A stretch of DNA of 64,000 nt from Dehalococcoidia bacterium (GTDB taxonomy: Bacteria > Chloroflexota > Dehalococcoidia > Lucifugimonadales > UBA1127): positions 258,587 to 322,586 of the forward strand of contig CBDBGD010000007.1 in NCBI GenBank assembly GCA_965205235.1. Reading direction: 5' to 3'. Every line of letters starts with the position of its first letter. Position 1 is the first letter of the stretch. The notes under the pieces are model-generated. The model was not told where the DNA came from, made no database searches, and was given only the letters and a program-made list of their open reading frames with translations. This document shows positions 1 through 64,000 of this stretch, in pieces. The translations under genes and the position numbers were made by a program.

Positions 1-2607
1 CTGGAAGAGACCTTGGACGCTGGACTCGATGAGGCGGCGACGGAAGGACATGTCGTGATGCTCCGGTGTTTGCCGCCGGACCTGGCCGACATCGTGTTCG
101 TCGTAGGACTGATCTCCAGTCTGAGTCTAGACGACTTGGGAATAGACCGCGAGGTGACCCCGGAGGAGAGACGTTGTCTGGACGACCTTGTGGAGCCCCA
201 GGACGCGGCGGCGCTGATGGAAATGCTGGCCGAGGGCCCATCCTCGGCCGAGGCCGCAGCGTTTGCCGGCAGGGTGTACAAGTGCATTCCCGACTTGCTC
301 ATAGCACTGATTATCTGGAACACCGGCGTGCCAGTGACAGTGGAGAGCCTGGACGTCGCCGCCCTGGACTGCATGCAGGAGGCCGTCTCTGGCATCAGCG
401 ACCGATTGGCCGGGGCCGTTGTGGGCCAAGAAGAGGAGCTGGCGGAGGAGGGTTTTGCCTTTCTCAGGACCGTGTACGGGTGCGCTCCCGACATCTTCGG
501 CCCCGGCTTGACCGGCACCCCAGCGCCAACCGCCACGCCCACTCCCACACCAACGCCGGCTGCCATCGAGGCCGCCGGCCGCATCGCCTTCACGTCAAAC
601 CGGGCCGGGAACCAGGACATCTACGTGATGAACGCGGACGGGTCGGGCGCGACCCCGCTCACCGGCGACCCCGCAGACGACTGGTACCCCAGGTGGTCGC
701 CGGACGGAGAGCGCATCACCTTCGAATCGGACCGGGACGGGGACTTCGAAATCTACGTGATGAACGCGGATGGGTCGGGCGTGACCCAGCTCACCGACAA
801 CCCCGCGACGGACTTGTCCGCCAGCTGGTCGCCGGACGGACGGCGCATCGCCTTCGAATCGGACCGGAACGGGAGCTTCGACATCTACGTGATGAACGCG
901 GACGGGTCGGACGTGACCCGGCTTACCGATAGGCCTGAGGACGACGAGGTCACCAGCTGGTCGCCCGACGGAGAGCGCATCGTCTTCCAGTCGGACCGGG
1001 ACATCTACGTGATGAACGCTGACGGGTCGGGCGTGACCCAGCTCACCGACGACATCCCTAGGGACGAATGGCCGAGCTGGTCGCCGGACGGGCGCATCGC
1101 CTTCGCATCGGACCGGGGCGGAAACTGGGACATCTACGTGATGAATGCGGACGGGTCGGGTGTGACCCGGCTCACCGACCACCCCTCGTTCGACCAGGGG
1201 CCCACCTGGTCGCCCGACGGAGAGCGCATCGTCTTCCACTCGTACCGGGATGGGAACTGGGACGTCTACGTGATGAACGCGGACGGATCGGGGGTGACCC
1301 AACTTACCGACAGCCCCGCGAGCGACAGCAGTCCGAGCTGGTCGCCTGCGGCTACGGGGGCGCAGGCGACCGGTCCCACACCCACGCCGGCTGCCGACGA
1401 TGCCTCCGGCCGCATCGCCTTCGTGTCGGACCGGGAGGGGAGTTGGGACATCTACGCGATGAACGCGGACGGGTCGGGCGTGACCCGCCTCACCGACGAC
1501 GCTGCGTGGGACCAATGGCCGAGCTGGTCGCCGGATGGAATGCGCATCGCCTTCCACTCGGACCGGGACGGGAGCTGGGACATCTACGCGATGAACGCGG
1601 ACGGGTCGGACGTGACCCGGCTCACCGACGACCCCGCGAGCGACTTGGGGCCCAGCTGGTCGCCGGACGGACGGCGTATCGCCTTCTACTCGGACCGGGA
1701 CGGGGACTTCAACATCTACGCGATGAACGCGGACGGGTCGGGCGCGACCCGGCTCACCGACAGCCCCGAGCCAGACTGGCACCCCAGTTGGTCGCCGGAC
1801 GGAGGGCGCATCGCCTTCGTGTCGGAGCGGGAGGGGAGCTGGGACATCTACGTGATGAACGCGGACGGTTCAGGCGTGACCCGGCTCACCGACGACACCG
1901 CGAGCGACTTGGGGCCCAGCTGGTCGCCGGACGGACGGCGCATCGCCTTCGAATCGGACCGGGACGGGAACTGGGACATCTACGTGATGAACGCGGACGG
2001 GTCGGGCGTGACCCGGCTCACCGACAACCCCGCGATCGACCGGGGGCCCAGCTGGTCGCCGGACGGACAGCGCATCGCCTTCATGTCGAGTCGAGACGGG
2101 GACTGGGAGGTCTACGTGATGAACGCGGATGGGTCCGGGGTGACCAGCCTCACCGACAACCGGGCGACCACCGATTGGTACCCCAGATGGTCGCCCGCGG
2201 CTACCCCTGCCTCGTCCGCGGTGACCGATGAGGGTGAGGAATATCTGGCCAACAGGACCAAAGCCTTCGTGGACGAGGCGCTGGTGCGGTACGAGCGTGA
2301 CAGGCGGGAGGCTACTCTGGCCTACTACAACTCGCCGGAACAGGTTGACGGCCAGTGGTACGTCTTCATTGTCGGAGAGGACCACCGCATCATCGCTCAC
2401 TACCTACCGGACCGCGTCGGCCTGGATGCGAACGAGCTCGCAGACTCCGAGGAATACCTGTACGGCCAGGACATCCTGAAGGCCGACGAGACGGGCCGAT
2501 GGGTCAGCTACGTGTTCCTGAACCCGGAGACGGGAGAGGAGCAGAGGAAGCACTCGTGGGTGGTGAGGCGGGACGGGTTGATCTTCGGCTCCGGGTGGTA
2601 TGAGTAG
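1..2607 (+). CDS. PD40/TolB-type beta-propeller repeat protein (2 x 6 blades) with C-terminal single-Cache-like domain; 5' partial
   Basis: The frame is open to the left window edge. There are twelve ~44-aa repeats ([17 protein letters not shown]...[16 protein letters not shown]) in two blocks of six, separated by an AT/PT linker. The last ~130 aa match the Cache pattern ([17 protein letters not shown]...[23 protein letters not shown]...GSGWY). Confidence 0.8.
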
Positions 2608-2715
2608 ATGAAGGACTCGCGGCATCTCGACGTGGAACCTGAGTCTCCTTGAGGGAGGGGAATATTGCAACACCGGACCAGAGCAAGCGCAAGCACAGAC
2701 ACCGATTCCCGGGAA

Positions 2716-4107
2716 ATGGACCCCCCCAAGCCTTCCGTCCGACGCGCCGAGCTGCCACCAGGCCCCTCCGAGATGCCCGTCATCGGCCAAGCGTTCCGTC
2801 TCAAGAACGACTTCGTCGGCCTGCTGCGAGAGGCCGCCACCTACGGCGACGTCAGCACCGTGTCGGTGAAACCCATCCTGATCTACCTCGTGAATCACCC
2901 CGATCTCAACCGGGAGGTCCTGGTGAGGACACACCAGAAGACCGGGCGAGGCGTGACCGCTTTTGAGACCATTCGCTGGATGATGGGCGACGGCCTCACG
3001 GCCTCCACCGGAGCGTTTCATCTGAGGCAGCGGCGGCTGATACAGCCTCGGTTTCACCGCAGGTACATTGACCACTACGCCGGGGCCATGACTGAAATCG
3101 CGTCCCGAAAGTCCCAGCAGTGGCGAGACGGGGCTGTGGTCGACATGGAGCAGGAGATGCGGGGCCTGACGCTCCAGATAGTGGCGAAAGCCCTGTTCGA
3201 CATCGAGACGAGCGATGTCGTCCGGCGCGTGGGCGAGTCGTTTGCAGAGAGTGAGGGGTACATATACCTCCGCCTGACCCAGCCGGTGTTTCTCAGGCGG
3301 CTTCTCCATAACCTTCCTGTGCCTTCCACCCGGCGCTTCAAGGCTGCGCGGGCCTACCTGGACGATCTGATATACGGCCTGATTAAGGACCGCCGCCAGT
3401 CGGGCGCCGAGGGCGACGACCTGCTGTGCATGCTGCTGCAAGCCAGGTATGAGGACGCGGAGGGCGACGAGGACAGCAGGATGAGCGACGAGCTGGTGCG
3501 CGACGAGGCCGTCTCCCTGTACATCGCCGGGCACGACACCACGGCGACGACCCTGACGTACGCGTTTTTCCTCCTGTCCCAGAATCCCGAAGTAGAGAAG
3601 CAGTTTCATGCGGAGTTGGACGACGTGCTGGGCGACCGCGACGCCACCCTCGACGACCTGCCGAACCTGCCCCTCACCGACCAGGTGATCACAGAGACGC
3701 TGAGGCTCTATCCGCCGTTCTGGCTTCTTGGAAGGATGGTGTTCGAGCCCATCGAACTGGGGGGCCACCACATCCCGGCCGGCGTCTCGGTGGTGACCTC
3801 GCCGCTGATCACACAACGCGACCCGCGCTGGTTCGAGGACCCGATGGAGTTTCGACCCGAGCGCTGGACGGACGAGTTCCGCAGCGAGTTGCCATCGTTC
3901 GCATACTTCCCCTTCGGGGGAGGCCCGCATAAGTGCATCGGCGAGGGCTTCGCGTGGATGGAGGCGAATATCGCGCTGGCTACCTTGCACCGGCGCTGGC
4001 GCGCAACGACGAGCAGCAAGGCGGAGATAATGCCCCGGACAACCCTCAAGGTGAAGGGCGGCTTGCCGATGAGGCTCGAACGTCGCAACCGTTCCGGGTG
4101 CTGTTGA
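2716..4107 (+). CDS. cytochrome P450
   Basis: Heme loop FPFGGGPHKCIGEGFA, I-helix AGHDTT, K-helix ETLRLYPP and N-terminal PPGP..P.IGQ are present. ATG 2716 is chosen over the upstream alternative start at 2665. Confidence 0.9.
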   Translation: MDPPKPSVRRAELPPGPSEMPVIGQAFRLKNDFVGLLREAATYGDVSTVSVKPILIYLVNHPDLNREVLVRTHQKTGRGVTAFETIRWMMGDGLTASTGAFHLRQRRLIQPRFHRRYIDHYAGAMTEIASRKSQQWRDGAVVDMEQEMRGLTLQIVAKALFDIETSDVVRRVGESFAESEGYIYLRLTQPVFLRRLLHNLPVPSTRRFKAARAYLDDLIYGLIKDRRQSGAEGDDLLCMLLQARYEDAEGDEDSRMSDELVRDEAVSLYIAGHDTTATTLTYAFFLLSQNPEVEKQFHAELDDVLGDRDATLDDLPNLPLTDQVITETLRLYPPFWLLGRMVFEPIELGGHHIPAGVSVVTSPLITQRDPRWFEDPMEFRPERWTDEFRSELPSFAYFPFGGGPHKCIGEGFAWMEANIALATLHRRWRATTSSKAEIMPRTTLKVKGGLPMRLERRNRSGCC

Positions 4108-4133
4108 GGAGGCCCTTTTGCGTTCAGTGGGAA

Positions 4134-4179
4134 TCAGGATGCCCAAGGCGATGTCCGGTTCGAGGCTAAGGCCGATGCC
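4134..4179 (+). repeat. copy A of a ~46-nt direct repeat (tcagg-ATGCCCAAGGCGATGTCCGGTTCGAGGCTAAGGCCGATGCC)
   Basis: 36/41 identical to 11639-11679. It lies 30 nt after the P450 stop and ~90 nt before the LRR lipoprotein start. Confidence 0.7.
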
Positions 4180-4225
4180 TTCGCGCCCTGACTCAGCGCC
4201 GTCTCCGCAGATTGCCGCCGCCGCC

Positions 4226-7200
4226 ATGAGGACGGGCGCACAACACGGCGGCCTTGAGCACCGCGTCCCAAGACAGGCCAGTCTCATTCTCCTCCTCTTG
4301 ACCTTGGCCGCTCTGCTGGCCTGTTCTGATGAGGCGACACCTGACAGGCTGGCGACGGAGGCGGTTAGGTCGGAGTTCAACACCAAGAGCGACGTCACAC
4401 AGGGCCAACAGCGGGCGCTCGACGGCATCCTGGACGGCGCTACTGGCAAGGACGTGACCGTCGTCATAGATTACGTAGAGATTGAGCCGGGACACGAGCA
4501 GGGAATATTCCGGTTGACTGTGCCGGTTGCTGGCCTGGACGCCGGTGATGATGTATCCAGTGCGGACGCGGAGTTGAACCTTGGCAACGTCACAATCAAC
4601 GCGCCGGACTCTGCCGGAGACCGCGCGGTCACGATTGTGCTGGACGAGACGCTGACGATGCGGGGAGAAGCCGGCCTGGTCTCCCGACAAGGGGAGTTGG
4701 AGGTGGTGGTCCAGGAACTGACGCTGCATCTGAGGCCTGAGGCTCCCGACCCCGGCGCATTGACCGGGGGGGCCGAGGATGTGACGGAGATAGGTGTGGA
4801 ATTGGAAGTGGAGGTGACCTCCCTGCCGGCTGAGGACGCGGCATTGGAAGTAAGGTACAGCAAGGCCCTGGAGGCATTCGTCCAGGACTCGACCGCCGTG
4901 TTGAACCGGGTGGCGTCCCGTGTCAGAGAGAACGGAGTGATAGAGGACCCATCGGAGGACGTCGCCTTCTCGGTGCAGGTGACAAGGGTGAATCTGGAGA
5001 GAGAGTCGCTGGGGGACAGCATAGTCAGGTTGCAGGTGAGCAGCGGGTGGTACGAATCGCGCGTCGCCGATGGGAAGATGGTCACGGTTGTAAAGCAGGG
5101 CGATGAGGGTGGCTCCTATCTGCCAGGCGACGTAGAAGTACGTGAGGTGCCCGGCGAGGCGCTGCATGAGGTCATAGCGTCATTCACTGGAGAGAGCGGC
5201 GGGTTCTCGACGTTCACCCTGATAGCGGTGGCCTCGTCCGCGCCCGCTGCAGCTACACCTAACCAGAGTGCCATCGAAGAGGACAGGGAAGCGCTGGTGA
5301 CCCTCTACAACGCCACGGGCGGCCCGGACTGGAAGGACAACACCAACTGGCTGAGCGGCGCGCCGTTAGGAGAGTGGTACGGCGTCTTCACCGACGACAA
5401 CGGTCGCGTTGACACTCTGTCCCTCCGTAATAACGGGTTGACCGGGGAGATACCGGCGGAACTGGGAAATCTCTCCAAACTGGTAGTGTTGCGCCTCCAC
5501 AATTCTGGGACTCTCCGACTAGGCGAGCCTCCCGCCTTCAACCAGCTGACTGGGGAGATCCCCCGGGAGCTGGGTAGCCTCGCCAGCCTGGTGGAGATGG
5601 ACCTCCGCGGCAACCAGCTGACCGGGGAGATACCCCTGGAGCTGGCGAACCTCTCCAACCTGGCGCTGCTGAACCTCTCTGGCAACCGGCTGACCGGGGA
5701 GATACCCCCGGAGCTGGTCAACCTCTCCGATCTGGATACTCTGGACCTCTCCAGCAATCCCTTGAGCGGGTGCATACCCGGCGGGCTGCGAGACGTGGAC
5801 CGTAACGACCTGCACCTCCTCGGTCTGCGCTTCTGCGATGATGACACAACGGAACGGGACGCCCTGGTGGCCCTCTACAATGTTGCGGGCGGCCCGGACT
5901 GGAAGGACAACGCAGGCTGGCTGAGCGACGCGACGCTGGTTGGGTGGGCCGGGGTCGGTACGGATCGCGACGGCCGTGTTGTTTACCTGGACCTCTCCGA
6001 CAACAATTTGAGCGGGGAGATACCGCCGGAGCTGGCGAGCCTCATCCACCTGCATACGCTGGTGCTCTCCGACAACGACTTGGGCGGAGAGATCCCGCGG
6101 GAGTTGGGCAACCTCTCCAACCTGGAGGGGCTGGCCCTCGGTGGCAACCAGTTGACTGGGGAGATACCCCCGGAGTTGGGCAACCTCGCCAACCTGACGA
6201 GCCTGGACCTCTCCAGCAACCGGTTGAGCGGGGAGATACCGCCGGAGCTGGGTGGCCTGTCCAACCTGAACGGGTTGTTCCTCCTAGGCAACCAGCTGAC
6301 CGGGGAAATACCGCCGGAGTTGGGGGCCCTCGCCAACCTGGCGATTTTGAACCTCCACGCCAATTGGTTGACCGGGGAAATACCGCCGGAGTTGGGCGGC
6401 CTTGCCAACCTGACGAGCCTGTACCTTTCCGGCAACCAGTTGGGCGGGGAGATCCCCCCGGAGCTGGGCGGCCTCGCCAACCTCTTCAACCTGCGGCTCC
6501 GCGGCAATGGGTTGAGCGGGTGCATTCCCGGTGGGCTGCGGGACGTGGAGATCACCGACGCCGCCCAAGCCGGCCTGCTCTTCTGCGGCGCCACCGACCG
6601 AGACGTGCTCGTGCTGTTCTACCACTCCACGAACGGCCCGGACTGGAGCGACAACACCAACTGGCTGAGCGACGCACCCCTGGGAGAGTGGCACGGTGTC
6701 ACCACGAACGCCAACGGCCGCGTCATCGGCCTGGCCCTCCCCAACAACGAGTTGACCAACCTGTTGGTCAACGAGATACCGACGGCCTGGGGCAGGGGCC
6801 TGGGCAGCCTCTCCAGGCTGGAGAGGCTGGACCTCCGCGGCAACTACCTGCGCGTGGAGATCCCCCCGGAGCTGGGCAACCTCTCCAACCTGCGGTGGTT
6901 GAACCTCAGCTTCAATATCTTGAGCGGCGAGATCCCGCCGGAGTTGGGCAACCTCACCAACCTTGAGGGGGTGTTCCTCGTCGGCTACGATGCTTTGGGC
7001 GGGTGCATCCCCAATGCATGGCGGGGCGTGCCGGCCTGGGACCTCGACGAGCTGGGTCTCCCCTTCTGCGATGCCGCGGCCGCCTCCGACGGAGGGTCGC
7101 CCTCCGGCGACAGGGATGCTCTTGCGGCCCTCTTCGGCGCCGCGGGCGGCCCGGATTGGGAGGACAACACGAAGTGGCTGAGCGACGCGCCCCTGGGCGA

Positions 7201-8557
7201 ATGGCACGGCGTCACCACGGACGCCAACGGCCGCGTCATCGGCCTGGACCTCTCCGGCAACGGACTCAGCGGGGAGATACCCCCACAGCTGGGCGACCTC
7301 TCCAACCTGGAGTTGTTGCTCCTCGACAACAACCAGTTGACCGGGGAGATACCGCCGGAGCTGGGCAGCCTCACCCGCCTCCGGGAGCTGTTTCTCGGCG
7401 GCAACCGATTGAGCGGGGAGATACCGGCGGCCTTGGGCCGGCTACGCCTCCTGCAGGTGCTGGGCCTCTCCCTCAACCAGTTGACCGGGGAGATCCCGCC
7501 GGACCTGGGCAACCTCCCCAGCCTTCAATTGGTGCTCCTCGCCGGCAACCGACTGGTGGGATGCATACCCGCCAGATGGCGGAACGTGGAAGGCGACGTG
7601 GACGAGATGGGCCTGCTCTTCTGCGGCGGCGCATCTGACCGGGATGCTCTTGTCGCCCTCTACGACGCCACCCGCGGCGCGGAGGATTGGATTGACAGCA
7701 CGAACTGGCTGAGCGACGCGCCCCTGGGAGAGTGGCATGGCGTCACCACGGACGCCGATGGCCGCGTCATCGGCCTGGACCTCTCCAGCAACCAGGTGAA
7801 CGGGGAGATACCGGCGGCCCTGGGCAGCCTCTCCGACCTTCAAGCCCTGGACCTCTCTGACAACTGGTTGAGCGGGGAGATACCGGCAGCACTGGGCAGC
7901 CTCTCCAACCTTCAGGAGTTGGACCTCTCTTGGGACAGGGACAGAGACCGCAACTACCCTGGAGAGTTGACAGGGGCGATACCCCCGGAGCTGGGGAACC
8001 TCTCCGGCCTTCGGCGGCTGGACATCTCTCACCACCAGTTGAGCGGGGCGATTCCGTCGGAGCTGGGCAGCCTCCCCAACCTGCGAGAGCTGCGCCTCCG
8101 CGACAACCGGCTGACCGGGGATATCCCGCCGGAGCTGGCCAACCTCGCCAACCTGGAGGTCTTGAGCCTCTCCGTGAACCAGTTGACCGGGGATATCCCG
8201 CCGGAGTTGGGCAACCTCGCCAGCCTGGAGGAGTTGTTCCTCGCCGGCAACCAGCTGACCGGGGCGATCACACGGGAGTTGGGCAACCTCTCCAACCTGA
8301 GGGTGTTGTCCCTCTCCTACAACCAGCTGAGCGGGGCGATCCCGCGGGAGTTGGGCAACCTCTCCAACCTGGAGGGGCTGGCCCTCTCCTACAACCAGTT
8401 AGCCGGGGAGATCCCGCCGGAATTAGGCAGCCTCTCCAACCTTCAGGGGGTGTTCATCCGCTCCAACGAATTGAGCGGGTGCATACCCGGTGCATGGCGG
8501 GACGTGCCCCGTAACGACTTCGACGACCCCAGGGTTCGGCTGCCCTTCTGCGAATGA
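4226..8557 (+). CDS. lipoprotein with five tandem plant-type leucine-rich-repeat modules
   Basis: Signal peptide plus lipobox ([12 protein letters not shown] at ATG 4226). A ~350-aa unknown N-domain is followed by 5 modules. Each module starts with an LRRNT-like cap ([38 protein letters not shown].NGRV), continues with 24-aa [25 protein letters not shown] repeats, and ends with a Cys cap ([12 protein letters not shown]....LFC). Confidence 0.85.
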   Translation: [1443 protein letters not shown]

Positions 8558-8835
8558 AGCTGCGCTCGGCTGACATCCACCGGCAAGAGGGCGGCCTGAA
8601 TGACCCCGGTGCCAAGCGGGGGCCATCGATCGGCTAAGGCTCTGCGGCCGACGAGTACCGGCTGGCGATGGCGTCCTCGGAGAACGCGGCCATAGTTGGG
8701 CTGTCCAGGCCGGCGTCGGGAGGAGGAGTCGCTGGGCCAGAGAGCGCCGCTCTTCGACGTCGAGGCCGTGCCCCGGTCCGACCCGGAGTGGGGAGGTGAC
8801 ATGCGAGACGTGCTGGTGGCACTGCGTAGGGTGCA

Positions 8836-8967
8836 GTGCCACGGGGTGGCCGGTTTCTGCTGTGGATCGGCCTGGCGCTGGTCCTAACGGGGTTGGCCCT
8901 CTTGTACTACGGCTATGAGGCGGCCATCGGCAACGTCCTGAACGAGATTGCATCCTGGACCGGGTGA
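8836..8967 (+). CDS. possible 43-aa single-pass membrane micro-protein
   Basis: Not in the ORF track (<60 aa). A GTG start follows a TAG, giving VPRGGRFLLWIGLALVLTGLALLYYGYEAAIGNVLNEIASWTG*. The stop lies 16 nt before the TM2 gene ATG and just before its AAGGAGG. Confidence 0.25.
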   Translation: MPRGGRFLLWIGLALVLTGLALLYYGYEAAIGNVLNEIASWTG

Positions 8968-8983
8968 CACAAGGAGGCCTGGT

Positions 8984-9397
8984 ATGGAGGGACGAGTACA
9001 GGACTGCTCCGGTAGGTCCGGCACCATCATCGACAGCGATGGGCATTGCTACCGGTTTGGTGCAGCGGACTGGAATGTGAGAAGAGACCCTACGAGGGGC
9101 CAGACGGTGCAGTTCCTGGCCTCCGGGGACAGGGCCGTCGCCATCTACCCTGCAGTGCATCTTCCGTTCCTGCCCATGGTGAGGAGGAAGAAAAGGGCGA
9201 CGGCAATCCTGCTGGCCATCTTCCTGGGCTGCCTGGGCGCACACAAGTTCTACCTCGGCCGCCACGTCGGGGGCATCGTTTACCTCATCCTCGCTCTGAC
9301 CCTCGTCGGCGCCTTGATCACCACCATCCTGTCGATTATCGACATGGTTGGGATGCTGCTCATGTCCGACGACGACTTCGAGCGCGTGTTCGGCTAG
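8984..9397 (+). CDS. TM2 domain-containing membrane protein
   Basis: AAGGAGG sits 6 nt upstream of ATG 8984. The TM2 signature is present (AILLAIFLGCLGAHKFYLGR...GIVYLIL...). Confidence 0.8.
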   Translation: MEGRVQDCSGRSGTIIDSDGHCYRFGAADWNVRRDPTRGQTVQFLASGDRAVAIYPAVHLPFLPMVRRKKRATAILLAIFLGCLGAHKFYLGRHVGGIVYLILALTLVGALITTILSIIDMVGMLLMSDDDFERVFG

Positions 9398-9659
9398 GTG
9401 GCATGCGGGGCCTGGGGTGGTCGTGGTCCCCCGCTCCCCATCCCAGGCTTCCTAGCACTCGCAGGGGGTCCCGTCGCTTCACCCAAGCGGCGGGGCCGCC
9501 CCTGCACCACGCCGGAGGAAGGCGAGGTGCGGTTGATCAACGAGACCAACCACCCTGCGGGACCCCCCGAGACTCCCACCCCCGCCGTGTTCGCAGGATG
9601 CGCCGAACCGCGACAGATACGGAATCTCGTGCGAGACTCTGCCATAGAGGAGATTGTCC

Positions 9660-11135
9660 ATGTACATCGGCAAAGGCTCTCTCGTTGCCGCCCTCGTCAT
9701 CGTGGCACTGGGGCTAGTCGGCTCTGGAGCGGTTCATCTTGCCGTAAAGCTCGACCAGGCCAACGCCGACCTGCAAAGGGCACATGCAACCGTCGCCGAC
9801 CAGGAGAGCGACATCGCTGAGCTGGTCCAGTCGAACGCCCGCATGAACGATGCTCTGGCGGAGGCCAACGCCGACCTGCACTCCACTCGCACAGACCTAC
9901 GGCAGACCGCCGTGACGCTGGAGGCGTCGAGGACGGAGACCGCCAGCTTGTCCGATGCTCTGGCGCAGGCCAACGCGAACATCGATGCGATGACGGCGGA
10001 GGTTGCCACAGCCGACGCGACGGTGGCCGCGGCCAACGCGGAGGTTACCAAGGGGAAGGAGACCATAACAGCACTGGATACAGCCATCCAGCAGCGCGAC
10101 GCGAGGATAGCGAACCTGTCCGCCGAAGCCGCCGCGATGGCGGCCTCCCTGGCGGGGACGGAGGCCAGGCTGGCCCTGCTGCAACACCAACATCGCCGGC
10201 TTGAAGCCCAGCATAGCGGGCTCTCTCTAGAATACCAGTCCCTCCAAGGGAACTACGAAAGCCTAGACGCTGTCTACTACGCTAGGTATAAGCGAGACAC
10301 CGAGCAATACCGGGAGGAGCTTCTGGCTTGGTTTGAGGACTTGGCGCCCGTCCAGCGTTTGGCGCAGCCGCCGCTGGACGAGGAGCGAACCATCGTGCTC
10401 ACCCTTGGCGGCGACACCAAGCTGTCCATCACGCGAGAGGTCCCTGGCCATATCTCTACCATGGACCAGATTGAACGGTCCGTCCGTATGATCGAGGACT
10501 TCATGGGCGTGCCCTTCCCCGCGGGCCACGTGAAATTCCGTTTCCTCCCTCCTGACGAGTCTTCTCTTGGAGGACTCTTCCGCTATACGCATGCGGAGAT
10601 ATACCAAGAGGAACACGGACCTGAGGGTTCGCTCGCGCTCGGGGTCCGTGGGACCATTGCCCATGAGATGGCCCATTACTACTGGAACTCGCGCATGGCC
10701 CCACGTTGGTTGAGCGAAGGGGCCGCCGAATTCTTGCAATACATAGTCAAGGGGGAACTAAGTCCAGTCTTTCACAACAGCAGATACGTCGACCCGGAGA
10801 ACCCCTGCAAGCTCGCCGATAACATTGTGGAATTTCTGCGGCTGGCCCAACCTGCAGACCTAGACGACCACGGCAGTGATGACGAATACAGGCGCCAATA
10901 CATCAATTGCCAATACGGACTCGGCGAGCAGCTCGTCCATGCGCTCTACCATGGCACCGATGACACCACCTTTAGGGCGGCCTTTCGCGACCTATACCAC
11001 ACACTCTCCTCCGGGTCAGCACCGCCGTCGATGCGTGATGCAATCCGGACCGCCTTCGTCCCCCATTCAGACCCCGACCAGCTCGCCGCCGTCGACCGTA
11101 TCCTGGAGGAGCGCTACGGGCCAAGCTCAACCTGA
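9660..11135 (+). CDS. membrane-anchored coiled-coil protein with C-terminal HExxH (gluzincin-like) metallopeptidase domain
   Basis: N-terminal TM helix, then ~170 aa of Ala-rich heptad-like sequence, then the motif TIAHEMAHYYWNSRMAPRWLSEGAAEF (HExxH plus a downstream Glu). Confidence 0.7.
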   Translation: MYIGKGSLVAALVIVALGLVGSGAVHLAVKLDQANADLQRAHATVADQESDIAELVQSNARMNDALAEANADLHSTRTDLRQTAVTLEASRTETASLSDALAQANANIDAMTAEVATADATVAAANAEVTKGKETITALDTAIQQRDARIANLSAEAAAMAASLAGTEARLALLQHQHRRLEAQHSGLSLEYQSLQGNYESLDAVYYARYKRDTEQYREELLAWFEDLAPVQRLAQPPLDEERTIVLTLGGDTKLSITREVPGHISTMDQIERSVRMIEDFMGVPFPAGHVKFRFLPPDESSLGGLFRYTHAEIYQEEHGPEGSLALGVRGTIAHEMAHYYWNSRMAPRWLSEGAAEFLQYIVKGELSPVFHNSRYVDPENPCKLADNIVEFLRLAQPADLDDHGSDDEYRRQYINCQYGLGEQLVHALYHGTDDTTFRAAFRDLYHTLSSGSAPPSMRDAIRTAFVPHSDPDQLAAVDRILEERYGPSST

Positions 11136-11632
11136 GGAGGAAGTGCCTGCAGTTTTCATGATGCTTGGCTAACTACGACCCGTGCGGAGCCTGGGGAGCC
11201 CGGCGTGGCCAGTGTCCTGAACCTGCGGGCGCCGACCACGCGGTCAAGCCATCCTCGCCAGTGTAGCTGGCAGCCCACATCAGAGCGGCCCAGCGCCAGC
11301 GAGAAGCGCCCGAACCCTCGCCGCCCTACATGCCGGGGCGACCTGACCATCGATTAGCCATCCCCGCGTTTTCCGCGTCCGGCTCCCCGGATCCCTCGAT
11401 GTTCCCAGATCCTCGCGGCGGAGGCGCCAGCGGGAGTCCTCAGTCCGCATTCTACTTGACCACGGCAGTCTGAAACAATATTGACACACTAATTCGCTCA
11501 CAATTCCATAGTAGTGAAATGGCACTGCGGTAGGATTCGTTGGAATAGGCCTTGGGTTTCGTCGAGGCGGCACACGCTTGTCGGTCGTCCGGCGATGATA
11601 CGTGCTAGAAACATATCTCAAGAGCGAAGGGC

Positions 11633-11679
11633 TCAGGGATGCGCAAAGCGATGTTCGGTTCGAGGTTGAGGCCGATGCC
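11633..11679 (+). repeat. copy B of the ~46-nt direct repeat
   Basis: tcaggg-ATGCGCAAAGCGATGTTCGGTTCGAGGTTGAGGCCGATGCC. Its ATG is at 11639, exactly 7,500 nt from the copy A ATG at 4139. Confidence 0.7.
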
Positions 11680-12161
11680 CGCACACCGACACAGATGCCG
11701 CCATCAGGAGCCACGCCGACGCCAGAACCCACGGCCACGCATGGCTTACCGAGGCGGTGGCAAGTTCTATTTCGCAAATGTTGTCTGGCCGGACACTCAC
11801 AGCTCCGATCGGGATGAAATCCTGGTCCTTTTCCTTTGGGATTTTCAAGCGATGGCGGAACGTGACACTCTTTGGGAAGTACCAACGAGTGGCGAACATG
11901 GATACAGCCTTGGTATAGCGGCACAGTGGAGTACGATGGGGCATTTGTCGAGAAGCTCTAGGAGCACGATCACCTTGAGATACATGCCGATACTGGAGCT
12001 CTTGAAGCCGTTGCGCATCCGGAAGGCAGGGTTCGTGCCAGATTCACGTTGGACGGCTTCGCAGAAGCGTTTCAGCCTGTGCAAGCTTTCTGCGAGGCTT
12101 AGCCCAAGGCGGGTATGGGTAAGTGACTGACTCACCCCAGCGCCAAGGGAGGTTCACGGCT

Positions 12162-12230
12162 CGGCGTTCCGTCAGGGGCGGGCCGCCGGAGCTTCCTATA
12201 GTCGGGCAGGCCATCCGTCTTCGCACCGAC
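12162..12230 (+). pseudogene. cytochrome P450 N-terminal fragment (remnant)
   Basis: RRSVRGGPPELPIVGQAIRLRTD aligns with PSVRRAELPPGPSEMPVIGQAFRLKND of the intact P450 (2737-2815). Similarity stops abruptly at 12231. Confidence 0.45.
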
Positions 12231-12242
12231 GTCTACGAGCCG

Positions 12243-12698
12243 ATGCGCACCCTCATGGCCTTCGCAGCACTCGCTATAGTCGCCATGCTGACCCTTGCTG
12301 GGGGGCCTGATTATGAGGCCCTGACCCTCTCCGACTGTGAGCATGGGGATGGGTGGCTGCAGTGCATCGACGACAACTTCGGGCTCAACGACTCCACGAC
12401 CTGCGCGGAAGGCTACGACCTGGTTCCTATGCCTAATGGACTGGGCAACACCTGTGAGCGGTCGTCCACGCCTCCCGCAGCATCCGCGCCTACGCCTACT
12501 CCAGAACCAGAGACGACCCGCAAGCCTCGCAGTACGCCACAGCCGTCTACGACGACGACCTACAGCTACACTCCCTCCGGCTGCGTGAACATCATCGGCG
12601 GCGCCAACGGGACGACGCGCCTGTGTGTGCCCGAGGAGGACCTGGACTACTACCTCATGCGGAGAGGCTACAGGCTCTACACAGAGGAAGGCCAGTGA
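12243..12698 (+). CDS. small secreted Cys-containing protein with PT-rich linker
   Basis: ATG 12243 is followed by a signal-peptide-like MRTLMAFAALAIVAMLTLAGG, several Cys and a TPPAASAPTPTPEPETT linker. I recognise no family. Confidence 0.5.
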   Translation: MRTLMAFAALAIVAMLTLAGGPDYEALTLSDCEHGDGWLQCIDDNFGLNDSTTCAEGYDLVPMPNGLGNTCERSSTPPAASAPTPTPEPETTRKPRSTPQPSTTTTYSYTPSGCVNIIGGANGTTRLCVPEEDLDYYLMRRGYRLYTEEGQ

Positions 12699-12894
12699 TC
12701 GACCCTGAGCTCATCAACGTCGGGACCGTCGCCCTCCAGCAGAGCGGCATCACTCTTAGCCCAGAGCACATCGGCGCGGGGCCGGCCCAGACATCAACCG
12801 TGAGTCTCTGGCCAGGAATCACCGAAGCTTCGAACGCGGAGACACTTCATTCAAGCAGCTCCGCCGGCTTGGGGAACGGCGTCGTAGCCTGGGA

Positions 12895-14109
12895 ATGGGA
12901 AGAATGAAACCCGAGGAAACAGCGGGTCTGCCGGCGAACACGCCGACCGACTATGTGTCGGGCTACAAGAAGGCGTACGCCATAGCTCCGGAAATGGCGT
13001 CCAACTACATCGCCCACACACTCATCGGCGACCCGCTGGGCGAGGCGATGGTGGAAGATCTAGCGCAGATTGACCGAGAAGACGCATCCAGATTCATCGA
13101 GATTGGCATGAACGACACCAGCGGTCAGGAGTTGAAGGGCGCATTAGCCTCGCTGCGAGAGTTCTTCAAGGCCTCGGAAACCCCGCCAGATTGGCTCGAC
13201 TACAAGTCGTTCGAAAAGGGCGTCCGCATGTTTCACAGGAACTCATACACGGTCCTGATGGCGTTTGTGGCCGGCGTCCTGATCGAGGGTCTTGCGACGA
13301 ATATCGCCAAGTCTTTCATGCTCACAGGACGGGTGCGTGACAGGGGCGTCAGGCGGTTGGGTCAAAACATCCGGCACATGACGGAGGTTTTCCTGCCCGG
13401 AGGCCTACACAGAGACGGGGACGGTTGGAAGCTGTCGGTACGTATTAGGATCATTCATGCGCAACTGAGGCGCCTTCTCAGAGACTCTGGGGAGTGGGAT
13501 GCCGCAGAATGGGGAACGCCGATTAGCTCCGCACATCTGGGTTTCGCCATCGCTGCGTTTTCGGCGAGGCTGCTGAAACACATGAAGACGCTAGGAGCCA
13601 GCTACAACGAGGAAGAGTACAAGAGCTTCATGGATGTGTGGCGCTATACCGGGCATTTGATGGGCATTCCCGAAACTATCCTATTCCGGGATGGAAAGGA
13701 AGCCCTGAAGCTATACGACGTTGGCATTGCGTGTGAGCCCGACCCCAGCCTCGAATCTAAGGCGATGACCAACTCTTTGATCAACTCAGCACCGTTGATC
13801 GCGGGATCGGCCACTCCTGAAGAACGCCGAACCCTGGCGAGGTACGTGTACCGCATCTCCAGCGGACTTATCGGAAAACAGACGGCGGACTCCCTGGAAT
13901 ACCCAGAGGTGTCCGTCTTTGGAGTCGTCTGGTGGCTCCGAATGCAGACGCGTCTTGACCGCGTGCTGAGCAAGGTGGTTCCCGGTCATCGGGCAAGTAG
14001 CAGCTTCAACAGATTCGGGAACTTGCTCGCAGGTTCCACCTTCGATGATAGGGGAATCAACTACCGATTGCCTGACAGTGTCTACGCCGAGGAGTCCGAG
14101 GAGTGGTGA
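12895..14109 (+). CDS. MpaB-family oxygenase-like protein (DUF2236)
   Basis: Size and overall sequence pattern fit, including the RIRIIHAQLRRLL segment and EEEYKSFMDVWRYTGHLMGIPE. The match is from recall only. Confidence 0.55.
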   Translation: MGRMKPEETAGLPANTPTDYVSGYKKAYAIAPEMASNYIAHTLIGDPLGEAMVEDLAQIDREDASRFIEIGMNDTSGQELKGALASLREFFKASETPPDWLDYKSFEKGVRMFHRNSYTVLMAFVAGVLIEGLATNIAKSFMLTGRVRDRGVRRLGQNIRHMTEVFLPGGLHRDGDGWKLSVRIRIIHAQLRRLLRDSGEWDAAEWGTPISSAHLGFAIAAFSARLLKHMKTLGASYNEEEYKSFMDVWRYTGHLMGIPETILFRDGKEALKLYDVGIACEPDPSLESKAMTNSLINSAPLIAGSATPEERRTLARYVYRISSGLIGKQTADSLEYPEVSVFGVVWWLRMQTRLDRVLSKVVPGHRASSSFNRFGNLLAGSTFDDRGINYRLPDSVYAEESEEW

Positions 14110-14171
14110 AGCCGAGCTGCCCAGTAGCCAGACCAGGCCCCTCACCCTATCGTGGATTCCAACTGAAGACG

Positions 14172-14372
14172 ATGGAGTTGATTTGGCCTGTGACCATCCT
14201 GGCCGCGCTTCTTCTGCTGTCTATGCTGGTGGCCTGCAGCTCGGAGAAGGGAACCGGAGACTCCGAGGAGCGCTCCACCCTGTCTGGTTCGTCCGCGGCC
14301 GCGCTGGAGGGAGAGTGGTCCAGAGCACCAGTACTGCTCAAGCTGTGTCGCCGCAGTAGAGTTCCACCGTGA
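14172..14372 (+). CDS. possible small lipoprotein
   Basis: MELIWPVTILAALLLLSMLVAC with a lipobox. It is short and has no other support. Confidence 0.3.
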   Translation: MELIWPVTILAALLLLSMLVACSSEKGTGDSEERSTLSGSSAAALEGEWSRAPVLLKLCRRSRVPP

Positions 14373-14419
14373 GGCCACGGCAACCCGAGCTAACAGTGAG
14401 TCAGGACTAAACCGAGCAT

Positions 14420-16249
14420 ATGACAACCAACTCCTCGACGTCCGGATCCCAAGGGCACAATGCGCAAAGCGCATGGCTCATGCTTCTCGCCGCCGCAGGC
14501 TACTCGTTCATCCCCCTAGCGGTGATGCTGTCCGGGAGCAGCGATACTCCGTTCCTGTTCGGCGCCGGTTGGCGCAGCGGCATTGCGGTCGCCTACACGG
14601 TCTTCCTAGCGGCGCTCTTCCCCGGGCTCTTCTTCAATCTCGCTGTATGGAAAATTGTGGCCCGCAGGGTGTTCAGCCCCAACATCCTGCTGGTCATGTT
14701 CGCGTACTTCGATGTGGTCCTCTTCGCCATGTCCATCAGGCACCTGGACGTTGCCGTCGCAACGATGATGATGGAGCTAACTCCTATCCTCTACTTGCTG
14801 GTTCTGTGGTTCTCCCATCGGGATGCGATGGGCAACCCGGCGGTCGCACGGGTCCGGCCTGCCACGGTCTTCTTCATGCTGATGGGCCTGACCGGCATCA
14901 CCTTCATCATTCTCAGCCAGGAAGGCGCCAAGGGGTTCCTGACCGGTTCCGCGAGTTCGCTGATCTACCTGGGGCTGCTGCTGGCCGGCGCTTCGGCCTT
15001 CATAACCACGCTGAACGGATTCAGCCTCAAGTGGGGGGCCGCACTGACCGCGAAACTGGCTGAGCACGAGACAACGTCCGCCGGGTACTCCAGGGAGTCC
15101 ATCAATCTGTTCAGCGCAACGGCGGGCGGACTTATTGCAGCTACGGCGGTCATCCCCATTCAGCTGCTGATCGGGCTGAATGCCGGCGAGAGCATGCCCA
15201 CCAACGTGTTTCTGCTGATCATGCTCGGAGCGGCGTTCAGCCACCCCATCGCCGGCATTGCCTGGAGGAAGGCGCTCCTGACGACGCACGATCTGAGTAT
15301 CAACGCCATCGACCACGTCCGGCCCATCCTCAGCCTGCTATGGCTGTTGCCCTTCTCCTTTGTCGTGGTCCAGGGCGACTATCTCATCATCGGCACCGCG
15401 GCCCTCATAACGGCGAACCTGCTCATAGGCTTCGAGGCCGAGATCCGGTGGGGCTTCAAGTCCTTGATCCTCGCGCTGGGAGCCTGCGGCACCTTCGTCT
15501 ATTTTCGGGACGACATCTATGCTTTCGTGGGTATCGGTGAATCGGAGTGGGTCGTAGGCGCCTATTTCACGTGGATTGCGCTCTCCGCAACCATCTTCAC
15601 GCTGTTGCTGGCCTTCCGGGTGGCATCCCTGGTCTCGCGCACAAACTCCGAGGAGGCATACGCCTTCAGTGTCTTCCGAAAGCTGGACCGGCTGGCCCAG
15701 GAAGGAGTCATCAACAGCAACGTGCGCGAATACGCTGCGCGCGTCGACGCTCCTCAGAGCCAGACCGACCTCAAGGAGGCATACACGGAGCTACGAGGGT
15801 ACATCGCCAGGGCGCGTCCCAAGGACTGGGAGGCGCGTCAGATGTTGAGCGAGGCTGAAGCCCAACTGGACACGCTGGTGCGGTCCAAGCAGCTAGGGGT
15901 AATCCTGGGCGAGCTCTTCGCTCTGGTGATCTTCGCTGGGATGACCATCGTCGTAGCTCTGCTCCTTCGCCCGGACGAGAGCTTGGCGTACACCCGGTTC
16001 TTTGTAGACGTCTTTGCCATGCTCATCTCCGCCGTCGTCATCTTTCTGACTGTCAACGTTTGGGACCTCTATCACGAGCGAGCCGTCAGGCAGGTGAGGG
16101 AGAGAGCAGAGTACGGCGACTATGTGGTCAGTTTCCCGGACACCGAGCGGCCCATGGCCGACCTGTGGCTATCCGTTGTGGTCGGTATCGGTATGCTCGC
16201 CACCTATTCGGGACTGCTTGCACACAAATGGCTGGGGCTGTTCGCCTGA
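14420..16249 (+). CDS. polytopic membrane protein, DMT/EamA-like N-terminal half plus extra soluble and 3-TM C-terminal region
   Basis: About 10 hydrophobic helices, then a charged ~90-aa segment, then three more helices. Confidence 0.6.
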   Translation: MTTNSSTSGSQGHNAQSAWLMLLAAAGYSFIPLAVMLSGSSDTPFLFGAGWRSGIAVAYTVFLAALFPGLFFNLAVWKIVARRVFSPNILLVMFAYFDVVLFAMSIRHLDVAVATMMMELTPILYLLVLWFSHRDAMGNPAVARVRPATVFFMLMGLTGITFIILSQEGAKGFLTGSASSLIYLGLLLAGASAFITTLNGFSLKWGAALTAKLAEHETTSAGYSRESINLFSATAGGLIAATAVIPIQLLIGLNAGESMPTNVFLLIMLGAAFSHPIAGIAWRKALLTTHDLSINAIDHVRPILSLLWLLPFSFVVVQGDYLIIGTAALITANLLIGFEAEIRWGFKSLILALGACGTFVYFRDDIYAFVGIGESEWVVGAYFTWIALSATIFTLLLAFRVASLVSRTNSEEAYAFSVFRKLDRLAQEGVINSNVREYAARVDAPQSQTDLKEAYTELRGYIARARPKDWEARQMLSEAEAQLDTLVRSKQLGVILGELFALVIFAGMTIVVALLLRPDESLAYTRFFVDVFAMLISAVVIFLTVNVWDLYHERAVRQVRERAEYGDYVVSFPDTERPMADLWLSVVVGIGMLATYSGLLAHKWLGLFA

Positions 16250-16270
16250 GAGGAGGAGTGGTGGGATAGC

Positions 16271-17191
16271 TCAGTGACACACAGTCTCAACATCGCTGGG
16301 AGCCAGCACCGACAGACAGCTTGGCACTACCTCAATGGCGGCCGGTAGCTGGACCAATCGCTCTCCGTCTGCCCAGAGCCACAAGGGTTCGGGCGAGTCA
16401 ATCTCCAGCCGACGAACCCGGTGCATCGACACCTTGGCATGGCTGCTATGGCCCCCCTTGAAGACACGCGGTAGCATCAGGACGACTTCAACGCGACGCA
16501 CCGACTTGACCAAGCACAAGTCCAGCCACCCGTCAGCCATGTCGGCCTGAGGGAGCACTCTCATGCCGCCTCCGTAATAGGGCGCATTGCCGGTTGCGGC
16601 GAGGAAGATCGGGCCCTGATACTCCCCGAAGTCCCCCTTCAGGGTCACCATGACGTCGCGATAGCGAAAGAGCTTGACCAACACGGCATACAAGTAGGCG
16701 ATGGTGCCCTTGAGAAACCCAGGGTGCCTACCTTCATCCACGTAGGCGCTCACCTCGGCATCGAATCCCAGAGACGATACTATGGAGAAGTAGCGTCCGC
16801 CGGCGCGACCCAGGTCTACGGTGCGACGACTGCCTGCACGTATCACCTCGATAGCCTGCATCGGGTTGCGGCGTGGGATACCAAGAGCAAGGGCCAGGTC
16901 ATTGCATCGTCCCATAGGTAGCAGGCCTAGGATGGGAGGCTGACGACCGGAAGCACCGTGCATCAGCCCGTTTAGAGTCTGATGCACGGTGCCATCGCCG
17001 CCACAGGCCACTACCCCGTCAATTCCCTCGGTGGCGGCTTTCCGCGCCCACGTTTCTGCACTGGAGCTTCCCTCGGTGAAAGAAAGCTCAACTTTATCGC
17101 CCTGTGCTCTCAGGGCTTCAGCCAACCGGGGCGCCCACAGTCTCGTATCACCCGTGCCCGCTACCGGGTTGGCGATGATGTGCCAGCGCAT
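16271..17191 (-). CDS. diacylglycerol kinase-family lipid kinase (YegS/BmrU type)
   Basis: Motifs IIANPVAGTG and ACGGDGTVHQTLNGL are present and the length is ~300 aa. Confidence 0.85.
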   Translation of the reverse strand: MRWHIIANPVAGTGDTRLWAPRLAEALRAQGDKVELSFTEGSSSAETWARKAATEGIDGVVACGGDGTVHQTLNGLMHGASGRQPPILGLLPMGRCNDLALALGIPRRNPMQAIEVIRAGSRRTVDLGRAGGRYFSIVSSLGFDAEVSAYVDEGRHPGFLKGTIAYLYAVLVKLFRYRDVMVTLKGDFGEYQGPIFLAATGNAPYYGGGMRVLPQADMADGWLDLCLVKSVRRVEVVLMLPRVFKGGHSSHAKVSMHRVRRLEIDSPEPLWLWADGERLVQLPAAIEVVPSCLSVLAPSDVETVCH

Positions 17192-17603
17192 CCTAGCTGA
17201 CGTCAGCCGTAGAGATGGCCTGCCAGTGGAAGACGGCCTTGACCTGGAGTTTCTCGGAGGCTTGCAGTCGATGTCCTCGTTCCAACTCGGTCATGCAAGT
17301 GAACGGCTATTTCCCGTAACCGCGAGAGCCTCGCACTTGGGCCAAAGGCGGAAATCCGGGAGCCTTAGTCATGCTGTTTCGTGCTCAAAATCAGGACAGT
17401 TCGTAGGTTGAACAATACGCAACCATTATTGCAGATGAATACAATCCGATGCGACCATGCGGGTTTCCCTCCCTCAACTGCCTATAACGAGACGACCGAG
17501 CATAGAGTTCTCAGGGCGGTCGGCTTCGGTTTGAGGACGAGTGCATAGTCGAGCTGGCTAGACGCCAAGTACCCGGAAGAATGGCATCCGCCAGAGTTCT
17601 GCC

Positions 17604-17927
17604 TTACTGGCGTGGGAGCGGATCGCCACAGACTTCGTCCTTGCATATTCTCCCGACCCTTGAATCCGGGTGGTCCCCGACTGCTGGGAGCAGAATGTGC
17701 AAATGCCCTATTTCGGCAGCGAGGCTAAACAGAGCGACAAGGTGGCCCGGGTCAGGCTTCGTCCCATTCCGCCAGCGCCGGAGCATGCGGTTGTCCACCC
17801 GCAGGCGTCGAGCCAGCCCTCTCGAAGACAGCCTCGCGGCATCCCTGAAACGCTCCAGGCGGTCAGGGAAGTCCGGGGGAAACTGCGATGGTTCTACATG
17901 ATAAACCCACTGCTGTCTGCGACCCAT
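17604..17927 (-). CDS. HTH domain protein, paralog of 18052-18342
   Basis: FPPDFPDRLERFRDAARLSSRGLARRLRVDNRMLRRWRNG aligns with the neighbouring FPPGVALLPEDFAERLTVIKEITGLSWAGMATCLGVDSRQVLRWRRG. Confidence 0.55.
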   Translation of the reverse strand: MGRRQQWVYHVEPSQFPPDFPDRLERFRDAARLSSRGLARRLRVDNRMLRRWRNGTKPDPGHLVALFSLAAEIGHLHILLPAVGDHPDSRVGRICKDEVCGDPLPRQ

Positions 17928-18051
17928 GTCGCTACTCCACACCCTGATGAGCCAGGTCCCTGTGCACTCCAAGGCACCTGGCTGCCTCGAAGGCTCTTCG
18001 GGCGTCCTTCGAGGCCACGCCCCCTTCCCGCATCCGACGCTCCACTGGCTT

Positions 18052-18342
18052 CTAGCTGCGGCTTCGGTAGACGACGATCCGGTCCTCGTTTAGGAGAGCT
18101 GACAGGCCCTCAGGCACGCGTGTCGCCAGGTCCACCAGCGCCAGCATCGCTCCACCATTGGGCCACTCGCCACGGCGCCACCGGAGGACCTGCCGACTGT
18201 CTACCCCGAGGCACGTTGCCATCCCTGCCCAGGAGAGTCCGGTGATCTCCTTGATGACGGTGAGACGCTCGGCAAAGTCTTCTGGCAGAAGCGCCACACC
18301 GGGCGGGAACAGATGGGGAGAAGGAGGGCGCCCGCTACGCAT
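18052..18342 (-). CDS. HTH domain protein
   Basis: Its start overlaps the XRE gene stop by 8 nt. It has an HTH-like core. Confidence 0.55.
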   Translation of the reverse strand: MRSGRPPSPHLFPPGVALLPEDFAERLTVIKEITGLSWAGMATCLGVDSRQVLRWRRGEWPNGGAMLALVDLATRVPEGLSALLNEDRIVVYRSRS

Positions 18343-18583
18343 CGTTGCTCACCACGACGAACAACTCCTCAAACTCGGTGCAGTGCAGCGCTTCCATGAG
18401 ACGTCTTCGCATGGACGGAGACGGGTATCGCCTTCCGTTGATGAGGCGGGAGAGGTGACCGGAGGAGATGCCCAAGAGACGGGCCAAGTCGTTCTGGGTC
18501 ATATTGAGGCGTTGGAGGGGATGCCAGACCGCCTCGGCCTTCAGTCTTACTCTCTGGGCAGAGCGTCGACGGGGCATCATCAC
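18335..18583 (-). CDS. XRE-family transcriptional regulator
   Basis: NMTQNDLARLLGISSGHLSRLINGRR is a classic HTH_3 pattern. Confidence 0.75.
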   Translation of the reverse strand: MMMPRRRSAQRVRLKAEAVWHPLQRLNMTQNDLARLLGISSGHLSRLINGRRYPSPSMRRRLMEALHCTEFEELFVVVSNDA

Positions 18584-18857
18584 CCTCCTTCAGCTGCCGC
18601 ACGGGACCGACCACTTCCGAATGCCAGGCCGCATCTCCATAGAGCAGTGGCACCACGGGAATACACCGCCTTAGAGATAGAACGGATATTCTGTAATGCG
18701 GGAGTCTAACAGCAATGCATGTTTCAGCGCAACATGACAGAGGCATTGACTACTGTTCCCCTTGACTAAGTGCTTCCTCGAATGTAACAATTCGTGACCA
18801 ACTGTTGACCTCGAAAGACTGGGGCGCGTGGGCACAGCATTTCGCGGAGAGTTCACG

Positions 18858-19244
18858 ATGGATGAAGAGATCGGGGTGATGCTCAGACGGCTCCGGGGCG
18901 GGACCAGTCTCCGGGCGGTCCAGCGGTTGACGGGCATCTCCAACGCATACCTATCTCAGGTCGAGAAAGGCATCCGCCAGCCGGGGCCGAAGCTGCTCAG
19001 ACGACTGGCAGCGCTCTACAGAGTCGGCGTCCAAGAACTGTTCAGGAAAGCTGGATACCTGGAGAGAGAGGGGGAGGAACCGGCAGTAGATGAGGCAACG
19101 GAGGTGGAACGGGCCTACCAGTACGTGCTGTCGGATCCGGTGTTCCGGGTGGGGACTCGGCCCCGAGGCCCCCTCTCCGTCGAGTCCAAGCGTTTCATCG
19201 TGGAGCTTTACCAGCGATACAGCGGAAAGCGTCTCCTGGCATGA
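18858..19244 (+). CDS. XRE-family transcriptional regulator
   Basis: SLRAVQRLTGISNAYLSQVEKGIRQP. GGAGAG lies 6 nt before ATG 18858. The stop overlaps the next start (ATGA). Confidence 0.8.
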   Translation: MDEEIGVMLRRLRGGTSLRAVQRLTGISNAYLSQVEKGIRQPGPKLLRRLAALYRVGVQELFRKAGYLEREGEEPAVDEATEVERAYQYVLSDPVFRVGTRPRGPLSVESKRFIVELYQRYSGKRLLA

Positions 19245-20200
19245 CCGGCATTTCCCTGGACGGCTTCTGTCACCACCTCATGGATGAAGAGTGCACAAGG
19301 GAGAGCCTTCATCCTGCCCGAGCTGCGCGGGCCTTCGTGAATTATTTCGGCCTCTCCGCCTTTCCCAACATGGAAGAGATCAGGGCAATGCTTCGGAGGG
19401 CGAGCATCGGGACTGTCGTTTCAGCCCAGGAGACCGGTGGCCTTCGGGGTTATCACCTGGGGACGAGGGATGGGTCCTACCTCATCGGCTACGATGCTTC
19501 CGACGGCGTCGCCGCGCGAGAGCACACGCTTCTGCACGAGACCTACGAGATCATCCGAGAACGAGTTGCCGACCTCTATCCCCATGTCGGTCTTCCCCGC
19601 TGCAGGCTCCTGTGCCGCCAGGCCGACCAGTTTGCAGCAGCAGCTCTGATGCAGCCAGCTGTCTTCTCCCTGTTCGCTGAGGCCACGGGGTTGGACGTGG
19701 TGGCCCTGCAGAGGGCGTACGGACGCGCCTATTCCTCGCTCACCATCAGGCTGGCTGAAGTGATGCGACAGCAGCCTCTGCTCGCGGTATTGTTCGAGCG
19801 AACGGAGGCGGAGGAGCTGTCCTTGTGGAGGGAGCCCCCCCTACTAGAACACTTCCGGGCCGCTGTAGTGGTACGAACACCAGGCTACAGACTTCGATTG
19901 CAGAGGAGACCTCTGTCGCATCTGCGAGACTTGCTACCCCGCCGAGGCAGGCCACCTGTTCCTGGCTCGGTCGTGGAGCGTGTGGTACAGACGGGCAGAC
20001 CTGTCTGTGTGGAACGCGTAAGCGGATTTGACCTGTGGCAGAACGATGATCTCACTGTGGCAGCGAGGCCTGTGGTCTGGCATGGGCGGTTGGCCAAGGT
20101 GTGCGTCGTAGCCGTGCCGTATCGGGACCGAGCGCTCCTGATTCCTCAGTTCGGCAATGCCTCCTTTGAGCGAATTCCCTGCGGCCACCAGGTGATATAG
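19241..20200 (+). CDS. ImmA/IrrE (M78)-like protein with variant metal motif
   Basis: GLRGYHLGTRDGSYLIGYDASDGVAAREHTLLHETYEII fits the M78 fold pattern, but HExxH reads HETYE. It is translationally coupled to the XRE gene. Confidence 0.6.
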   Translation: MTGISLDGFCHHLMDEECTRESLHPARAARAFVNYFGLSAFPNMEEIRAMLRRASIGTVVSAQETGGLRGYHLGTRDGSYLIGYDASDGVAAREHTLLHETYEIIRERVADLYPHVGLPRCRLLCRQADQFAAAALMQPAVFSLFAEATGLDVVALQRAYGRAYSSLTIRLAEVMRQQPLLAVLFERTEAEELSLWREPPLLEHFRAAVVVRTPGYRLRLQRRPLSHLRDLLPRRGRPPVPGSVVERVVQTGRPVCVERVSGFDLWQNDDLTVAARPVVWHGRLAKVCVVAVPYRDRALLIPQFGNASFERIPCGHQVI

Positions 20201-20263
20201 CAGAGGGTGTGAGCGCAAGGAGTTCCCCCAAGGGATTCAGGGAGCTCCACCCGTTTCCTTAGG

Positions 20264-20491
20264 GTGCTGGCCTCGGTTTGCTCCGTCGTGCTTCCGGCCT
20301 CCCTATACCGACTCACATTCCTCGATTGGACGCGTTATGTCGGAAGGCTGTGTGTACTCCATGGCCCAAGGGGAGGAGAAACGGTTTCCAGGGGCACGCC
20401 CACCCCCCGCTACGAGGCATGGGTGGAGCGCTCGGAATCCCTCAGACTCGACGGGTACGAACGCTACCTACGGGAGCTGAGAAATGCATGA
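20264..20491 (+). CDS. hypothetical protein
   Basis: The ORF ends 8 nt inside the alpA start. No motif recognised. Confidence 0.25.
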   Translation: MLASVCSVVLPASLYRLTFLDWTRYVGRLCVLHGPRGGETVSRGTPTPRYEAWVERSESLRLDGYERYLRELRNA

Positions 20492-20678
20492 CCGACTGCT
20501 GAGGCGTCGAGAAGTCGAGAGGATAACGGGGATGAGCCGCTCATCCATCTATCGGGCCATGCAGGACGGAGAGTTCCCTCGCCCGGTAAGGGTAGGGCCC
20601 GCGGCCGTCAGGTGGAGGGAGTGCGACCTTATGGCGTGGCTCGAGTCGCGGCCGATGGCACGGGGTCACCGGGGATAG
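20484..20678 (+). CDS. alpA: AlpA-family phage regulatory protein / excisionase-like
   Basis: LLRRREVERITGMSRSSIYRAMQDGEFPRPVRVGPAAVRWRECDLMAWL. Confidence 0.8.
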   Translation: MHDRLLRRREVERITGMSRSSIYRAMQDGEFPRPVRVGPAAVRWRECDLMAWLESRPMARGHRG

Positions 20679-20737
20679 CTGGGGAGGACAGAACCTCTTT
20701 CCGGCTGAACGGTTTCAGCCTTCTCGAGATCAGCCCG

Positions 20738-20850
20738 TCAGGTAATCCGCCCAAAGCTGCATCAGGGCGCGGCGGCACTCCTACTCAGAGGCACCCGGTG
20801 CTCCACTTTGCCTGCCACCGGACAATTGGGATGGTCCTGGGTTGAGCTTG
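20738..20850 (-). pseudogene. tyrosine integrase 3' remnant with internal deletion
   Basis: 20738-20776 is identical (39/39) to 44513-44551 (integrase C-terminus MQLWADYL). 20790-20803 matches 44848-44861, which implies a ~296-nt internal deletion. The rest of the gene is absent. Confidence 0.75.
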
Positions 20851-20892
20851 CCAAGACTCCGTCCACTTGCTTTTCTATGTCCGGCAACGTGG

Positions 20893-21732
20893 CTACGATA
20901 GCTTGGCCGCCTTGAAGATTCCTACTTCCGCTGTTATACGGAACGCACCCTTGAGTTGAATTTGTCTATTGAAATAGGCGTGCAGCTTAACTGTTCTCTC
21001 ATCAGACGGTTGTGCATAAGACATCACATATTCAACCAGTGGCGCTGCCTCTGTCACAACCAAGGCATCCTTCCTACGTTCGACCTGGACACTGGGGAAC
21101 CAGTTGCCCAACTGGCCTGCACCGTTGTCGAGGTTGAATTGGTGTCCGCTGAACGACGTTCCAATACCCATGTCTTCAGGCAGCTCTCTCAGTTCGACCA
21201 TGTGTGTTGGCCCGACTGTGGTCGCGTACAGGATTCCTTGTGGCTTTAGTACGCGATGGATTTCGGACAGTACCCTGCCCAAGTCGGGAACGTGGTACAG
21301 CATGTGGTTAGCGATGACCACGTCGAACTTGTCCCTCTCATAGGGGATCGACTTGGCATCGATCTTCGCGAATGCAAACTGCGGTCCGGCGTGACATAGA
21401 CTTAGCTGAGCTTCGTGAACCATCCCTTGAGAGGCATCGGAAAGGGTTATTTTCCAGCTAGCAGGTACTCGCACTAGATTCTCGAGCCACAGCAGTCCGG
21501 TGCCACATCCGAGCTCAAGTACACACGCGTTCTCCGGAATGTCGAAACGGTCGAAGACCCAATGAAACCAGGGGTACTCCTCCGTGCTGAAGCGAGTATG
21601 CAGATTGGCCCTGGCACTTAGGTTGGAGGAGTCCCGGTACTGCCACCGGAGCCATCCCTGATCTGATAGGGTGCCCATGAGGCCCAATACTACCATCGAT
21701 GTACCGGTCTGAGGAGTCGAGTCAACTGCCAC
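20893..21732 (-). CDS. class I SAM-dependent methyltransferase
   Basis: Motif I VLELGCGTGLLW; post-I/II pattern DVVIANHMLYHV. Confidence 0.8.
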   Translation of the reverse strand: MAVDSTPQTGTSMVVLGLMGTLSDQGWLRWQYRDSSNLSARANLHTRFSTEEYPWFHWVFDRFDIPENACVLELGCGTGLLWLENLVRVPASWKITLSDASQGMVHEAQLSLCHAGPQFAFAKIDAKSIPYERDKFDVVIANHMLYHVPDLGRVLSEIHRVLKPQGILYATTVGPTHMVELRELPEDMGIGTSFSGHQFNLDNGAGQLGNWFPSVQVERRKDALVVTEAAPLVEYVMSYAQPSDERTVKLHAYFNRQIQLKGAFRITAEVGIFKAAKLS

Positions 21733-21941
21733 TCAGAGATTGAATTCTTCAGGAACATCGTTGTCTGAAGCGTTGACTCGCAAACCTCGCACGTCAATCC
21801 GTCCCCTATGCCATGCGACAGCTACATCGCAGTCCCGCTAAGCCCTCCACAAGATGCGCTCTCCGGTGGAACGATTCCTCTGGATTGGGATATGATACGT
21901 GGCAGCATGCCTACTAGACGCTACGGGATAGAGAGGTAACC

Positions 21942-22853
21942 ATGGCAACCACAACGATTAGAAACACTCGGGTCTCGCTCGATGATCTAGACCTAAGCAT
22001 TGGTAAACGGGCTCGCCTGCACAGGCTCCTCTACGATCACGGACCGGGCAACGGCACCCTGCTCATGCTGCCCGTCGACCAAGGACTGGAACATGGCCCC
22101 CGGGACTTCTTCGATAACCCCGCCAGCGCAGACCCCGTCTATGAGTTGGAACTCGCCCAAGAGGCCAACTTTAGCGCGATTGCCATCAGCTATGGCCTGG
22201 CGAAGAAGTACATGAAACACTTTGCCGGCAAGGTGCCGTTGGTGATAAAGCTAAACGGCAAGACGGAGATTCCTGCAGACGACGAGGCATTTTCCCCCCT
22301 GACTGCTACTGTTGAAGAGGCAGTATCCCTCGGTGCCGATGCCATCGGATACACGGTTTACGTCGGTTCTCCCGCGCAGGACCGCGACTTCCTGCAGTTC
22401 ATGAAGGTTCGGGAGGAAGCGGACCGCTTGGGGATGCCCACTATCGTCTGGGCATACCCGCGCGGTAGAGCCGTTGACAGCAAGGCTGGCCGAGAAAGTC
22501 TCTGGGCCATTGACTACGCCGCACGTGTAGCTTGTGAATTGGGCGCGGATGTCATCAAATTGAACCTGCCCGTCGTCGATCCGGAGAAGGATAGGTTGGC
22601 CCCCAAACCATACAACAACCTCAACGTCACCCCGGAAGAGGCCATGGCGATGGTAGTGAAGTCATCTGGAAGGTCATTGACAATGCTCTCCGGTGGCGCG
22701 AAGGCCGACGATGCCGACCTCCTTGCCAAGGCAGAGGCCGGTCTCAAGGCGGGCGTTACTGGCTTCATATTCGGCAGAAACGTCTGGCAACGGCCACCCC
22801 GGGAGGCCAGGGAGGTAGTGGCCCGGCTTACAGATCTACTACGAAAGTACTAG
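21942..22853 (+). CDS. class I aldolase, DhnA/FbaB type (fructose-bisphosphate aldolase family)
   Basis: LMLPVDQGLEHGP, VIKLNG, and a TIM-barrel aldolase pattern over ~300 aa. Confidence 0.75.
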   Translation: MATTTIRNTRVSLDDLDLSIGKRARLHRLLYDHGPGNGTLLMLPVDQGLEHGPRDFFDNPASADPVYELELAQEANFSAIAISYGLAKKYMKHFAGKVPLVIKLNGKTEIPADDEAFSPLTATVEEAVSLGADAIGYTVYVGSPAQDRDFLQFMKVREEADRLGMPTIVWAYPRGRAVDSKAGRESLWAIDYAARVACELGADVIKLNLPVVDPEKDRLAPKPYNNLNVTPEEAMAMVVKSSGRSLTMLSGGAKADDADLLAKAEAGLKAGVTGFIFGRNVWQRPPREAREVVARLTDLLRKY

Positions 22854-22892
22854 GCGCTTCTTGCCAGGAATCCGCATGACTGATGATGTCCC

Positions 22893-23562
22893 TTGAAAGC
22901 CGCTCCCTCTCCAGATACTGCCTGTTGTGAGAGTACGCTATCGAACGACTCCAAGGCCCACATCGGAAGGAAACAATTGGCGAGTAAGCCATTACTCGTA
23001 CTGATCTCGGGGCCGCCCGGTAGCGGCAAGACGGTCTTGGCACAACGACTGGCGCCAGCGCTGCCCATCGCTGTGTTCGAGAAAGACGCGCTCAAAGAGA
23101 CGCTCTACGACACCTTGGGTGAAGGCGATCGAAGATGGTCAAAAGAGGCTCGGGGTAGCCGCCTTTGCGCTTCTAGACATGCTCGTGCAGTCATGTGTGA
23201 AGGCAGGACAGTCACTCGTCGTCGAGTGCGCCTTCTGGTACGACCCGGGCATTCTATGGCTGAGCCATATGAGAGAGCAGTATGACTTCAGGGTCTTGGA
23301 ACTGCACTGTCATGCGGATCAAGCGACCGTGATCCGGCGTTATGCCGTACGGGAGTCCTCCCCGGGCAGACACGGTGGGCACCGTGCGCTTGTGAGCGTT
23401 GATGCCCGCGTCGTAGAGTTGCGAGACAACTACGGAAGGTACGGTCCGCTAACGGTCGGCGAAGGACTCGTTCGCATCGATACAAGCGACTTCGCGGCTG
23501 TAGACTACGGTGCCATTACGGAATTGGTCAGGACCTCACTTGCCCACCACGCTCTGGACTGA
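22893..23562 (+). pseudogene. P-loop kinase-like ATP-binding protein, frameshifted
   Basis: Walker A LISGPPGSGKT is in frame 0. The rest of the domain (KRLGVAAFALLDMLVQSCVKAGQSLVVECAF...) continues in frame +1 from ~23120. This is a one-base indel or a sequencing error. Confidence 0.6.
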
Positions 23563-23689
23563 TCTGAGAGCCCTAAGAAAGGGTTGCAAGACCTCCCGTG
23601 CTGCGAGGGACAGCGCACATGGGCATGGAACGCGAGGGGATGAAACCCCTGCTACCGATCCTGAAGTCCGAGCAACGACGGTAGCAAAG

Positions 23690-24020
23690 TCATATCGGTG
23701 AAGCGCTCCACCCCAGCCGCACCGGCGCCGAGCCGGGAGAGTATGCCAAGACCCGCATACCGGCTCGCTGACCAGCCTCGATTCCTGCCTTGCTGTCCTC
23801 TATGACGACACACTGCGCCGGCGGAAAACCCATCGTGGTTGCAGCGTGCAGAAACACGTCGGGAAAAGGCTTACCGCGTGCTACCTGGGTGGCGCTGAAC
23901 AACCGTCCCTCAGACCAGCGAAGGAGTCCAGCAAGCCGCAGCCACGGGATCTCCGCAGACTGATCCGTCGCTCGGTCCCTTGCCTCCTTCGAGAACAACG
24001 CAGACAAGTTTCCCGCCACC
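23690..24020 (-). pseudogene. HAD-superfamily hydrolase, C-terminal fragment only
   Basis: ARGKPFPDVFLHAATTMGFPPAQCVVIEDSKAGIEAGQRAGMRVL corresponds to HAD motifs III/IV. The DxDG N-terminus is missing. The fragment abuts the stop of the PHP-ATPase gene. Confidence 0.6.
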
Positions 24021-26750
24021 TTACTGCTTGGGCATGCCTGAGTATTTCTGACGCCGCCGCTCAAACGCGTCAGCGCCTCCTTCAAGACTCTGAACCTCCG
24101 CGGTGACCTGGGGGAGCTCGAGGCCCCCTGAAGTCCGTACCTGGCAAATGTCATTACCTGGCTGTCGCGCGACTCGAAAGACCATCTCAGCATCGCCAAG
24201 AACTGGAATGTTTGGATTGTGAGTTGCGGCGATGACCTGTCGGATTGGTTTGGCAGTGCGAATACCTTCAACTATTGAGTCGATTATGAACGCATGATCG
24301 AGATCGTCTTCCGGCTGGTCTATCACCAAGGGTTTGCCTTTGCTCAAAAGGGCGATGGACAGTATGGCCGAGCACTTCTCTCCAACTGACAGTGAGGAGA
24401 GATCTGTGTACTCGGTCTGCCCTTCCCTCCTGATCTTGATGCTTGGCAACGGGGGAACATCAACTCGTTCTATCTGGCACAGGATTTCTTCGTTGAGAGG
24501 ACCCATCATTCGTGATGCGTTGTTTTGCGTGATTCCGATCTTTGTCAACTGGTCGATTGAAGCCCCGCGGATAATCCTGGCGAATTCCGCAGGGCCAAAC
24601 ATCTCACACGCTAGTGAAACTTGAGCTTCACGGTGGTGCATGCCTGAACCTTGAAGCGCAGCATCGACGGCGCCAAAGAATAGCGATGTGTCACGGCCGG
24701 ATAAGTCGACCAGCACATTACCACCAAGCCCTGCATTCAACTCTTCGACAAAGGCGGAACGAGACTGAGCAATGGCCAACCGGGCATCTTCGAGTTTTTT
24801 GAGAAGCCTAGCACGGTCACCCTTGAGTGATGCCATTGCAACTCTTATACGAGAGATCTCAGGTTCTACGACGCCCACGATGTGGGCCAGTTTCTCTTCA
24901 ACGCCACGCTTCTCGGCAGCGGCTTCGGCCAAATCAGCAGCGCCAAGTTCGGCGAGGCGGGCACGGAATTCAGACTCCGCGATTTCGAATGCTGTGTCCC
25001 ATTCACCTCTGTGACCTTCGAGGTCAGACACGGCTTCATCTACCACCCCGCGGAGGCTATCAAGATGACGTCGACCAACTTCAAGGATTCGGTCTGATGT
25101 CTCTCGCACCTTTTGAAGCACGGCCTTTGCAGATGAGCTCTCGATGTCAATTGGCAGTTCAGTGTTGGGTGCTATTGACTCTGGCAAGCTATCAAGAACG
25201 CTCTTGACCCAATCCTGTCTTCCCTGCACCCACGCTCGTTCGCGATCCCATCTTGTTCGATCAGCAAAAATTGGGTCAGCGAGGGACTCGGCAAGACGTT
25301 GCTGACGTTGCTCGAGGTCAGGTCGATCGGCTGCCTCAACGCGGAGCTCCTCAAGACACTGTCTGTACTCGACCAATTGACGTTCACTTTCCATGAGACC
25401 GCTCTCGGACTCTGCAATAGTTGCCATGGCTCCAGAGTGGTCGAGGTTCTCGTCTATAAGGCGTAGTTGTTCGTCAACGCGGTCAGCTAGTCGAGCGACT
25501 TCGCCCTGGCCATAGAACTCAACGGCCAGCACGTCCAGCGGTCGCAGTTCTCTCGGCACTAGGTTCTCGCCCGCTATCTGGTAGACTCTGGCTCGGTCCG
25601 TGAGGTTCAGAGCGCCTCGCAGACCAGACTTCACGTACCCGCCGGATCGGGTGATGGCGTATGCCTTCCCGTCCGAGGCGGCGACCACTACCAGCACTTC
25701 GCCCGCCATCTGCAAGAAGCCCGCGATCCGATCTGCGAAGAGTTTGTTGATGACTCCGTCTGAGCGAGGTTCTGCTTCCAAGGCGAATCTCAGCAAGTCT
25801 ATTGCAGCTGACTTCCCGGCTCCGCGCCCTCCAAGAATCACATTCAAGTGAGGCGAAAACCGGAATCGTTCGCCTCCATAGATTCCATGTGTGGTTGTAA
25901 AGCCAACGATGCGACCATGTGCTGCGGCAGTGGGCTCGGTTCGACTAATTCGCAATCTGGGTTCGAAGATAAGCTGTAGGAGTGATGTGAACGATGGCTG
26001 TGCCATCTTGACCCACATCCCCTGATTCGCGTGAGCGGAATTGTGTGAATCCGACCCGAATGTGAAAGGAACCGAAACGTCTAGCTCATTGGTGACGTAG
26101 TCGATCGTCTTGTGAATGCTTTCATCTGTCGATTCCGAGTTGATCTCGAGTGCGTCCACTGCTCTGATCCATTCAAGCCGAGTTTGGCCGTCGAGTTCCT
26201 TCACTATTCCTCGCGTTGAGCTACAGTGCGCTCCGATTAGTAGCCCTCTACGTTGGTGAACAATCCGAGCAATCTCTTCAATTGACTGAGAGATCAAGGC
26301 GCTAGTGTCGCCATGCCGTTCGACTGGTAGCCCCAGGCGAGATAGCAAGTCCGATATGGCTGCTGAGCCACCCTCAGGAAGGATCGCCAACAAATGCACG
26401 CCCGGCGAGGCATACAGCTCAACTCCGGGTAGGATAGTGATGTTGTTGCCTTCCCTGGTGGCGATCTCATTTCGCGCGGCAATGGCCTGATCGACATATG
26501 AGCCAGTGTTGTGATCGGTAATAGCCAGCAGGTGGTAGCCGCGTGAAACAAAGTCTGATACAAACTTGTAGGCCGAGACGCGGCTGTCTCCGCTATAGTC
26601 AGAGGAGTGGGGGGAGTGAACATGCAAATCGACTCGATAGTAAGAGCATGCCCGCTTAGCCCGCGACAAGACTCTTGCTTGAGAGAGGATGTCGGCAGTA
26701 TCCAATCTGTGCTCCTTCTTATCGTGGTCTCCCAGCCACCGGCAAGCCAT
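24021..26750 (-). CDS. PHP-domain phosphoesterase fused to SMC/Rad50-like ABC ATPase (candidate defence protein)
   Basis: N-terminal PHP motifs (VDLHVHSPHSSDYSGD, LLAITDHNT, FGSDSHN). Walker A GGRGAGKS (25809-25832). About 470 aa of coiled-coil-like insert. Signature LSVGEKCS and Walker B LVIDQPEDDLD (24297-24329). GC is lower than in the neighbours. Confidence 0.85.
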   Translation of the reverse strand: MACRWLGDHDKKEHRLDTADILSQARVLSRAKRACSYYRVDLHVHSPHSSDYSGDSRVSAYKFVSDFVSRGYHLLAITDHNTGSYVDQAIAARNEIATREGNNITILPGVELYASPGVHLLAILPEGGSAAISDLLSRLGLPVERHGDTSALISQSIEEIARIVHQRRGLLIGAHCSSTRGIVKELDGQTRLEWIRAVDALEINSESTDESIHKTIDYVTNELDVSVPFTFGSDSHNSAHANQGMWVKMAQPSFTSLLQLIFEPRLRISRTEPTAAAHGRIVGFTTTHGIYGGERFRFSPHLNVILGGRGAGKSAAIDLLRFALEAEPRSDGVINKLFADRIAGFLQMAGEVLVVVAASDGKAYAITRSGGYVKSGLRGALNLTDRARVYQIAGENLVPRELRPLDVLAVEFYGQGEVARLADRVDEQLRLIDENLDHSGAMATIAESESGLMESERQLVEYRQCLEELRVEAADRPDLEQRQQRLAESLADPIFADRTRWDRERAWVQGRQDWVKSVLDSLPESIAPNTELPIDIESSSAKAVLQKVRETSDRILEVGRRHLDSLRGVVDEAVSDLEGHRGEWDTAFEIAESEFRARLAELGAADLAEAAAEKRGVEEKLAHIVGVVEPEISRIRVAMASLKGDRARLLKKLEDARLAIAQSRSAFVEELNAGLGGNVLVDLSGRDTSLFFGAVDAALQGSGMHHREAQVSLACEMFGPAEFARIIRGASIDQLTKIGITQNNASRMMGPLNEEILCQIERVDVPPLPSIKIRREGQTEYTDLSSLSVGEKCSAILSIALLSKGKPLVIDQPEDDLDHAFIIDSIVEGIRTAKPIRQVIAATHNPNIPVLGDAEMVFRVARQPGNDICQVRTSGGLELPQVTAEVQSLEGGADAFERRRQKYSGMPKQ

Positions 26751-26835
26751 GACACCTTGCTAGCATTACATAACTAGTGGCAGTGAGTCCTCTCGACTAA
26801 GGGCGAATGTCTCTGGCGACTAAGATCACGTTCAG

Positions 26836-28248
26836 TCAGTAGGACCTAGCAACAATTGCGAAGAGACCATTCTGGGATGCGCTGTCTGGGATAATTCCCT
26901 CAGCGCTCTGGACGCAACGGACCGTTATCGATTCCCGAGCCAATCTGGCCTCACCGCCACCGCCGAGCGCTTCCAGTGGTAGCCGGGCAAACCTGCCCCG
27001 GCCAACAATCTCCACCGCCTCTTGGAGAGTGTCGGCATCTTCCGTATTGCTACGCAAGCGCGCCAATGCTTCCGCTCGCATCGAATATTGGATATCCTCC
27101 AGCAGGGCTCTTGCTAGCACAGGCACAGCGCTAAACTCTACCAACTGCTTCTCGTTCGTATCTCTGCGAATAAGCGCAACCTGTCCTTCAGCTAGCTCGC
27201 GAGGCCCGATCTCGATGCGGACGGGGACGCCTTTCAATACCCATCCGGTGACCCTGCGACCAAAGCTGACGTCCACTTTGTCGTCCAAAGTGGCCCGTAC
27301 GCCGCTACCGATCAGTTCGTCACATAATGCCCTGGCCTTGCTCATGGATTCGGCGTCGTCTCGAACCGCGATCACCGCGGCCTGAACCGGCGCGATTCGA
27401 GGGGGAACCCGGAGGCCGTCGTTGTCACCGTGTGCCATAATCATGGCGCCGACCATACGGGTTGAGCTCCCCCATGAGGTCGTCCATGCGAGTTGCCGGT
27501 CTCCACTGGCATCCGTGTAGGCAATGTCGAACACCTTGGAGAATATCTGACCCAATTCGTGGCTCGTCGCCATCTGCATCGCCTTGCCGTCGCGCATCAT
27601 CCCTTCACACGTGAGCGTGTTTACCGCTCCGGCGAAGCGTTCTCGCATCGTCTTTCTGCCGATGAGAACCGGCAACGCTAAGGTGTCGACGAAGAATCGT
27701 TGATAGACTTCGAGGAGAATCCGCAGCGCGTAGCCGGCCGCCTCCTCTTGGGTGGCGTGTGCGGTGTGTCCCTCCTGCCAGAGGAACTCGGTTGTACGGA
27801 GGAACACGCGTGGACGAAGCTCCCATCGCACCGCGTTCGCCCACTGGTTCAGCAGAAGGGGAAGATCGCGGTAGCTCTTGACCCATCTAGCCATTACCTC
27901 GCCGAATAGGGTCTCGCTGGTGGGACGTACGACGACCGGTTCAGCAAGCTGTTTGCCCCCTGCATGCGTGACGACGGCAATCTCGGGGCTAAAGCCCTCC
28001 ACGTGTTCGGCTTCTTTGCGGAGATAGCTCTGAGGGATGAGTAGCGGCAGATAGACGTTTTCAGCTCCTGTCGCCTTGATGAGGCCATCAATCTCTCCTT
28101 GCATCCGCTCCCAGATGGCGTAGCCATAAGGGCGGATAACCATAGTCCCCCTTACCATGCCGTTATCGGCAAGTTCCGCCCTTGACAGAACGTCCTGATA
28201 CCACCGAGGAAAATCAAGCGATTGATCTGCTAGAACGGACTTCGGCAT
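26836..28248 (-). CDS. proS: proline--tRNA ligase (archaeal/eukaryote-like type)
   Basis: FPRWYQDVL...GTMVIRPYGYAIWE...RPTSET...FLRTTEFLWQEGHTAH, ~470 aa. Confidence 0.9.
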   Translation of the reverse strand: MPKSVLADQSLDFPRWYQDVLSRAELADNGMVRGTMVIRPYGYAIWERMQGEIDGLIKATGAENVYLPLLIPQSYLRKEAEHVEGFSPEIAVVTHAGGKQLAEPVVVRPTSETLFGEVMARWVKSYRDLPLLLNQWANAVRWELRPRVFLRTTEFLWQEGHTAHATQEEAAGYALRILLEVYQRFFVDTLALPVLIGRKTMRERFAGAVNTLTCEGMMRDGKAMQMATSHELGQIFSKVFDIAYTDASGDRQLAWTTSWGSSTRMVGAMIMAHGDNDGLRVPPRIAPVQAAVIAVRDDAESMSKARALCDELIGSGVRATLDDKVDVSFGRRVTGWVLKGVPVRIEIGPRELAEGQVALIRRDTNEKQLVEFSAVPVLARALLEDIQYSMRAEALARLRSNTEDADTLQEAVEIVGRGRFARLPLEALGGGGEARLARESITVRCVQSAEGIIPDSASQNGLFAIVARSY

Positions 28249-28499
28249 GGCTTTCCTGTCAAGATTATCAAGATAGAGGAGACTTCGCTCGCGACCCAGC
28301 CATTCTACGTCATAGACCAGCTTTCGTCTGCCAACATTCTGGAGCCAAGACGGGCCTCAGCTTCAAGATCCTTGGTTCTGTTTGTCTGGGGGTTTGAGGG
28401 TGACTCAGCGTTGCTCTGTTGAACGGTTCCAAGTGATCCTCCCCTTGGCGTTGGCAGAGGACCCTGCTGCTTACGTACTAACTCCGGGCAACGTCGTTC

Positions 28500-29210
28500 G
28501 TGCAGGAGCGCGAATCGTCCGCTTGTTTCGCACAGGTCGCCACGACCGACGATGACGGCGGACTGGAGAACTCAGACGACAAGAGTGTGGCACAAACGCT
28601 CCAACACGCCTGGGTGCCAGGGGATGCCCAGGCGCGTGCACTCATCGACATGGCCTTGGTACTGCTGGCAGACCATGAACTCAACGTCTCATCGTTCACT
28701 GCACGCTGCGTGGCCTCCGCTGGCGCTGCACCCCATGCGGTCGTGATGGCGGGGCTGGGGGCACTGCGAGGCTACCGGCATGGCGGTTCGTCGGAGCGCG
28801 TAGCGTCGATGCTCAGCGAAGCCACAGACCCAAACGATGCGCGCCGAATTGTTGAAGAGAAATTGAAGAAAGGTGAGACTGTCCCGGATTTTCATCACCC
28901 ACTATACCCACTCGGTGATCCTCGATGTACCGCACTCCTAGAACGGTTCGACAGTTGTTACCCAAGATCGCTGGAACTCGCTGTCACCCACGCATTCGTC
29001 GAGAGTATGAGCAAGTTGAGCAGTCTACGCCCCAACGTCGACCTCGCTCTTGCTGCCCTCAGCAACACCCTTGGACTTCCGACTGGTTCGGCTATAGGCA
29101 TTTTCGCCATCTCGCGCACTGTGGGCTGGATTGCCCAAGCGCTAGAACAATATGAACTCCAGACGCTCATTAGGCCGCGTGCCCGCTACACGGGTCTCAT
29201 GCCGCGCTAG
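28500..29210 (+). CDS. citrate synthase-family protein, C-terminal (catalytic) half only
   Basis: ADHELNVSSFTARCVASAGA, LRGYRHGGSSE, HHPLYPLGDPR, RPNVDLA, GWIAQALEQ...IRPRARYTG. An in-frame TAA lies 7 codons upstream, so the large N-terminal domain is absent. Confidence 0.55.
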   Translation: MQERESSACFAQVATTDDDGGLENSDDKSVAQTLQHAWVPGDAQARALIDMALVLLADHELNVSSFTARCVASAGAAPHAVVMAGLGALRGYRHGGSSERVASMLSEATDPNDARRIVEEKLKKGETVPDFHHPLYPLGDPRCTALLERFDSCYPRSLELAVTHAFVESMSKLSSLRPNVDLALAALSNTLGLPTGSAIGIFAISRTVGWIAQALEQYELQTLIRPRARYTGLMPR

Positions 29211-29519
29211 CCCGCTGAGAAGCCTTGGTCGGTGGTGACCAAATCCATTCCCGGGTAGGCGACTTGACCTCCTCCAAGGGCTCGGCAATTTGATGGGCGC
29301 AGGCGGTTCCCCAAGCCTAGCTACGGACCCCTTCCAGAGTCTCACAGCGCCTTAGCCACTACTCCGAGACTCGGAACATGACGAACCCAACGGTCACGTA
29401 GGCCACACGAAGAACCGCGTCAGTGCCCCCTTACGTCTTCTCTTGGAAATTGCCTGCCGCTAGGCTGGCCCTCATCCCAGTCGCAACAGTATGATTGATG
29501 TCGCTTAGGGCCTACAGTA

Positions 29520-30191
29520 ATGGGCAGCAAGGATCGACAAGATCCAGAATTGCAGCATGCCGTGGGGCTTGCGGTCCTGCAAAGGAGCAACGAATTGATA
29601 CCATCTGTACCGCGTCCACCGGACAGCTTCGAAACATCACGTCTACGCCTGCGTAGCCCTCAAATGGAAGATGCCCCGTCGATCTATTCGCGCTATGCTA
29701 GCGACCCGGAGGTCACCCGATACCTACCCTGGCGTCCACATAGGGACCTCGGAGAGACCCAAACCTTTCTCTCGCTCCTCTTGGATTCCGTGGGGAAAGG
29801 TGGGACCTGCGCCTGGGTGATTGAGAGCCGGAAAGACCACAAGCTCATGGGTCTTGCAACGATGAGCTTAGCCTCTGCAAGAGAGGGAGACCTCCTGAGT
29901 GCCGAGGAGGAAAGGCGACAATACTATAAGGTACTCATCGCTTACCATCTGGCCCGGTCTGAGTGGGGCCAGGGTTACGCGACCGAAGCAGCGCGGGCTC
30001 TCGTAGGCTGGGCGCTAGGTCAACCTCAAATCTTGAGAATCTGGACCGTTGTTGATGTTGACAATGCTGCGTCGGTGAGAGTCTTGGAGAAGCTCGGCAT
30101 GGTTCGAGAGGGTTTACTCAAGCGCTGGAGCATACACCCTAACGTAAACTCTGAGCCGCGAGACTTCTACTGCTACGCTCTCGTGAAATAG
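29520..30191 (+). CDS. GNAT family N-acetyltransferase (RimJ/RimL-like)
   Basis: TSRLRLRSPQMEDAPSIYSRYASDPEVTRYLPW...WGQGYATEAARAL...NAASVRVLEKLGM. Confidence 0.8.
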   Translation: MGSKDRQDPELQHAVGLAVLQRSNELIPSVPRPPDSFETSRLRLRSPQMEDAPSIYSRYASDPEVTRYLPWRPHRDLGETQTFLSLLLDSVGKGGTCAWVIESRKDHKLMGLATMSLASAREGDLLSAEEERRQYYKVLIAYHLARSEWGQGYATEAARALVGWALGQPQILRIWTVVDVDNAASVRVLEKLGMVREGLLKRWSIHPNVNSEPRDFYCYALVK

Positions 30192-30274
30192 CAAAGAGAT
30201 ATGCTTTTCTCTGGCCTCCTCTTGCAGTTTGTCTCGTCGGCCCCGTGGGTACCTTCTTGTCGTCAGAACGCCAA

Positions 30275-30781
30275 CTAGAGGCATCTGCGGAGACGGCCGG
30301 GGTAGTCGCCCACTGAATGCCCTAGGCGGTCGCGCTTAGTAGAGATCTCACCGATGTGGAAGTAGTGGTGAGCCGACATGCGGAGAATCGCATAGCGAAG
30401 AGTAATTCCTGAGGCCCTCAGGTATTCGAGAGACCCAGAATAGGGGATCAGGGTATCCATGGGAGGTGAACCTCCGAGGTAACTCTTCGCTGTGTCTCGG
30501 ACTTCCCCGACAGAACGAAGAATCAACCGCCACTCCCTCTCTGGAACCCCTTCTCCATTGAGCTTGAAACGCGGGTCTCCGATGATTGGGTGAGGTCGCT
30601 TCTCCGCAAACCGTACGTTCATCCAAGCATCGAGATGAGATGTAACGTGAGCCACTGCCCAGGCGATGGAGCTGCCCCCTTCAAGCGCACGGGTGGCGGT
30701 TGGAGCATCCAGTCCGTCAATGACGCGATCAAGGTCTGCCCAGGCCTCGTAGAGCAACCCGATTTGCTTGTCATTTGTCAT
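30275..30781 (-). CDS. DinB-family protein
   Basis: ATG 30781 gives MTNDKQ. A four-helix DinB pattern with His residues (HVTSHLDAW, HHYFHIGEI). Confidence 0.7.
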   Translation of the reverse strand: MTNDKQIGLLYEAWADLDRVIDGLDAPTATRALEGGSSIAWAVAHVTSHLDAWMNVRFAEKRPHPIIGDPRFKLNGEGVPEREWRLILRSVGEVRDTAKSYLGGSPPMDTLIPYSGSLEYLRASGITLRYAILRMSAHHYFHIGEISTKRDRLGHSVGDYPGRLRRCL

Positions 30782-30952
30782 TTCGGATGACCGTCTGCAA
30801 TGCACAAGGAGTACGCCATCGCATCTTAGCATAGGTGGCGAGTCTGCCACCGGGCTGGGGGGTGTTCCATCCGATAAGCTGTCTGCGTGGCAACAGGGAC
30901 TGCGAGGCTCTGCTACCATGGGGCTCAGCTTGATCGGAGGGTTCGGCGTCCC

Positions 30953-32032
30953 ATGAGGGTTGTGTCATTCGAGACGAGGGCTGTACGCATTCCCAGGGAG
31001 CCCGGACCGTCTGCACCGCGGGATGAGGCGCACTTCGTTACGCTCAAGCTGCGGACCGACGACGGGACCGAAGGCGTCTCCTACGCGGGATTCGCATCGC
31101 CGCTCTTGACGAAGGGACTGAAAGAGGTCGTCGATGCCGTAGCAGCGATCGTTGTGGGAAGCGATCCGCACCAGGCCGACACAACAATCGGGCGACTGCT
31201 CGAGGAGGTGGGTGAAGGGTCGCCGGCCGGTCTCGCAATGCGGGCAATATCGGCCGTCGATGTGGCCCTTTGGGACATCCGTGGGAAGGATCTCGGCATG
31301 CCGGTGTGGAAGCTCTTGGGAGCAAGCTCGGGAGTCGTGCCCACCTACGCGAGTGGATTCCTCTGGCGGCACTATGACCTGGATGCGCTGGCCGCGACTG
31401 CTGTAAGGCTCATATCGCAGGGGTTCCGTGCGATGAAGTTTCGCATGGGTGCAGAGGCAACCGCCGAAGCTGAACTGGCCCGTCTGCGAACGATGCGCGA
31501 GGCAGTCGGCGAGGACGTCGACCTGATGGTGGACATCAATCAGGGTTGGTCCGTGAGCAAGTCTATTGCGATTGGTCGAGAGCTGACGGAATATGGGGTC
31601 TTCTGGCTGGAGGACCCGACGCATTTTCAGGACTACGCGGGGCTCGCCCGCATCGCGGACGCGCTTGATACGCCTGTAGCAGCAGGAGAGTACCACTACG
31701 GAATTGAACCCTTCCGACACCTGCTGGAGGCCTGCTCCGTCGACATTGTCATGGTCGACCTGATGCGAGTGGGCGGAATCACCCAGTGGATGAAAGTTGC
31801 ACGCATGGCGGAGGCACACAACCTGCCCGTCGTGACGCATCTGGCCCCTGAGGTGCTGGGCCACGCTCTGGCGGCAGCACCCAACGGGCTGTACGTCGAG
31901 CACATGCCGTGGACGTTCCCATTGTTCGAGGAGGCGCCGCATATCAATGCTGAGGGTCGCCTGGTCATGCCTGATGCGCCCGGACTCGGACTCGTGTTCG
32001 ATGAGGCCCGACTGAAGGCAGGCGCGCTTTAG
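30953..32032 (+). CDS. enolase-superfamily enzyme (mandelate racemase/muconate lactonizing family)
   Basis: KFRMG, DLMVDINQGW, FWLEDP, AAGE, DIVMVDL. Confidence 0.85.
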   Translation: MRVVSFETRAVRIPREPGPSAPRDEAHFVTLKLRTDDGTEGVSYAGFASPLLTKGLKEVVDAVAAIVVGSDPHQADTTIGRLLEEVGEGSPAGLAMRAISAVDVALWDIRGKDLGMPVWKLLGASSGVVPTYASGFLWRHYDLDALAATAVRLISQGFRAMKFRMGAEATAEAELARLRTMREAVGEDVDLMVDINQGWSVSKSIAIGRELTEYGVFWLEDPTHFQDYAGLARIADALDTPVAAGEYHYGIEPFRHLLEACSVDIVMVDLMRVGGITQWMKVARMAEAHNLPVVTHLAPEVLGHALAAAPNGLYVEHMPWTFPLFEEAPHINAEGRLVMPDAPGLGLVFDEARLKAGAL

Positions 32033-32192
32033 CAGTACCGAGGGAACACGAGTGGCGGGTCTAGAGGTCCGCTCGACGTACAGTCGGGGAACACACGCGA
32101 CATAGAGCGTGGACCAACCCTTCTGAGGCGCCTTCCTCGGCGAGGAGCGAAGACAGCTCCGAGGCGAAGGTGGGAGCTCATGGTGGGGTCAC

Positions 32193-32942
32193 TCAGGGCT
32201 TGCTTAGGATATAGATGATGAAGTCTGGGACGCGCAGATTGTCGCTTACCACCGGGTACTGTCTGGCTTGCTCCTCGGTCGGCGTCGGCTCTCGGAGGCC
32301 CTCGACTGCGAACCCGACGTCCAAGAACACGCGAAAGTGTGTCGACAACGTCCGATGAAAATTGACCAAGAATCGGTCTTCTTCCAGAGGGATGGTGCGC
32401 TCACCCTCGTCGAAGTAGCGGTCCAGCGGATAGTGGAGCCTCCGGCCGCCCTGCTTGATCCAGCCGGGACTCGCCGAGGCCATCGGGTGGAGATTGCAGA
32501 CGACGAATCGCCCGCCGGGACGGAGCACTCGAAAGGCCTCACCCACCGCACGCCGCACGTTCGAGACGTCGACAAGCGTCACGTACGAGACAGCGATGTC
32601 GAACTCCGCGCTGGGCACGTCACTGAGGTCTTCCATGTCGCCGATGAGATAGGCTTCGCCGGCGATACGATGGCTCGTGGCGTACTCTATGAAGGGACGG
32701 CACAGGTCCACACCGGTCACCAGCGCACCACGCTCTGCGAGCATCCGGGAAAAGCGGCCCTCGCCGCAGCCGAGGTCGATCACCTTGCGATGTGCTACGT
32801 CTCCAACCGCGTGGAGCATCCACCCGTCGAGCATGCCCTCCCGGTGTGAGGTCGTGCCATCCTCGACTTGGCTGATCCAGTCTTCAGCCATCGCTTCCCA
32901 TTGGGCCTTCAGCTTGCTCTTCAACTTAGATTGGTCGTCCAC
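32193..32942 (-). CDS. class I SAM-dependent methyltransferase
   Basis: VIDLGCGEGRFS, DIAVSYVTL, LRPGGRFVV. Confidence 0.8.
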   Translation of the reverse strand: MDDQSKLKSKLKAQWEAMAEDWISQVEDGTTSHREGMLDGWMLHAVGDVAHRKVIDLGCGEGRFSRMLAERGALVTGVDLCRPFIEYATSHRIAGEAYLIGDMEDLSDVPSAEFDIAVSYVTLVDVSNVRRAVGEAFRVLRPGGRFVVCNLHPMASASPGWIKQGGRRLHYPLDRYFDEGERTIPLEEDRFLVNFHRTLSTHFRVFLDVGFAVEGLREPTPTEEQARQYPVVSDNLRVPDFIIYILSKP

Positions 32943-33305
32943 AAGGCCTCCTGTTCACGCTTCGGGGACTCAAGCAACTGATCGCCAATGCTATGGGTAG
33001 TTGGTTGTCGAAGCTAACACGATTGTCCTTGCAGCTTGGCAATGACCTCAACGAACGCCATGTTTGCTCTCCGGTATCCTACCCCAGATCTGGCACCTCA
33101 GACAGTTGCCCAAGAGAACGAATCCATGGAGACCTTGGGTGCAGGACCTCCTTCTAGGTCGTCGAATCCGAGACGATGACGCACCTTTCAGGATACCTGG
33201 CCTCGATCTGTTGAACGAGGAGCGAATGCCTTCTGGACTAGGTTCGTGAAGTGCCACTCTTCTGAACATTCGCCGAGAGAACGGTCGATCGCCTGCTAGC
33301 CGGGC

Positions 33306-33950
33306 CTACTCCCGACCCAACTCGAACCAGTCTCCTGGGAGCTTCGGCACAGGCCAGCTTGGGTCGGGCCGCCAGTTCTCCCATCCGGCGGAGAATGGCG
33401 GTCCGCTGCTCTGGATCGTTCGGATCATTCGGGATGCCTCTGCTCGTATCGACGAGACCTGATCGACATCGAAGAAGCCTCTGTCGACGAGCTCCTCGAA
33501 TTCCTCCCCGTCCTTCCATGCCCACGACATGTCCGGGCCCACAACGATGTCGAGCACACAATCATGAAGTTGGATTCCTTGACGGACGAGTCGGAGCGGC
33601 GACTGGAGATTGACGTACCAGGTCTTGAACTCCCACTGCGACGACCAGAACAACATTATCGAATGCCAGGAGCCATAGGGAGTCAGAGTCAGGACATGAT
33701 TCTCCGGTGATGTCACTTCGTTGAACTCTCCCAGACAGGGGTCAAGCATTCGAATCATTATTTCAATCCGCTCGGACAATCCGAGCGCTCTGCGGTTCTC
33801 AACCCCACGTGTGACTATCGGAGTGGCAGGGTGAGAGTACAGAGCGATGTGCGTCGACGCGTCTTCAACGACCGACACGGGCCGGGCAGTACCAATGCCC
33901 TGCCCCCACATTTCGTATTGAACTATCTGATCCCCAGGTTTCCAGTGCAT
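33306..33950 (-). CDS. DUF402 domain protein (FomD-like nucleoside diphosphatase family)
   Basis: WYVNLQSP...D..LDIVV pattern and the right size. Confidence 0.6.
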   Translation of the reverse strand: MHWKPGDQIVQYEMWGQGIGTARPVSVVEDASTHIALYSHPATPIVTRGVENRRALGLSERIEIMIRMLDPCLGEFNEVTSPENHVLTLTPYGSWHSIMLFWSSQWEFKTWYVNLQSPLRLVRQGIQLHDCVLDIVVGPDMSWAWKDGEEFEELVDRGFFDVDQVSSIRAEASRMIRTIQSSGPPFSAGWENWRPDPSWPVPKLPGDWFELGRE

Positions 33951-33960
33951 GGTACCCTAG

Positions 33961-34602
33961 CTATCTCGAGCCTCCCAGGTGTCTTGTCTGATTCCAGAGG
34001 GTGACTAACGCCGACCCCTCGTCGAGCCTTATGATTGACAGGCTCGCAGGACACGGAGGTTCAAGTTTCCAGAAACATTGAGAACCTCGCTCGAGCAGTT
34101 CGGACGCCAGCAATCGTAGCGCCCAGTTGTGGCCCACGACAAGAATGCAGTCTCCATTTCCGCATGCCATAAGTTCCGAGGCTACCCTTCGCTGACGTAG
34201 GAGCACCTGGCGGATGCTCTCGCCTTTGGGTGGAGCGTAGTCCAATGCCGCTGCCCCATCGTCAGAAGTCAACGCCATACGTGGATCGGCCGCCAATGCA
34301 GCTGCAATTGACCATCCTTCGTAGATGCCGTTTGAGATCTCACGCAGACCCCTGCGGACTTCGAGCAAAACGGGGTGGTCTGCAAGGATGGTCTGAGCTG
34401 TCTCGAGTGCACGCGAAAGATCACTCGTGTAGGCGGCATCGAACCGGACCTGAGCCAGATGCCGCGCGACTTCTTCAGCTTGTCGTCGACCCTTCGATGA
34501 CAGCGGAACGTCGGTCTGACCTTGGAGTCGCTTGGCTGCGGTCCATTCCGTATCCCCGTGGCGAACCAGGTAGAGCTGCTTGGTCACGCTAGCCAGCCTC
34601 AC
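33961..34602 (-). CDS. histidine phosphatase family protein
   Basis: LYLVRHGDTEW (RHG motif), and a later VVGHNWALR. Confidence 0.85.
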   Translation of the reverse strand: MRLASVTKQLYLVRHGDTEWTAAKRLQGQTDVPLSSKGRRQAEEVARHLAQVRFDAAYTSDLSRALETAQTILADHPVLLEVRRGLREISNGIYEGWSIAAALAADPRMALTSDDGAAALDYAPPKGESIRQVLLRQRRVASELMACGNGDCILVVGHNWALRLLASELLERGSQCFWKLEPPCPASLSIIRLDEGSALVTLWNQTRHLGGSR

Positions 34603-35176
34603 GGTCCGATTTGGGGCAATCGACCATCCTCAGTCCAACGGCAGTGTCCAGGAACACATGCTGTCCCATGTTCAGAGACAGGCTTTGCACATCAGCAAGC
34701 AGTAGGAACTCGGAGCCTATCTCATAGCCATCCACCTCCTTCATTTCCGGGTGGTACTCACCTGCACTGCCTGCGTACACGATCTGGATAAAGTCAGGGT
34801 ACGGGTAGCTCCAGCCCTCCGGCATGGGGTCGATGTGGGTGTAGTGCAGTATCCCGATTGGACGGAAACACTCCAGGCTCCATCCGGTCTCCTCAAGCAC
34901 CTCCCGTCGCAGCGCGTCTTCGGGCCCCTCATGGGCTTGGAGTCTGCCACCAGGCAAGATGTGTCGGTTGCTCGGGTCGCGAACGACGAGCACTCTGTCC
35001 CCGTTGATCACCACTGCCCGTGCGGATGTCATGTGTGTGCGGGGAGGCGTTCTCTCAGTCAGATAACACGCCAAGCGCAGGTTGATAGGGGGCCAGGCAA
35101 CCACTTCCTCAGCGAAGGGAGTCAGCTGCCTCAGGAAAGCGGCAAGGTCGTCGTCCATGTGTTGAATCTTCACCAC
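34589..35176 (-). CDS. NUDIX hydrolase
   Basis: Nudix box GGRLQAHEGPEDALRREVLEETG. Confidence 0.85.
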   Translation of the reverse strand: MVKIQHMDDDLAAFLRQLTPFAEEVVAWPPINLRLACYLTERTPPRTHMTSARAVVINGDRVLVVRDPSNRHILPGGRLQAHEGPEDALRREVLEETGWSLECFRPIGILHYTHIDPMPEGWSYPYPDFIQIVYAGSAGEYHPEMKEVDGYEIGSEFLLLADVQSLSLNMGQHVFLDTAVGLRMVDCPKSDREAG

Positions 35177-35266
35177 TCAGCTCTCGGAACACCGCATCCA
35201 CAACCTCCGGCGTGCAGAACGGTTGGCGTTTCTCCATCCAGCTTTGCGATGCAGTATAGTCTCCCC

Positions 35267-36046
35267 ATGGGCCACGTGCGAGCACTGCTTACCGTTAGTG
35301 CACTCCAGTGGAAGATCATCTTCGGGAAACGCGACTACATTCCGGTCATGATCCTGTCGATCCCGATGGTCGCGCTGTTAGCCTGGGTAGCTCGGGTGGG
35401 TGACAAGCCGGAGGTCCTGGCCTACATCTCAGTCGGCGCAGGGTTGCTCACGCTCTGGAACGGTCTCATCCAGCGCATGGGATGGCTGGTGAATTCCGAG
35501 GTCTTCGATGGGACGCTGGACCTCAATCTTCTGTCCAGAACGCCTCTCATCCTCGTCATGCTGGGCAAAGCCGTCGGTCTGGCCGCGGTCAGCGCCCTCA
35601 GCGCTGTCGCTGCCTTCCTGACAGTCGTAGCGGTGGCCCGACACTCCATCGACGTGGCCAGCCTACCGCTGCTCCTGGCCTCCCTGTTTGTGGCCCTACT
35701 TTCCCTCGTCTCCTGCGGTTTCATCTTCTCCCCAATCTACGTCCTCGTGGGCGGCAGACCAGGATTCTTCAATGCCATCACCCCGCTGGGCGTACTCCTC
35801 AGCGGCTTTCTCCATCCGACATCCCTGCTGCCTGCGAGCTTGGAACTGCTGGCCAGGCTCCTTCCGACCTCCTGGGCTATACACGCGGTGATTGGGGCTG
35901 TCCGTGGGGGCTCATCGACATGGGACCTGGCGCAGGACTGGCTGGTCGCACTTGCTCTCACGGTGGCGTACGTGGGGCTGGCCTACATCCTGTTCAGGGT
36001 CGTTGAGCACCGGGTGCGAGTCACCGGCGTTCTGGGGAGGCACTAG
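35267..36046 (+). CDS. ABC-2 type transporter permease (paralog of 40736-41515)
   Basis: Six hydrophobic helices. It aligns along its length with the 40736-41515 product (e.g. LILVMLGKAVGL / LAVVMLGKVLAI, LLPTSWAIHAV / VFPTSWAMQAV). Confidence 0.75.
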   Translation: MGHVRALLTVSALQWKIIFGKRDYIPVMILSIPMVALLAWVARVGDKPEVLAYISVGAGLLTLWNGLIQRMGWLVNSEVFDGTLDLNLLSRTPLILVMLGKAVGLAAVSALSAVAAFLTVVAVARHSIDVASLPLLLASLFVALLSLVSCGFIFSPIYVLVGGRPGFFNAITPLGVLLSGFLHPTSLLPASLELLARLLPTSWAIHAVIGAVRGGSSTWDLAQDWLVALALTVAYVGLAYILFRVVEHRVRVTGVLGRH

Positions 36047-36840
36047 TGGCAGGCGCCCTGCACAACTTCTTCCTCCAGTCTCTCCTGTCCTACAGGGGCC
36101 TCTTCATGTGGTTGAACCCCATGGGGTACGTCTCCAATGTCGTCTTCCGGCCGATGCTCTTCGTCGCCATCTTCGGATTGGTGGGCCGCTATGCCCAGAA
36201 TATCGAGGCTGCTGAGGCCTACATCATCGGCATGAGCGCCTACTCGATCCCGCTCATCCTGCAGGGAGGAATCATCCAGTCGATGGCCTACGACCGAGGA
36301 TTCGGCACCCTATCCGTCAACTTCGTTTCGGCGGGGAACCGGCTTGCACTTTTCCTGAGCCGAGGGGTCATGCATCTGCCCAACGGCATCTTCAGCTTTC
36401 TGAGCTCCCTATTAGCGGCATGGTTAATCCTGGGCATGACGTTTGAAGGAGCAAACTGGATCGTAGTAATGGAGTCAGCCCTGGTGGTCACTCTCTCGTG
36501 CGGGGCCTTCGCCCTGTTTGTGGGCACCCTTGCGATTGCGTTCCGCGACTTTTTCACCATTGGTCCAGCTACCAATGGGCTGATTCTAGGACTGACTGGC
36601 GTGATTCTTCCCATCGAGCTCCTTCCGGGAGGCCTGAGCCTGGTGGGTCAGGTGCTGCCGCTGTCCCATGGGCTGGAAGCCCTCAGAGCGGGATTCGCAG
36701 GCTCTAGCACCGGAGTAGGAGACCACCTTCTCATCGAGGCGGCTGTGGGAATCGCCTACGTAACCGCTGGCTACGCCATGTTCCGAGCTTCGGAGTGGTG
36801 GCTGAGACGCCGCGGGACTCTGGAAGGGGCATTGGGCTAG
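36046..36840 (+). CDS. ABC-2 type transporter permease (paralog of 39938-40735)
   Basis: The GTG start overlaps the previous stop by 1 nt. It aligns with the 39938-40735 product. Confidence 0.75.
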   Translation: MAGALHNFFLQSLLSYRGLFMWLNPMGYVSNVVFRPMLFVAIFGLVGRYAQNIEAAEAYIIGMSAYSIPLILQGGIIQSMAYDRGFGTLSVNFVSAGNRLALFLSRGVMHLPNGIFSFLSSLLAAWLILGMTFEGANWIVVMESALVVTLSCGAFALFVGTLAIAFRDFFTIGPATNGLILGLTGVILPIELLPGGLSLVGQVLPLSHGLEALRAGFAGSSTGVGDHLLIEAAVGIAYVTAGYAMFRASEWWLRRRGTLEGALG

Positions 36841-38009
36841 CTGTTCAAAGAGAAGCTCGTGCGCCCTGGGTGCCGACCGCCTGCTTCCCACTCCTGGCGC
36901 AGCACGCTGTAGCGGACCACATCGATCCGAGGGTAACCGGGCCGTGGGTCCTTGCGGCAGCTTCGCAGCACTCCCTCTCGGGCCATGCCCAGCTTCTCCA
37001 TGACTCTCCAGGAGCGCCGGTTACGGAGGTCAGTGTCAGACCCAATCCTCTGGAGACCTAGCTCCTCAAACCCCCAATCAACCACGGCACGAGCGGCCTC
37101 TGCCATAAGGCCTCGGCCCCAATGCGGCCTCGCCAGAGCGTAGTGGACCTCTCCTGTCTCTTCTTTCGGGTCGACGGTCAGAATAATGCCCCCTATGCCG
37201 GCGCCATCCAGCACTATCGCCCATGAGAACTCCGTTCCCGGCGCAATCATCCTGCCGGCGACGAACTCCTCCGCTTTCCGCCGAGTGTATGGCTGGGGAA
37301 CAGCATCGAGAAGGTACTCCGTCCACTCAGGGTCCCTGGCGTACTGGAACACGTCGTCCACGTCCCCTGGGCCAAACGGGCGCAGGGTTAGCCGAGCGGT
37401 GGTGAGCCGGGGGAGGTCATCGCGATGGGTCGTGCGGTACTGCTGAAGGGGAGGTGGGGAGACGGACGACAGCGGTCCGGCAGGCCCGCTCCACTCATCC
37501 CTCAGCACGGAATAGGTGGCCTCATCCCAACGTTCACCCCGCAGGAATTCGGCACTTCGGTTCGTCCCCTCGTACGTCATTCCCAGCTTTTCCATCACCC
37601 GTAGGGAACGCGTGTTCCGAGTGTCGGCGCGGGCGTAGACCTTCGCGAGCCCGTATTCGCGGAAGCCCCAATCGATAACCGCGACCGCCGCCTCAGCGGC
37701 AATCCCCTGTCCCCACTGCGGTCTGGCCAGGTCGAAGCCCAGCTCGGCTGCTTGGTGCTCAGGGTCGACGGTCAGGTCGACGAGGCCTACTAAGCGGTCC
37801 TTGAGGACGATAGCGAACTTGGCGTTACGGTCCCACGACTCGAGCACCGCCCGCGCCACCATGTGTTCAGTAGCCCCGCGACCGTATGGACGCGGGTAGA
37901 ACTCGGCCCACAGTGGGTCGCTCGCGTACTCGAGCACCTCATCGACGTCGGATAGCCTGAAGGGCCTGAGCACCAGTCGCTCCGTCCTCAGCTCGGTTGG
38001 AGTGGTCAC
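36837..38009 (-). CDS. tandem double GNAT N-acetyltransferase
   Basis: Two RimJ-like halves, each with a TERLVLRPF / TARLTLRPF start and a Q/RGxG-type acetyl-CoA loop (WGQGIAAEAA, WGRGLMAEAA). Confidence 0.85.
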   Translation of the reverse strand: MTTPTELRTERLVLRPFRLSDVDEVLEYASDPLWAEFYPRPYGRGATEHMVARAVLESWDRNAKFAIVLKDRLVGLVDLTVDPEHQAAELGFDLARPQWGQGIAAEAAVAVIDWGFREYGLAKVYARADTRNTRSLRVMEKLGMTYEGTNRSAEFLRGERWDEATYSVLRDEWSGPAGPLSSVSPPPLQQYRTTHRDDLPRLTTARLTLRPFGPGDVDDVFQYARDPEWTEYLLDAVPQPYTRRKAEEFVAGRMIAPGTEFSWAIVLDGAGIGGIILTVDPKEETGEVHYALARPHWGRGLMAEAARAVVDWGFEELGLQRIGSDTDLRNRRSWRVMEKLGMAREGVLRSCRKDPRPGYPRIDVVRYSVLRQEWEAGGRHPGRTSFSLNS

Positions 38010-38854
38010 TGTTGGTGCTCCTGTTTGGTAGCCACAACCACAAAGTGAGTGGAGACTCCTAGCAGAGTCCTTTCCTGCTCTACAAGACGAATCAGGTCGA
38101 GTAGCTGGGCTCTCTTCGCTGGATTCGACATGCGCCCTTCAAGGTCGGTGGCAAGCTGTCCTGGTCCCTGCACTGAGCAGAGGTATCGACAGTCAAATCC
38201 TGCCTCAAGCACCTCGGACTTGAGTTCCTCCGGCATGTGGAAGAACGCCGTTGTGAAGTAGCGGAGGCCATCGGGGGAACTGCGGTGCTGCCCGTCCTCT
38301 AGATCCCGACGCAGTATGGAGACGAAGGTAGGGTCATCGATATAGCCTCTGGCGAGACCGTTGAGCAGCGAGGCGAACCGGTTGATCGCTTTGGCAATCA
38401 GCAGACCGCCGGGCTTCAGCACTCTGTGAGCCTCACGTAGGGCTGTCAGCCGCTGTTCTCCGGTAGTCAGGTGATAGAGAGGCCCCATCAAGAGCACGGC
38501 ATTAGCGCTGTTGTCTCCGTGGTTGATCGAGAGTGCATCGCCCCGGGTCACGCTCGCCAAAGGGTGAAGGGGCTGCGACTCAGAAGCTTCACATGCTTGC
38601 TTAACGTGCTTCTCCACGGGGTCACTGAGATGGACCTCGTAGCCATTCTCAGCAAGCCAGCACGAATACTTGCCGGGGCCCCCTCCTACGTCAAGTACCA
38701 CTCCCGGCGGTGAAGGCAAGAAGCGTTGGATGAGCTCGCGCATGCGAGCAGACTCCAACAACCCACTGCCCCGTTCAAGCCGGTTTCCCTCGTCGAATCT
38801 GTCGTAGTACGTGAGCATTTGACTCTGGTCCAGTGCAGTCCTCCGTCCCGCCAT
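38006..38854 (-). CDS. class I SAM-dependent methyltransferase
   Basis: VLDVGGGPGKYS. ATG 38854 has GGGAGGGA upstream. Confidence 0.8.
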   Translation of the reverse strand: MAGRRTALDQSQMLTYYDRFDEGNRLERGSGLLESARMRELIQRFLPSPPGVVLDVGGGPGKYSCWLAENGYEVHLSDPVEKHVKQACEASESQPLHPLASVTRGDALSINHGDNSANAVLLMGPLYHLTTGEQRLTALREAHRVLKPGGLLIAKAINRFASLLNGLARGYIDDPTFVSILRRDLEDGQHRSSPDGLRYFTTAFFHMPEELKSEVLEAGFDCRYLCSVQGPGQLATDLEGRMSNPAKRAQLLDLIRLVEQERTLLGVSTHFVVVATKQEHQQ

Positions 38855-38937
38855 GACTAACTGTCCCTCCCTATTCCGGCACGTAGGTTTCGGGGAGAGG
38901 TGGTCGCCGTTGTTCACGAATGTTCCGAGCATTGCCG

Positions 38938-39894
38938 CTACTTGAGCAGGCTGATGTACGCCTCCTCCAGGGTCGGGTCCCGTACCACCAGCCGTTCGAT
39001 GTTGTCCTCGCCCACGGTATCGGCGATGCGGCTGCGCACGTCCGATCCAGTCTCACTGTGGACCGTCAGTTTCTGAAACGCCTCGTCGCTCCCGACGTCG
39101 ACGTGGCTGACCTGGGGCAGTGCGGTGATCTCCTCTTGGAGACCCGCCCTGGCCTCTCGCAGTGTCACCTCGGTGATTACCACCTTGCTGAAGCGGCGCT
39201 TGATGGTCGTCGGGCTCCCCAGGGCGACGAGCTTGCCCAGGTTGATGATGGCGATGGTGTCGCACAGGGAGTCCGCCTCGAACATGTAATGGGTCGTGAG
39301 CAGGATGGTCTTCCCCTCTGCGGCCAGGACGGGCACCATCTGCCGGACCTCCTGGGCGCCGATGGGGTCCAGGCCGATGGTGGGCTCGTCCAGGAAAAGG
39401 ACCTCCGGGTCGGTGAGCAGCCCCCGGGCTAGGTGGAGCCGCTGCCGCATGCCTCGAGAGTACTCCTCCACCAGGGTCTTGGGCCTGTCGGCGAGCCCCA
39501 CCATCTCCAGCAGGTGATCGATCCGGCGGTTGGCCACACCGGGGTCCATGTGGTTCAACGCCCCGAAGTAGCGCAGGTTCTCCCGCCCCGTCAGGCGGCC
39601 GTACAGGCCCCGGTCGCCGCCGAGCACCAGGCCGATGTGCTTGCGCACCTCCGAGGCCTGCTTGGCAACGTCCGCGCCCAGGACCGTCGCCCGTCCGGCG
39701 GTGGGCGTCAGCAGCGTGGACAGCATCCGGACGGTGGTGGTCTTGCCGGCGCCGTTGGGCCCCAGCAGCCCAAAGACCGCGCCCTGTGGGACGGTCATGG
39801 TCAGCTCATCCAGAGCCACCGTCTCCCGGACCTGGCCCAGGATGCTCCGTGACCTGTAGACTCGCCTCAGTGACTCGCACATAACAACGTCCAT
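38938..39894 (-). CDS. ABC transporter ATP-binding protein (DrrA-like)
   Basis: Walker A GPNGAGKTT, signature YSRGMRQRL, Walker B LFLDEPT. Confidence 0.9.
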   Translation of the reverse strand: MDVVMCESLRRVYRSRSILGQVRETVALDELTMTVPQGAVFGLLGPNGAGKTTTVRMLSTLLTPTAGRATVLGADVAKQASEVRKHIGLVLGGDRGLYGRLTGRENLRYFGALNHMDPGVANRRIDHLLEMVGLADRPKTLVEEYSRGMRQRLHLARGLLTDPEVLFLDEPTIGLDPIGAQEVRQMVPVLAAEGKTILLTTHYMFEADSLCDTIAIINLGKLVALGSPTTIKRRFSKVVITEVTLREARAGLQEEITALPQVSHVDVGSDEAFQKLTVHSETGSDVRSRIADTVGEDNIERLVVRDPTLEEAYISLLK

Positions 39895-39937
39895 TCCTCT
39901 CCCCTTCCCAATCCGTCCGGACTGTCTCCTGATGTGC

Positions 39938-40735
39938 TCATGCGGGCTCCCGCTCCAGGGTTCCCCGAATCTTGACCTCCCGCTCGACGAGGCGGAAGCA
40001 CGCGTAGCCGATCACCGCGTACCCCAAGCCGACCAGGAGCTCTCGGAGGAGTTCCCCCTGCACCTCTGCGAAGCTGGCCCCGGCTAGAGACGCCTTGAGG
40101 GCTAGGAAGCCGTGGGTTATGGGCATCACCTGGGCGATGCGCTCCAGCACCAGAGGCATGCTAGACAGGGGGATGACGATCCCCGTCAGGGTGAGGAAGA
40201 CCCCGAGGCCTACGGAGTAGAGGTTCTCCCAGTCCTGCAAAAAAATCATGAAGTTACCGAGGAACAGCACGAACATGAGGACTGACGTCACGATGAGGAA
40301 AACAGCCAGGATGAAGGGCACCCAGTTCGTCGCGGAGTAGTCCACGCCCAGGAAGATCAGTCCCCCCAGGAGGCCCATGGAGATGGTCACGAAGCCGTTG
40401 GGGTAGTGAGACAGCCCGCGGCTGAAGTAGTGGACAAGGCGGCTGCCCGACGACACGAAGGTCATCGAGAGGGTCCCTACCCACTTCTCCCAGTTGAAGG
40501 CCGGTGCGATCGTCCCCGCCAGGAACACCCCGGCCGCATTGACCGAGATGCCTACGACGATGAGTTTGGCAAGATCCGGGTCGACGGCAAAGCGGCCCAG
40601 GAAGCCGAACAGCATCACCGTCAGCATGGGCCGGATGACCGCGTTGACCAGGTAGGACGACGGGGTCGCCCAGCCGAACCGGGCCTTGAAGCCCAGATAC
40701 AACTGCAGCCACAGGTTGTGTGTGAAGGCGATCAT
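39938..40735 (-). CDS. ABC-2 type transporter permease
   Basis: Polytopic, lies in an operon with the ATPase. Confidence 0.75.
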   Translation of the reverse strand: MIAFTHNLWLQLYLGFKARFGWATPSSYLVNAVIRPMLTVMLFGFLGRFAVDPDLAKLIVVGISVNAAGVFLAGTIAPAFNWEKWVGTLSMTFVSSGSRLVHYFSRGLSHYPNGFVTISMGLLGGLIFLGVDYSATNWVPFILAVFLIVTSVLMFVLFLGNFMIFLQDWENLYSVGLGVFLTLTGIVIPLSSMPLVLERIAQVMPITHGFLALKASLAGASFAEVQGELLRELLVGLGYAVIGYACFRLVEREVKIRGTLEREPA

Positions 40736-41515
40736 CTAGACCCGTCCCAGCATGCCTGTGATTCGAATGCGCTCCTCCACCTTTCGGAACATCCAGACCG
40801 CCGTCAGTAGCCAGACTGCGGCTAGGGCTATCGCGATCGCTCCGTTGACCAGGACGTCGGCCACAGGAGCGCCATTGATGGACCCTACCACTGCCTGCAT
40901 CGCCCAGGAGGTGGGGAAGACCCTGGCCACTGCCTCTAGGACCACAGGGAGGACGCCGATGGGGTAGAGGAAGCCACTGAACACGATGCCGAAGGGGCCG
41001 ATGGTGTTCATGTATCCCTGGGCGCCACCGCTGAGGACGTAGGCCGGCGCAAAGAAGCAGCTGGTGATCACGAGAGCGGCGACGGTGACCAGTAGGGTCG
41101 CTCCGAAGAGCGGCGGGTGAGAAATGTTGGGCAGTTCGCCCAAGACCGCGTACACGGTCACCAGGGAGACAGGCGCGGAGATGGCGGCCACCGTCGTAAT
41201 GGCGAGCACCTTCCCCAGCATGACCACCGCCAGGGGGCTGCGGGAGAGGATCATCGGATCCAGGGTCTGGTTGAAGAACTCCCCGCGCAGCGAATGTCCG
41301 ACGCGGAAGCTGCCCAGGTTCCACATGGTAGCCAGGATCGCACCTACGGGGACGTAAGCCAGGATGGCAGGGTTGTCGCTCTTGCCGGCAATCCAGCCCA
41401 TGACGATCATGTAGGGCACGAAGATGACGAAGATGCCCAGGCTGCCTACCCCCGAGAGGGTTTGCTTCCACTGGACGAGGTAGGCCGCTCTGAGCGCCCG
41501 GAGATGCCCGATCAC
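40736..41515 (-). CDS. ABC-2 type transporter permease
   Basis: Polytopic, first gene of the minus-strand operon. Confidence 0.75.
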   Translation of the reverse strand: MIGHLRALRAAYLVQWKQTLSGVGSLGIFVIFVPYMIVMGWIAGKSDNPAILAYVPVGAILATMWNLGSFRVGHSLRGEFFNQTLDPMILSRSPLAVVMLGKVLAITTVAAISAPVSLVTVYAVLGELPNISHPPLFGATLLVTVAALVITSCFFAPAYVLSGGAQGYMNTIGPFGIVFSGFLYPIGVLPVVLEAVARVFPTSWAMQAVVGSINGAPVADVLVNGAIAIALAAVWLLTAVWMFRKVEERIRITGMLGRV

Positions 41516-41560
41516 CTTCTCAACGCTCCTCTCTCAGGTGCGCTGTCCTCTAGAAACAGT

Positions 41561-41595
41561 AAGGCCCACTACGCTTCGTCTGTGCAGTGGGCCTT
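41561..41595. other. perfect 10-bp inverted repeat (AAGGCCCACT / AGTGGGCCTT, 15-nt spacer)
   Basis: Read directly. It lies ~45 nt upstream of the ABC operon start, at the edge of the gene-poor region. Confidence 0.5.
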
Positions 41596-41932
41596 GTGGG
41601 TGCCTTCTTGTTGGTGTCTAGAATCTACTCATAAGACATCCGGCCCACGAGCGATATGCCGCCACGCCCACAGCGCAAACGCCGGGGCTGCAATGGTGGC
41701 TCGGTTGGTGTGCAGGTTGGACATGAGGCCGGTAGTATAGGCGCAGCGAGGCTGGCTTGTCAACGGGCCGCAGTGCTATGGAGCGAAGTACAAAAATACA
41801 CCCGACTCTAGCTGGCGGGAGATTCCTGCTCGATAGAGGTCGCTGGGACTGCCCGCGAGAGGTGCAAGGAGTGTCAGAGACGGGAGCTCCGGTTACGGGA
41901 GTGCCGAGTGCAGACCAACGACACTCCCCGTC

Positions 41933-42127
41933 TCACCCTGCCCGAGTTTCCGAGCCCCCATCTACCGATGCCTTGTCCGCTCTAGTTGTGTGGTGCTCTC
42001 CGAACATCTTGGCTGATGACCTCACCTTGAAACTGGCCTCGTCGCGCTGTGCGCCAAGCCGCTTGCGAACGGCCTGCGTGATCGCCCAGGTGGTGCAGGT
42101 GAGCGGGGCAGCCAGCACGACCGTCAC
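41933..42127 (-). CDS. small hypothetical protein (64 aa), translationally coupled
   Basis: The GTG start overlaps the upstream stop in a GTGA arrangement. There is one hydrophobic segment (VTVVLAAPLTCTTWAI). Confidence 0.3.
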   Translation of the reverse strand: MTVVLAAPLTCTTWAITQAVRKRLGAQRDEASFKVRSSAKMFGEHHTTRADKASVDGGSETRAG

Positions 42128-42288
42128 CGTAGCCAGCTCAGTAGTGGGAGCAGCAGGTCGTGGTAGCCCAGCAGCGCCTCCATCGTTGCCCCCAGGACCA
42201 GCAGAACCCCAAAGGATGCCAGAAAGGGCTTCGGGTCCATGGCTGTAGCTGCGGCGTCTGTGAGCCTGGCGACCTCGTTCTTTCGCAT
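42124..42288 (-). CDS. small membrane protein (54 aa)
   Basis: GGAAGGAGG lies 5 nt before ATG 42288. There is a TM helix (FLASFGVLLVLGATMEALLGY). Confidence 0.4.
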   Translation of the reverse strand: MRKNEVARLTDAAATAMDPKPFLASFGVLLVLGATMEALLGYHDLLLPLLSWLR

Positions 42289-42387
42289 ACGAGCCTCCTT
42301 CCCGTCCTGTGGGCTCGGAAGGAAGCGCTTGCGGGCCACCACGATTACCTGTACAGTGGGAAAGCGGTTGGGGGTTTCCCACCGTTC

Positions 42388-42437
42388 AAGGCCGCCGGGA
42401 ACAGTGTGCAATCTTACTACCGGCGGCCTTCCCTTTT
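42388..42437 (+). terminator. hairpin AAGGCCGCCGG / CCGGCGGCCTT followed by CCCTTTTG
   Basis: An 11-bp perfect stem (42388-42398 / 42420-42430) with a 21-nt loop and a short T tract. A second hairpin, TGGGAAA / TTTCCCA at 42357-42381, precedes it. Confidence 0.35.
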
Positions 42438-42516
42438 GCGTACAGTATAGGGCCCTCATCCCCTCTCGGGAAGTCCCGTTTCTCTCGGGAGGCATCGGGG
42501 CATGGGAGGCAGTGCG

Positions 42517-42720
42517 ATGAAGGCGATTGTCGTGAAGCGGCTGGAGCGCATTGGCGAGGCCGGACTGTTCCTTGTTGTCTTGGCCTACACCCTCGTCTTC
42601 TTCGCTCACCTAGAGGCGGGTGATGCCCTAGAGATTGCCGTACTGGCGTTCATCGCTCAAATCATAACCCAGGTGCTGATTGGCTTGGTGCAAATGGCTC
42701 GTTCGGAAATGCGCAAATGA
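42517..42720 (+). CDS. small 2-TM membrane protein (67 aa)
   Basis: GGGAGG lies 7 nt before ATG 42517. There are two hydrophobic helices. Confidence 0.4.
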   Translation: MKAIVVKRLERIGEAGLFLVVLAYTLVFFAHLEAGDALEIAVLAFIAQIITQVLIGLVQMARSEMRK

Positions 42721-43504
42721 GTCGCCGGTAGCACCCCTCAGTCTAGCCCCCTCTCGGGATCTCGCGCCGTCCCCCGGCGAGCTTGCTACGGTTTTTCCCG
42801 CAAGGAAGGCTCGCAGAATCCGCCCCGTTTGAATCGAGAGCCGCTTCTTGCGCCTACCCCGCCACCTGATCCTGTTGCCCCGTTGCGGTCCCGTTTCAGG
42901 TTGATGTGTCTCGCAGTAGTGAGGGGCCTCGTGCCCCTTCTCGGTCAGCCAGGGAGCGGGACCGCAACGGCCTACCACGTCCCCCAGGAAGGGGTATTGG
43001 ACTGACCCGAACCGTGTGCCGATGTACAAGACTCCGCCCCGGCACCACGAGCACGAGATTCGGTGCCGGTGCGCTCCAGTGTCCTCCACGGAGGCGATGC
43101 CAAGGCAGTCAGGGACGCCGAGGATGCGGCTCGAGAGGTCTTTGCCCGGTGTTCAGCCCAGAACAGAGCTAGACCGCGAGGGAGCGTTGTGGATAGCCGG
43201 GGTGTTGTTGATTACGCTGCTGGGACTCGTCGCTGTTGTATTCCGTGAGGCGTGGTGGCCCATCGTGTTGTGCGATTGTCGGTCGCGGCCCAATCGTGTA
43301 CGCTGGCGCTGTTAGCCGGAGCGACGGGGGTAGAACCTTATAGAGAATGACCCCCGAGCGTCGGCACAACGTTCCGAGGGTCATTCTCGCGTCTTTCGAG
43401 GCGGGTAGTCTACTCTCGCGTGCGCCTCGCGTGCGCAGTGAGTTTCAGGGTCGTGGTCAGCCAAGATGTTCGGAGAGCGCCACACAACGGAGGTGTGACC
43501 CAAG

Positions 43505-44335
43505 ATGGCTGAAGACCCAAGCATTCTCCCGCCTATCGCAGCGCGTGCGGCTCAGCTAGCTCGCAGTATCGTGCTGCGCAGCTACAGTGCCCTGGTCTTG
43601 AGAGCAGAACTAGATGCCGTGGAGAGGTTGCGCGCTGACCAAACATTGAAGCGGTACAAAGGCCCCAACATCGAAGTTGAGTACGACGTGAGTGAGCGTC
43701 AGCGGAAGGCCGAGAACCTCGTGGCCGCGTTAGATAAGGTGGATGGCATAACGGACTGGACGAAGGTGGACCCGGACGAACTCAATCCTGAGTTTCGCTA
43801 CCGTTGGACACTGGAGGCCATCAACGTTTCCGACAAGACACTCCAAGATTTGTGGGTACGTCTCCTGGCGGGTGAACTCGAATCACCTGGAAGCGTCTCA
43901 AACGCCACAATGACGGTCGTACGCGACATGACCAAGGATGTTGCGGAGGACTTTCGCACGCTCTGCTCTGTGGCACTTTGTAGTACCGATGGGAGTCCGT
44001 TGGTTGTGCCAGCTTACTCTTTTCCCGACCCCTCCGTAGAAGACGACTGGTTGAGGTCTTGTCTAGGCCTAATGGAGTTCTACAGGCTTACCGGAAATGT
44101 CTATAGCGATATGGTTGAGTTCAGCGATACCAAGGCTGAGTTGGCTTTTGTTTGCGAAGGAAAGATGTGGGCAGTTCAACCGTCTTTCAATGCAACGATT
44201 TGCGCCACGTTTAGTCCGGCTGGTATAGAGCTTGGGCGAGTTGTGGAACGCGACCATTCCCTCTGCACTTGGGCTTTAGAGAGGCTTCGAGCAGGCGAGG
44301 GTTGGGAAGTGAGAGAGCCTGGGCCCCCAAGATAG
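43505..44335 (+). CDS. DUF2806-like protein
   Basis: RYRWTLEAINVSDKTLQDLWVRLLAGELESPGSVSNATMTVVRDMTKDVAEDFRTLC fits the W..rf..a..vsd..lq.lWa.lLagE...PgS.S..tl pattern as I recall it. Confidence 0.55.
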   Translation: MAEDPSILPPIAARAAQLARSIVLRSYSALVLRAELDAVERLRADQTLKRYKGPNIEVEYDVSERQRKAENLVAALDKVDGITDWTKVDPDELNPEFRYRWTLEAINVSDKTLQDLWVRLLAGELESPGSVSNATMTVVRDMTKDVAEDFRTLCSVALCSTDGSPLVVPAYSFPDPSVEDDWLRSCLGLMEFYRLTGNVYSDMVEFSDTKAELAFVCEGKMWAVQPSFNATICATFSPAGIELGRVVERDHSLCTWALERLRAGEGWEVREPGPPR

Positions 44336-44504
44336 CCTCATGCCTATTGCGGTGGTCGGTCCAGCTATGCCCCAGCCCGATTATGCACTTCGCTCGTGGT
44401 ATGGGGTTCCGCGATGGCCGGGGAGGAGTCACCCACCATGGGATGTCACGACCTGTTATCTGCGATTCCTGCACGTGTTGACTGCCGAGTTACCGGCTCG
44501 GACA

Positions 44505-45653
44505 TTAGTCACTCAGGTAATCCGCCCAAAGCTGCATCAGGGCGCGGCGGCGCTCGAAGAGATCCGACCGGGCATAGGCCTGCTCGGTCGAGTTGCCCAG
44601 GGTGTGGGCAAGGGCGGCCTCCGACACGGCCCAGGGTGTATCCGTCTGCTCCAGGGTCCAGTTCTTGAAACTGCTCCGAAAGCCGTGGACCGTCGCACGC
44701 TCCGCCAGACCGAGGGACCGCAGCACCTTCGTCAGTGTCATGTCCGACATGGGAGCCTCCGGCTTCAGTGGCGACGGAAACACCAGGCCCGATTCATCCC
44801 GCAAAGCCGATGCCTCTCTGAGAACATCGAGGACTTGCCTGCTTAGGGGCACCCGGTGCTCGACGCCTGCCTTCATCCGTTGGGCCGATATGCGCCAGAC
44901 CTTGCCCTGGAGGTCGATCTCGTCCCAGGTGGCGCTCCTGGCCTCGCCGGAACGGGCAGCGGTGAGCACCAGAAACCGGAAGCAGAGCCTGGCGGCCAAA
45001 GAGGCCTGGGAGGCCTCCACGGTCTCGAGTGCCGCTCCGACGTCCTGGTAGGGCAGCGCTCTGTGGTGGGCGTTGACCTTTGGCATAGGGGGCAACGCCC
45101 CGTCGATGGCTTCACCCGCGGGGTTGGTCTCGATGAAGCCGTGGGCCATGGCCCACCTGAAGATGGTCCGCATCCGCTGGCGCACCCGCCGGGCGGTCTC
45201 GGGCCGGCTAGTCCATATTGGGGTGAGGACGCGCAGCACATCGCCGCGGTCTATCCGGTCCAGGGTAGTGTTGCCAAGTGTCGGCATGGCATGACGCTCC
45301 AGGCTCTGCATCCAGCCGGCGTTGTGCTTGGCGTTGCGCCAGCGGGGTGCATTCGCCTCGTGGACGGCACGGGCGGCCTCTCTGAACGTCGGCATCGCAG
45401 GAGCTCGCTTCTCCGCCAGGGGATCCCGCCCCTCAGCAACGGCCGCTCGGATGCCTGTCGTCTTCTCTCGAGCTTGGGCCAAACTGATGGAGGGGAACGC
45501 TCCTAGACCTATATCCCTTCGCCGTCCGTCGATAGTGATCCGCAGGACCCAGTACTTGCTCCCCGCCTTACTGATGTAGAGGTGCAGACCCCCGCCGTCG
45601 GAATATCGTCCTGGTTGGGTGAGGGCCTTGACCCGGGTCGCCGAGAGTGCCAT
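44505..45653 (-). CDS. int: tyrosine recombinase/integrase, P4-like with DUF4102-type arm-binding N-terminus
   Basis: N-terminus LSATRVKAL..GRYSDGGGLHLYISKAGSKYWVLR. Catalytic residues in LTAARSGEAR, HGFRSSFKNW and LAHTLGNSTEQAYARSD. Confidence 0.9.
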   Translation of the reverse strand: MALSATRVKALTQPGRYSDGGGLHLYISKAGSKYWVLRITIDGRRRDIGLGAFPSISLAQAREKTTGIRAAVAEGRDPLAEKRAPAMPTFREAARAVHEANAPRWRNAKHNAGWMQSLERHAMPTLGNTTLDRIDRGDVLRVLTPIWTSRPETARRVRQRMRTIFRWAMAHGFIETNPAGEAIDGALPPMPKVNAHHRALPYQDVGAALETVEASQASLAARLCFRFLVLTAARSGEARSATWDEIDLQGKVWRISAQRMKAGVEHRVPLSRQVLDVLREASALRDESGLVFPSPLKPEAPMSDMTLTKVLRSLGLAERATVHGFRSSFKNWTLEQTDTPWAVSEAALAHTLGNSTEQAYARSDLFERRRALMQLWADYLSD

Positions 45654-45815
45654 GGAGCCCCTCCGAAGCCAAATCTGTTCCCACACATATTACCACAATT
45701 GGAGTGGGATAGCGAGGGACACAGAGGGCACGGAAGGGCATAGACTCGGTGATTCGCAGCTACGGAATCAAGGGGGTATGGAGCACAAGAGGGCACGGCT
45801 AGAAATAGCGAGCGG

Positions 45816-45901
45816 CGGAGGGGGTGGGATTCGAACCCACGATCCCGCGAGGGGATTCCGGTTTTCAAGACCGGCGCCATCGTCCACTCGGCCACCCCTC
45901 C
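45816..45901 (-). tRNA. tRNA-Ser (anticodon UGA)
   Basis: Folded by hand. Acceptor stem GGAGGGG/CCCCTCC, anticodon arm CCGGT-CTTGAAA-ACCGG, long variable arm ATCCC-CTCGC-GGGAT, T arm GTGGG-TTCGAAT-CCCAC. CCA is not encoded. Confidence 0.9.
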
Positions 45902-46047
45902 GCAACGAGCAACGGACTGCAGCGCCCAGATGCGTGCCGACACCGGACCGCATCGCCTCTATTCTACCAAGGTACGGGCCGTACTCGGAGGCTGTCGCTA
46001 ATCGCATGGTACAATTCGGCGCGACCCGGCAATGGGGGTATCGGACC

Positions 46048-46563
46048 ATGAAAAGCGGAGCAGGGACGGTCGAGGAGTACCTGGCGGAGCTGACACGGGA
46101 GCGGCGTGCTGCGGTGTCCGCCGTCCGCGAGGTCATCCTGGCCAACCTGCCGGAGGGCTACGAGGAGACGATGGACTTTGGGATGGTCTCCTACGTCGTG
46201 CCGCTCGCCCGCTACCCCAAGACGTACAACGGCCACCCCCTGCAGTACGCGGCGGTCTCGTCCGAGAAGAGCTACGTCTCGGTCCACCTCATGGGCATCT
46301 ACGCCGACGCCGAGAGCCAGCAATGGTTCGTCGAGAGTTACAAGGCCACCGGTAAGAAGCTGAATATGGGGAAGGCGTGCGTCCGCTTCAAGAACCTCGA
46401 CGACTTTCCGCTCGACGTGATCGGGGAGGCCGTCGGCCGCACGCCGATGGAGGAGTGGATACGGTACTACGAGGCTGCCCGTTCGGCCAGGAGACCCGCC
46501 AAGCGGAAGCAGGGGTGGGGGAGGGCTACTAACGCCCGGTTAGGCCGGAAGGAACCCCGATGA
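46048..46563 (+). CDS. DUF1801 (YdhG-like) domain protein
   Basis: TVEEYLAEL..ERRAAVSAVREVILANLPEGYEETMDFGMVSY...YVSVHLMG pattern. The ORF-track N-terminus overlapping the tRNA is rejected. Confidence 0.65.
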   Translation: MKSGAGTVEEYLAELTRERRAAVSAVREVILANLPEGYEETMDFGMVSYVVPLARYPKTYNGHPLQYAAVSSEKSYVSVHLMGIYADAESQQWFVESYKATGKKLNMGKACVRFKNLDDFPLDVIGEAVGRTPMEEWIRYYEAARSARRPAKRKQGWGRATNARLGRKEPR

Positions 46564-48713
46564 CGTTCGCGTTCAATACACTGCGGAGCCCCAGGAGACT
46601 CGCTCACCGAGTCATGTGGGTTAGCTCACTCTGTCTCATGGCCACCGTCCTTATGGCAGCATGCGCGGACGACCGTCAAACCGTACCTACAGTCGAACCT
46701 ACACCCCTGCCAACTCCAGAACCTACACCTACACCGACACCGACACCAACTCCCACACCAACTCCTGAGCCTATACCGACACCTGAGCCCACATCGACAC
46801 CAGCTCCGAAACCCACCCCCACGCCAACTCCGGAACCCACACCGCCACCACCCCCGAGACCGCTTACTTCTGCCGAGATCTTCAGCAGAGTCTCACCATC
46901 CATCGCATTTGTAGAAACACGCAGTGGCACGGGCAGTGGGGTGTTGACCGCAGGAGGATACCTAGTAACGAACGCTCACGTAGTTTGGCCATACGATACT
47001 GCACGCATCGTTTTCCCCGACGGCTCAGAGTTCGCGGAGGTACGCGTTCATGGCTGGGACCTACTCGTAGACCTAGCCGTGCTTGGCCCCATTGATGTGG
47101 ACCTGGACACCTTGGCATTAGTGGATGGCGAGAGCCTGTCCATCGGTGTCGAGGTATTCTTGATAGGTTACCCGGGAGAGATTGAGGAATTCCCTAAGCC
47201 ATCAATCGGACGAGGGCTATTGTCTCGTGTCCGGGAGATGGAGTCTCTTGGTATCACCTACCTGCAGACCGATGCACCTGTGATAGGTGGCCAGAGTGGT
47301 GGGGCGCTTGTGTCTGCGATGGGAGAGGTGATTGGTATCAGTGGCTTTGCATTCACCGAAGGGGATTTCGGAATCGCTGCATCGTCTTCAGACATCGAGC
47401 CGCGTGTCAGACAACTGATCACTGGCGAGGACCCATCTGGACTGGGCGACAGGAGCCTCCCTCTATCCGGAGGGGACCTCCGTCACAATGTCCGGCTCCG
47501 CAATTTTTGGGCCCAACACGTCTACGTGATCAACGAGTCGTCGGGTACCACCGTCGAATTCGAGCTTGCTGGCAACAGCGATGGCGTGATCACCGTATAC
47601 GACTCTTTTGCTTCAGAGCTGCTCTATGTCGACGATAACAGCACAGGAGAAGAGATTGGTTCAGTAGCCATCGCGTACGATGAACCTCACTTCTTGGTTG
47701 TATCTCACCTGTCCGAGACCCCCGGTGACTTCACCTTGACAAGCAGCCACCGACTAGCGTCCCTTCATGACCCAGACGATGGCCAGCAAATCGAGATAGG
47801 ACAGCCCCTCTTGGGAAACATAGACTTCCCTGGGGACGTTGACTACTTCTTTGTTCACCTCACAGAAGGTGAGGTCATTGAAGTCGTAGCGCGCTCTGTA
47901 CTCGCCGACACCTTTCTGAGTATCGACTATCTGGGAGCATTAGATGAGCAGATAATCGTAGATGACGACCGCGGAGGCGGCCTGTTCGGACTGGATTCGA
48001 TGGTCGTCTACCGAGCGCCCCACACTGGGAACTACTTTGCGGTTGTGCATGACGCAAACTCTTACGCTCCTGGCGGATATGTCATCACCGTGGATCGTGC
48101 TCATCCTGGAGCTACTCCAACGACAACGACGCTGGCCTCCCTATTTGAGGAGCAAGGTGACGGTATTGGCTCGGTTGCATCTTCCGATTTCGGGCTGATT
48201 GAACTACGGGCGGCGTTCCAGGGCCTACCAACCTCCTTCTATGAAGCAGACCCAGCAGATCTGGATCTCTCAATCGCAGGACTGGGATTGGAGGACTACT
48301 TCAACACCCTAGTCATATTCGTCAATGAAGATCCCTTCCAGATGATCATGGCGGCAACCGGACAGGTCAGCGAATCTGAACGCGAAGCGTGGGATGTGGA
48401 ACTGTCATCGGTCACTTTTGTGGACGATGTGGTGCAGGGGTTCCTCGCTGAAGCTGAGGGGGAAGAGAGTTTCGAGCTCCACGCCAGTGGAAGTCTGGAG
48501 TCGTCCGCGGTTGGAGTGAGCTCGTCTGGCGCCTATCTGGACGCCACTATCGAAGGAATTCGGCTACACATAGAACTCATCATGTTTAGGCGCGGGGACC
48601 TCGTTGGAGTCGTCTACTCTTACGGTCTCCCGGGAACAGAACTATCCGTATCAGTCGAAGAGGCGACGCGGATGCTTGACAGCCAAATTAGCGCCGTCAT
48701 ATTGGCAAGGTAA
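46560..48713 (+). CDS. secreted trypsin-like (S1) serine protease with PT-rich linker and PPC-like C-terminal region
   Basis: Signal/TM segment, ~55-aa Pro/Thr linker, catalytic His in VTNAHVV, Asp in DLAVL, Ser in GGQSGGALV, and a later GDVDYFFVHLTEGEVIEV (pre-peptidase C-terminal-like). Confidence 0.8.
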   Translation: MTFAFNTLRSPRRLAHRVMWVSSLCLMATVLMAACADDRQTVPTVEPTPLPTPEPTPTPTPTPTPTPTPEPIPTPEPTSTPAPKPTPTPTPEPTPPPPPRPLTSAEIFSRVSPSIAFVETRSGTGSGVLTAGGYLVTNAHVVWPYDTARIVFPDGSEFAEVRVHGWDLLVDLAVLGPIDVDLDTLALVDGESLSIGVEVFLIGYPGEIEEFPKPSIGRGLLSRVREMESLGITYLQTDAPVIGGQSGGALVSAMGEVIGISGFAFTEGDFGIAASSSDIEPRVRQLITGEDPSGLGDRSLPLSGGDLRHNVRLRNFWAQHVYVINESSGTTVEFELAGNSDGVITVYDSFASELLYVDDNSTGEEIGSVAIAYDEPHFLVVSHLSETPGDFTLTSSHRLASLHDPDDGQQIEIGQPLLGNIDFPGDVDYFFVHLTEGEVIEVVARSVLADTFLSIDYLGALDEQIIVDDDRGGGLFGLDSMVVYRAPHTGNYFAVVHDANSYAPGGYVITVDRAHPGATPTTTTLASLFEEQGDGIGSVASSDFGLIELRAAFQGLPTSFYEADPADLDLSIAGLGLEDYFNTLVIFVNEDPFQMIMAATGQVSESEREAWDVELSSVTFVDDVVQGFLAEAEGEESFELHASGSLESSAVGVSSSGAYLDATIEGIRLHIELIMFRRGDLVGVVYSYGLPGTELSVSVEEATRMLDSQISAVILAR

Positions 48714-48785
48714 GACCGTTGGCAGGGAGCAGGCACGAGACAGAGCATCGCGCCCAAATGTTCACTGTCACGCTAGGAGGATGAC

Positions 48786-49313
48786 ATGGAAGGTCGAGAT
48801 CTCTTGGCCGATGGACTGGAGAGGGTGCAGGCCATGCTGCATTACGTGGTGGACGAGCTGACCCTGGAGCAGCTCCTCTACCAGCCCAAGGAGGGGTGCA
48901 ACTCCATCGCCTGGCTGGCGTGGCACCTGACCCGAGTCCAGGACCACCACCTATCGGACTTGGCAGGCATCCCCCAGGCCTGGGTCAGCGAGGGGTGGCA
49001 CTCGGTCTTCGATATGGCGCCCGACCCGACGAACACGGGCGGCGGCCACACGCCGGAGGAGGTCGCAGCATTCCGGCCCCCCGACGGCGCGGCCCTGCTG
49101 CGTTACCACGACGCGGTATACAAGCGCTCGATGGCCTACGTGGCCACGCTGGCTCCGGCCGACCTGGACGTGGAGATCAACGAGCCGCAGTACCAACCCC
49201 TGCCCACGGTGGGCGTGCGTATGGTGAGCGTCATCAACGACAACACGGAGCACGCGGGCCAAGCGGCCTATCTGCGCGGCATGCTTCAGGGCGCCGGGTG
49301 GTTGGGGGTCTGA
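48786..49313 (+). CDS. DinB-family protein
   Basis: IAWLAWHLTRVQDHH ... NTEHAGQAAYLRG. Confidence 0.75.
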   Translation: MEGRDLLADGLERVQAMLHYVVDELTLEQLLYQPKEGCNSIAWLAWHLTRVQDHHLSDLAGIPQAWVSEGWHSVFDMAPDPTNTGGGHTPEEVAAFRPPDGAALLRYHDAVYKRSMAYVATLAPADLDVEINEPQYQPLPTVGVRMVSVINDNTEHAGQAAYLRGMLQGAGWLGV

Positions 49314-49426
49314 CGCTTGGCCGCTGCTGTTGACACCTTCTCAAGGCCCCCAGTACACTAGCGCCGACCCCGCATGCCCAGTTGGGTAACTCTATGTCGG
49401 GGCGAGGTCCAGGGAGGAGAGGACGT

Positions 49427-50176
49427 ATGGCATCACTCGTACCGCCGAAGAAGGAAATCACCCAAGAGCTTATCGAGCTGGCGAAGCGGGCCAGCACGGC
49501 CACCATCTCCGGCGAGCTATCGAAGCGGGGGTTCCGCTTTGTCTACATGGCCGGGGTCCTGCCCGTCAAGGCCGGCACCGTGATGGCCGGGCGCGCCTAC
49601 ACGCTGCGCTACCTGCCTCGCCGGGAGGACCACAACTCGGAGAACGACCGGGCCGGATACGCCGAGCACGTAGCCATCGAGTCCGTTGGGCCCGGTGACG
49701 TGCTGATCATCGACGCTCGGGGGAACGTGGGCGCCGGTGTCTTCGGCGACCGCCTGGTGGCCCGGATGGTCTATCGAGGCGCCGAAGGCATGGTCACAGA
49801 CGGCGCCATGCGGGACATCCCCTACCTGCGCGGACAGGACTTCCCGGTCTTCATCCGGGCGCCCCACGGCTACGGGCACACCGCCGAACACTGGGCGATG
49901 GACTGCCAGTTGCCCGTGGCCTGCGGCAACGTGCTGATCTACCCCGGCGACCTGGTGGTAGGCGACGACGACGGCGTTGTGGTCTGCCCGCAGGACATCG
50001 CTGAGGAGGTCATCGTCAAATCCGTGGCGCAGGAGGAAGAGGAGGAGTTCACCCGCGAGCTGATCGAAGAGGGCGCCAACATCGTCGACGTCCACGGGAA
50101 GCTCCTGGGGGAGACGCTCGATCGCTACAAGAGGTGGCGCGAGGCCAAGGGTCTGCCGCCGATGATCGAGAAGTAG
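49427..50176 (+). CDS. RraA-family protein (RraA / HMG-CHA aldolase-like)
   Basis: GGGAGGAGAGG precedes ATG 49427. Motifs GDVLIIDARG...GVFGDRLV...GMVTDGAMRD. Confidence 0.8.
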   Translation: MASLVPPKKEITQELIELAKRASTATISGELSKRGFRFVYMAGVLPVKAGTVMAGRAYTLRYLPRREDHNSENDRAGYAEHVAIESVGPGDVLIIDARGNVGAGVFGDRLVARMVYRGAEGMVTDGAMRDIPYLRGQDFPVFIRAPHGYGHTAEHWAMDCQLPVACGNVLIYPGDLVVGDDDGVVVCPQDIAEEVIVKSVAQEEEEEFTRELIEEGANIVDVHGKLLGETLDRYKRWREAKGLPPMIEK

Positions 50177-50302
50177 GCCCGCCGAACCACCCTCGGGAAC
50201 GAGACGCACGTAGGGGCGGTCTACAGGACCGCCCCTACTCATGTCGCTCTACCACCCAACGGCGCGATGGGACCCCGCCGTTGCCGGGATCGGAAGTGTC
50301 AC

Positions 50303-50503
50303 CTACCTCCGACGCCGCCCGCCCGGCCTGCGAGTGGGCTGGATCTGGTGAGGCTCCACGCTCTCCAGCTTGGCTTCCGGCATCGTCGCCAGGCGCTCCG
50401 CCAGGGCGTTGTACACGTTGGCGGTGCTCTCCACCTGATCGTCTGTGGGTTTGAGGCCCGCCCTCTCGAGAAGTGTGCGGGCCAACTCCGGTGTCATGGC
50501 CAT
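50303..50503 (-). CDS. small GatC/AtzG-like protein (66 aa)
   Basis: AAGGAG lies 7 nt before the ATG. LLERAGLKPTDDQVESTANVYNALAERLATMPEAKLESVEP resembles the GatC helix-loop ending in veP. It lies immediately downstream of the amidase gene. Confidence 0.5.
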   Translation of the reverse strand: MAMTPELARTLLERAGLKPTDDQVESTANVYNALAERLATMPEAKLESVEPHQIQPTRRPGGRRRR

Positions 50504-50539
50504 CGTCGTTCTCCTTCGCCTCTGAGACTTCGGCGTCGT

Positions 50540-51958
50540 TTACAGCTTGGGGTGCATGGTGTGCCACTCGGTGGCCTGCTCGTAGGCGTGGGCCACCTTG
50601 AGCACCAGGTCGTCCTCAAAGGCCCGGCCAGCAATCTGAAGGCCTACCGGAAGCCCCTGAGGGGAGAAGCCGCAGGGGACGCTGACCGCAGGCTGCCCCG
50701 TGAGGTTGAAGGTCCGGGTGGAACTCATGTCGATGGCGCCCCGGGTGGCGCCACCCCCGCCGCCCCTAGGCGGCGCGCCCCGAATGGAAGCCTGCTGGAT
50801 AGGGCCCGGCGGAGTGTTTTGAACGGGGCTCACCAGCACGTCCACCTGCTGCAGGGCTTCCACGATCTCCGCCTGGATGAGACGCCGGAGCTGCTGCGCC
50901 TTGTGGTACATGGTGGAGGGTGCAACGAGGCCCAGTCGCACCTTCTGCTGCACCATGGGCGTGTATTCGTCCAGCCGGTCCAGCCAGGGAGCGTGGACCT
51001 GGGCCATTTCGCTCCAGGTGATGATGTTCCCCGTCGCGCCGGTGTACTCACCCGTGACGGGAAGGGAGATCTCCGTGACCTCAGCGCCGAGCTCCTGCAG
51101 CACGACGATGGCCCGCTGTATCAGCTCGGCCACCTCGGCGGAGGCCCCGTCGTTCAGCTCCCTGGGGATACCGATGCGTATGCCGCGGATGTTCCGGTCC
51201 AGGGCCGCCTGGTAGTCGGGGATGGGGACCCTGGCCGAGGAGGGGTCCTGGGCGTCGTAACCGGCCACGGCGCCGAGCATGATGGCGCAGTCCTCCACCG
51301 TCCGAGTCATGGGCCCGGCGTGGTCGATGGACCAGCTCAGCGGGAAGACACCAAAGCGGCTCACCAGTCCGTAGGTGGGCTTGAGCCCCACGATGCTGTT
51401 GTGAGAGGCAGGCCCACGGATGGAGCCGCCCGTGCAGGATCCCATCGAACCGAAGACCATGCCCGCCGCGACGGATGCGCCCGACCCGCTGGATGAGCCT
51501 CCGGGGGTGTGGTCCAGGTTCCAGGGGTTGCGGACCTCGCCGTAGAGGGCGTTGTGGTTGCCGCTGGCGAACTCGAGGCAGTGGTTCTTGCCGAGCAGTA
51601 CGCCCCCCGCCCGGTCGAGGTTGCGGACGGCAGTCGAGTCATGGTCCGGGACGTTGTCCTTGAAGACGCTGGACCCGATGGTGGTCCGCACTCCCTTGGA
51701 GTTGTAGATGTCCTTGACGGCATAGGGGATGCCGTGCATGGGCCCGCGGCCCTTGCCTCGGGCGATCTCCTGCTCGGCTCGCCGGGCGGCGACCAGGGCC
51801 TGGTCGCCCAGCACGGTGAGGAAGGAGTTGATCTTCCCGTCGTGGTGCTCCACCTGGTCCAGGCAGGCCTGGGTCAGCTCCACCGGGGAGAGCTGCCGGG
51901 AGCGAATGGCCGCCGCGGCGTCGGCAATCGTCATCGACATCAGGTCGGTTATTGGCAT
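50540..51958 (-). CDS. amidase-signature family amidase (GatA-like)
   Basis: GGSSSGSGASVAAG, KDIYNSKGVRTT, ~470 aa. AGGAGG lies 6 nt before the ATG. Confidence 0.9.
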   Translation of the reverse strand: MPITDLMSMTIADAAAAIRSRQLSPVELTQACLDQVEHHDGKINSFLTVLGDQALVAARRAEQEIARGKGRGPMHGIPYAVKDIYNSKGVRTTIGSSVFKDNVPDHDSTAVRNLDRAGGVLLGKNHCLEFASGNHNALYGEVRNPWNLDHTPGGSSSGSGASVAAGMVFGSMGSCTGGSIRGPASHNSIVGLKPTYGLVSRFGVFPLSWSIDHAGPMTRTVEDCAIMLGAVAGYDAQDPSSARVPIPDYQAALDRNIRGIRIGIPRELNDGASAEVAELIQRAIVVLQELGAEVTEISLPVTGEYTGATGNIITWSEMAQVHAPWLDRLDEYTPMVQQKVRLGLVAPSTMYHKAQQLRRLIQAEIVEALQQVDVLVSPVQNTPPGPIQQASIRGAPPRGGGGGATRGAIDMSSTRTFNLTGQPAVSVPCGFSPQGLPVGLQIAGRAFEDDLVLKVAHAYEQATEWHTMHPKL

Positions 51959-52095
51959 GGCGCCCCTCCTGTTCTAGCTCCTCCGGCGTCTGCGGCCCTC
52001 ACGAAGAGGGCATGCGACGCGTAGGAGGCGGGCTGGATGACGGGATTGTATCATGCCGCAAGGAGTTGGCAAGTGAGGGCACAGGCGCGGTGCGG

Positions 52096-52167
52096 AGCCA
52101 CCGCTCGGATTCGAACCGAGGACCCGCGCTTTACGAAAGCGCTGCTCTGCCTCTGAGCTACGGTGGC
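52096..52167 (-). tRNA. tRNA-Thr (anticodon CGU)
   Basis: Folded by hand. Acceptor stem GCCACCG/CGGTGGC, D arm GCTC-AGAGGCA-GAGC, anticodon arm GCGCT-TTCGTAA-AGCGC, T arm CTCGG-TTCGAAT-CCGAG. Confidence 0.9.
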
Positions 52168-52256
52168 CCGCAACGGCTATTATAGTACAGAATTCGTCAC
52201 CACACTGGCCCGTGCATGGACAATGCAGGCAGAAGCGGGCCGAGGAGGGAGCAATC

Positions 52257-52985
52257 GTGGGCCGACCCGAAGCCGCGGAGCCCCGCCGGATCCTTGCGGT
52301 CTTCGCCCACCCGGACGACGAGACGTCCGTGGCGGGCGGCACCATCGCACGGTCGGTGCAGGAGGGGGTGGAGGTCACCGTGGTGACGGCGACACGCGGC
52401 GAGTGGGGCACGCTGGGCACGGGCCGCATGACCATCGCACGAGAGGAGCTGCCGGCGGTCCGCGAGGCGGAGCATCGGGCGGTGATGCGGCTTTACGGCG
52501 CCCATCCCCCGGTCTTCCTAGGCTACGAGGATGCGACGATGGGGGAGGCGGACCTCGCCTCGGCCATCCGACAGGTGGCGGCAGAGATGCAGCGCGTGCG
52601 ACCTGACATCATCATCACATGGGGCCCGACGGGAATGTCTCGACACCCGGACCACATCGCAGTCCACCAGGCCACGGTGGAGGCTTTCCGAGCGTACGCC
52701 GCCTCTGCGGCGGCTCGCCTCTTCTACGCCGCTCTTCCGCTGGACGTTGCCCGCCGGTTCGAAGCGGAGATCGAGGGGCCGGAGGCGTCGCCCACGGTCC
52801 GCATCGACATCACCGACTACCTGCAGACCAAGGCCCGGGCCCTGCGCATCTACCGTTCGCAGGAGGATGCCCAGGCGATCGCAGCGGTGTTGGAGCAGGC
52901 CCCCGAGTGGACCGCCAGTGAGTACTTCCACCAAGCCTACCCTGAAGTCGACGGCGCTGCGCTGACAAACACGCTCTGGGGGTAG
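52257..52985 (+). CDS. PIG-L/LmbE-family deacetylase
   Basis: ILAVFAHPDDETSVAGG, HPDHIAVH. GTG 52257 has GGAGGGA 6 nt upstream; the ORF-track start is 52212. Confidence 0.85.
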   Translation: MGRPEAAEPRRILAVFAHPDDETSVAGGTIARSVQEGVEVTVVTATRGEWGTLGTGRMTIAREELPAVREAEHRAVMRLYGAHPPVFLGYEDATMGEADLASAIRQVAAEMQRVRPDIIITWGPTGMSRHPDHIAVHQATVEAFRAYAASAAARLFYAALPLDVARRFEAEIEGPEASPTVRIDITDYLQTKARALRIYRSQEDAQAIAAVLEQAPEWTASEYFHQAYPEVDGAALTNTLWG

Positions 52986-52988
52986 CCC

Positions 52989-54053
52989 GTGACCGTCTGG
53001 AGGTACATCCTCCACGCCGACCTGGACGCCTTCTACGCCTCCGTGGAGCAGCACGACAATCCGGCCCTGCGGGGCCGTCCGGTGGCCGTGGGCGGGCCTC
53101 CCGAGGCCCGGGGCGTGGTCGCCGCCGCCTCCTACGAGGCCCGCCGTCACGGGGTGCGGTCAGCGATGCCGATGCGCACGGCGCTGCGCCTCTGCCCGGA
53201 GCTGGTCCGGGTCTCGGCGCGCTTCGACCGCTACCGGGAGGTCTCCCAGGCGGTCATGGGCATCTTCCACGACCTGACCCCGCTCGTAGAGCCGCTCTCC
53301 ATGGACGAGGCATACATGGACGTCAGCGCCCAGGTGCCTCCTGAAGGCCTGGAAGAGACGGGTCGAGAGCTAAAGGCTCGGGTCAGGGAGGTCACCGGCT
53401 TGGCCGTGACCATAGGGGGCGGGACGTCCAAGTCCGTGGCGAAGATCGCCTCGCAGCAGGCCAAGCCCGACGGCCTGCTGCTGGTGCCGCCTGGAACGGA
53501 GGAATCCTTCCTGGCGCCCCTGGAGGTGAGCATGCTCTGGGGCGTGGGCCCGGTGACGACGGCCATGCTGAACCGGGCCGGCATCCGCACAATCGCGCAC
53601 CTGGCAGCGAGGGACGACGACTGGCTGCGAAAGGCCCTTGGAGCGCGGGGTCTGGAACTGCAGCGTCGGGCCAAGGGCCAAGACCAAGACCCCGTGCTCC
53701 CTACACGCGAGACCAAGTCAGTGAGCGCAGAAACTACCCTGGCCCAGGACGTCTCGGACGCCGCAATTCTCCAGACGGAGCTCGCCCGCCTCTCGCGACG
53801 AGTCGTGGAGCGGCTTCAGGCGTCGGATCTGCGGGGAAAGACAGTGTCGATCAAGCTGCGCTTGGCGGACTTCACGACCTTTACACGGCAGACTACTCTC
53901 GATGCCCCAACAAGCGACGCTGCAACGATTGCCGCCGCTGCGGACATGCTGCTCCTACGGGAGATCGCGCCCGGCCGACGCTTCCGTCTGCTTGGCGTGG
54001 GGGTCAGCAACTTTGCCGAGGTGCTGCAGCAACCCCTCTTCACACCGCCGTAA
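52989..54053 (+). CDS. dinB: DNA polymerase IV (Y-family)
   Basis: ILHADLDAFYASVEQ, SMDEAYMDV, GGTSKSVAKIASQQAKPDG. Confidence 0.9.
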   Translation: MTVWRYILHADLDAFYASVEQHDNPALRGRPVAVGGPPEARGVVAAASYEARRHGVRSAMPMRTALRLCPELVRVSARFDRYREVSQAVMGIFHDLTPLVEPLSMDEAYMDVSAQVPPEGLEETGRELKARVREVTGLAVTIGGGTSKSVAKIASQQAKPDGLLLVPPGTEESFLAPLEVSMLWGVGPVTTAMLNRAGIRTIAHLAARDDDWLRKALGARGLELQRRAKGQDQDPVLPTRETKSVSAETTLAQDVSDAAILQTELARLSRRVVERLQASDLRGKTVSIKLRLADFTTFTRQTTLDAPTSDAATIAAAADMLLLREIAPGRRFRLLGVGVSNFAEVLQQPLFTPP

Positions 54054-54069
54054 GTCAGAGGTCTGCGTG

Positions 54070-55707
54070 CTACGACGTCTCGCCGTAGACCGCGGTGGTG
54101 GGGTGGAAGAGGTACCAGCCGAACCAGTAGGCGATGTTGCTGTGAATGCGGGCCAGCCACTGGTCAGGTGCGCCCTCCAGGACCAGAGCGTCCTCCTCCA
54201 TCCGCCAGGACCGCCCCTGCTCGTCCACCAAGGCCGGGGCGGCGGCATCCGGCTCCGGGGGCAGGCTGAAGGTGTGGTCGCCTCGCTCGTAGACGCGGCC
54301 GCCCACGGGGCCGCTGGAGACGACGACCACGTTCTCACCGCCCAGCATGTCGTTCAGGAGGACGGCCTCGTGTAGCGCTGTCAGGAGGTATGCCTTTGGT
54401 TGGCCGTTGATGCGAAGCCCCAGCACCTCGACCTTCTCCGGCAACAACTCACTGCGCCGCCAGGCAGGGAACATGGCCTGAGGACTCAGGCGGTAGCCGT
54501 AGTAGACGGAGCCGCTGTTCTCCTCCGGGCGATAGGCCCACTTGGGATAGACACCCGTGTCGTCGCTCAGCACGGTGGTGTCGGGGTGAGCCGCGAGCCA
54601 CTCGCCCCAGGAGGTGACCACCACAGGCAGCGCTTCCAGCACCAGGCCGCTGTCGACCAGCGGGCCCACGATGGGCTCTCCAAGGAACTGCTGCCACATG
54701 GTCTTGGTCTGCCGGTCGTACATCATCTTGTTGGCACGATGCATGAACCAAGGCGTGGCGAACTCGAACACCTGCCCGTCGACCTCCCTGGCATACACGA
54801 TGCCAGAACCGCAGACGGTTCAGTAGGCGAGCGCGATAGGGACGCCTCCCAGCACGTCGTTGGCCATCTCATGCAGGTTCATGACCCGGTGCGGGTAGGC
54901 CCGGTGCTCACCATTGATGGAGACGCCGAAGACTCGATCTCCGGGAGCCAGGTACGTAGCCTCGGTCGGTGAGATGACCGGCGCGTTGGTCAGGGCGGGG
55001 ATGCCCGCCTCGTCGACGCCGCCCCAGACCACCTCCTCCAGCCGGATCCGAGTCTTGACCCCCTCGTAGAAGAAGCTGCCCACTTCCTCGTTGAAGAGGC
55101 GAGTGTAGAGCTTGCCCTTGAACTCGGCGTACCCCGGCGGGCCTGTCACCTCGGGGTGCCGGCCCAGCCACTCCAGCCACCAGTTCCACCATCGGTCCTC
55201 CCACAGCGGCTGCGCCCCCTGGTACGCCTCGAGGAGCTGCTCCAGGGCCTGATACACGGCGGTGCCTACGATAGCGTCCAAGCGAAACTGGAAACGGGCG
55301 AACTCCAGCAGGACGGGGATGTAGGAGGGGTCGCCACTTTCGCCCATCTCCCGGATGACTGCGATCTCGCCCACGAGCGCCTGGCTCAGGGCCGCCGACA
55401 TGAGCCTCTGCGGGGTCCTGGGCACGTCGGCGGCGGCTCTGGACGACTCTGAGGGCGAGGGGGAGCCGGTTGCCTGCGCTGTCGGCTCTGGGGCGCTTGG
55501 GGTCGCCGTTGGCGCTGTCGCCTGCTGGGCGGCGGCTGACGTGGATGGGGCGGGGGCTTGCGCGGCAGACACCTCGACGCCTTGCGTGGTCGGGGCTTCT
55601 TCGTCGCTGCCGGAGGAGCAGCCGGCGAGGGCCAGCGCGGCAAGGAGCACAGCCGTGCTCAGGAAAGACCAGCGCCCTACTCCGCGTATCCTGTTCATCC
55701 CACCCAT
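54070..55707 (-). CDS. DUF3179-domain lipoprotein with in-frame TGA (54822-54820): candidate selenoprotein, or a nonsense pseudogene
   Basis: Lipobox LALAGC. Two same-frame ORFs are split only by the TGA. One DUF3179 domain runs across it: ...HEMANDVLGGVPIALAY-[TGA]-TVCGSGIVYAREVDGQVFEF...MMYDRQTKTMWQQ. Confidence 0.6.
54776..54819 (-). promoter_or_regulatory. SECIS-like stem-loop directly 3' of the TGA
   Basis: Lower stem CCGUC (54818-54814) / GACGG (54780-54776). A 5x5 internal loop. Upper stem UUCUGGCAU (54808-54800) / AUGCCAGGG (54794-54786), made of 7 Watson-Crick and 2 G-U pairs. Apical loop CGUGU (54799-54795). Confidence 0.4.
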
Positions 55708-55741
55708 CGTCCTGACCCGCGGAGCCAGGCGCCGCTGCGTT

Positions 55742-56632
55742 CTACCCCAAACCCAGCGACTCCAGCGTTCGCTGCAGCTCCTTGCGGGTCGTGTCGTCGA
55801 TCTCGGGACCCGGTGGCCGGACCTTGGCGGTCTGCAGAGCGCCTCTGTGCTTGAAGATCTCCTTGCGGATGCTCAGGCTGATCCCGGCCTGGGCCTCGTA
55901 GCGGATGAGGGGAACGTTCCGGTAGAAGACCTCCCGGGCGCGCTCCTCGTCCCCTTCCACAACATTGCGATAGATCTCTACCAGCACCTCGGGATAGGCA
56001 TAGCCCGTCATCGTACCGCAGGCCCCGCGCGTCAACTCCTCCAATAGGTATACGCCGCCGAGGCCGCCGAAGATGCCCAGGCTGTCGCCCGCGGCCGCTC
56101 TGACCGCGGTGATCTTAGGGGGAGTGGGCGGCTCCTCAAGCTTCAGGTATTTGGCCTGCTCCAACTCGTTGTGGAGCCGTGCGATGAAGGGCGGGGGCAT
56201 GAAGACGTTGTTGACCTCCGGGAAGTCCTGGATGACGAGGGTGATTGGGACCTCGTTGATGGCCTTGTAGTAGGCGAATACGCCATCCAGGTTGGTCTTG
56301 CGGACCGTGGGCGGCGCCACCATCACCGCATCGGCGCCCATCTCGTGGGCGTTGGCGGCGTTCAGGACGGCCGTGTGGGTGCTCTGTCCCGTGGCGCCCA
56401 CCGTCACCTTCAGACGGCCCTTGGAGTGCTTGACCACCGTGCTCACGATGCGGTTCCGCTCATCCTCGGTGAGCCGGGCGTGCTCGCCCATCTCGCCCAG
56501 GCAGACCACGCCGTGGCAGCCGGCGTTGGCCGCGAGGTCCAAGAGGCGGGGAAGGTCCTCCTCGACCAGCTCCCGATTCTCGTCGAAGGGCGTGGGCATC
56601 ATCATGTGGATTCCGGCAAGGTCCTGTGCCAC
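55742..56632 (-). CDS. dihydrodipicolinate synthase-family (class I aldolase/deaminase) protein
   Basis: AGGAGG lies 5 nt before GTG 56632. Motifs TPFDENRELVEEDL, GVVCLGEMGEHARLTEDER, AVMVAPP. Confidence 0.85.
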   Translation of the reverse strand: MAQDLAGIHMMMPTPFDENRELVEEDLPRLLDLAANAGCHGVVCLGEMGEHARLTEDERNRIVSTVVKHSKGRLKVTVGATGQSTHTAVLNAANAHEMGADAVMVAPPTVRKTNLDGVFAYYKAINEVPITLVIQDFPEVNNVFMPPPFIARLHNELEQAKYLKLEEPPTPPKITAVRAAAGDSLGIFGGLGGVYLLEELTRGACGTMTGYAYPEVLVEIYRNVVEGDEERAREVFYRNVPLIRYEAQAGISLSIRKEIFKHRGALQTAKVRPPGPEIDDTTRKELQRTLESLGLG

Positions 56633-56634
56633 GG

Positions 56635-57318
56635 CTACCTCCTGCTGTTGGCTTCGGCTCGAAAGCGCTCGATGAACCCTGGGCGCTCGCCGCGGAACTC
56701 CGAGAAGCGACGCCCGGCGGCCAGTTGCTCCCGGGCATAGGCCTCCCATGCCTCGGCCTCCTGGCAGCGGGCCAGGCAGTCGCGCGCCTCCTCCGGCGTT
56801 GCGATGATCACGCCGTCCTCGTCGGCCAGGACCAGGTCGCCGGGACACACCGTCACGCCGCCCACCTGGACGGGGACGTTGACCGCTCCCTCCTCCAGAC
56901 CGCTGGGCTTGGTGACCATGCCCACGGTGCCTCGACAGAAGACGGGGAACTTCATGCGAATGATCCCGGTCTGGTCCGTGACGGGGCCGTCGGTCACTAT
57001 CCCAGCCACGCCTGCCTCCATGGCCTGCAGGCTGCCGAACTCGCCGGTGGTGGCGTGACGCAACTCCCCGGCGCGATTGATCACAAGGACGTCGCCGGGC
57101 TGGACGATCTCCGTGGCCTTGGCCACGGCCAGGTAGCTGCCCGGCACCGTCTGGACGGTCACAGCGGGGCCCACCAGCCTCACCGGCTTCCACAGGGCGC
57201 TGATGCCCGCATCCATCGCGGTGTCCAGCAGATGGCCCAGGGTGCCAGAGGCCACGGCGCGGTAGGCCTCGACGAGGTCTGGAGACAGAGCATCGACACG
57301 GGGATGTACGGTTATCAT
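56635..57318 (-). CDS. RraA-family protein
   Basis: GDVLVINRAG...TGEFGSLQA...GIVTDGPVTD. Second RraA paralog in the window. Confidence 0.8.
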   Translation of the reverse strand: MITVHPRVDALSPDLVEAYRAVASGTLGHLLDTAMDAGISALWKPVRLVGPAVTVQTVPGSYLAVAKATEIVQPGDVLVINRAGELRHATTGEFGSLQAMEAGVAGIVTDGPVTDQTGIIRMKFPVFCRGTVGMVTKPSGLEEGAVNVPVQVGGVTVCPGDLVLADEDGVIIATPEEARDCLARCQEAEAWEAYAREQLAAGRRFSEFRGERPGFIERFRAEANSRR

Positions 57319-57426
57319 GGCTTCTCCTCCACGGGTACGGCGCCCCCACGATACCGTGGGGCCCCTACCCTGTCAATCAAGGGCGAGAGCCTTGACGCCC
57401 CTACCCTGCGCTCCTATGATGCCGCC

Positions 57427-58416
57427 GTGCTCATCATCGACAGGAAGACCGTTGCGGCCGTGCTGGACTTCGACCAGCTGGTGGACGCGCTTGCGCCCGC
57501 CATGGTCGAGCTGAGCACGGGCGCGGTCTCGATGCCGCCGCGCACCGGGCCGCGGGTGGCCGAGGTTGGCGGCGTGCTGGGGGTCATGCCCGCGTACCTG
57601 CCGGGCTCACAGACGCTGGCGTGCAAACTGGTGAGCATCTACCCGAACAACGCAGCGCGGGACCTTCCCACGCACTCGGCGCTGGTCCTGGTGTTCGACG
57701 CGCCGACGGGTCTGCCGCTGGCGCTGATGGACGGCACCGACATCACCGCCACCCGCACGGCGGCGGGCTCCGCCCTGGCGACCCGGCTCCTCGCCCCGCC
57801 CGACGCGTCGGTGCTGACCATCGTGGGGACTGGGGTGCAAGCGCGGTCGCACGCGCTCGGCATCCCGAGGGTGTGGCCCGTGACAGAGGTGCGCATCGCT
57901 GGGCGGAGCGTCGACAAGGCGCGCGCGCTGGCGCAGGAGCTGGCCTCGGAGCTTGCCGTGCCGGTCCATGCGGCTTCGTCGGTCGAAGAGGCGCTGAGGG
58001 GGGCGGACATCGTCTGCACGACCACGCACGCTACGGAGCCGGTGCTTCGCTGGGAGTGGCTGGCGCAGGGCGCGCACGTCAACGCCGTGGGGTTGGACGT
58101 GGAGGGCCGGGAGCTGGACGAGGACACGGTGGCGAACTCCGCTGTGTTCGTGGAGTCGAGGGCGTCTGTGCTGGCGCCGCCGCCCGCGGGGGCGAACGAT
58201 CTGCTGTTCCCCATCCGCGACGGGCGGATCACGGCGGAGCACATCCTGGCGGAGGTGGGCGAGGTAGTGGCGGGGTCGCACCCCGGCCGGACGTCCGCGG
58301 GGCAAGTCACGCTGTACAAGTCCGTGGGCGTGGCCGTCCAGGATGCCGTGGCGGCCAAGCTGGTGCTGGACGCCGCCCGCGAGCGGGGCCTGGGGCTGGA
58401 GGTCTCGGTCGAGTAG
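57427..58416 (+). CDS. ornithine cyclodeaminase / mu-crystallin family protein
   Basis: ITATRTAAGSALATRLLA, TIVGTGVQARSH (Rossmann fold), VNAVG. The GTG 57427 start is inferred and the SD is weak. Confidence 0.8.
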   Translation: MLIIDRKTVAAVLDFDQLVDALAPAMVELSTGAVSMPPRTGPRVAEVGGVLGVMPAYLPGSQTLACKLVSIYPNNAARDLPTHSALVLVFDAPTGLPLALMDGTDITATRTAAGSALATRLLAPPDASVLTIVGTGVQARSHALGIPRVWPVTEVRIAGRSVDKARALAQELASELAVPVHAASSVEEALRGADIVCTTTHATEPVLRWEWLAQGAHVNAVGLDVEGRELDEDTVANSAVFVESRASVLAPPPAGANDLLFPIRDGRITAEHILAEVGEVVAGSHPGRTSAGQVTLYKSVGVAVQDAVAAKLVLDAARERGLGLEVSVE

Positions 58417-58419
58417 GCG

Positions 58420-58767
58420 CTAGGACACGGGGGACGAGAAGAAGAAGACGTTGCCCTCGGTGTCTGCGAGGTCGGCCAGCTTGATGCCCTCGGCGGCGCG
58501 GAGGATGGGCCCACGGAGGAGCTGCCCCCCGCCGTCCTGCACCTCCCGGCACGCGCCGTCGATGTCGTCGACCTCGAAGCTGAGGCCCGTGCGGGTCTGC
58601 TCGCCGGTGCCGCCTGCGTGGAGGGCGACGGTGGAGTCGCCGAGGGTGAGCTCGGACCAGCCGGGGGTGTGGAGCTTCACGTCGAGCCCCACCACGTCGT
58701 GGTAGAAGCGCACGCCGCGCTCCATGTCCTGCACCATAAGCATGTAGAGGGTCTTGCGGACTTTCAC
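58420..58767 (-). CDS. VOC/glyoxalase-family protein
   Basis: GAGGAGGGA precedes GTG 58767. A beta-alpha-beta-beta-beta pattern (MVQDMERGVRFYHDVVGLDV...ADTEGNVFFF). Confidence 0.8.
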   Translation of the reverse strand: MKVRKTLYMLMVQDMERGVRFYHDVVGLDVKLHTPGWSELTLGDSTVALHAGGTGEQTRTGLSFEVDDIDGACREVQDGGGQLLRGPILRAAEGIKLADLADTEGNVFFFSSPVS

Positions 58768-58932
58768 TGCTTCCCTCCTCGCCGTGGGATGTGGCTGCAT
58801 GGTACACCCGGCAGCGGCGGTGCGCCGGGGGGATTCGAGTCGATTCGTTTCGTTTTGCGCGTTTTTTTCCCGGCTCGTCCGTGCCTGGGGTCGCGTCTCC
58901 TGCGCTCGAAACAGGTTTGAGGTTGATTCGCT

Positions 58933-59131
58933 GTTGTTCCGCGTCGGGTTGGGGGACAGCTTGGACTCGTTCTTTCGTCCGACCGTCGGAGAAAGGGGCC
59001 AGATTGGGGGTTGTTCCGCAAGGTGGGGTTGGAACCGAGCGGCGCAGGTACGAAACGAACGCCGCGCGGAACAACCGCGGAACAACGTCCAGATAGGGAG
59101 CAGGGGCCGGGTGAAGGGGGCGCGGAACAAG
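58933..59131. repeat. array of five CGCGGAACAA(C/G) sites (2 in one orientation, 3 in the other)
   Basis: GTTGTTCCGC at 58933-58942 and 59010-59019. CGCGGAACAAC at 59065-59075 and 59076-59086 (tandem, 11-nt step). CGCGGAACAAG at 59121-59131. Confidence 0.6.
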
Positions 59132-59249
59132 CAGGGCAAGCCCTGCACCCTAAGCTTTCGTCGTTGGGCCAGGGCGAAGGGTGGAAGTGGAAGGCGTCGA
59201 GGTCCCTCGGCCTTCGGAGGAACGACGATTGTGGTCGTGCGCGTGCGGT

Positions 59250-59322
59250 GGGTGGGCATGGGGGTATGGTAGGGGATGGAGGGGTGAGCGGAAAGGGGGA
59301 GATGGCAGGGGGGTGGGGCGGG
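59250..59322 (+). other. G-run tract (10 runs of G3-G6), potential G-quadruplex
   Basis: Read directly from ...GGGTGGGCATGGGGGTATGGTAGGGGATGGAGGGGTGAGCGGAAAGGGGGAGATGGCAGGGGGGTGGGGCGGG. Confidence 0.5.
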
Positions 59323-59329
59323 CCCGGCG

Positions 59330-59536
59330 CTACAGGGCCACTGACACCTGTCGGGTCTCAATGGTCAGGGGCAAGCCCTGTTCGGCGCGCACCTCCATGC
59401 ACAGGGAGATGGCCTCCTGGATGTTGGCGAGGGCCTCGGCCTTGGTCCGGCCCTGGCTGACGCAGCCCGGGACGGCTGGACACTCGACGATCCAAACGCC
59501 GTCCTCGTCTCTGTCGATGGTTACGGTGAGCTTCAT
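59330..59536 (-). CDS. hicB: HicB-family antitoxin (UPF0150)
   Basis: MKLTVTIDRDEDGVWIVECPAVPGCVSQGRTKAEALANIQEAISLCMEV. Confidence 0.8.
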   Translation of the reverse strand: MKLTVTIDRDEDGVWIVECPAVPGCVSQGRTKAEALANIQEAISLCMEVRAEQGLPLTIETRQVSVAL

Positions 59537-59716
59537 GGTTGTACTTCTCTGGCAAGCGATTCGTGAGTTAGGGCACAACGCTACACGACAGCGGTTGCCA
59601 TGTAAAGCGTTCGGCGCACGGCCGGCGTGGGTGCGGTAGACTGGGGGCGCCCCGCAGGGCGGCCAGCCGCCAAAGCATGGCGGGAGCGGGTGCGACGCGC
59701 AAGGAGGTGGGAGTTG

Positions 59717-61318
59717 GTGAACGTGTCGGCGGAGAAGGGGACTGGCTGGGGGTGGATCGAGGCGAACCGAAAGCGGCTGTCGGACTTCCACCTTCGGATA
59801 TGGGGGTACGCGGAGACGGCGTGGCGGGAGTACCGGTCGGCGGCGGCGTACTGCGACCTGCTGCGGTCGGAGGGGTTCACGGTGGAGGAGGGCTCGGGGG
59901 AGATGCCGACGGCGTTCGTGGCGACGTGGGGGAGCGGCGGGCCGGTGCTGGGGACGTACGCGGAGTACGACGCGGTGCCCGGCCACTCGCAGCAGCCGGT
60001 CCCGTACCGTGCGCCGCGGGAGGGGCTGCACCCGTGGGCGCCGGGCCACACAGACCCGCACTCGTCGCTGGGGACGGCGGCGCTGATGGGGGTGCTGGGG
60101 GCGAAGGCGGCCATGGAGCGCCACGGGCTGCCGGGCACGCTGCGCCTCTATGGCGAGCCTGCGGAGAAGGTGTGCGGGTCGAAGCCCGTGCACGCCGCCA
60201 AGGGCTACCTGGACGGCGTCGACGCGTTCATCTCGTACCACCCGCACACGACGAACACGACGATCTGGGACACGCACTGCGGGTCGTACTGGAGCGTCGT
60301 CGTCACCTTCGAGTGCACGGAGCCGGAGAAGTGGACGGACGCGAGGCTGCTGGTGTCGCCGGACCGGCCGCACACCGTGCCCCGCTGCCCGGGGGCCATC
60401 GACGCGCTGTGCCTGATGTACACGACGACCAAGTACACCAAGGAGGCGATGTTCCCGCACACGGGCACGTGGACGCTCAACGAGTTCATCCTGGCGGGCG
60501 GGCAGTGCACGTCGGACAACCTGCCGCCGCGGATCAGCCAGATCCAGTACGCGTGGCGGTCGCCGACGCTGGCAATCCAGGAGCAGATCGCGCGGGTGCT
60601 GGCGTCGAACGCCCGGCACGCTGCGGCGGCGACGGGCTGCGTCGCATCGATGCGGTGGGTGACCAAGACGCGGGTGGGGCTTCCGAACCACGCCATGGCG
60701 GAGGTGGCCTATCGCAACCTGGAGCTGGCCGGCGCGCCCGCGTACGACGAGTCGGCGCGGGAGTTCGCCAGGGAGGTGCAGCGCAACCTGGGCCTGGCGC
60801 CGCAGGACGACCCGTTCACCGTCGAAGGCCAGCGGCTGGTGACGCCGCAGGAGTACGAGGCCGAGCAGCGCCGGGGACTGCCTCCGTGGCAGGCCAACTT
60901 CACGTCGGACGATTATGTCGACTACACGTGGCACGCACCGACGGTGCGGCTGCACACGTCGCGGCCCCGGCTGCGGCCGCCGGAGCCGGGCTACACGTAC
61001 CCCGCGTGGGTGAACGTCGCCATGGGCGGCGTGCCGGCGTGCATCGACCCGGGCATGTTCGCCGCGGGGCGGGCCATCAGCGGCACGCTGGTGGACCTGC
61101 TGACGCAGCCGGAGGAGCTGGAACGGGCGCAGGTGGAGTTCCGCGAGCGGACGGGCGGGGGCGTCGGCGGGACGCGGTGGGTGGCGCCGCTGCTGCCGCG
61201 CGACTTCGTGCCGCCGGTGGACCTGCGGTGGCCGGAGTACGTGACGACGCCTCGGGGCGAGGAGTGGTGGCTGCCCACGCCCAACCCGGCCGCGGCGGAG
61301 GTCTCGCTGAGCGGTTGA
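59717..61318 (+). CDS. M20-family amidohydrolase (AbgB-like)
   Basis: AAGGAGG is upstream, with start candidates TTG 59714 and GTG 59717. Motifs FHLRIWGYAETAWREYRSAAYC..LL..EGF.V, TYAEYDAVPG, YHPH. Confidence 0.7.
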   Translation: MNVSAEKGTGWGWIEANRKRLSDFHLRIWGYAETAWREYRSAAAYCDLLRSEGFTVEEGSGEMPTAFVATWGSGGPVLGTYAEYDAVPGHSQQPVPYRAPREGLHPWAPGHTDPHSSLGTAALMGVLGAKAAMERHGLPGTLRLYGEPAEKVCGSKPVHAAKGYLDGVDAFISYHPHTTNTTIWDTHCGSYWSVVVTFECTEPEKWTDARLLVSPDRPHTVPRCPGAIDALCLMYTTTKYTKEAMFPHTGTWTLNEFILAGGQCTSDNLPPRISQIQYAWRSPTLAIQEQIARVLASNARHAAAATGCVASMRWVTKTRVGLPNHAMAEVAYRNLELAGAPAYDESAREFAREVQRNLGLAPQDDPFTVEGQRLVTPQEYEAEQRRGLPPWQANFTSDDYVDYTWHAPTVRLHTSRPRLRPPEPGYTYPAWVNVAMGGVPACIDPGMFAAGRAISGTLVDLLTQPEELERAQVEFRERTGGGVGGTRWVAPLLPRDFVPPVDLRWPEYVTTPRGEEWWLPTPNPAAAEVSLSG

Positions 61319-61379
61319 CGCTCAGCACGGGGCTGCCTATCGTGGGGGCGCGAATCCTAGGGAGCATCGAGGAGGAGTG

Positions 61380-61931
61380 ATGGCACAGGTGCACCGAATC
61401 CCGGTCGAGAAGATGACGGAGAAGGCCTTCCGGCCGTTCGGCCAGCTCATGCTCTCCAAGGAGAAGCCGCCGTACGAGGGGGTGTCCTACCGGCTGAAGT
61501 TCGAGGCCGGTAAGACGCAAATCGGCACCAACTGGCTGCCGTACAAGGGCTTTCGGTTCACGGGGCTGGAGCAGCACCTGCACGTGAGCCAGTCGTTCGT
61601 GCACCTGCAGGGCGCGCCGGCGGTCTTGGCCGTGGCCGCCCCCACGGACCCGAGCAAGCCCGACTCGATACCCAAGCCGGAGGACGTCCACGTCTTCCTC
61701 ATCGAGCCGCACACGGGCTACCTGCTGAAGCGGGGGACGTGGCACTCGGACCGGCTGCCGCTGTACGAGCCGGGGTCGATGATGGTGATCATCACCGACG
61801 TGGAGACGAACCTGGACCTGCGGGCGCACGGTGGGATGACGTCGCCGCCGGACAAGCGCGGCGGGTGGAAGTGGAACCGCATCGTGGACTACGAGCACGA
61901 CTACGGGGTGGCGTTCGAGGTCGAGTTCTAG
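61380..61931 (+). CDS. ureidoglycolate lyase (AllA)-like cupin protein
   Basis: KAFRPFGQL, LEQHLHVSQSFVHL, GTWHS. Confidence 0.65.
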   Translation: MAQVHRIPVEKMTEKAFRPFGQLMLSKEKPPYEGVSYRLKFEAGKTQIGTNWLPYKGFRFTGLEQHLHVSQSFVHLQGAPAVLAVAAPTDPSKPDSIPKPEDVHVFLIEPHTGYLLKRGTWHSDRLPLYEPGSMMVIITDVETNLDLRAHGGMTSPPDKRGGWKWNRIVDYEHDYGVAFEVEF

Positions 61932-61942
61932 CGAGGGCGGCG

Positions 61943-64000
61943 CTAGTCGTCGGCGGGCTGCTTCTCCGGCTCCGGCTCGGCGCCGAGGCTCTCGGCGAGG
62001 AGCTCCAGGATGTCGACGGCCTGGTGCTCCGCCTCTGCGCCCTTGGCCGAGATGCCCTCGGTGAGCATCTGGAGGCAGTAGGGGCAGGAGACGCCGACCT
62101 TCTGTGCGCCCGTGCCCAGGAAATGCTCCGTGCGGCGGTGGCTGATGCGCGTGCCCTCCTCCTCCATCCACAGGTGGCCGCCGCCCGCGCCACAGCAGAA
62201 GCCGCGCTGCCGGTTGTGCGGCTCCATCTCCAGCAGCTCGAGGCCGGGGATGGCCTTTGCGACGTTGCGGGGCGCGTCGTAGACGCCGTTGTGGCGGCCG
62301 AGGTAGCAGGAGTCGTGGTAGGCGACGGTGGCCTGCACCGTGCGCAGGGGGCGTAGGCGACCCTTCTCGATGAGCTCCTCCACGAACTGGGCGTAGTGGA
62401 GCACCTCGAACTCGCCGCCGAAGTGGGGGTACTCGTTCTTCATCGTGTTGAAGCAGTGGGGGCAGATGGTGACGATGCGCTTCACGTTGTAGCCCTTGAG
62501 GACCTGGATGTTCTGCTCCGCCATGATCTGGTAGAGGTACTCGTTGCCCAGGCGGCGGGCCGGGTCGCCGGTGCAGGATTCCTCGTTGCCGAGGATGGCA
62601 AAGCGGACTTTGGCGGCGCGGAAGACGGAGACCATCGCCCGGGGGATGGCCTGGCTGCGCTGCTCGAGCGCGCCGGTGCAGCCCACCCAGAAGAGTACCT
62701 CAGGGTTCGACTCCTCGGCCATGGTGGGGACGTCCAGTCCCTCGGCCCAGTCGGTGCGGGAGTAGGTGGTGCCGCGCCAGGGGTGGCCGCGCTGCTCCAT
62801 GCTCTGGAGGGCGGTCATGGCCTGCTCCGGCATCTCAGCCCGCTCCATGACGAGGTGGCGGCGCATGTCGATGATGCTGTCGATGTGCTCGACGCCGACG
62901 GGGCACTCCTGGACGCAGGCGCCGCAGGTGACGCAGTCCCAGATGGCCTGCACCGGCGTGCCGCCGCCGATGACGGGGACGGAGGGCTCTTCGCCCGAGA
63001 GGACGACCTGCCCGTGCTCAGAGAGGTACTCCTTGAGGCCCTCGACGACGTGCATGGGCGAGAGGACCTTGCCGGTGAGGTTGGCGGGACAGTTGTCGGT
63101 GCAGCGGCCGCAGACGGCGCAGGCGTAGCCGTCGAGGAGCTCCTTCCACGTGAAGTCCTGGATGCGGCCGGCGCCGAAGCTCTCGACGGTCTCGAGGTCG
63201 CGTATGGGCTCGAGCGTACCCATGGGCTCGAGGCGGCGGAGGAAGGCGTTGAAGGGCGAGGCGACGATGTGCATGTGCTTGGAGAAGGGGATGTAGATGG
63301 CAAAGCCGAGGACGGTGAAGAGGTGCAGCCACCAGAAGAGGCCCTGCAGGGTGTCGGCGAAGTTGCCGTCGATGCCCACGCTTGCGGCGGCGTCGCCGAT
63401 GGCCTTGCCGATGGGCACCGTCGCCAGCACACCCGTGCCGCCGGACGCCACGTACATGGCCTCAGTCCCCAGCCAGAGGACCATCAGGATGATCTCCAGC
63501 CCCATGACGAAGACCGTCTCGCCGGAGCGGGTGAGGTCGAAGGAGAGGCGGTGGGGGCGCACGACCCAGCGCCGGGCGAGGGCCCACACGAAGACGACGA
63601 GCAACACGCCGGCGTAGATGTCGAGGTACCAGCCGAAGACCTTGAGGCCGGGCTCGGTCAGGACCGTCTGGGAGAACTGCCGCCACACGGAATCGCCGAA
63701 CTTCAGCAGCACGTAGCCCAGGTTGAACGACAGGAAGCTCCAGAAGATGAGCGCGTGGGCGATGCCGGCCATGTCGAAGTGTCGAATCGAGACGCTGCGG
63801 AGCACCCGCCACTGGGCCATGACGATGATGAAGGCGTTCCAGAGGCGCCGTACCGGCTGGTCGAACCGGGCCGACCTGCGGCCCATGACGACGAACGCGA
63901 AGACTCGGCGGTGGAGCAGATAGCCGTGGAGACCGAGGGCGATGAAGGTTGCGAGGGCCACCCCAATGGCGATGGGAATGGTGTCGAAGATGTCTCCGGG
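61943..64000 (-). CDS. membrane-anchored Fe-S oxidoreductase, HdrD/DsrK-like with NarI-like N-terminal domain; possibly 5' partial
   Basis: 5-6 N-terminal TM helices. Two ferredoxin motifs (CAVCGRCTDNCP, CVTCGACVQECP). CCG-type Cys motifs (CPHCFNT, CCGAGGG, CPYC). The frame stays open from GTG 63961 to the right window edge. Confidence 0.8.
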   Translation of the reverse strand, partial: PGDIFDTIPIAIGVALATFIALGLHGYLLHRRVFAFVVMGRRSARFDQPVRRLWNAFIIVMAQWRVLRSVSIRHFDMAGIAHALIFWSFLSFNLGYVLLKFGDSVWRQFSQTVLTEPGLKVFGWYLDIYAGVLLVVFVWALARRWVVRPHRLSFDLTRSGETVFVMGLEIILMVLWLGTEAMYVASGGTGVLATVPIGKAIGDAAASVGIDGNFADTLQGLFWWLHLFTVLGFAIYIPFSKHMHIVASPFNAFLRRLEPMGTLEPIRDLETVESFGAGRIQDFTWKELLDGYACAVCGRCTDNCPANLTGKVLSPMHVVEGLKEYLSEHGQVVLSGEEPSVPVIGGGTPVQAIWDCVTCGACVQECPVGVEHIDSIIDMRRHLVMERAEMPEQAMTALQSMEQRGHPWRGTTYSRTDWAEGLDVPTMAEESNPEVLFWVGCTGALEQRSQAIPRAMVSVFRAAKVRFAILGNEESCTGDPARRLGNEYLYQIMAEQNIQVLKGYNVKRIVTICPHCFNTMKNEYPHFGGEFEVLHYAQFVEELIEKGRLRPLRTVQATVAYHDSCYLGRHNGVYDAPRNVAKAIPGLELLEMEPHNRQRGFCCGAGGGHLWMEEEGTRISHRRTEHFLGTGAQKVGVSCPYCLQMLTEGISAKGAEAEHQAVDILELLAESLGAEPEPEKQPADD

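Follow-up and report, generated by a model that had tools for sequence, protein, structure and literature searches.

A probable selenocysteine-encoding gene for a predicted DUF3179 lipoprotein in an uncultured Dehalococcoidia bacterium, with a conserved SECIS-like hairpin

Here we analysed an interrupted DUF3179 gene found in a 64,000-nucleotide stretch of DNA (hereafter, the window) from an uncultured Dehalococcoidia bacterium (Chloroflexota). Our findings support a model where the interruption, a single in-frame UGA, is a selenocysteine (Sec) codon: the window gene is very probably a real Sec-encoding gene, and we hold with high confidence that it encodes a Sec-containing DUF3179 protein, predicted to be a lipoprotein. 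Conservation, covariation, a control of Cys-encoding forms, and purifying selection downstream of the codon all lend strong support to Sec taking the place of the first Cys in a CxxC pair, apparently directed by an adjacent bacterial SECIS (bSECIS) hairpin. More than 80 genomes of related Dehalococcoidia keep both the UGA and the hairpin that follows it.

One reading frame and a Sec/Cys column

The gene occupies positions 55707 to 54070 of the window on the minus strand, with its sole in-frame TGA at 54822-54820. The preliminary description of this DNA had singled out two minus-strand open reading frames, 55707 to 54820 (295 amino acids and the TGA) and 54798 to 54070 (242 amino acids), as sharing one frame with that TGA as the only break, and the sequence confirms it. 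The following features are referred to here.

54070-55707, minus strand: full selenoprotein gene, 545 codons including one Sec-UGA, with a TAG stop at 54072-54070 (basis: one frame, PF11376 match across the TGA, dN/dS)
54820-54822, minus strand: putative Sec-encoding UGA, residue 296 (basis: Cys at this column in homologues, TGA at the same column in relatives)
54811-54822, minus strand: U-T-V-C motif (UxxC), a candidate redox or ligand site (basis: sequence read and homologue Cys column)

When searched with PF11376, the 545-residue read-through product yields one unbroken match over residues 234-538 (E 6.9e-63; 213.2 bits, against a gathering cutoff of 27 bits), covering profile positions 2-292 of 292. 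The TGA, as residue 296, falls inside this match, and the continuous DUF3179 domain that had been proposed is thereby borne out. The 545 codons hold no further stops or frameshifts. Comparison with four Sec-form orthologues (L001, L002, L004, and L005) gave dN/dS values of 0.09-0.13 for the part before the TGA and 0.20-0.26 for the part after it; the coding sequence 3' of the TGA is under purifying selection. In the database entries found (P0001-P0007 and P0119), gene callers always split the gene into two DUF3179 open reading frames, and the GTG that opens the second one (54798-54796) is the GUG within the loop of the hairpin described below.

At the column of the UGA, 111 of 112 aligned full-length homologues have Cys, the remaining one having Trp (TGG), in agreement with the earlier assignment of the UGA to the first Cys of a CxxC pair; the motif then quoted for homologues, YCPLC, is to be replaced by the actual consensus, Y-C-T-L-C-G-[AS]-G. 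The preliminary description had also proposed a search for related genomes carrying TGA together with a conserved hairpin. TGA stands at this column in all 80 of the 80 best GTDB species-representative loci (Dehalococcoidia/SAR202 metagenome-assembled genomes, MAGs) and in five metagenomic relatives, with protein identities to the window of 49-86%, and the hairpin core covaries among them. The Sec form is thus the rule among the closest Dehalococcoidia/SAR202 relatives of the window gene, as these 80 species-representative loci show; the family at large has many Cys forms as well. The closest relative, a closed chromosome of 2.28 Mb (OZ252225.1), shares 86% nucleotide identity with the window. 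In all, TGA at this column was tallied in 86 sites, plus L016 and L021. In the window the motif reads U-T-V-C, and most relatives have U-T-L-C; the codon of its second Cys is invariant (T10 and G11 of the alignment), and the seven codons leading from the TGA to the GTG (TVCGSGI), this Cys included, are conserved. One relative, L006, carries TGG (Trp) at the UGA codon, on a contig labelled with 2x coverage. The Trp of entry P0008 at the Sec column was considered as an artefact of translation under code 4, which the actual codon, TGG, rules out. Two split members of a Cys-form cluster (P0151 and P0152) were likewise considered as a recent Cys to Sec event and discarded, the split being a frameshift. 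A search for Sec/Cys pairs in the window and in the relatives' loci returned DUF3179 in every locus, the rest being antisense or off-frame artefacts or gene junctions. Among the neighbours of the DUF3179 gene, genuine families recur in about 19 of 85 loci at most.

The hairpin and its conserved core

One nucleotide 3' of the UGA begins a stem-loop that folds as first described, its apical loop lying 20 nt from the UGA; all aligned loci have this same spacing.

54776-54818, minus strand: full SECIS-like stem-loop, with a lower stem CCGUC/GACGG, an internal loop, a 9-bp upper stem, and the 5-nt loop CGUGU
54789-54805, minus strand: family-wide SECIS core, a 6-bp stem (54805-54800 with 54794-54789) and the apical loop CGUGU (54799-54795)

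The fold of 54818-54776 has an energy of -25 kcal/mol (z = -2.57; 5 of 200 shuffles are equally stable), which by itself is only modestly above chance, and the case rests on comparative data. Searches of Rfam with gathering and with permissive thresholds returned no relevant family for the hairpin. The extended stem-loop also forms in the close relatives L001-L004 and L009; yet, of the hairpin as originally drawn, the family as a whole conserves just the loop and the inner 6 bp of the upper stem, while the outer 3 bp of that stem, like the lower stem, are confined to the window's clade.

The conserved part amounts to an almost invariant core of 15 nt, GGAAUCGUGUAUUCC, inside which third codon positions are nearly invariant, while outside it they are free to vary. 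Pair 18-34, joining a synonymous site and the initial base of another codon, six codons off, occurs as CG (36), UA (35), GC (2), and UG (1); pair 21-31 occurs as AU (71), CG (6), and GU (4), the compensatory change from AU to CG being carried by the window's clade. The covariation score of 0.120 compares with 0.077 for shuffles (0 of 500 reach 0.120) and with 0.016-0.069 for slid controls. In a small control of four distinct TGC forms, 2-3 of the 6 core pairs are left and the hairpin core is absent; one of these forms encodes the same G-I-V-Y peptide by other synonymous codons. RNA-level constraint and covariation are therefore present in the hairpin, specifically in UGA forms.

The geometry had been called typical of bacterial SECIS elements, and published criteria bear this out. 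These ask for (i) an apical loop of 3-9 nt and an upper stem of 4-16 bp; (ii) a G within the first two positions of the loop, with G or U as its usual successor; (iii) 16-37 nt from UGA to loop; and (iv) a minimum free energy (MFE) of at most -7.5 kcal/mol (PMC13188914, Fig. 2A). The window hairpin agrees on all four (5-nt loop, 9-bp stem, 20 nt, -25 kcal/mol), as do 84-86 of the 86 TGA sites, by criterion. The loop is 5 nt long in all 86 sites, reading CGUGU in 82, AGUGU in three, and AGUCU in one, with G at its second position followed by U throughout; the contiguous stem measures 5-9 bp in 84 of them. With the core enforced, the energy is at or below -7.5 kcal/mol in 85 of 86 loci (median -14.4). 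The 24-nt core hairpin taken alone is weak, at -4 to -5 kcal/mol in about half of the family, and in 23 of 86 loci the structure that contains the core is not that of minimum free energy. Overall, the family comparison gives a cleaner picture of the SECIS than the fold of a single sequence: a 6-bp stem, the loop CGUGU, a spacing of 20 nt, and covariation.

Decoding of the UGA and alternative readings

We propose that the UGA at 54822-54820 is not taken as a stop during translation. The stem-loop one nucleotide past it would present, at a distance of 20 nt from the UGA, the apical loop C-G-U-G-U, where we infer that the Sec-specific elongation factor SelB binds with its Sec-tRNA(Sec); SelB would thus be recruited at the loop, Sec would be placed at residue 296, and translation would run on for 249 codons. 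In the literature searched, no experimental selenium incorporation is reported for any member of the DUF3179 family. The 64-kb window holds none of selA, selB, selC, and selD, and about 1.7 Mb of the relatives' flanks hold no selA, selB, selD, or tRNA-Sec; the Sec decoding of the source genome is therefore assumed from relatives and from the literature, where Dehalococcoidia MAGs with 46-49 selenoprotein genes have been reported. With Escherichia coli SelA, SelB, and SelD as queries, tblastn gave no match in the window and L001-L006 (best E 0.24). Over more than 90 loci it gave SelA-like matches in L046, L047, L064, L076, and L084, and a SelD-like match in L047; NCBIfam ruled these out as Sec machinery, the former belonging to the DgaE family of PLP ammonia-lyases (TIGR01437) and the latter to a HypE/ThiL-like relative of AIR synthase below all cutoffs. 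ARAGORN returned no tRNA-Sec in the window or in the relatives' loci, and a tRNA with anticodon UGA in the window reads UCA, being an ordinary tRNA-Ser.

This lack of Sec machinery in the window and flanks is what could be expected if the UGA instead stood for a standard amino acid, be it Trp, Cys, Gly, or Arg, either by hairpin-stimulated near-cognate suppression or under a reassigned code. Downstream hairpins are in general able to stimulate read-through, and L006 has Trp at the position. Nonetheless, we consider such a reading quite improbable: the L006 contig is the one labelled with 2x coverage, the column is Cys in homologues, a classic Sec/Cys signature, the hairpin follows both the geometry and the loop rule of bSECIS elements, catalogues list DUF3179 among the selenoprotein families, and selenoproteins are reported to abound in the class. 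Moreover, TGA is the ordinary stop of 8 of the 22 long open reading frames in the window, and a scan of the window for in-frame TGA with coding-like sequence on both sides left the DUF3179 site only, other high scorers being antisense frames of known genes; the code is thus not reassigned. Gene calling of the window based on GC3 was set aside, being confounded by antisense frames.

The annotation found in every database entry corresponds to a second alternative, in which two separate proteins are made, a truncated lipoprotein of 295 residues ending at the TGA and a protein of 242 residues starting from the GTG at 54798. This we regard as highly improbable. The break would fall in the middle of a Pfam domain, between consecutive β-strands of the predicted fold, and Cys homologues are single polypeptides; the codons between TGA and GTG, including that of the second Cys, are conserved, and the GTG itself is the conserved GUG of the hairpin loop. 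Scarcely credible is the inactivation of a Cys-type DUF3179 gene by a nonsense mutation (TGC or TGT to TGA), which the preliminary description had kept as an alternative. A single base change would suffice, and L006 carries another single-base variant, TGG, at the same codon; yet this pseudogene reading is excluded because all 80 best genomic and five metagenomic relatives have the TGA, down to 49% protein identity, and it is further at odds with the dN/dS of the downstream half and with 545 codons free of other stops or frameshifts. A sequencing or assembly error in the window is of negligible probability, refuted as it is by independent assemblies from many samples and technologies that share the codon. 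We thus retain Sec as the reading of this UGA.

The predicted product and its place among known selenoproteins

From its N-terminus, the Sec-containing product would comprise a lipoprotein signal, a flexible linker, then a helical region, and finally a β-rich DUF3179 domain.

55618-55707, minus strand: predicted lipoprotein signal peptide, residues 1-30, with lipobox L-A-G-C at 27-30 and Cys30 at 55620-55618 (read from pattern)
55009-55617, minus strand: linker rich in Pro/Ala/Ser/Thr (about residues 31-100) and a conserved N-terminal region, helical and without a Pfam family (about 100-233)
54094-55008, minus strand: DUF3179 (PF11376) domain, residues 234-538 (profile match; homologue model)

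Given the predicted signal peptide, the product would be exported and lipid-anchored via Cys30 at the outer face of the cytoplasmic membrane. The N-terminus has a basic n-region and a hydrophobic stretch followed by LAGC, in line with the lipobox [LVI][ASTVI][GAS]C, and A-C at the lipobox position is conserved in the family consensus. A simple lipobox pattern within the first 45 residues matches 62 of 85 Sec-form upstream open reading frames and 38 of 111 full-length Cys homologues. The N-terminal region, with a conserved consensus GDxSxxPVxxxLLRF...WxEWLG, gives only HEAT-like matches below threshold in Pfam (E 0.03), and is helical in the homologue model. This model, of a Cys homologue 51% identical to the window protein (P0011; pLDDT 91.3, pTM 0.88), is β-rich with an internal duplication; in it, the first Cys ends a β-strand and the second lies in the next four-residue turn, a strand-turn-strand arrangement. 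Function could not be assigned from structure, as neither a profile search of the PDB (best E 0.4) nor Foldseek against the PDB (best E 0.11) gave a significant relative. The predicted fold is novel: confidently modelled, β-rich, not thioredoxin-like, and with no solved relative. By this model, U296-x-x-C299 would sit in a β-hairpin turn and most likely act as a redox centre through a selenenylsulfide; a Se/S pair of metal ligands is the alternative.

For annotation, once the UGA is taken as Sec, the two DUF3179 fragments that now stand in the database entries, the second of them starting at a GUG that belongs to the SECIS loop, become a single protein of 545 residues, which would measure about 57 kDa before processing. 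Tentatively, we hypothesize a wider role. In Dehalococcoidia, including marine SAR202, the Sec form of DUF3179 appears to prevail among the closest relatives, fixed by the core GGAAUCGUGUAUUCC; its product would be membrane-anchored and extracytoplasmic, with a UxxC in a β-hairpin turn and a fold with no solved relative. Provided that this distribution and architecture have so far gone unreported apart from a catalogue entry, the family could be a widespread, uncharacterised selenoenzyme or selenium-based metal site in ocean bacteria that are abundant and largely aerobic. The conserved SECIS would also ease the automatic annotation of the gene.

Compared with the bSECIS consensus (bSECISearch model; PMC13188914, Fig. 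2A), the window hairpin is alike in lying within the coding region right after the UGA, in its 5-nt loop with G at position 2 and then U, in its upper stem of 6-9 bp, in its 20 nt from UGA to loop, and in an energy well under -7.5 kcal/mol. It differs from the commonest bSECIS pattern in lacking the optional N1-N2 closing pair, the C and U at the ends of its loop being unpaired. The archetype, the SECIS of E. coli fdhF, has a bulged U; the window hairpin has no sequence similarity to it and no comparable bulged U is evident. With Sec oxidoreductases of the thioredoxin fold (thioredoxin, DsbA-like, and thiol:disulfide interchange proteins), the window protein shares the Sec/Cys pair of UxxC and, with DsbA-like proteins, a likely extracytoplasmic location. 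In relative L005, a second in-frame TGA is found at the CGPC position of a thioredoxin gene two genes from the DUF3179 gene (PF00085 match across the TGA, E 1.4e-16). The window protein, however, has no match to Pfam families of the thioredoxin clan, and its β-rich, duplicated model places the motif in a β-hairpin turn rather than at a helix N-terminus; a thioredoxin-fold thiol oxidoreductase fails on Pfam, on the homologue model, and on the PDB searches.

The closest known system is the DUF3179 family itself. DUF3179 (PF11376) is a listed family of prokaryotic selenoproteins with motif UxxC/T (Zhang et al. 2022, PMC9312934; 2026, PMC13188914), which both reviews credit to Zhang and Gladyshev (2007, PMC1976440); by elimination, it is probably the OS_HP1 of that paper. 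The gene shares with this family the Pfam domain, Sec as the first residue of a UxxC aligned with homologue Cys, and a stem-loop right after the UGA. Unlike the first report, from a deltaproteobacterial Olavius symbiont (PMC1976440), it comes from Dehalococcoidia, and while the catalogued motif is UxxC/T, the 83 distinct Sec-form sequences here are all UxxC, with no UxxT. The texts on the family consulted here carry no description of a SECIS core strongly conserved over about 80 species, of the lipoprotein signal, or of the helical N-terminal region. Of the "candidate new selenoprotein" of the preliminary description, the Sec reading is thus strongly supported but its novelty falls, because DUF3179 has figured among the catalogued selenoprotein families from 2007 on: the window gene is an additional member of that family, not a new kind of selenoprotein.

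A DUF3179 gene probably read through at an in-frame TGA

The two ORFs that the preliminary description had joined into one DUF3179 gene with a single TGA do belong together. They share a frame, and a Pfam search of the product with the stop masked gives one PF11376 (DUF3179) match running unbroken across it, over residues 234-538; the match covers positions 2-292 of the 292-position profile and scores 213 bits, where the gathering score is 27 (E 6.9e-63).

55707 to 54070, minus strand: DUF3179 gene, a single frame of 545 codons ending in TAG
54822-54820, minus strand: in-frame TGA, sole interruption of the 545-codon frame, at residue 296, mid-domain

In Nei-Gojobori comparisons with four fragment-type relatives (L001, L002, L004, and L005), dN/dS over the 120 codons that precede the TGA is 0.09-0.13, and over the 249 codons that follow it 0.20-0.26; judged by this substitution pattern, the downstream half is translated. 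Since TGA ends 8 of the 22 long ORFs of the window, and a scan found no credible in-frame TGA in its other genes, the genetic code is standard. The GTG at 54796-54798, where ORF finders start a downstream "gene" of 242 aa, is the conserved GUG amid the SECIS apical loop; taken as a start, this GUG accounts for the shared first residue of many database entries (MYAREV...), while later starts picked by other callers yield 218-233-aa versions of the fragment.

Selenocysteine and cysteine forms among relatives

A protein collection search returned 1506 homologues of the product. The eight closest entries of the Sec clade, in which TGA replaces the first Cys codon of the motif (P0001-P0007, 81-99% identity; P0119, 57%), are all annotated as C-terminal fragments of 218-248 residues, which shows that gene calling splits the gene at one and the same point in many relatives; the clusters of these eight entries comprise about 38 distinct sequences, some from Mb-scale contigs. 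The aligned column holds Cys in 111 of 112 full-length homologues (Y-C-T-L-C-G-[AS]-G), as expected from the earlier placement of the UGA at the first Cys of a CxxC pair, and the second Cys is invariant in all 112. The one exception, P0008, is the closest full-length homologue and has a real TGG (Trp) codon (L006:10571-10573) on a contig labelled 2x coverage; its locus keeps a GGAAU-CGUGU-AUUCC hairpin despite the TGG, which is either a very recent UGA to UGG change that would place Trp in the active-site position, or a read error.

At the DNA level, TGA occupies the identical codon in the five fragment-type relatives whose DNA was fetched (L001-L005) and in the best 80 of 586 relatives from a GTDB scan with one genome per species, at 49-86% identity to the window. 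This conservation excludes a nonsense mutation, a pseudogene, or a sequencing error. Altogether, 86 TGA sites were found by pattern and two later (L016:10184 and L021:10184), with no TGC or TGT; the latter two escaped the first pattern search because Asn (...LAN-U-TLCGSG) replaces the otherwise nearly invariant Tyr/Trp before Sec. The best 80 are labelled nearly all as Dehalococcoidia/Chloroflexota MAGs, including SAR202, and one as Microthrixaceae (Actinomycetota). This last Sec-form locus (L087) carries the stem variant of the window clade, GGCAU/AUGCC; as its contig (JBQTKH010000200.1) spans just 2.7 kb, mis-binning and horizontal transfer are equally likely. Two genomes hold a second DUF3179 paralogue, also with TGA at this column (L010:4630-4632 and L066:14662-14664). 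A split Cys-form gene in the P0012 cluster (P0151/P0152, products of 287 and 222 aa, on a 74-kb contig) is not a case of recoding: a frameshift lies about 30 residues past the CxxC, which probably reflects an indel in the assembly or a pseudogene.

A neighbour-joining tree (no support values) of Sec and Cys forms shows several Sec clades, each of 16-23 members, with single Cys forms between them; 93 Cys forms make up a large clade of their own. Because the Sec clades have the SECIS core in common, Sec was, tentatively, probably ancestral within their group, now and then giving way to Cys, or to Trp in the case of L006.

The closest relative, L009, comes from a closed chromosome of 2.28 Mb (OZ252225.1); over 15 kb it aligns collinearly with the window, with 86% of nucleotides identical. 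Compared with it, the window has about 2.2 kb extra (46510-48775), adjoining tRNA-Ser(UGA) at 45814-45901.

46560-48713, plus strand: trypsin-like peptidase with PPC domain, 717 aa, in the extra 2.2 kb
45619-46563: ORF with DUF1801 domain, adjoining the peptidase

The hairpin as a probable SECIS element

The hairpin proposed after the UGA folds as described, with a lower stem CCGUC/GACGG, a 9-bp upper stem, and a CGUGU loop starting 20 nt past the UGA. Its energy of -25 kcal/mol (z = -2.57) is equalled by 5 of 200 dinucleotide shuffles, and by itself this fold is suggestive, not decisive. The lower stem and the outer three upper pairs are mostly unpaired outside the window clade; by this comparison they are a local extension of that clade.

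What the family shares emerges from an ungapped alignment of 83 distinct sequences (numbered in nucleotide columns), in which RNAalifold finds the 5-nt loop closed by a stem of 6 bp, columns 18-23 pairing with 29-34. Third positions within the hairpin (21, 24, 27, 30, and 33, in Gly, Ile, Val, Tyr, and Ser codons) are nearly invariant, whereas those at 6, 9, 15, 36, 42, 48, and 54 vary freely; likewise, in three close relatives dS is 0.09-0.19 in the 16 hairpin codons versus 0.36-0.48 in the remaining downstream part, on small counts. Pair 18-34 (CG 36, UA 35, GC 2, UG 1, unpaired 9) couples a synonymous third position with the opening base of a codon that lies six codons further on, and is thus unexplained by protein constraints; pair 21-31 is AU in 71 sequences, CG in six (the window clade and L087), and GU in four. 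The covariation score of the full structure is 0.120, against 0.077 for column shuffles (0 of 500 as high) and 0.016-0.069 for slid controls. The Cys forms provide a small but clear control: four distinct TGC forms keep two to three of the six core pairs, versus five to six in 85 of the 86 TGA forms, and one of them (L089) encodes the same G-I-V-Y peptide through GGC-AUC-GUC-UAC, with stem and loop both destroyed. These sequence patterns indicate that the hairpin is constrained at the RNA level and goes together with the UGA.

bSECIS criteria (PMC13188914, Fig. 2A) with values for the window and the 86 TGA sites
Loop: 3-9 nt, G within the first two positions, usually G then G or U; window, 5 nt, CGUGU; sites, CGUGU 82, AGUGU 3, AGUCU 1
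Upper stem: 4-16 bp; window, 9 bp; sites, 5-9 bp contiguous in 84/86
UGA to loop: 16-37 nt; window, 20 nt; sites, 20 nt in 86/86
Energy: -7.5 kcal/mol or lower; window, -25 kcal/mol; sites, -7.5 or lower in 85/86, core enforced

The isolated core reaches just -4 to -5 kcal/mol in about half of the family, and the core-containing structure is not the MFE in 23 of 86 loci. The end bases of the loop, C and U, are unpaired. Rfam gave no match to the hairpin at either threshold. The L010 paralogue (Y-U-P-L-C-N) builds a wholly different stem, CCGCCU/AGGCGG, one register off, around the same CGUGU, which points to the loop sequence as the recognised feature.

Taken together, the Cys column, the conserved TGA, the downstream dN/dS, and the covariation make it very probable that the UGA encodes Sec under a downstream SECIS element, as first proposed.

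Protein architecture, Sec decoding, and the catalogued family

The N-terminus, with a basic region, a hydrophobic stretch, and a lipobox LAGC with Cys30, reads as a putative lipoprotein signal; a Pro/Ala/Ser/Thr-rich linker follows, then a conserved helical region that matches no Pfam family. The structure was modelled for P0011, a Cys homologue 51% identical, from a 36-sequence alignment (pLDDT 91.3, pTM 0.88). The DUF3179 domain (54094-55008) is beta-rich in this model and appears to be an internal tandem duplication, since both halves have the same strand pattern: segments 175-223 and 347-395 share it along with a motif VxGxxxxGxxxAYP...ND.LGG, the U/CxxC turn being confined to the first repeat. 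There, Cys213, equivalent to Sec, ends a strand, and Cys216 sits in a four-residue turn ahead of the next. The predicted fold is not thioredoxin-like; neither sequence profiles (best E 0.4) nor Foldseek (best E 0.11, TM about 0.1) found a solved relative, and no neighbouring gene family is conserved. The UxxC site seems most likely to be a selenenylsulfide redox centre. A Se/S metal site is less likely, an obligatory two-ligand site being disfavoured because the catalogued family also has UxxT forms.

Neither the window nor some 1.7 Mb of flanking DNA from relatives yielded a tRNA-Sec, selA, selB, or selD, an absence that is uninformative because the window is a 64-kb slice of a genome. A SelD-like match proved to be a HypE/ThiL-like protein. 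Five loci encode, a few kb upstream of DUF3179, a SelA-related PLP enzyme (L046:7836-8990, L047:5332-6468, L064 at about 8324-8992, L076:3469-4608, and L084:5685-6827); it belongs to the D-glucosaminate-6-phosphate ammonia-lyase DgaE family (TIGR01437, E 1e-69, under the curated cutoff) and is not SelA. Sec-thioredoxins are a known selenoprotein family, and L005, the 57%-identical relative, has a candidate for one (2743-3144; PF00085, E 1.4e-16 across the stop) two genes downstream of its DUF3179 gene. There, TGA 2836-2838 takes the place of the first Cys in the CGPC-equivalent motif (FWTHR-U-GAC); the 60 nt after this TGA fold no better than shuffles (z -0.49). This candidate would lend indirect support to Sec decoding. 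BSepDB gives further indirect support: it places two MAGs of Dehalococcoidia, with 49 and 46 selenoprotein genes, among the richest bacterial selenoproteomes (PMC13326102).

Our literature search found no paper characterising DUF3179 protein function and none mentioning both selenoproteins and SAR202. The dominance of Sec forms among the closest Dehalococcoidia relatives, the near-invariant covarying SECIS core, and the predicted lipoprotein/novel-fold architecture appear undocumented in accessible texts, and these genes may already be in BSepDB. The family itself is not new, contrary to the preliminary description: a [quoted passage not shown] stands in the prokaryotic selenoprotein table of Zhang et al. 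2022 (PMC9312934), credited to Zhang and Gladyshev 2007 (PMC1976440), and is repeated in a 2026 review with MDJ0986319.1 (PMC13188914). Comparison of the tables suggests a probable identity with "OS_HP1", a family from the Olavius-symbiont study of 2007 (PMC1976440). The window gene is thus a new member, so far mis-annotated, of a selenoprotein family already in the catalogues.
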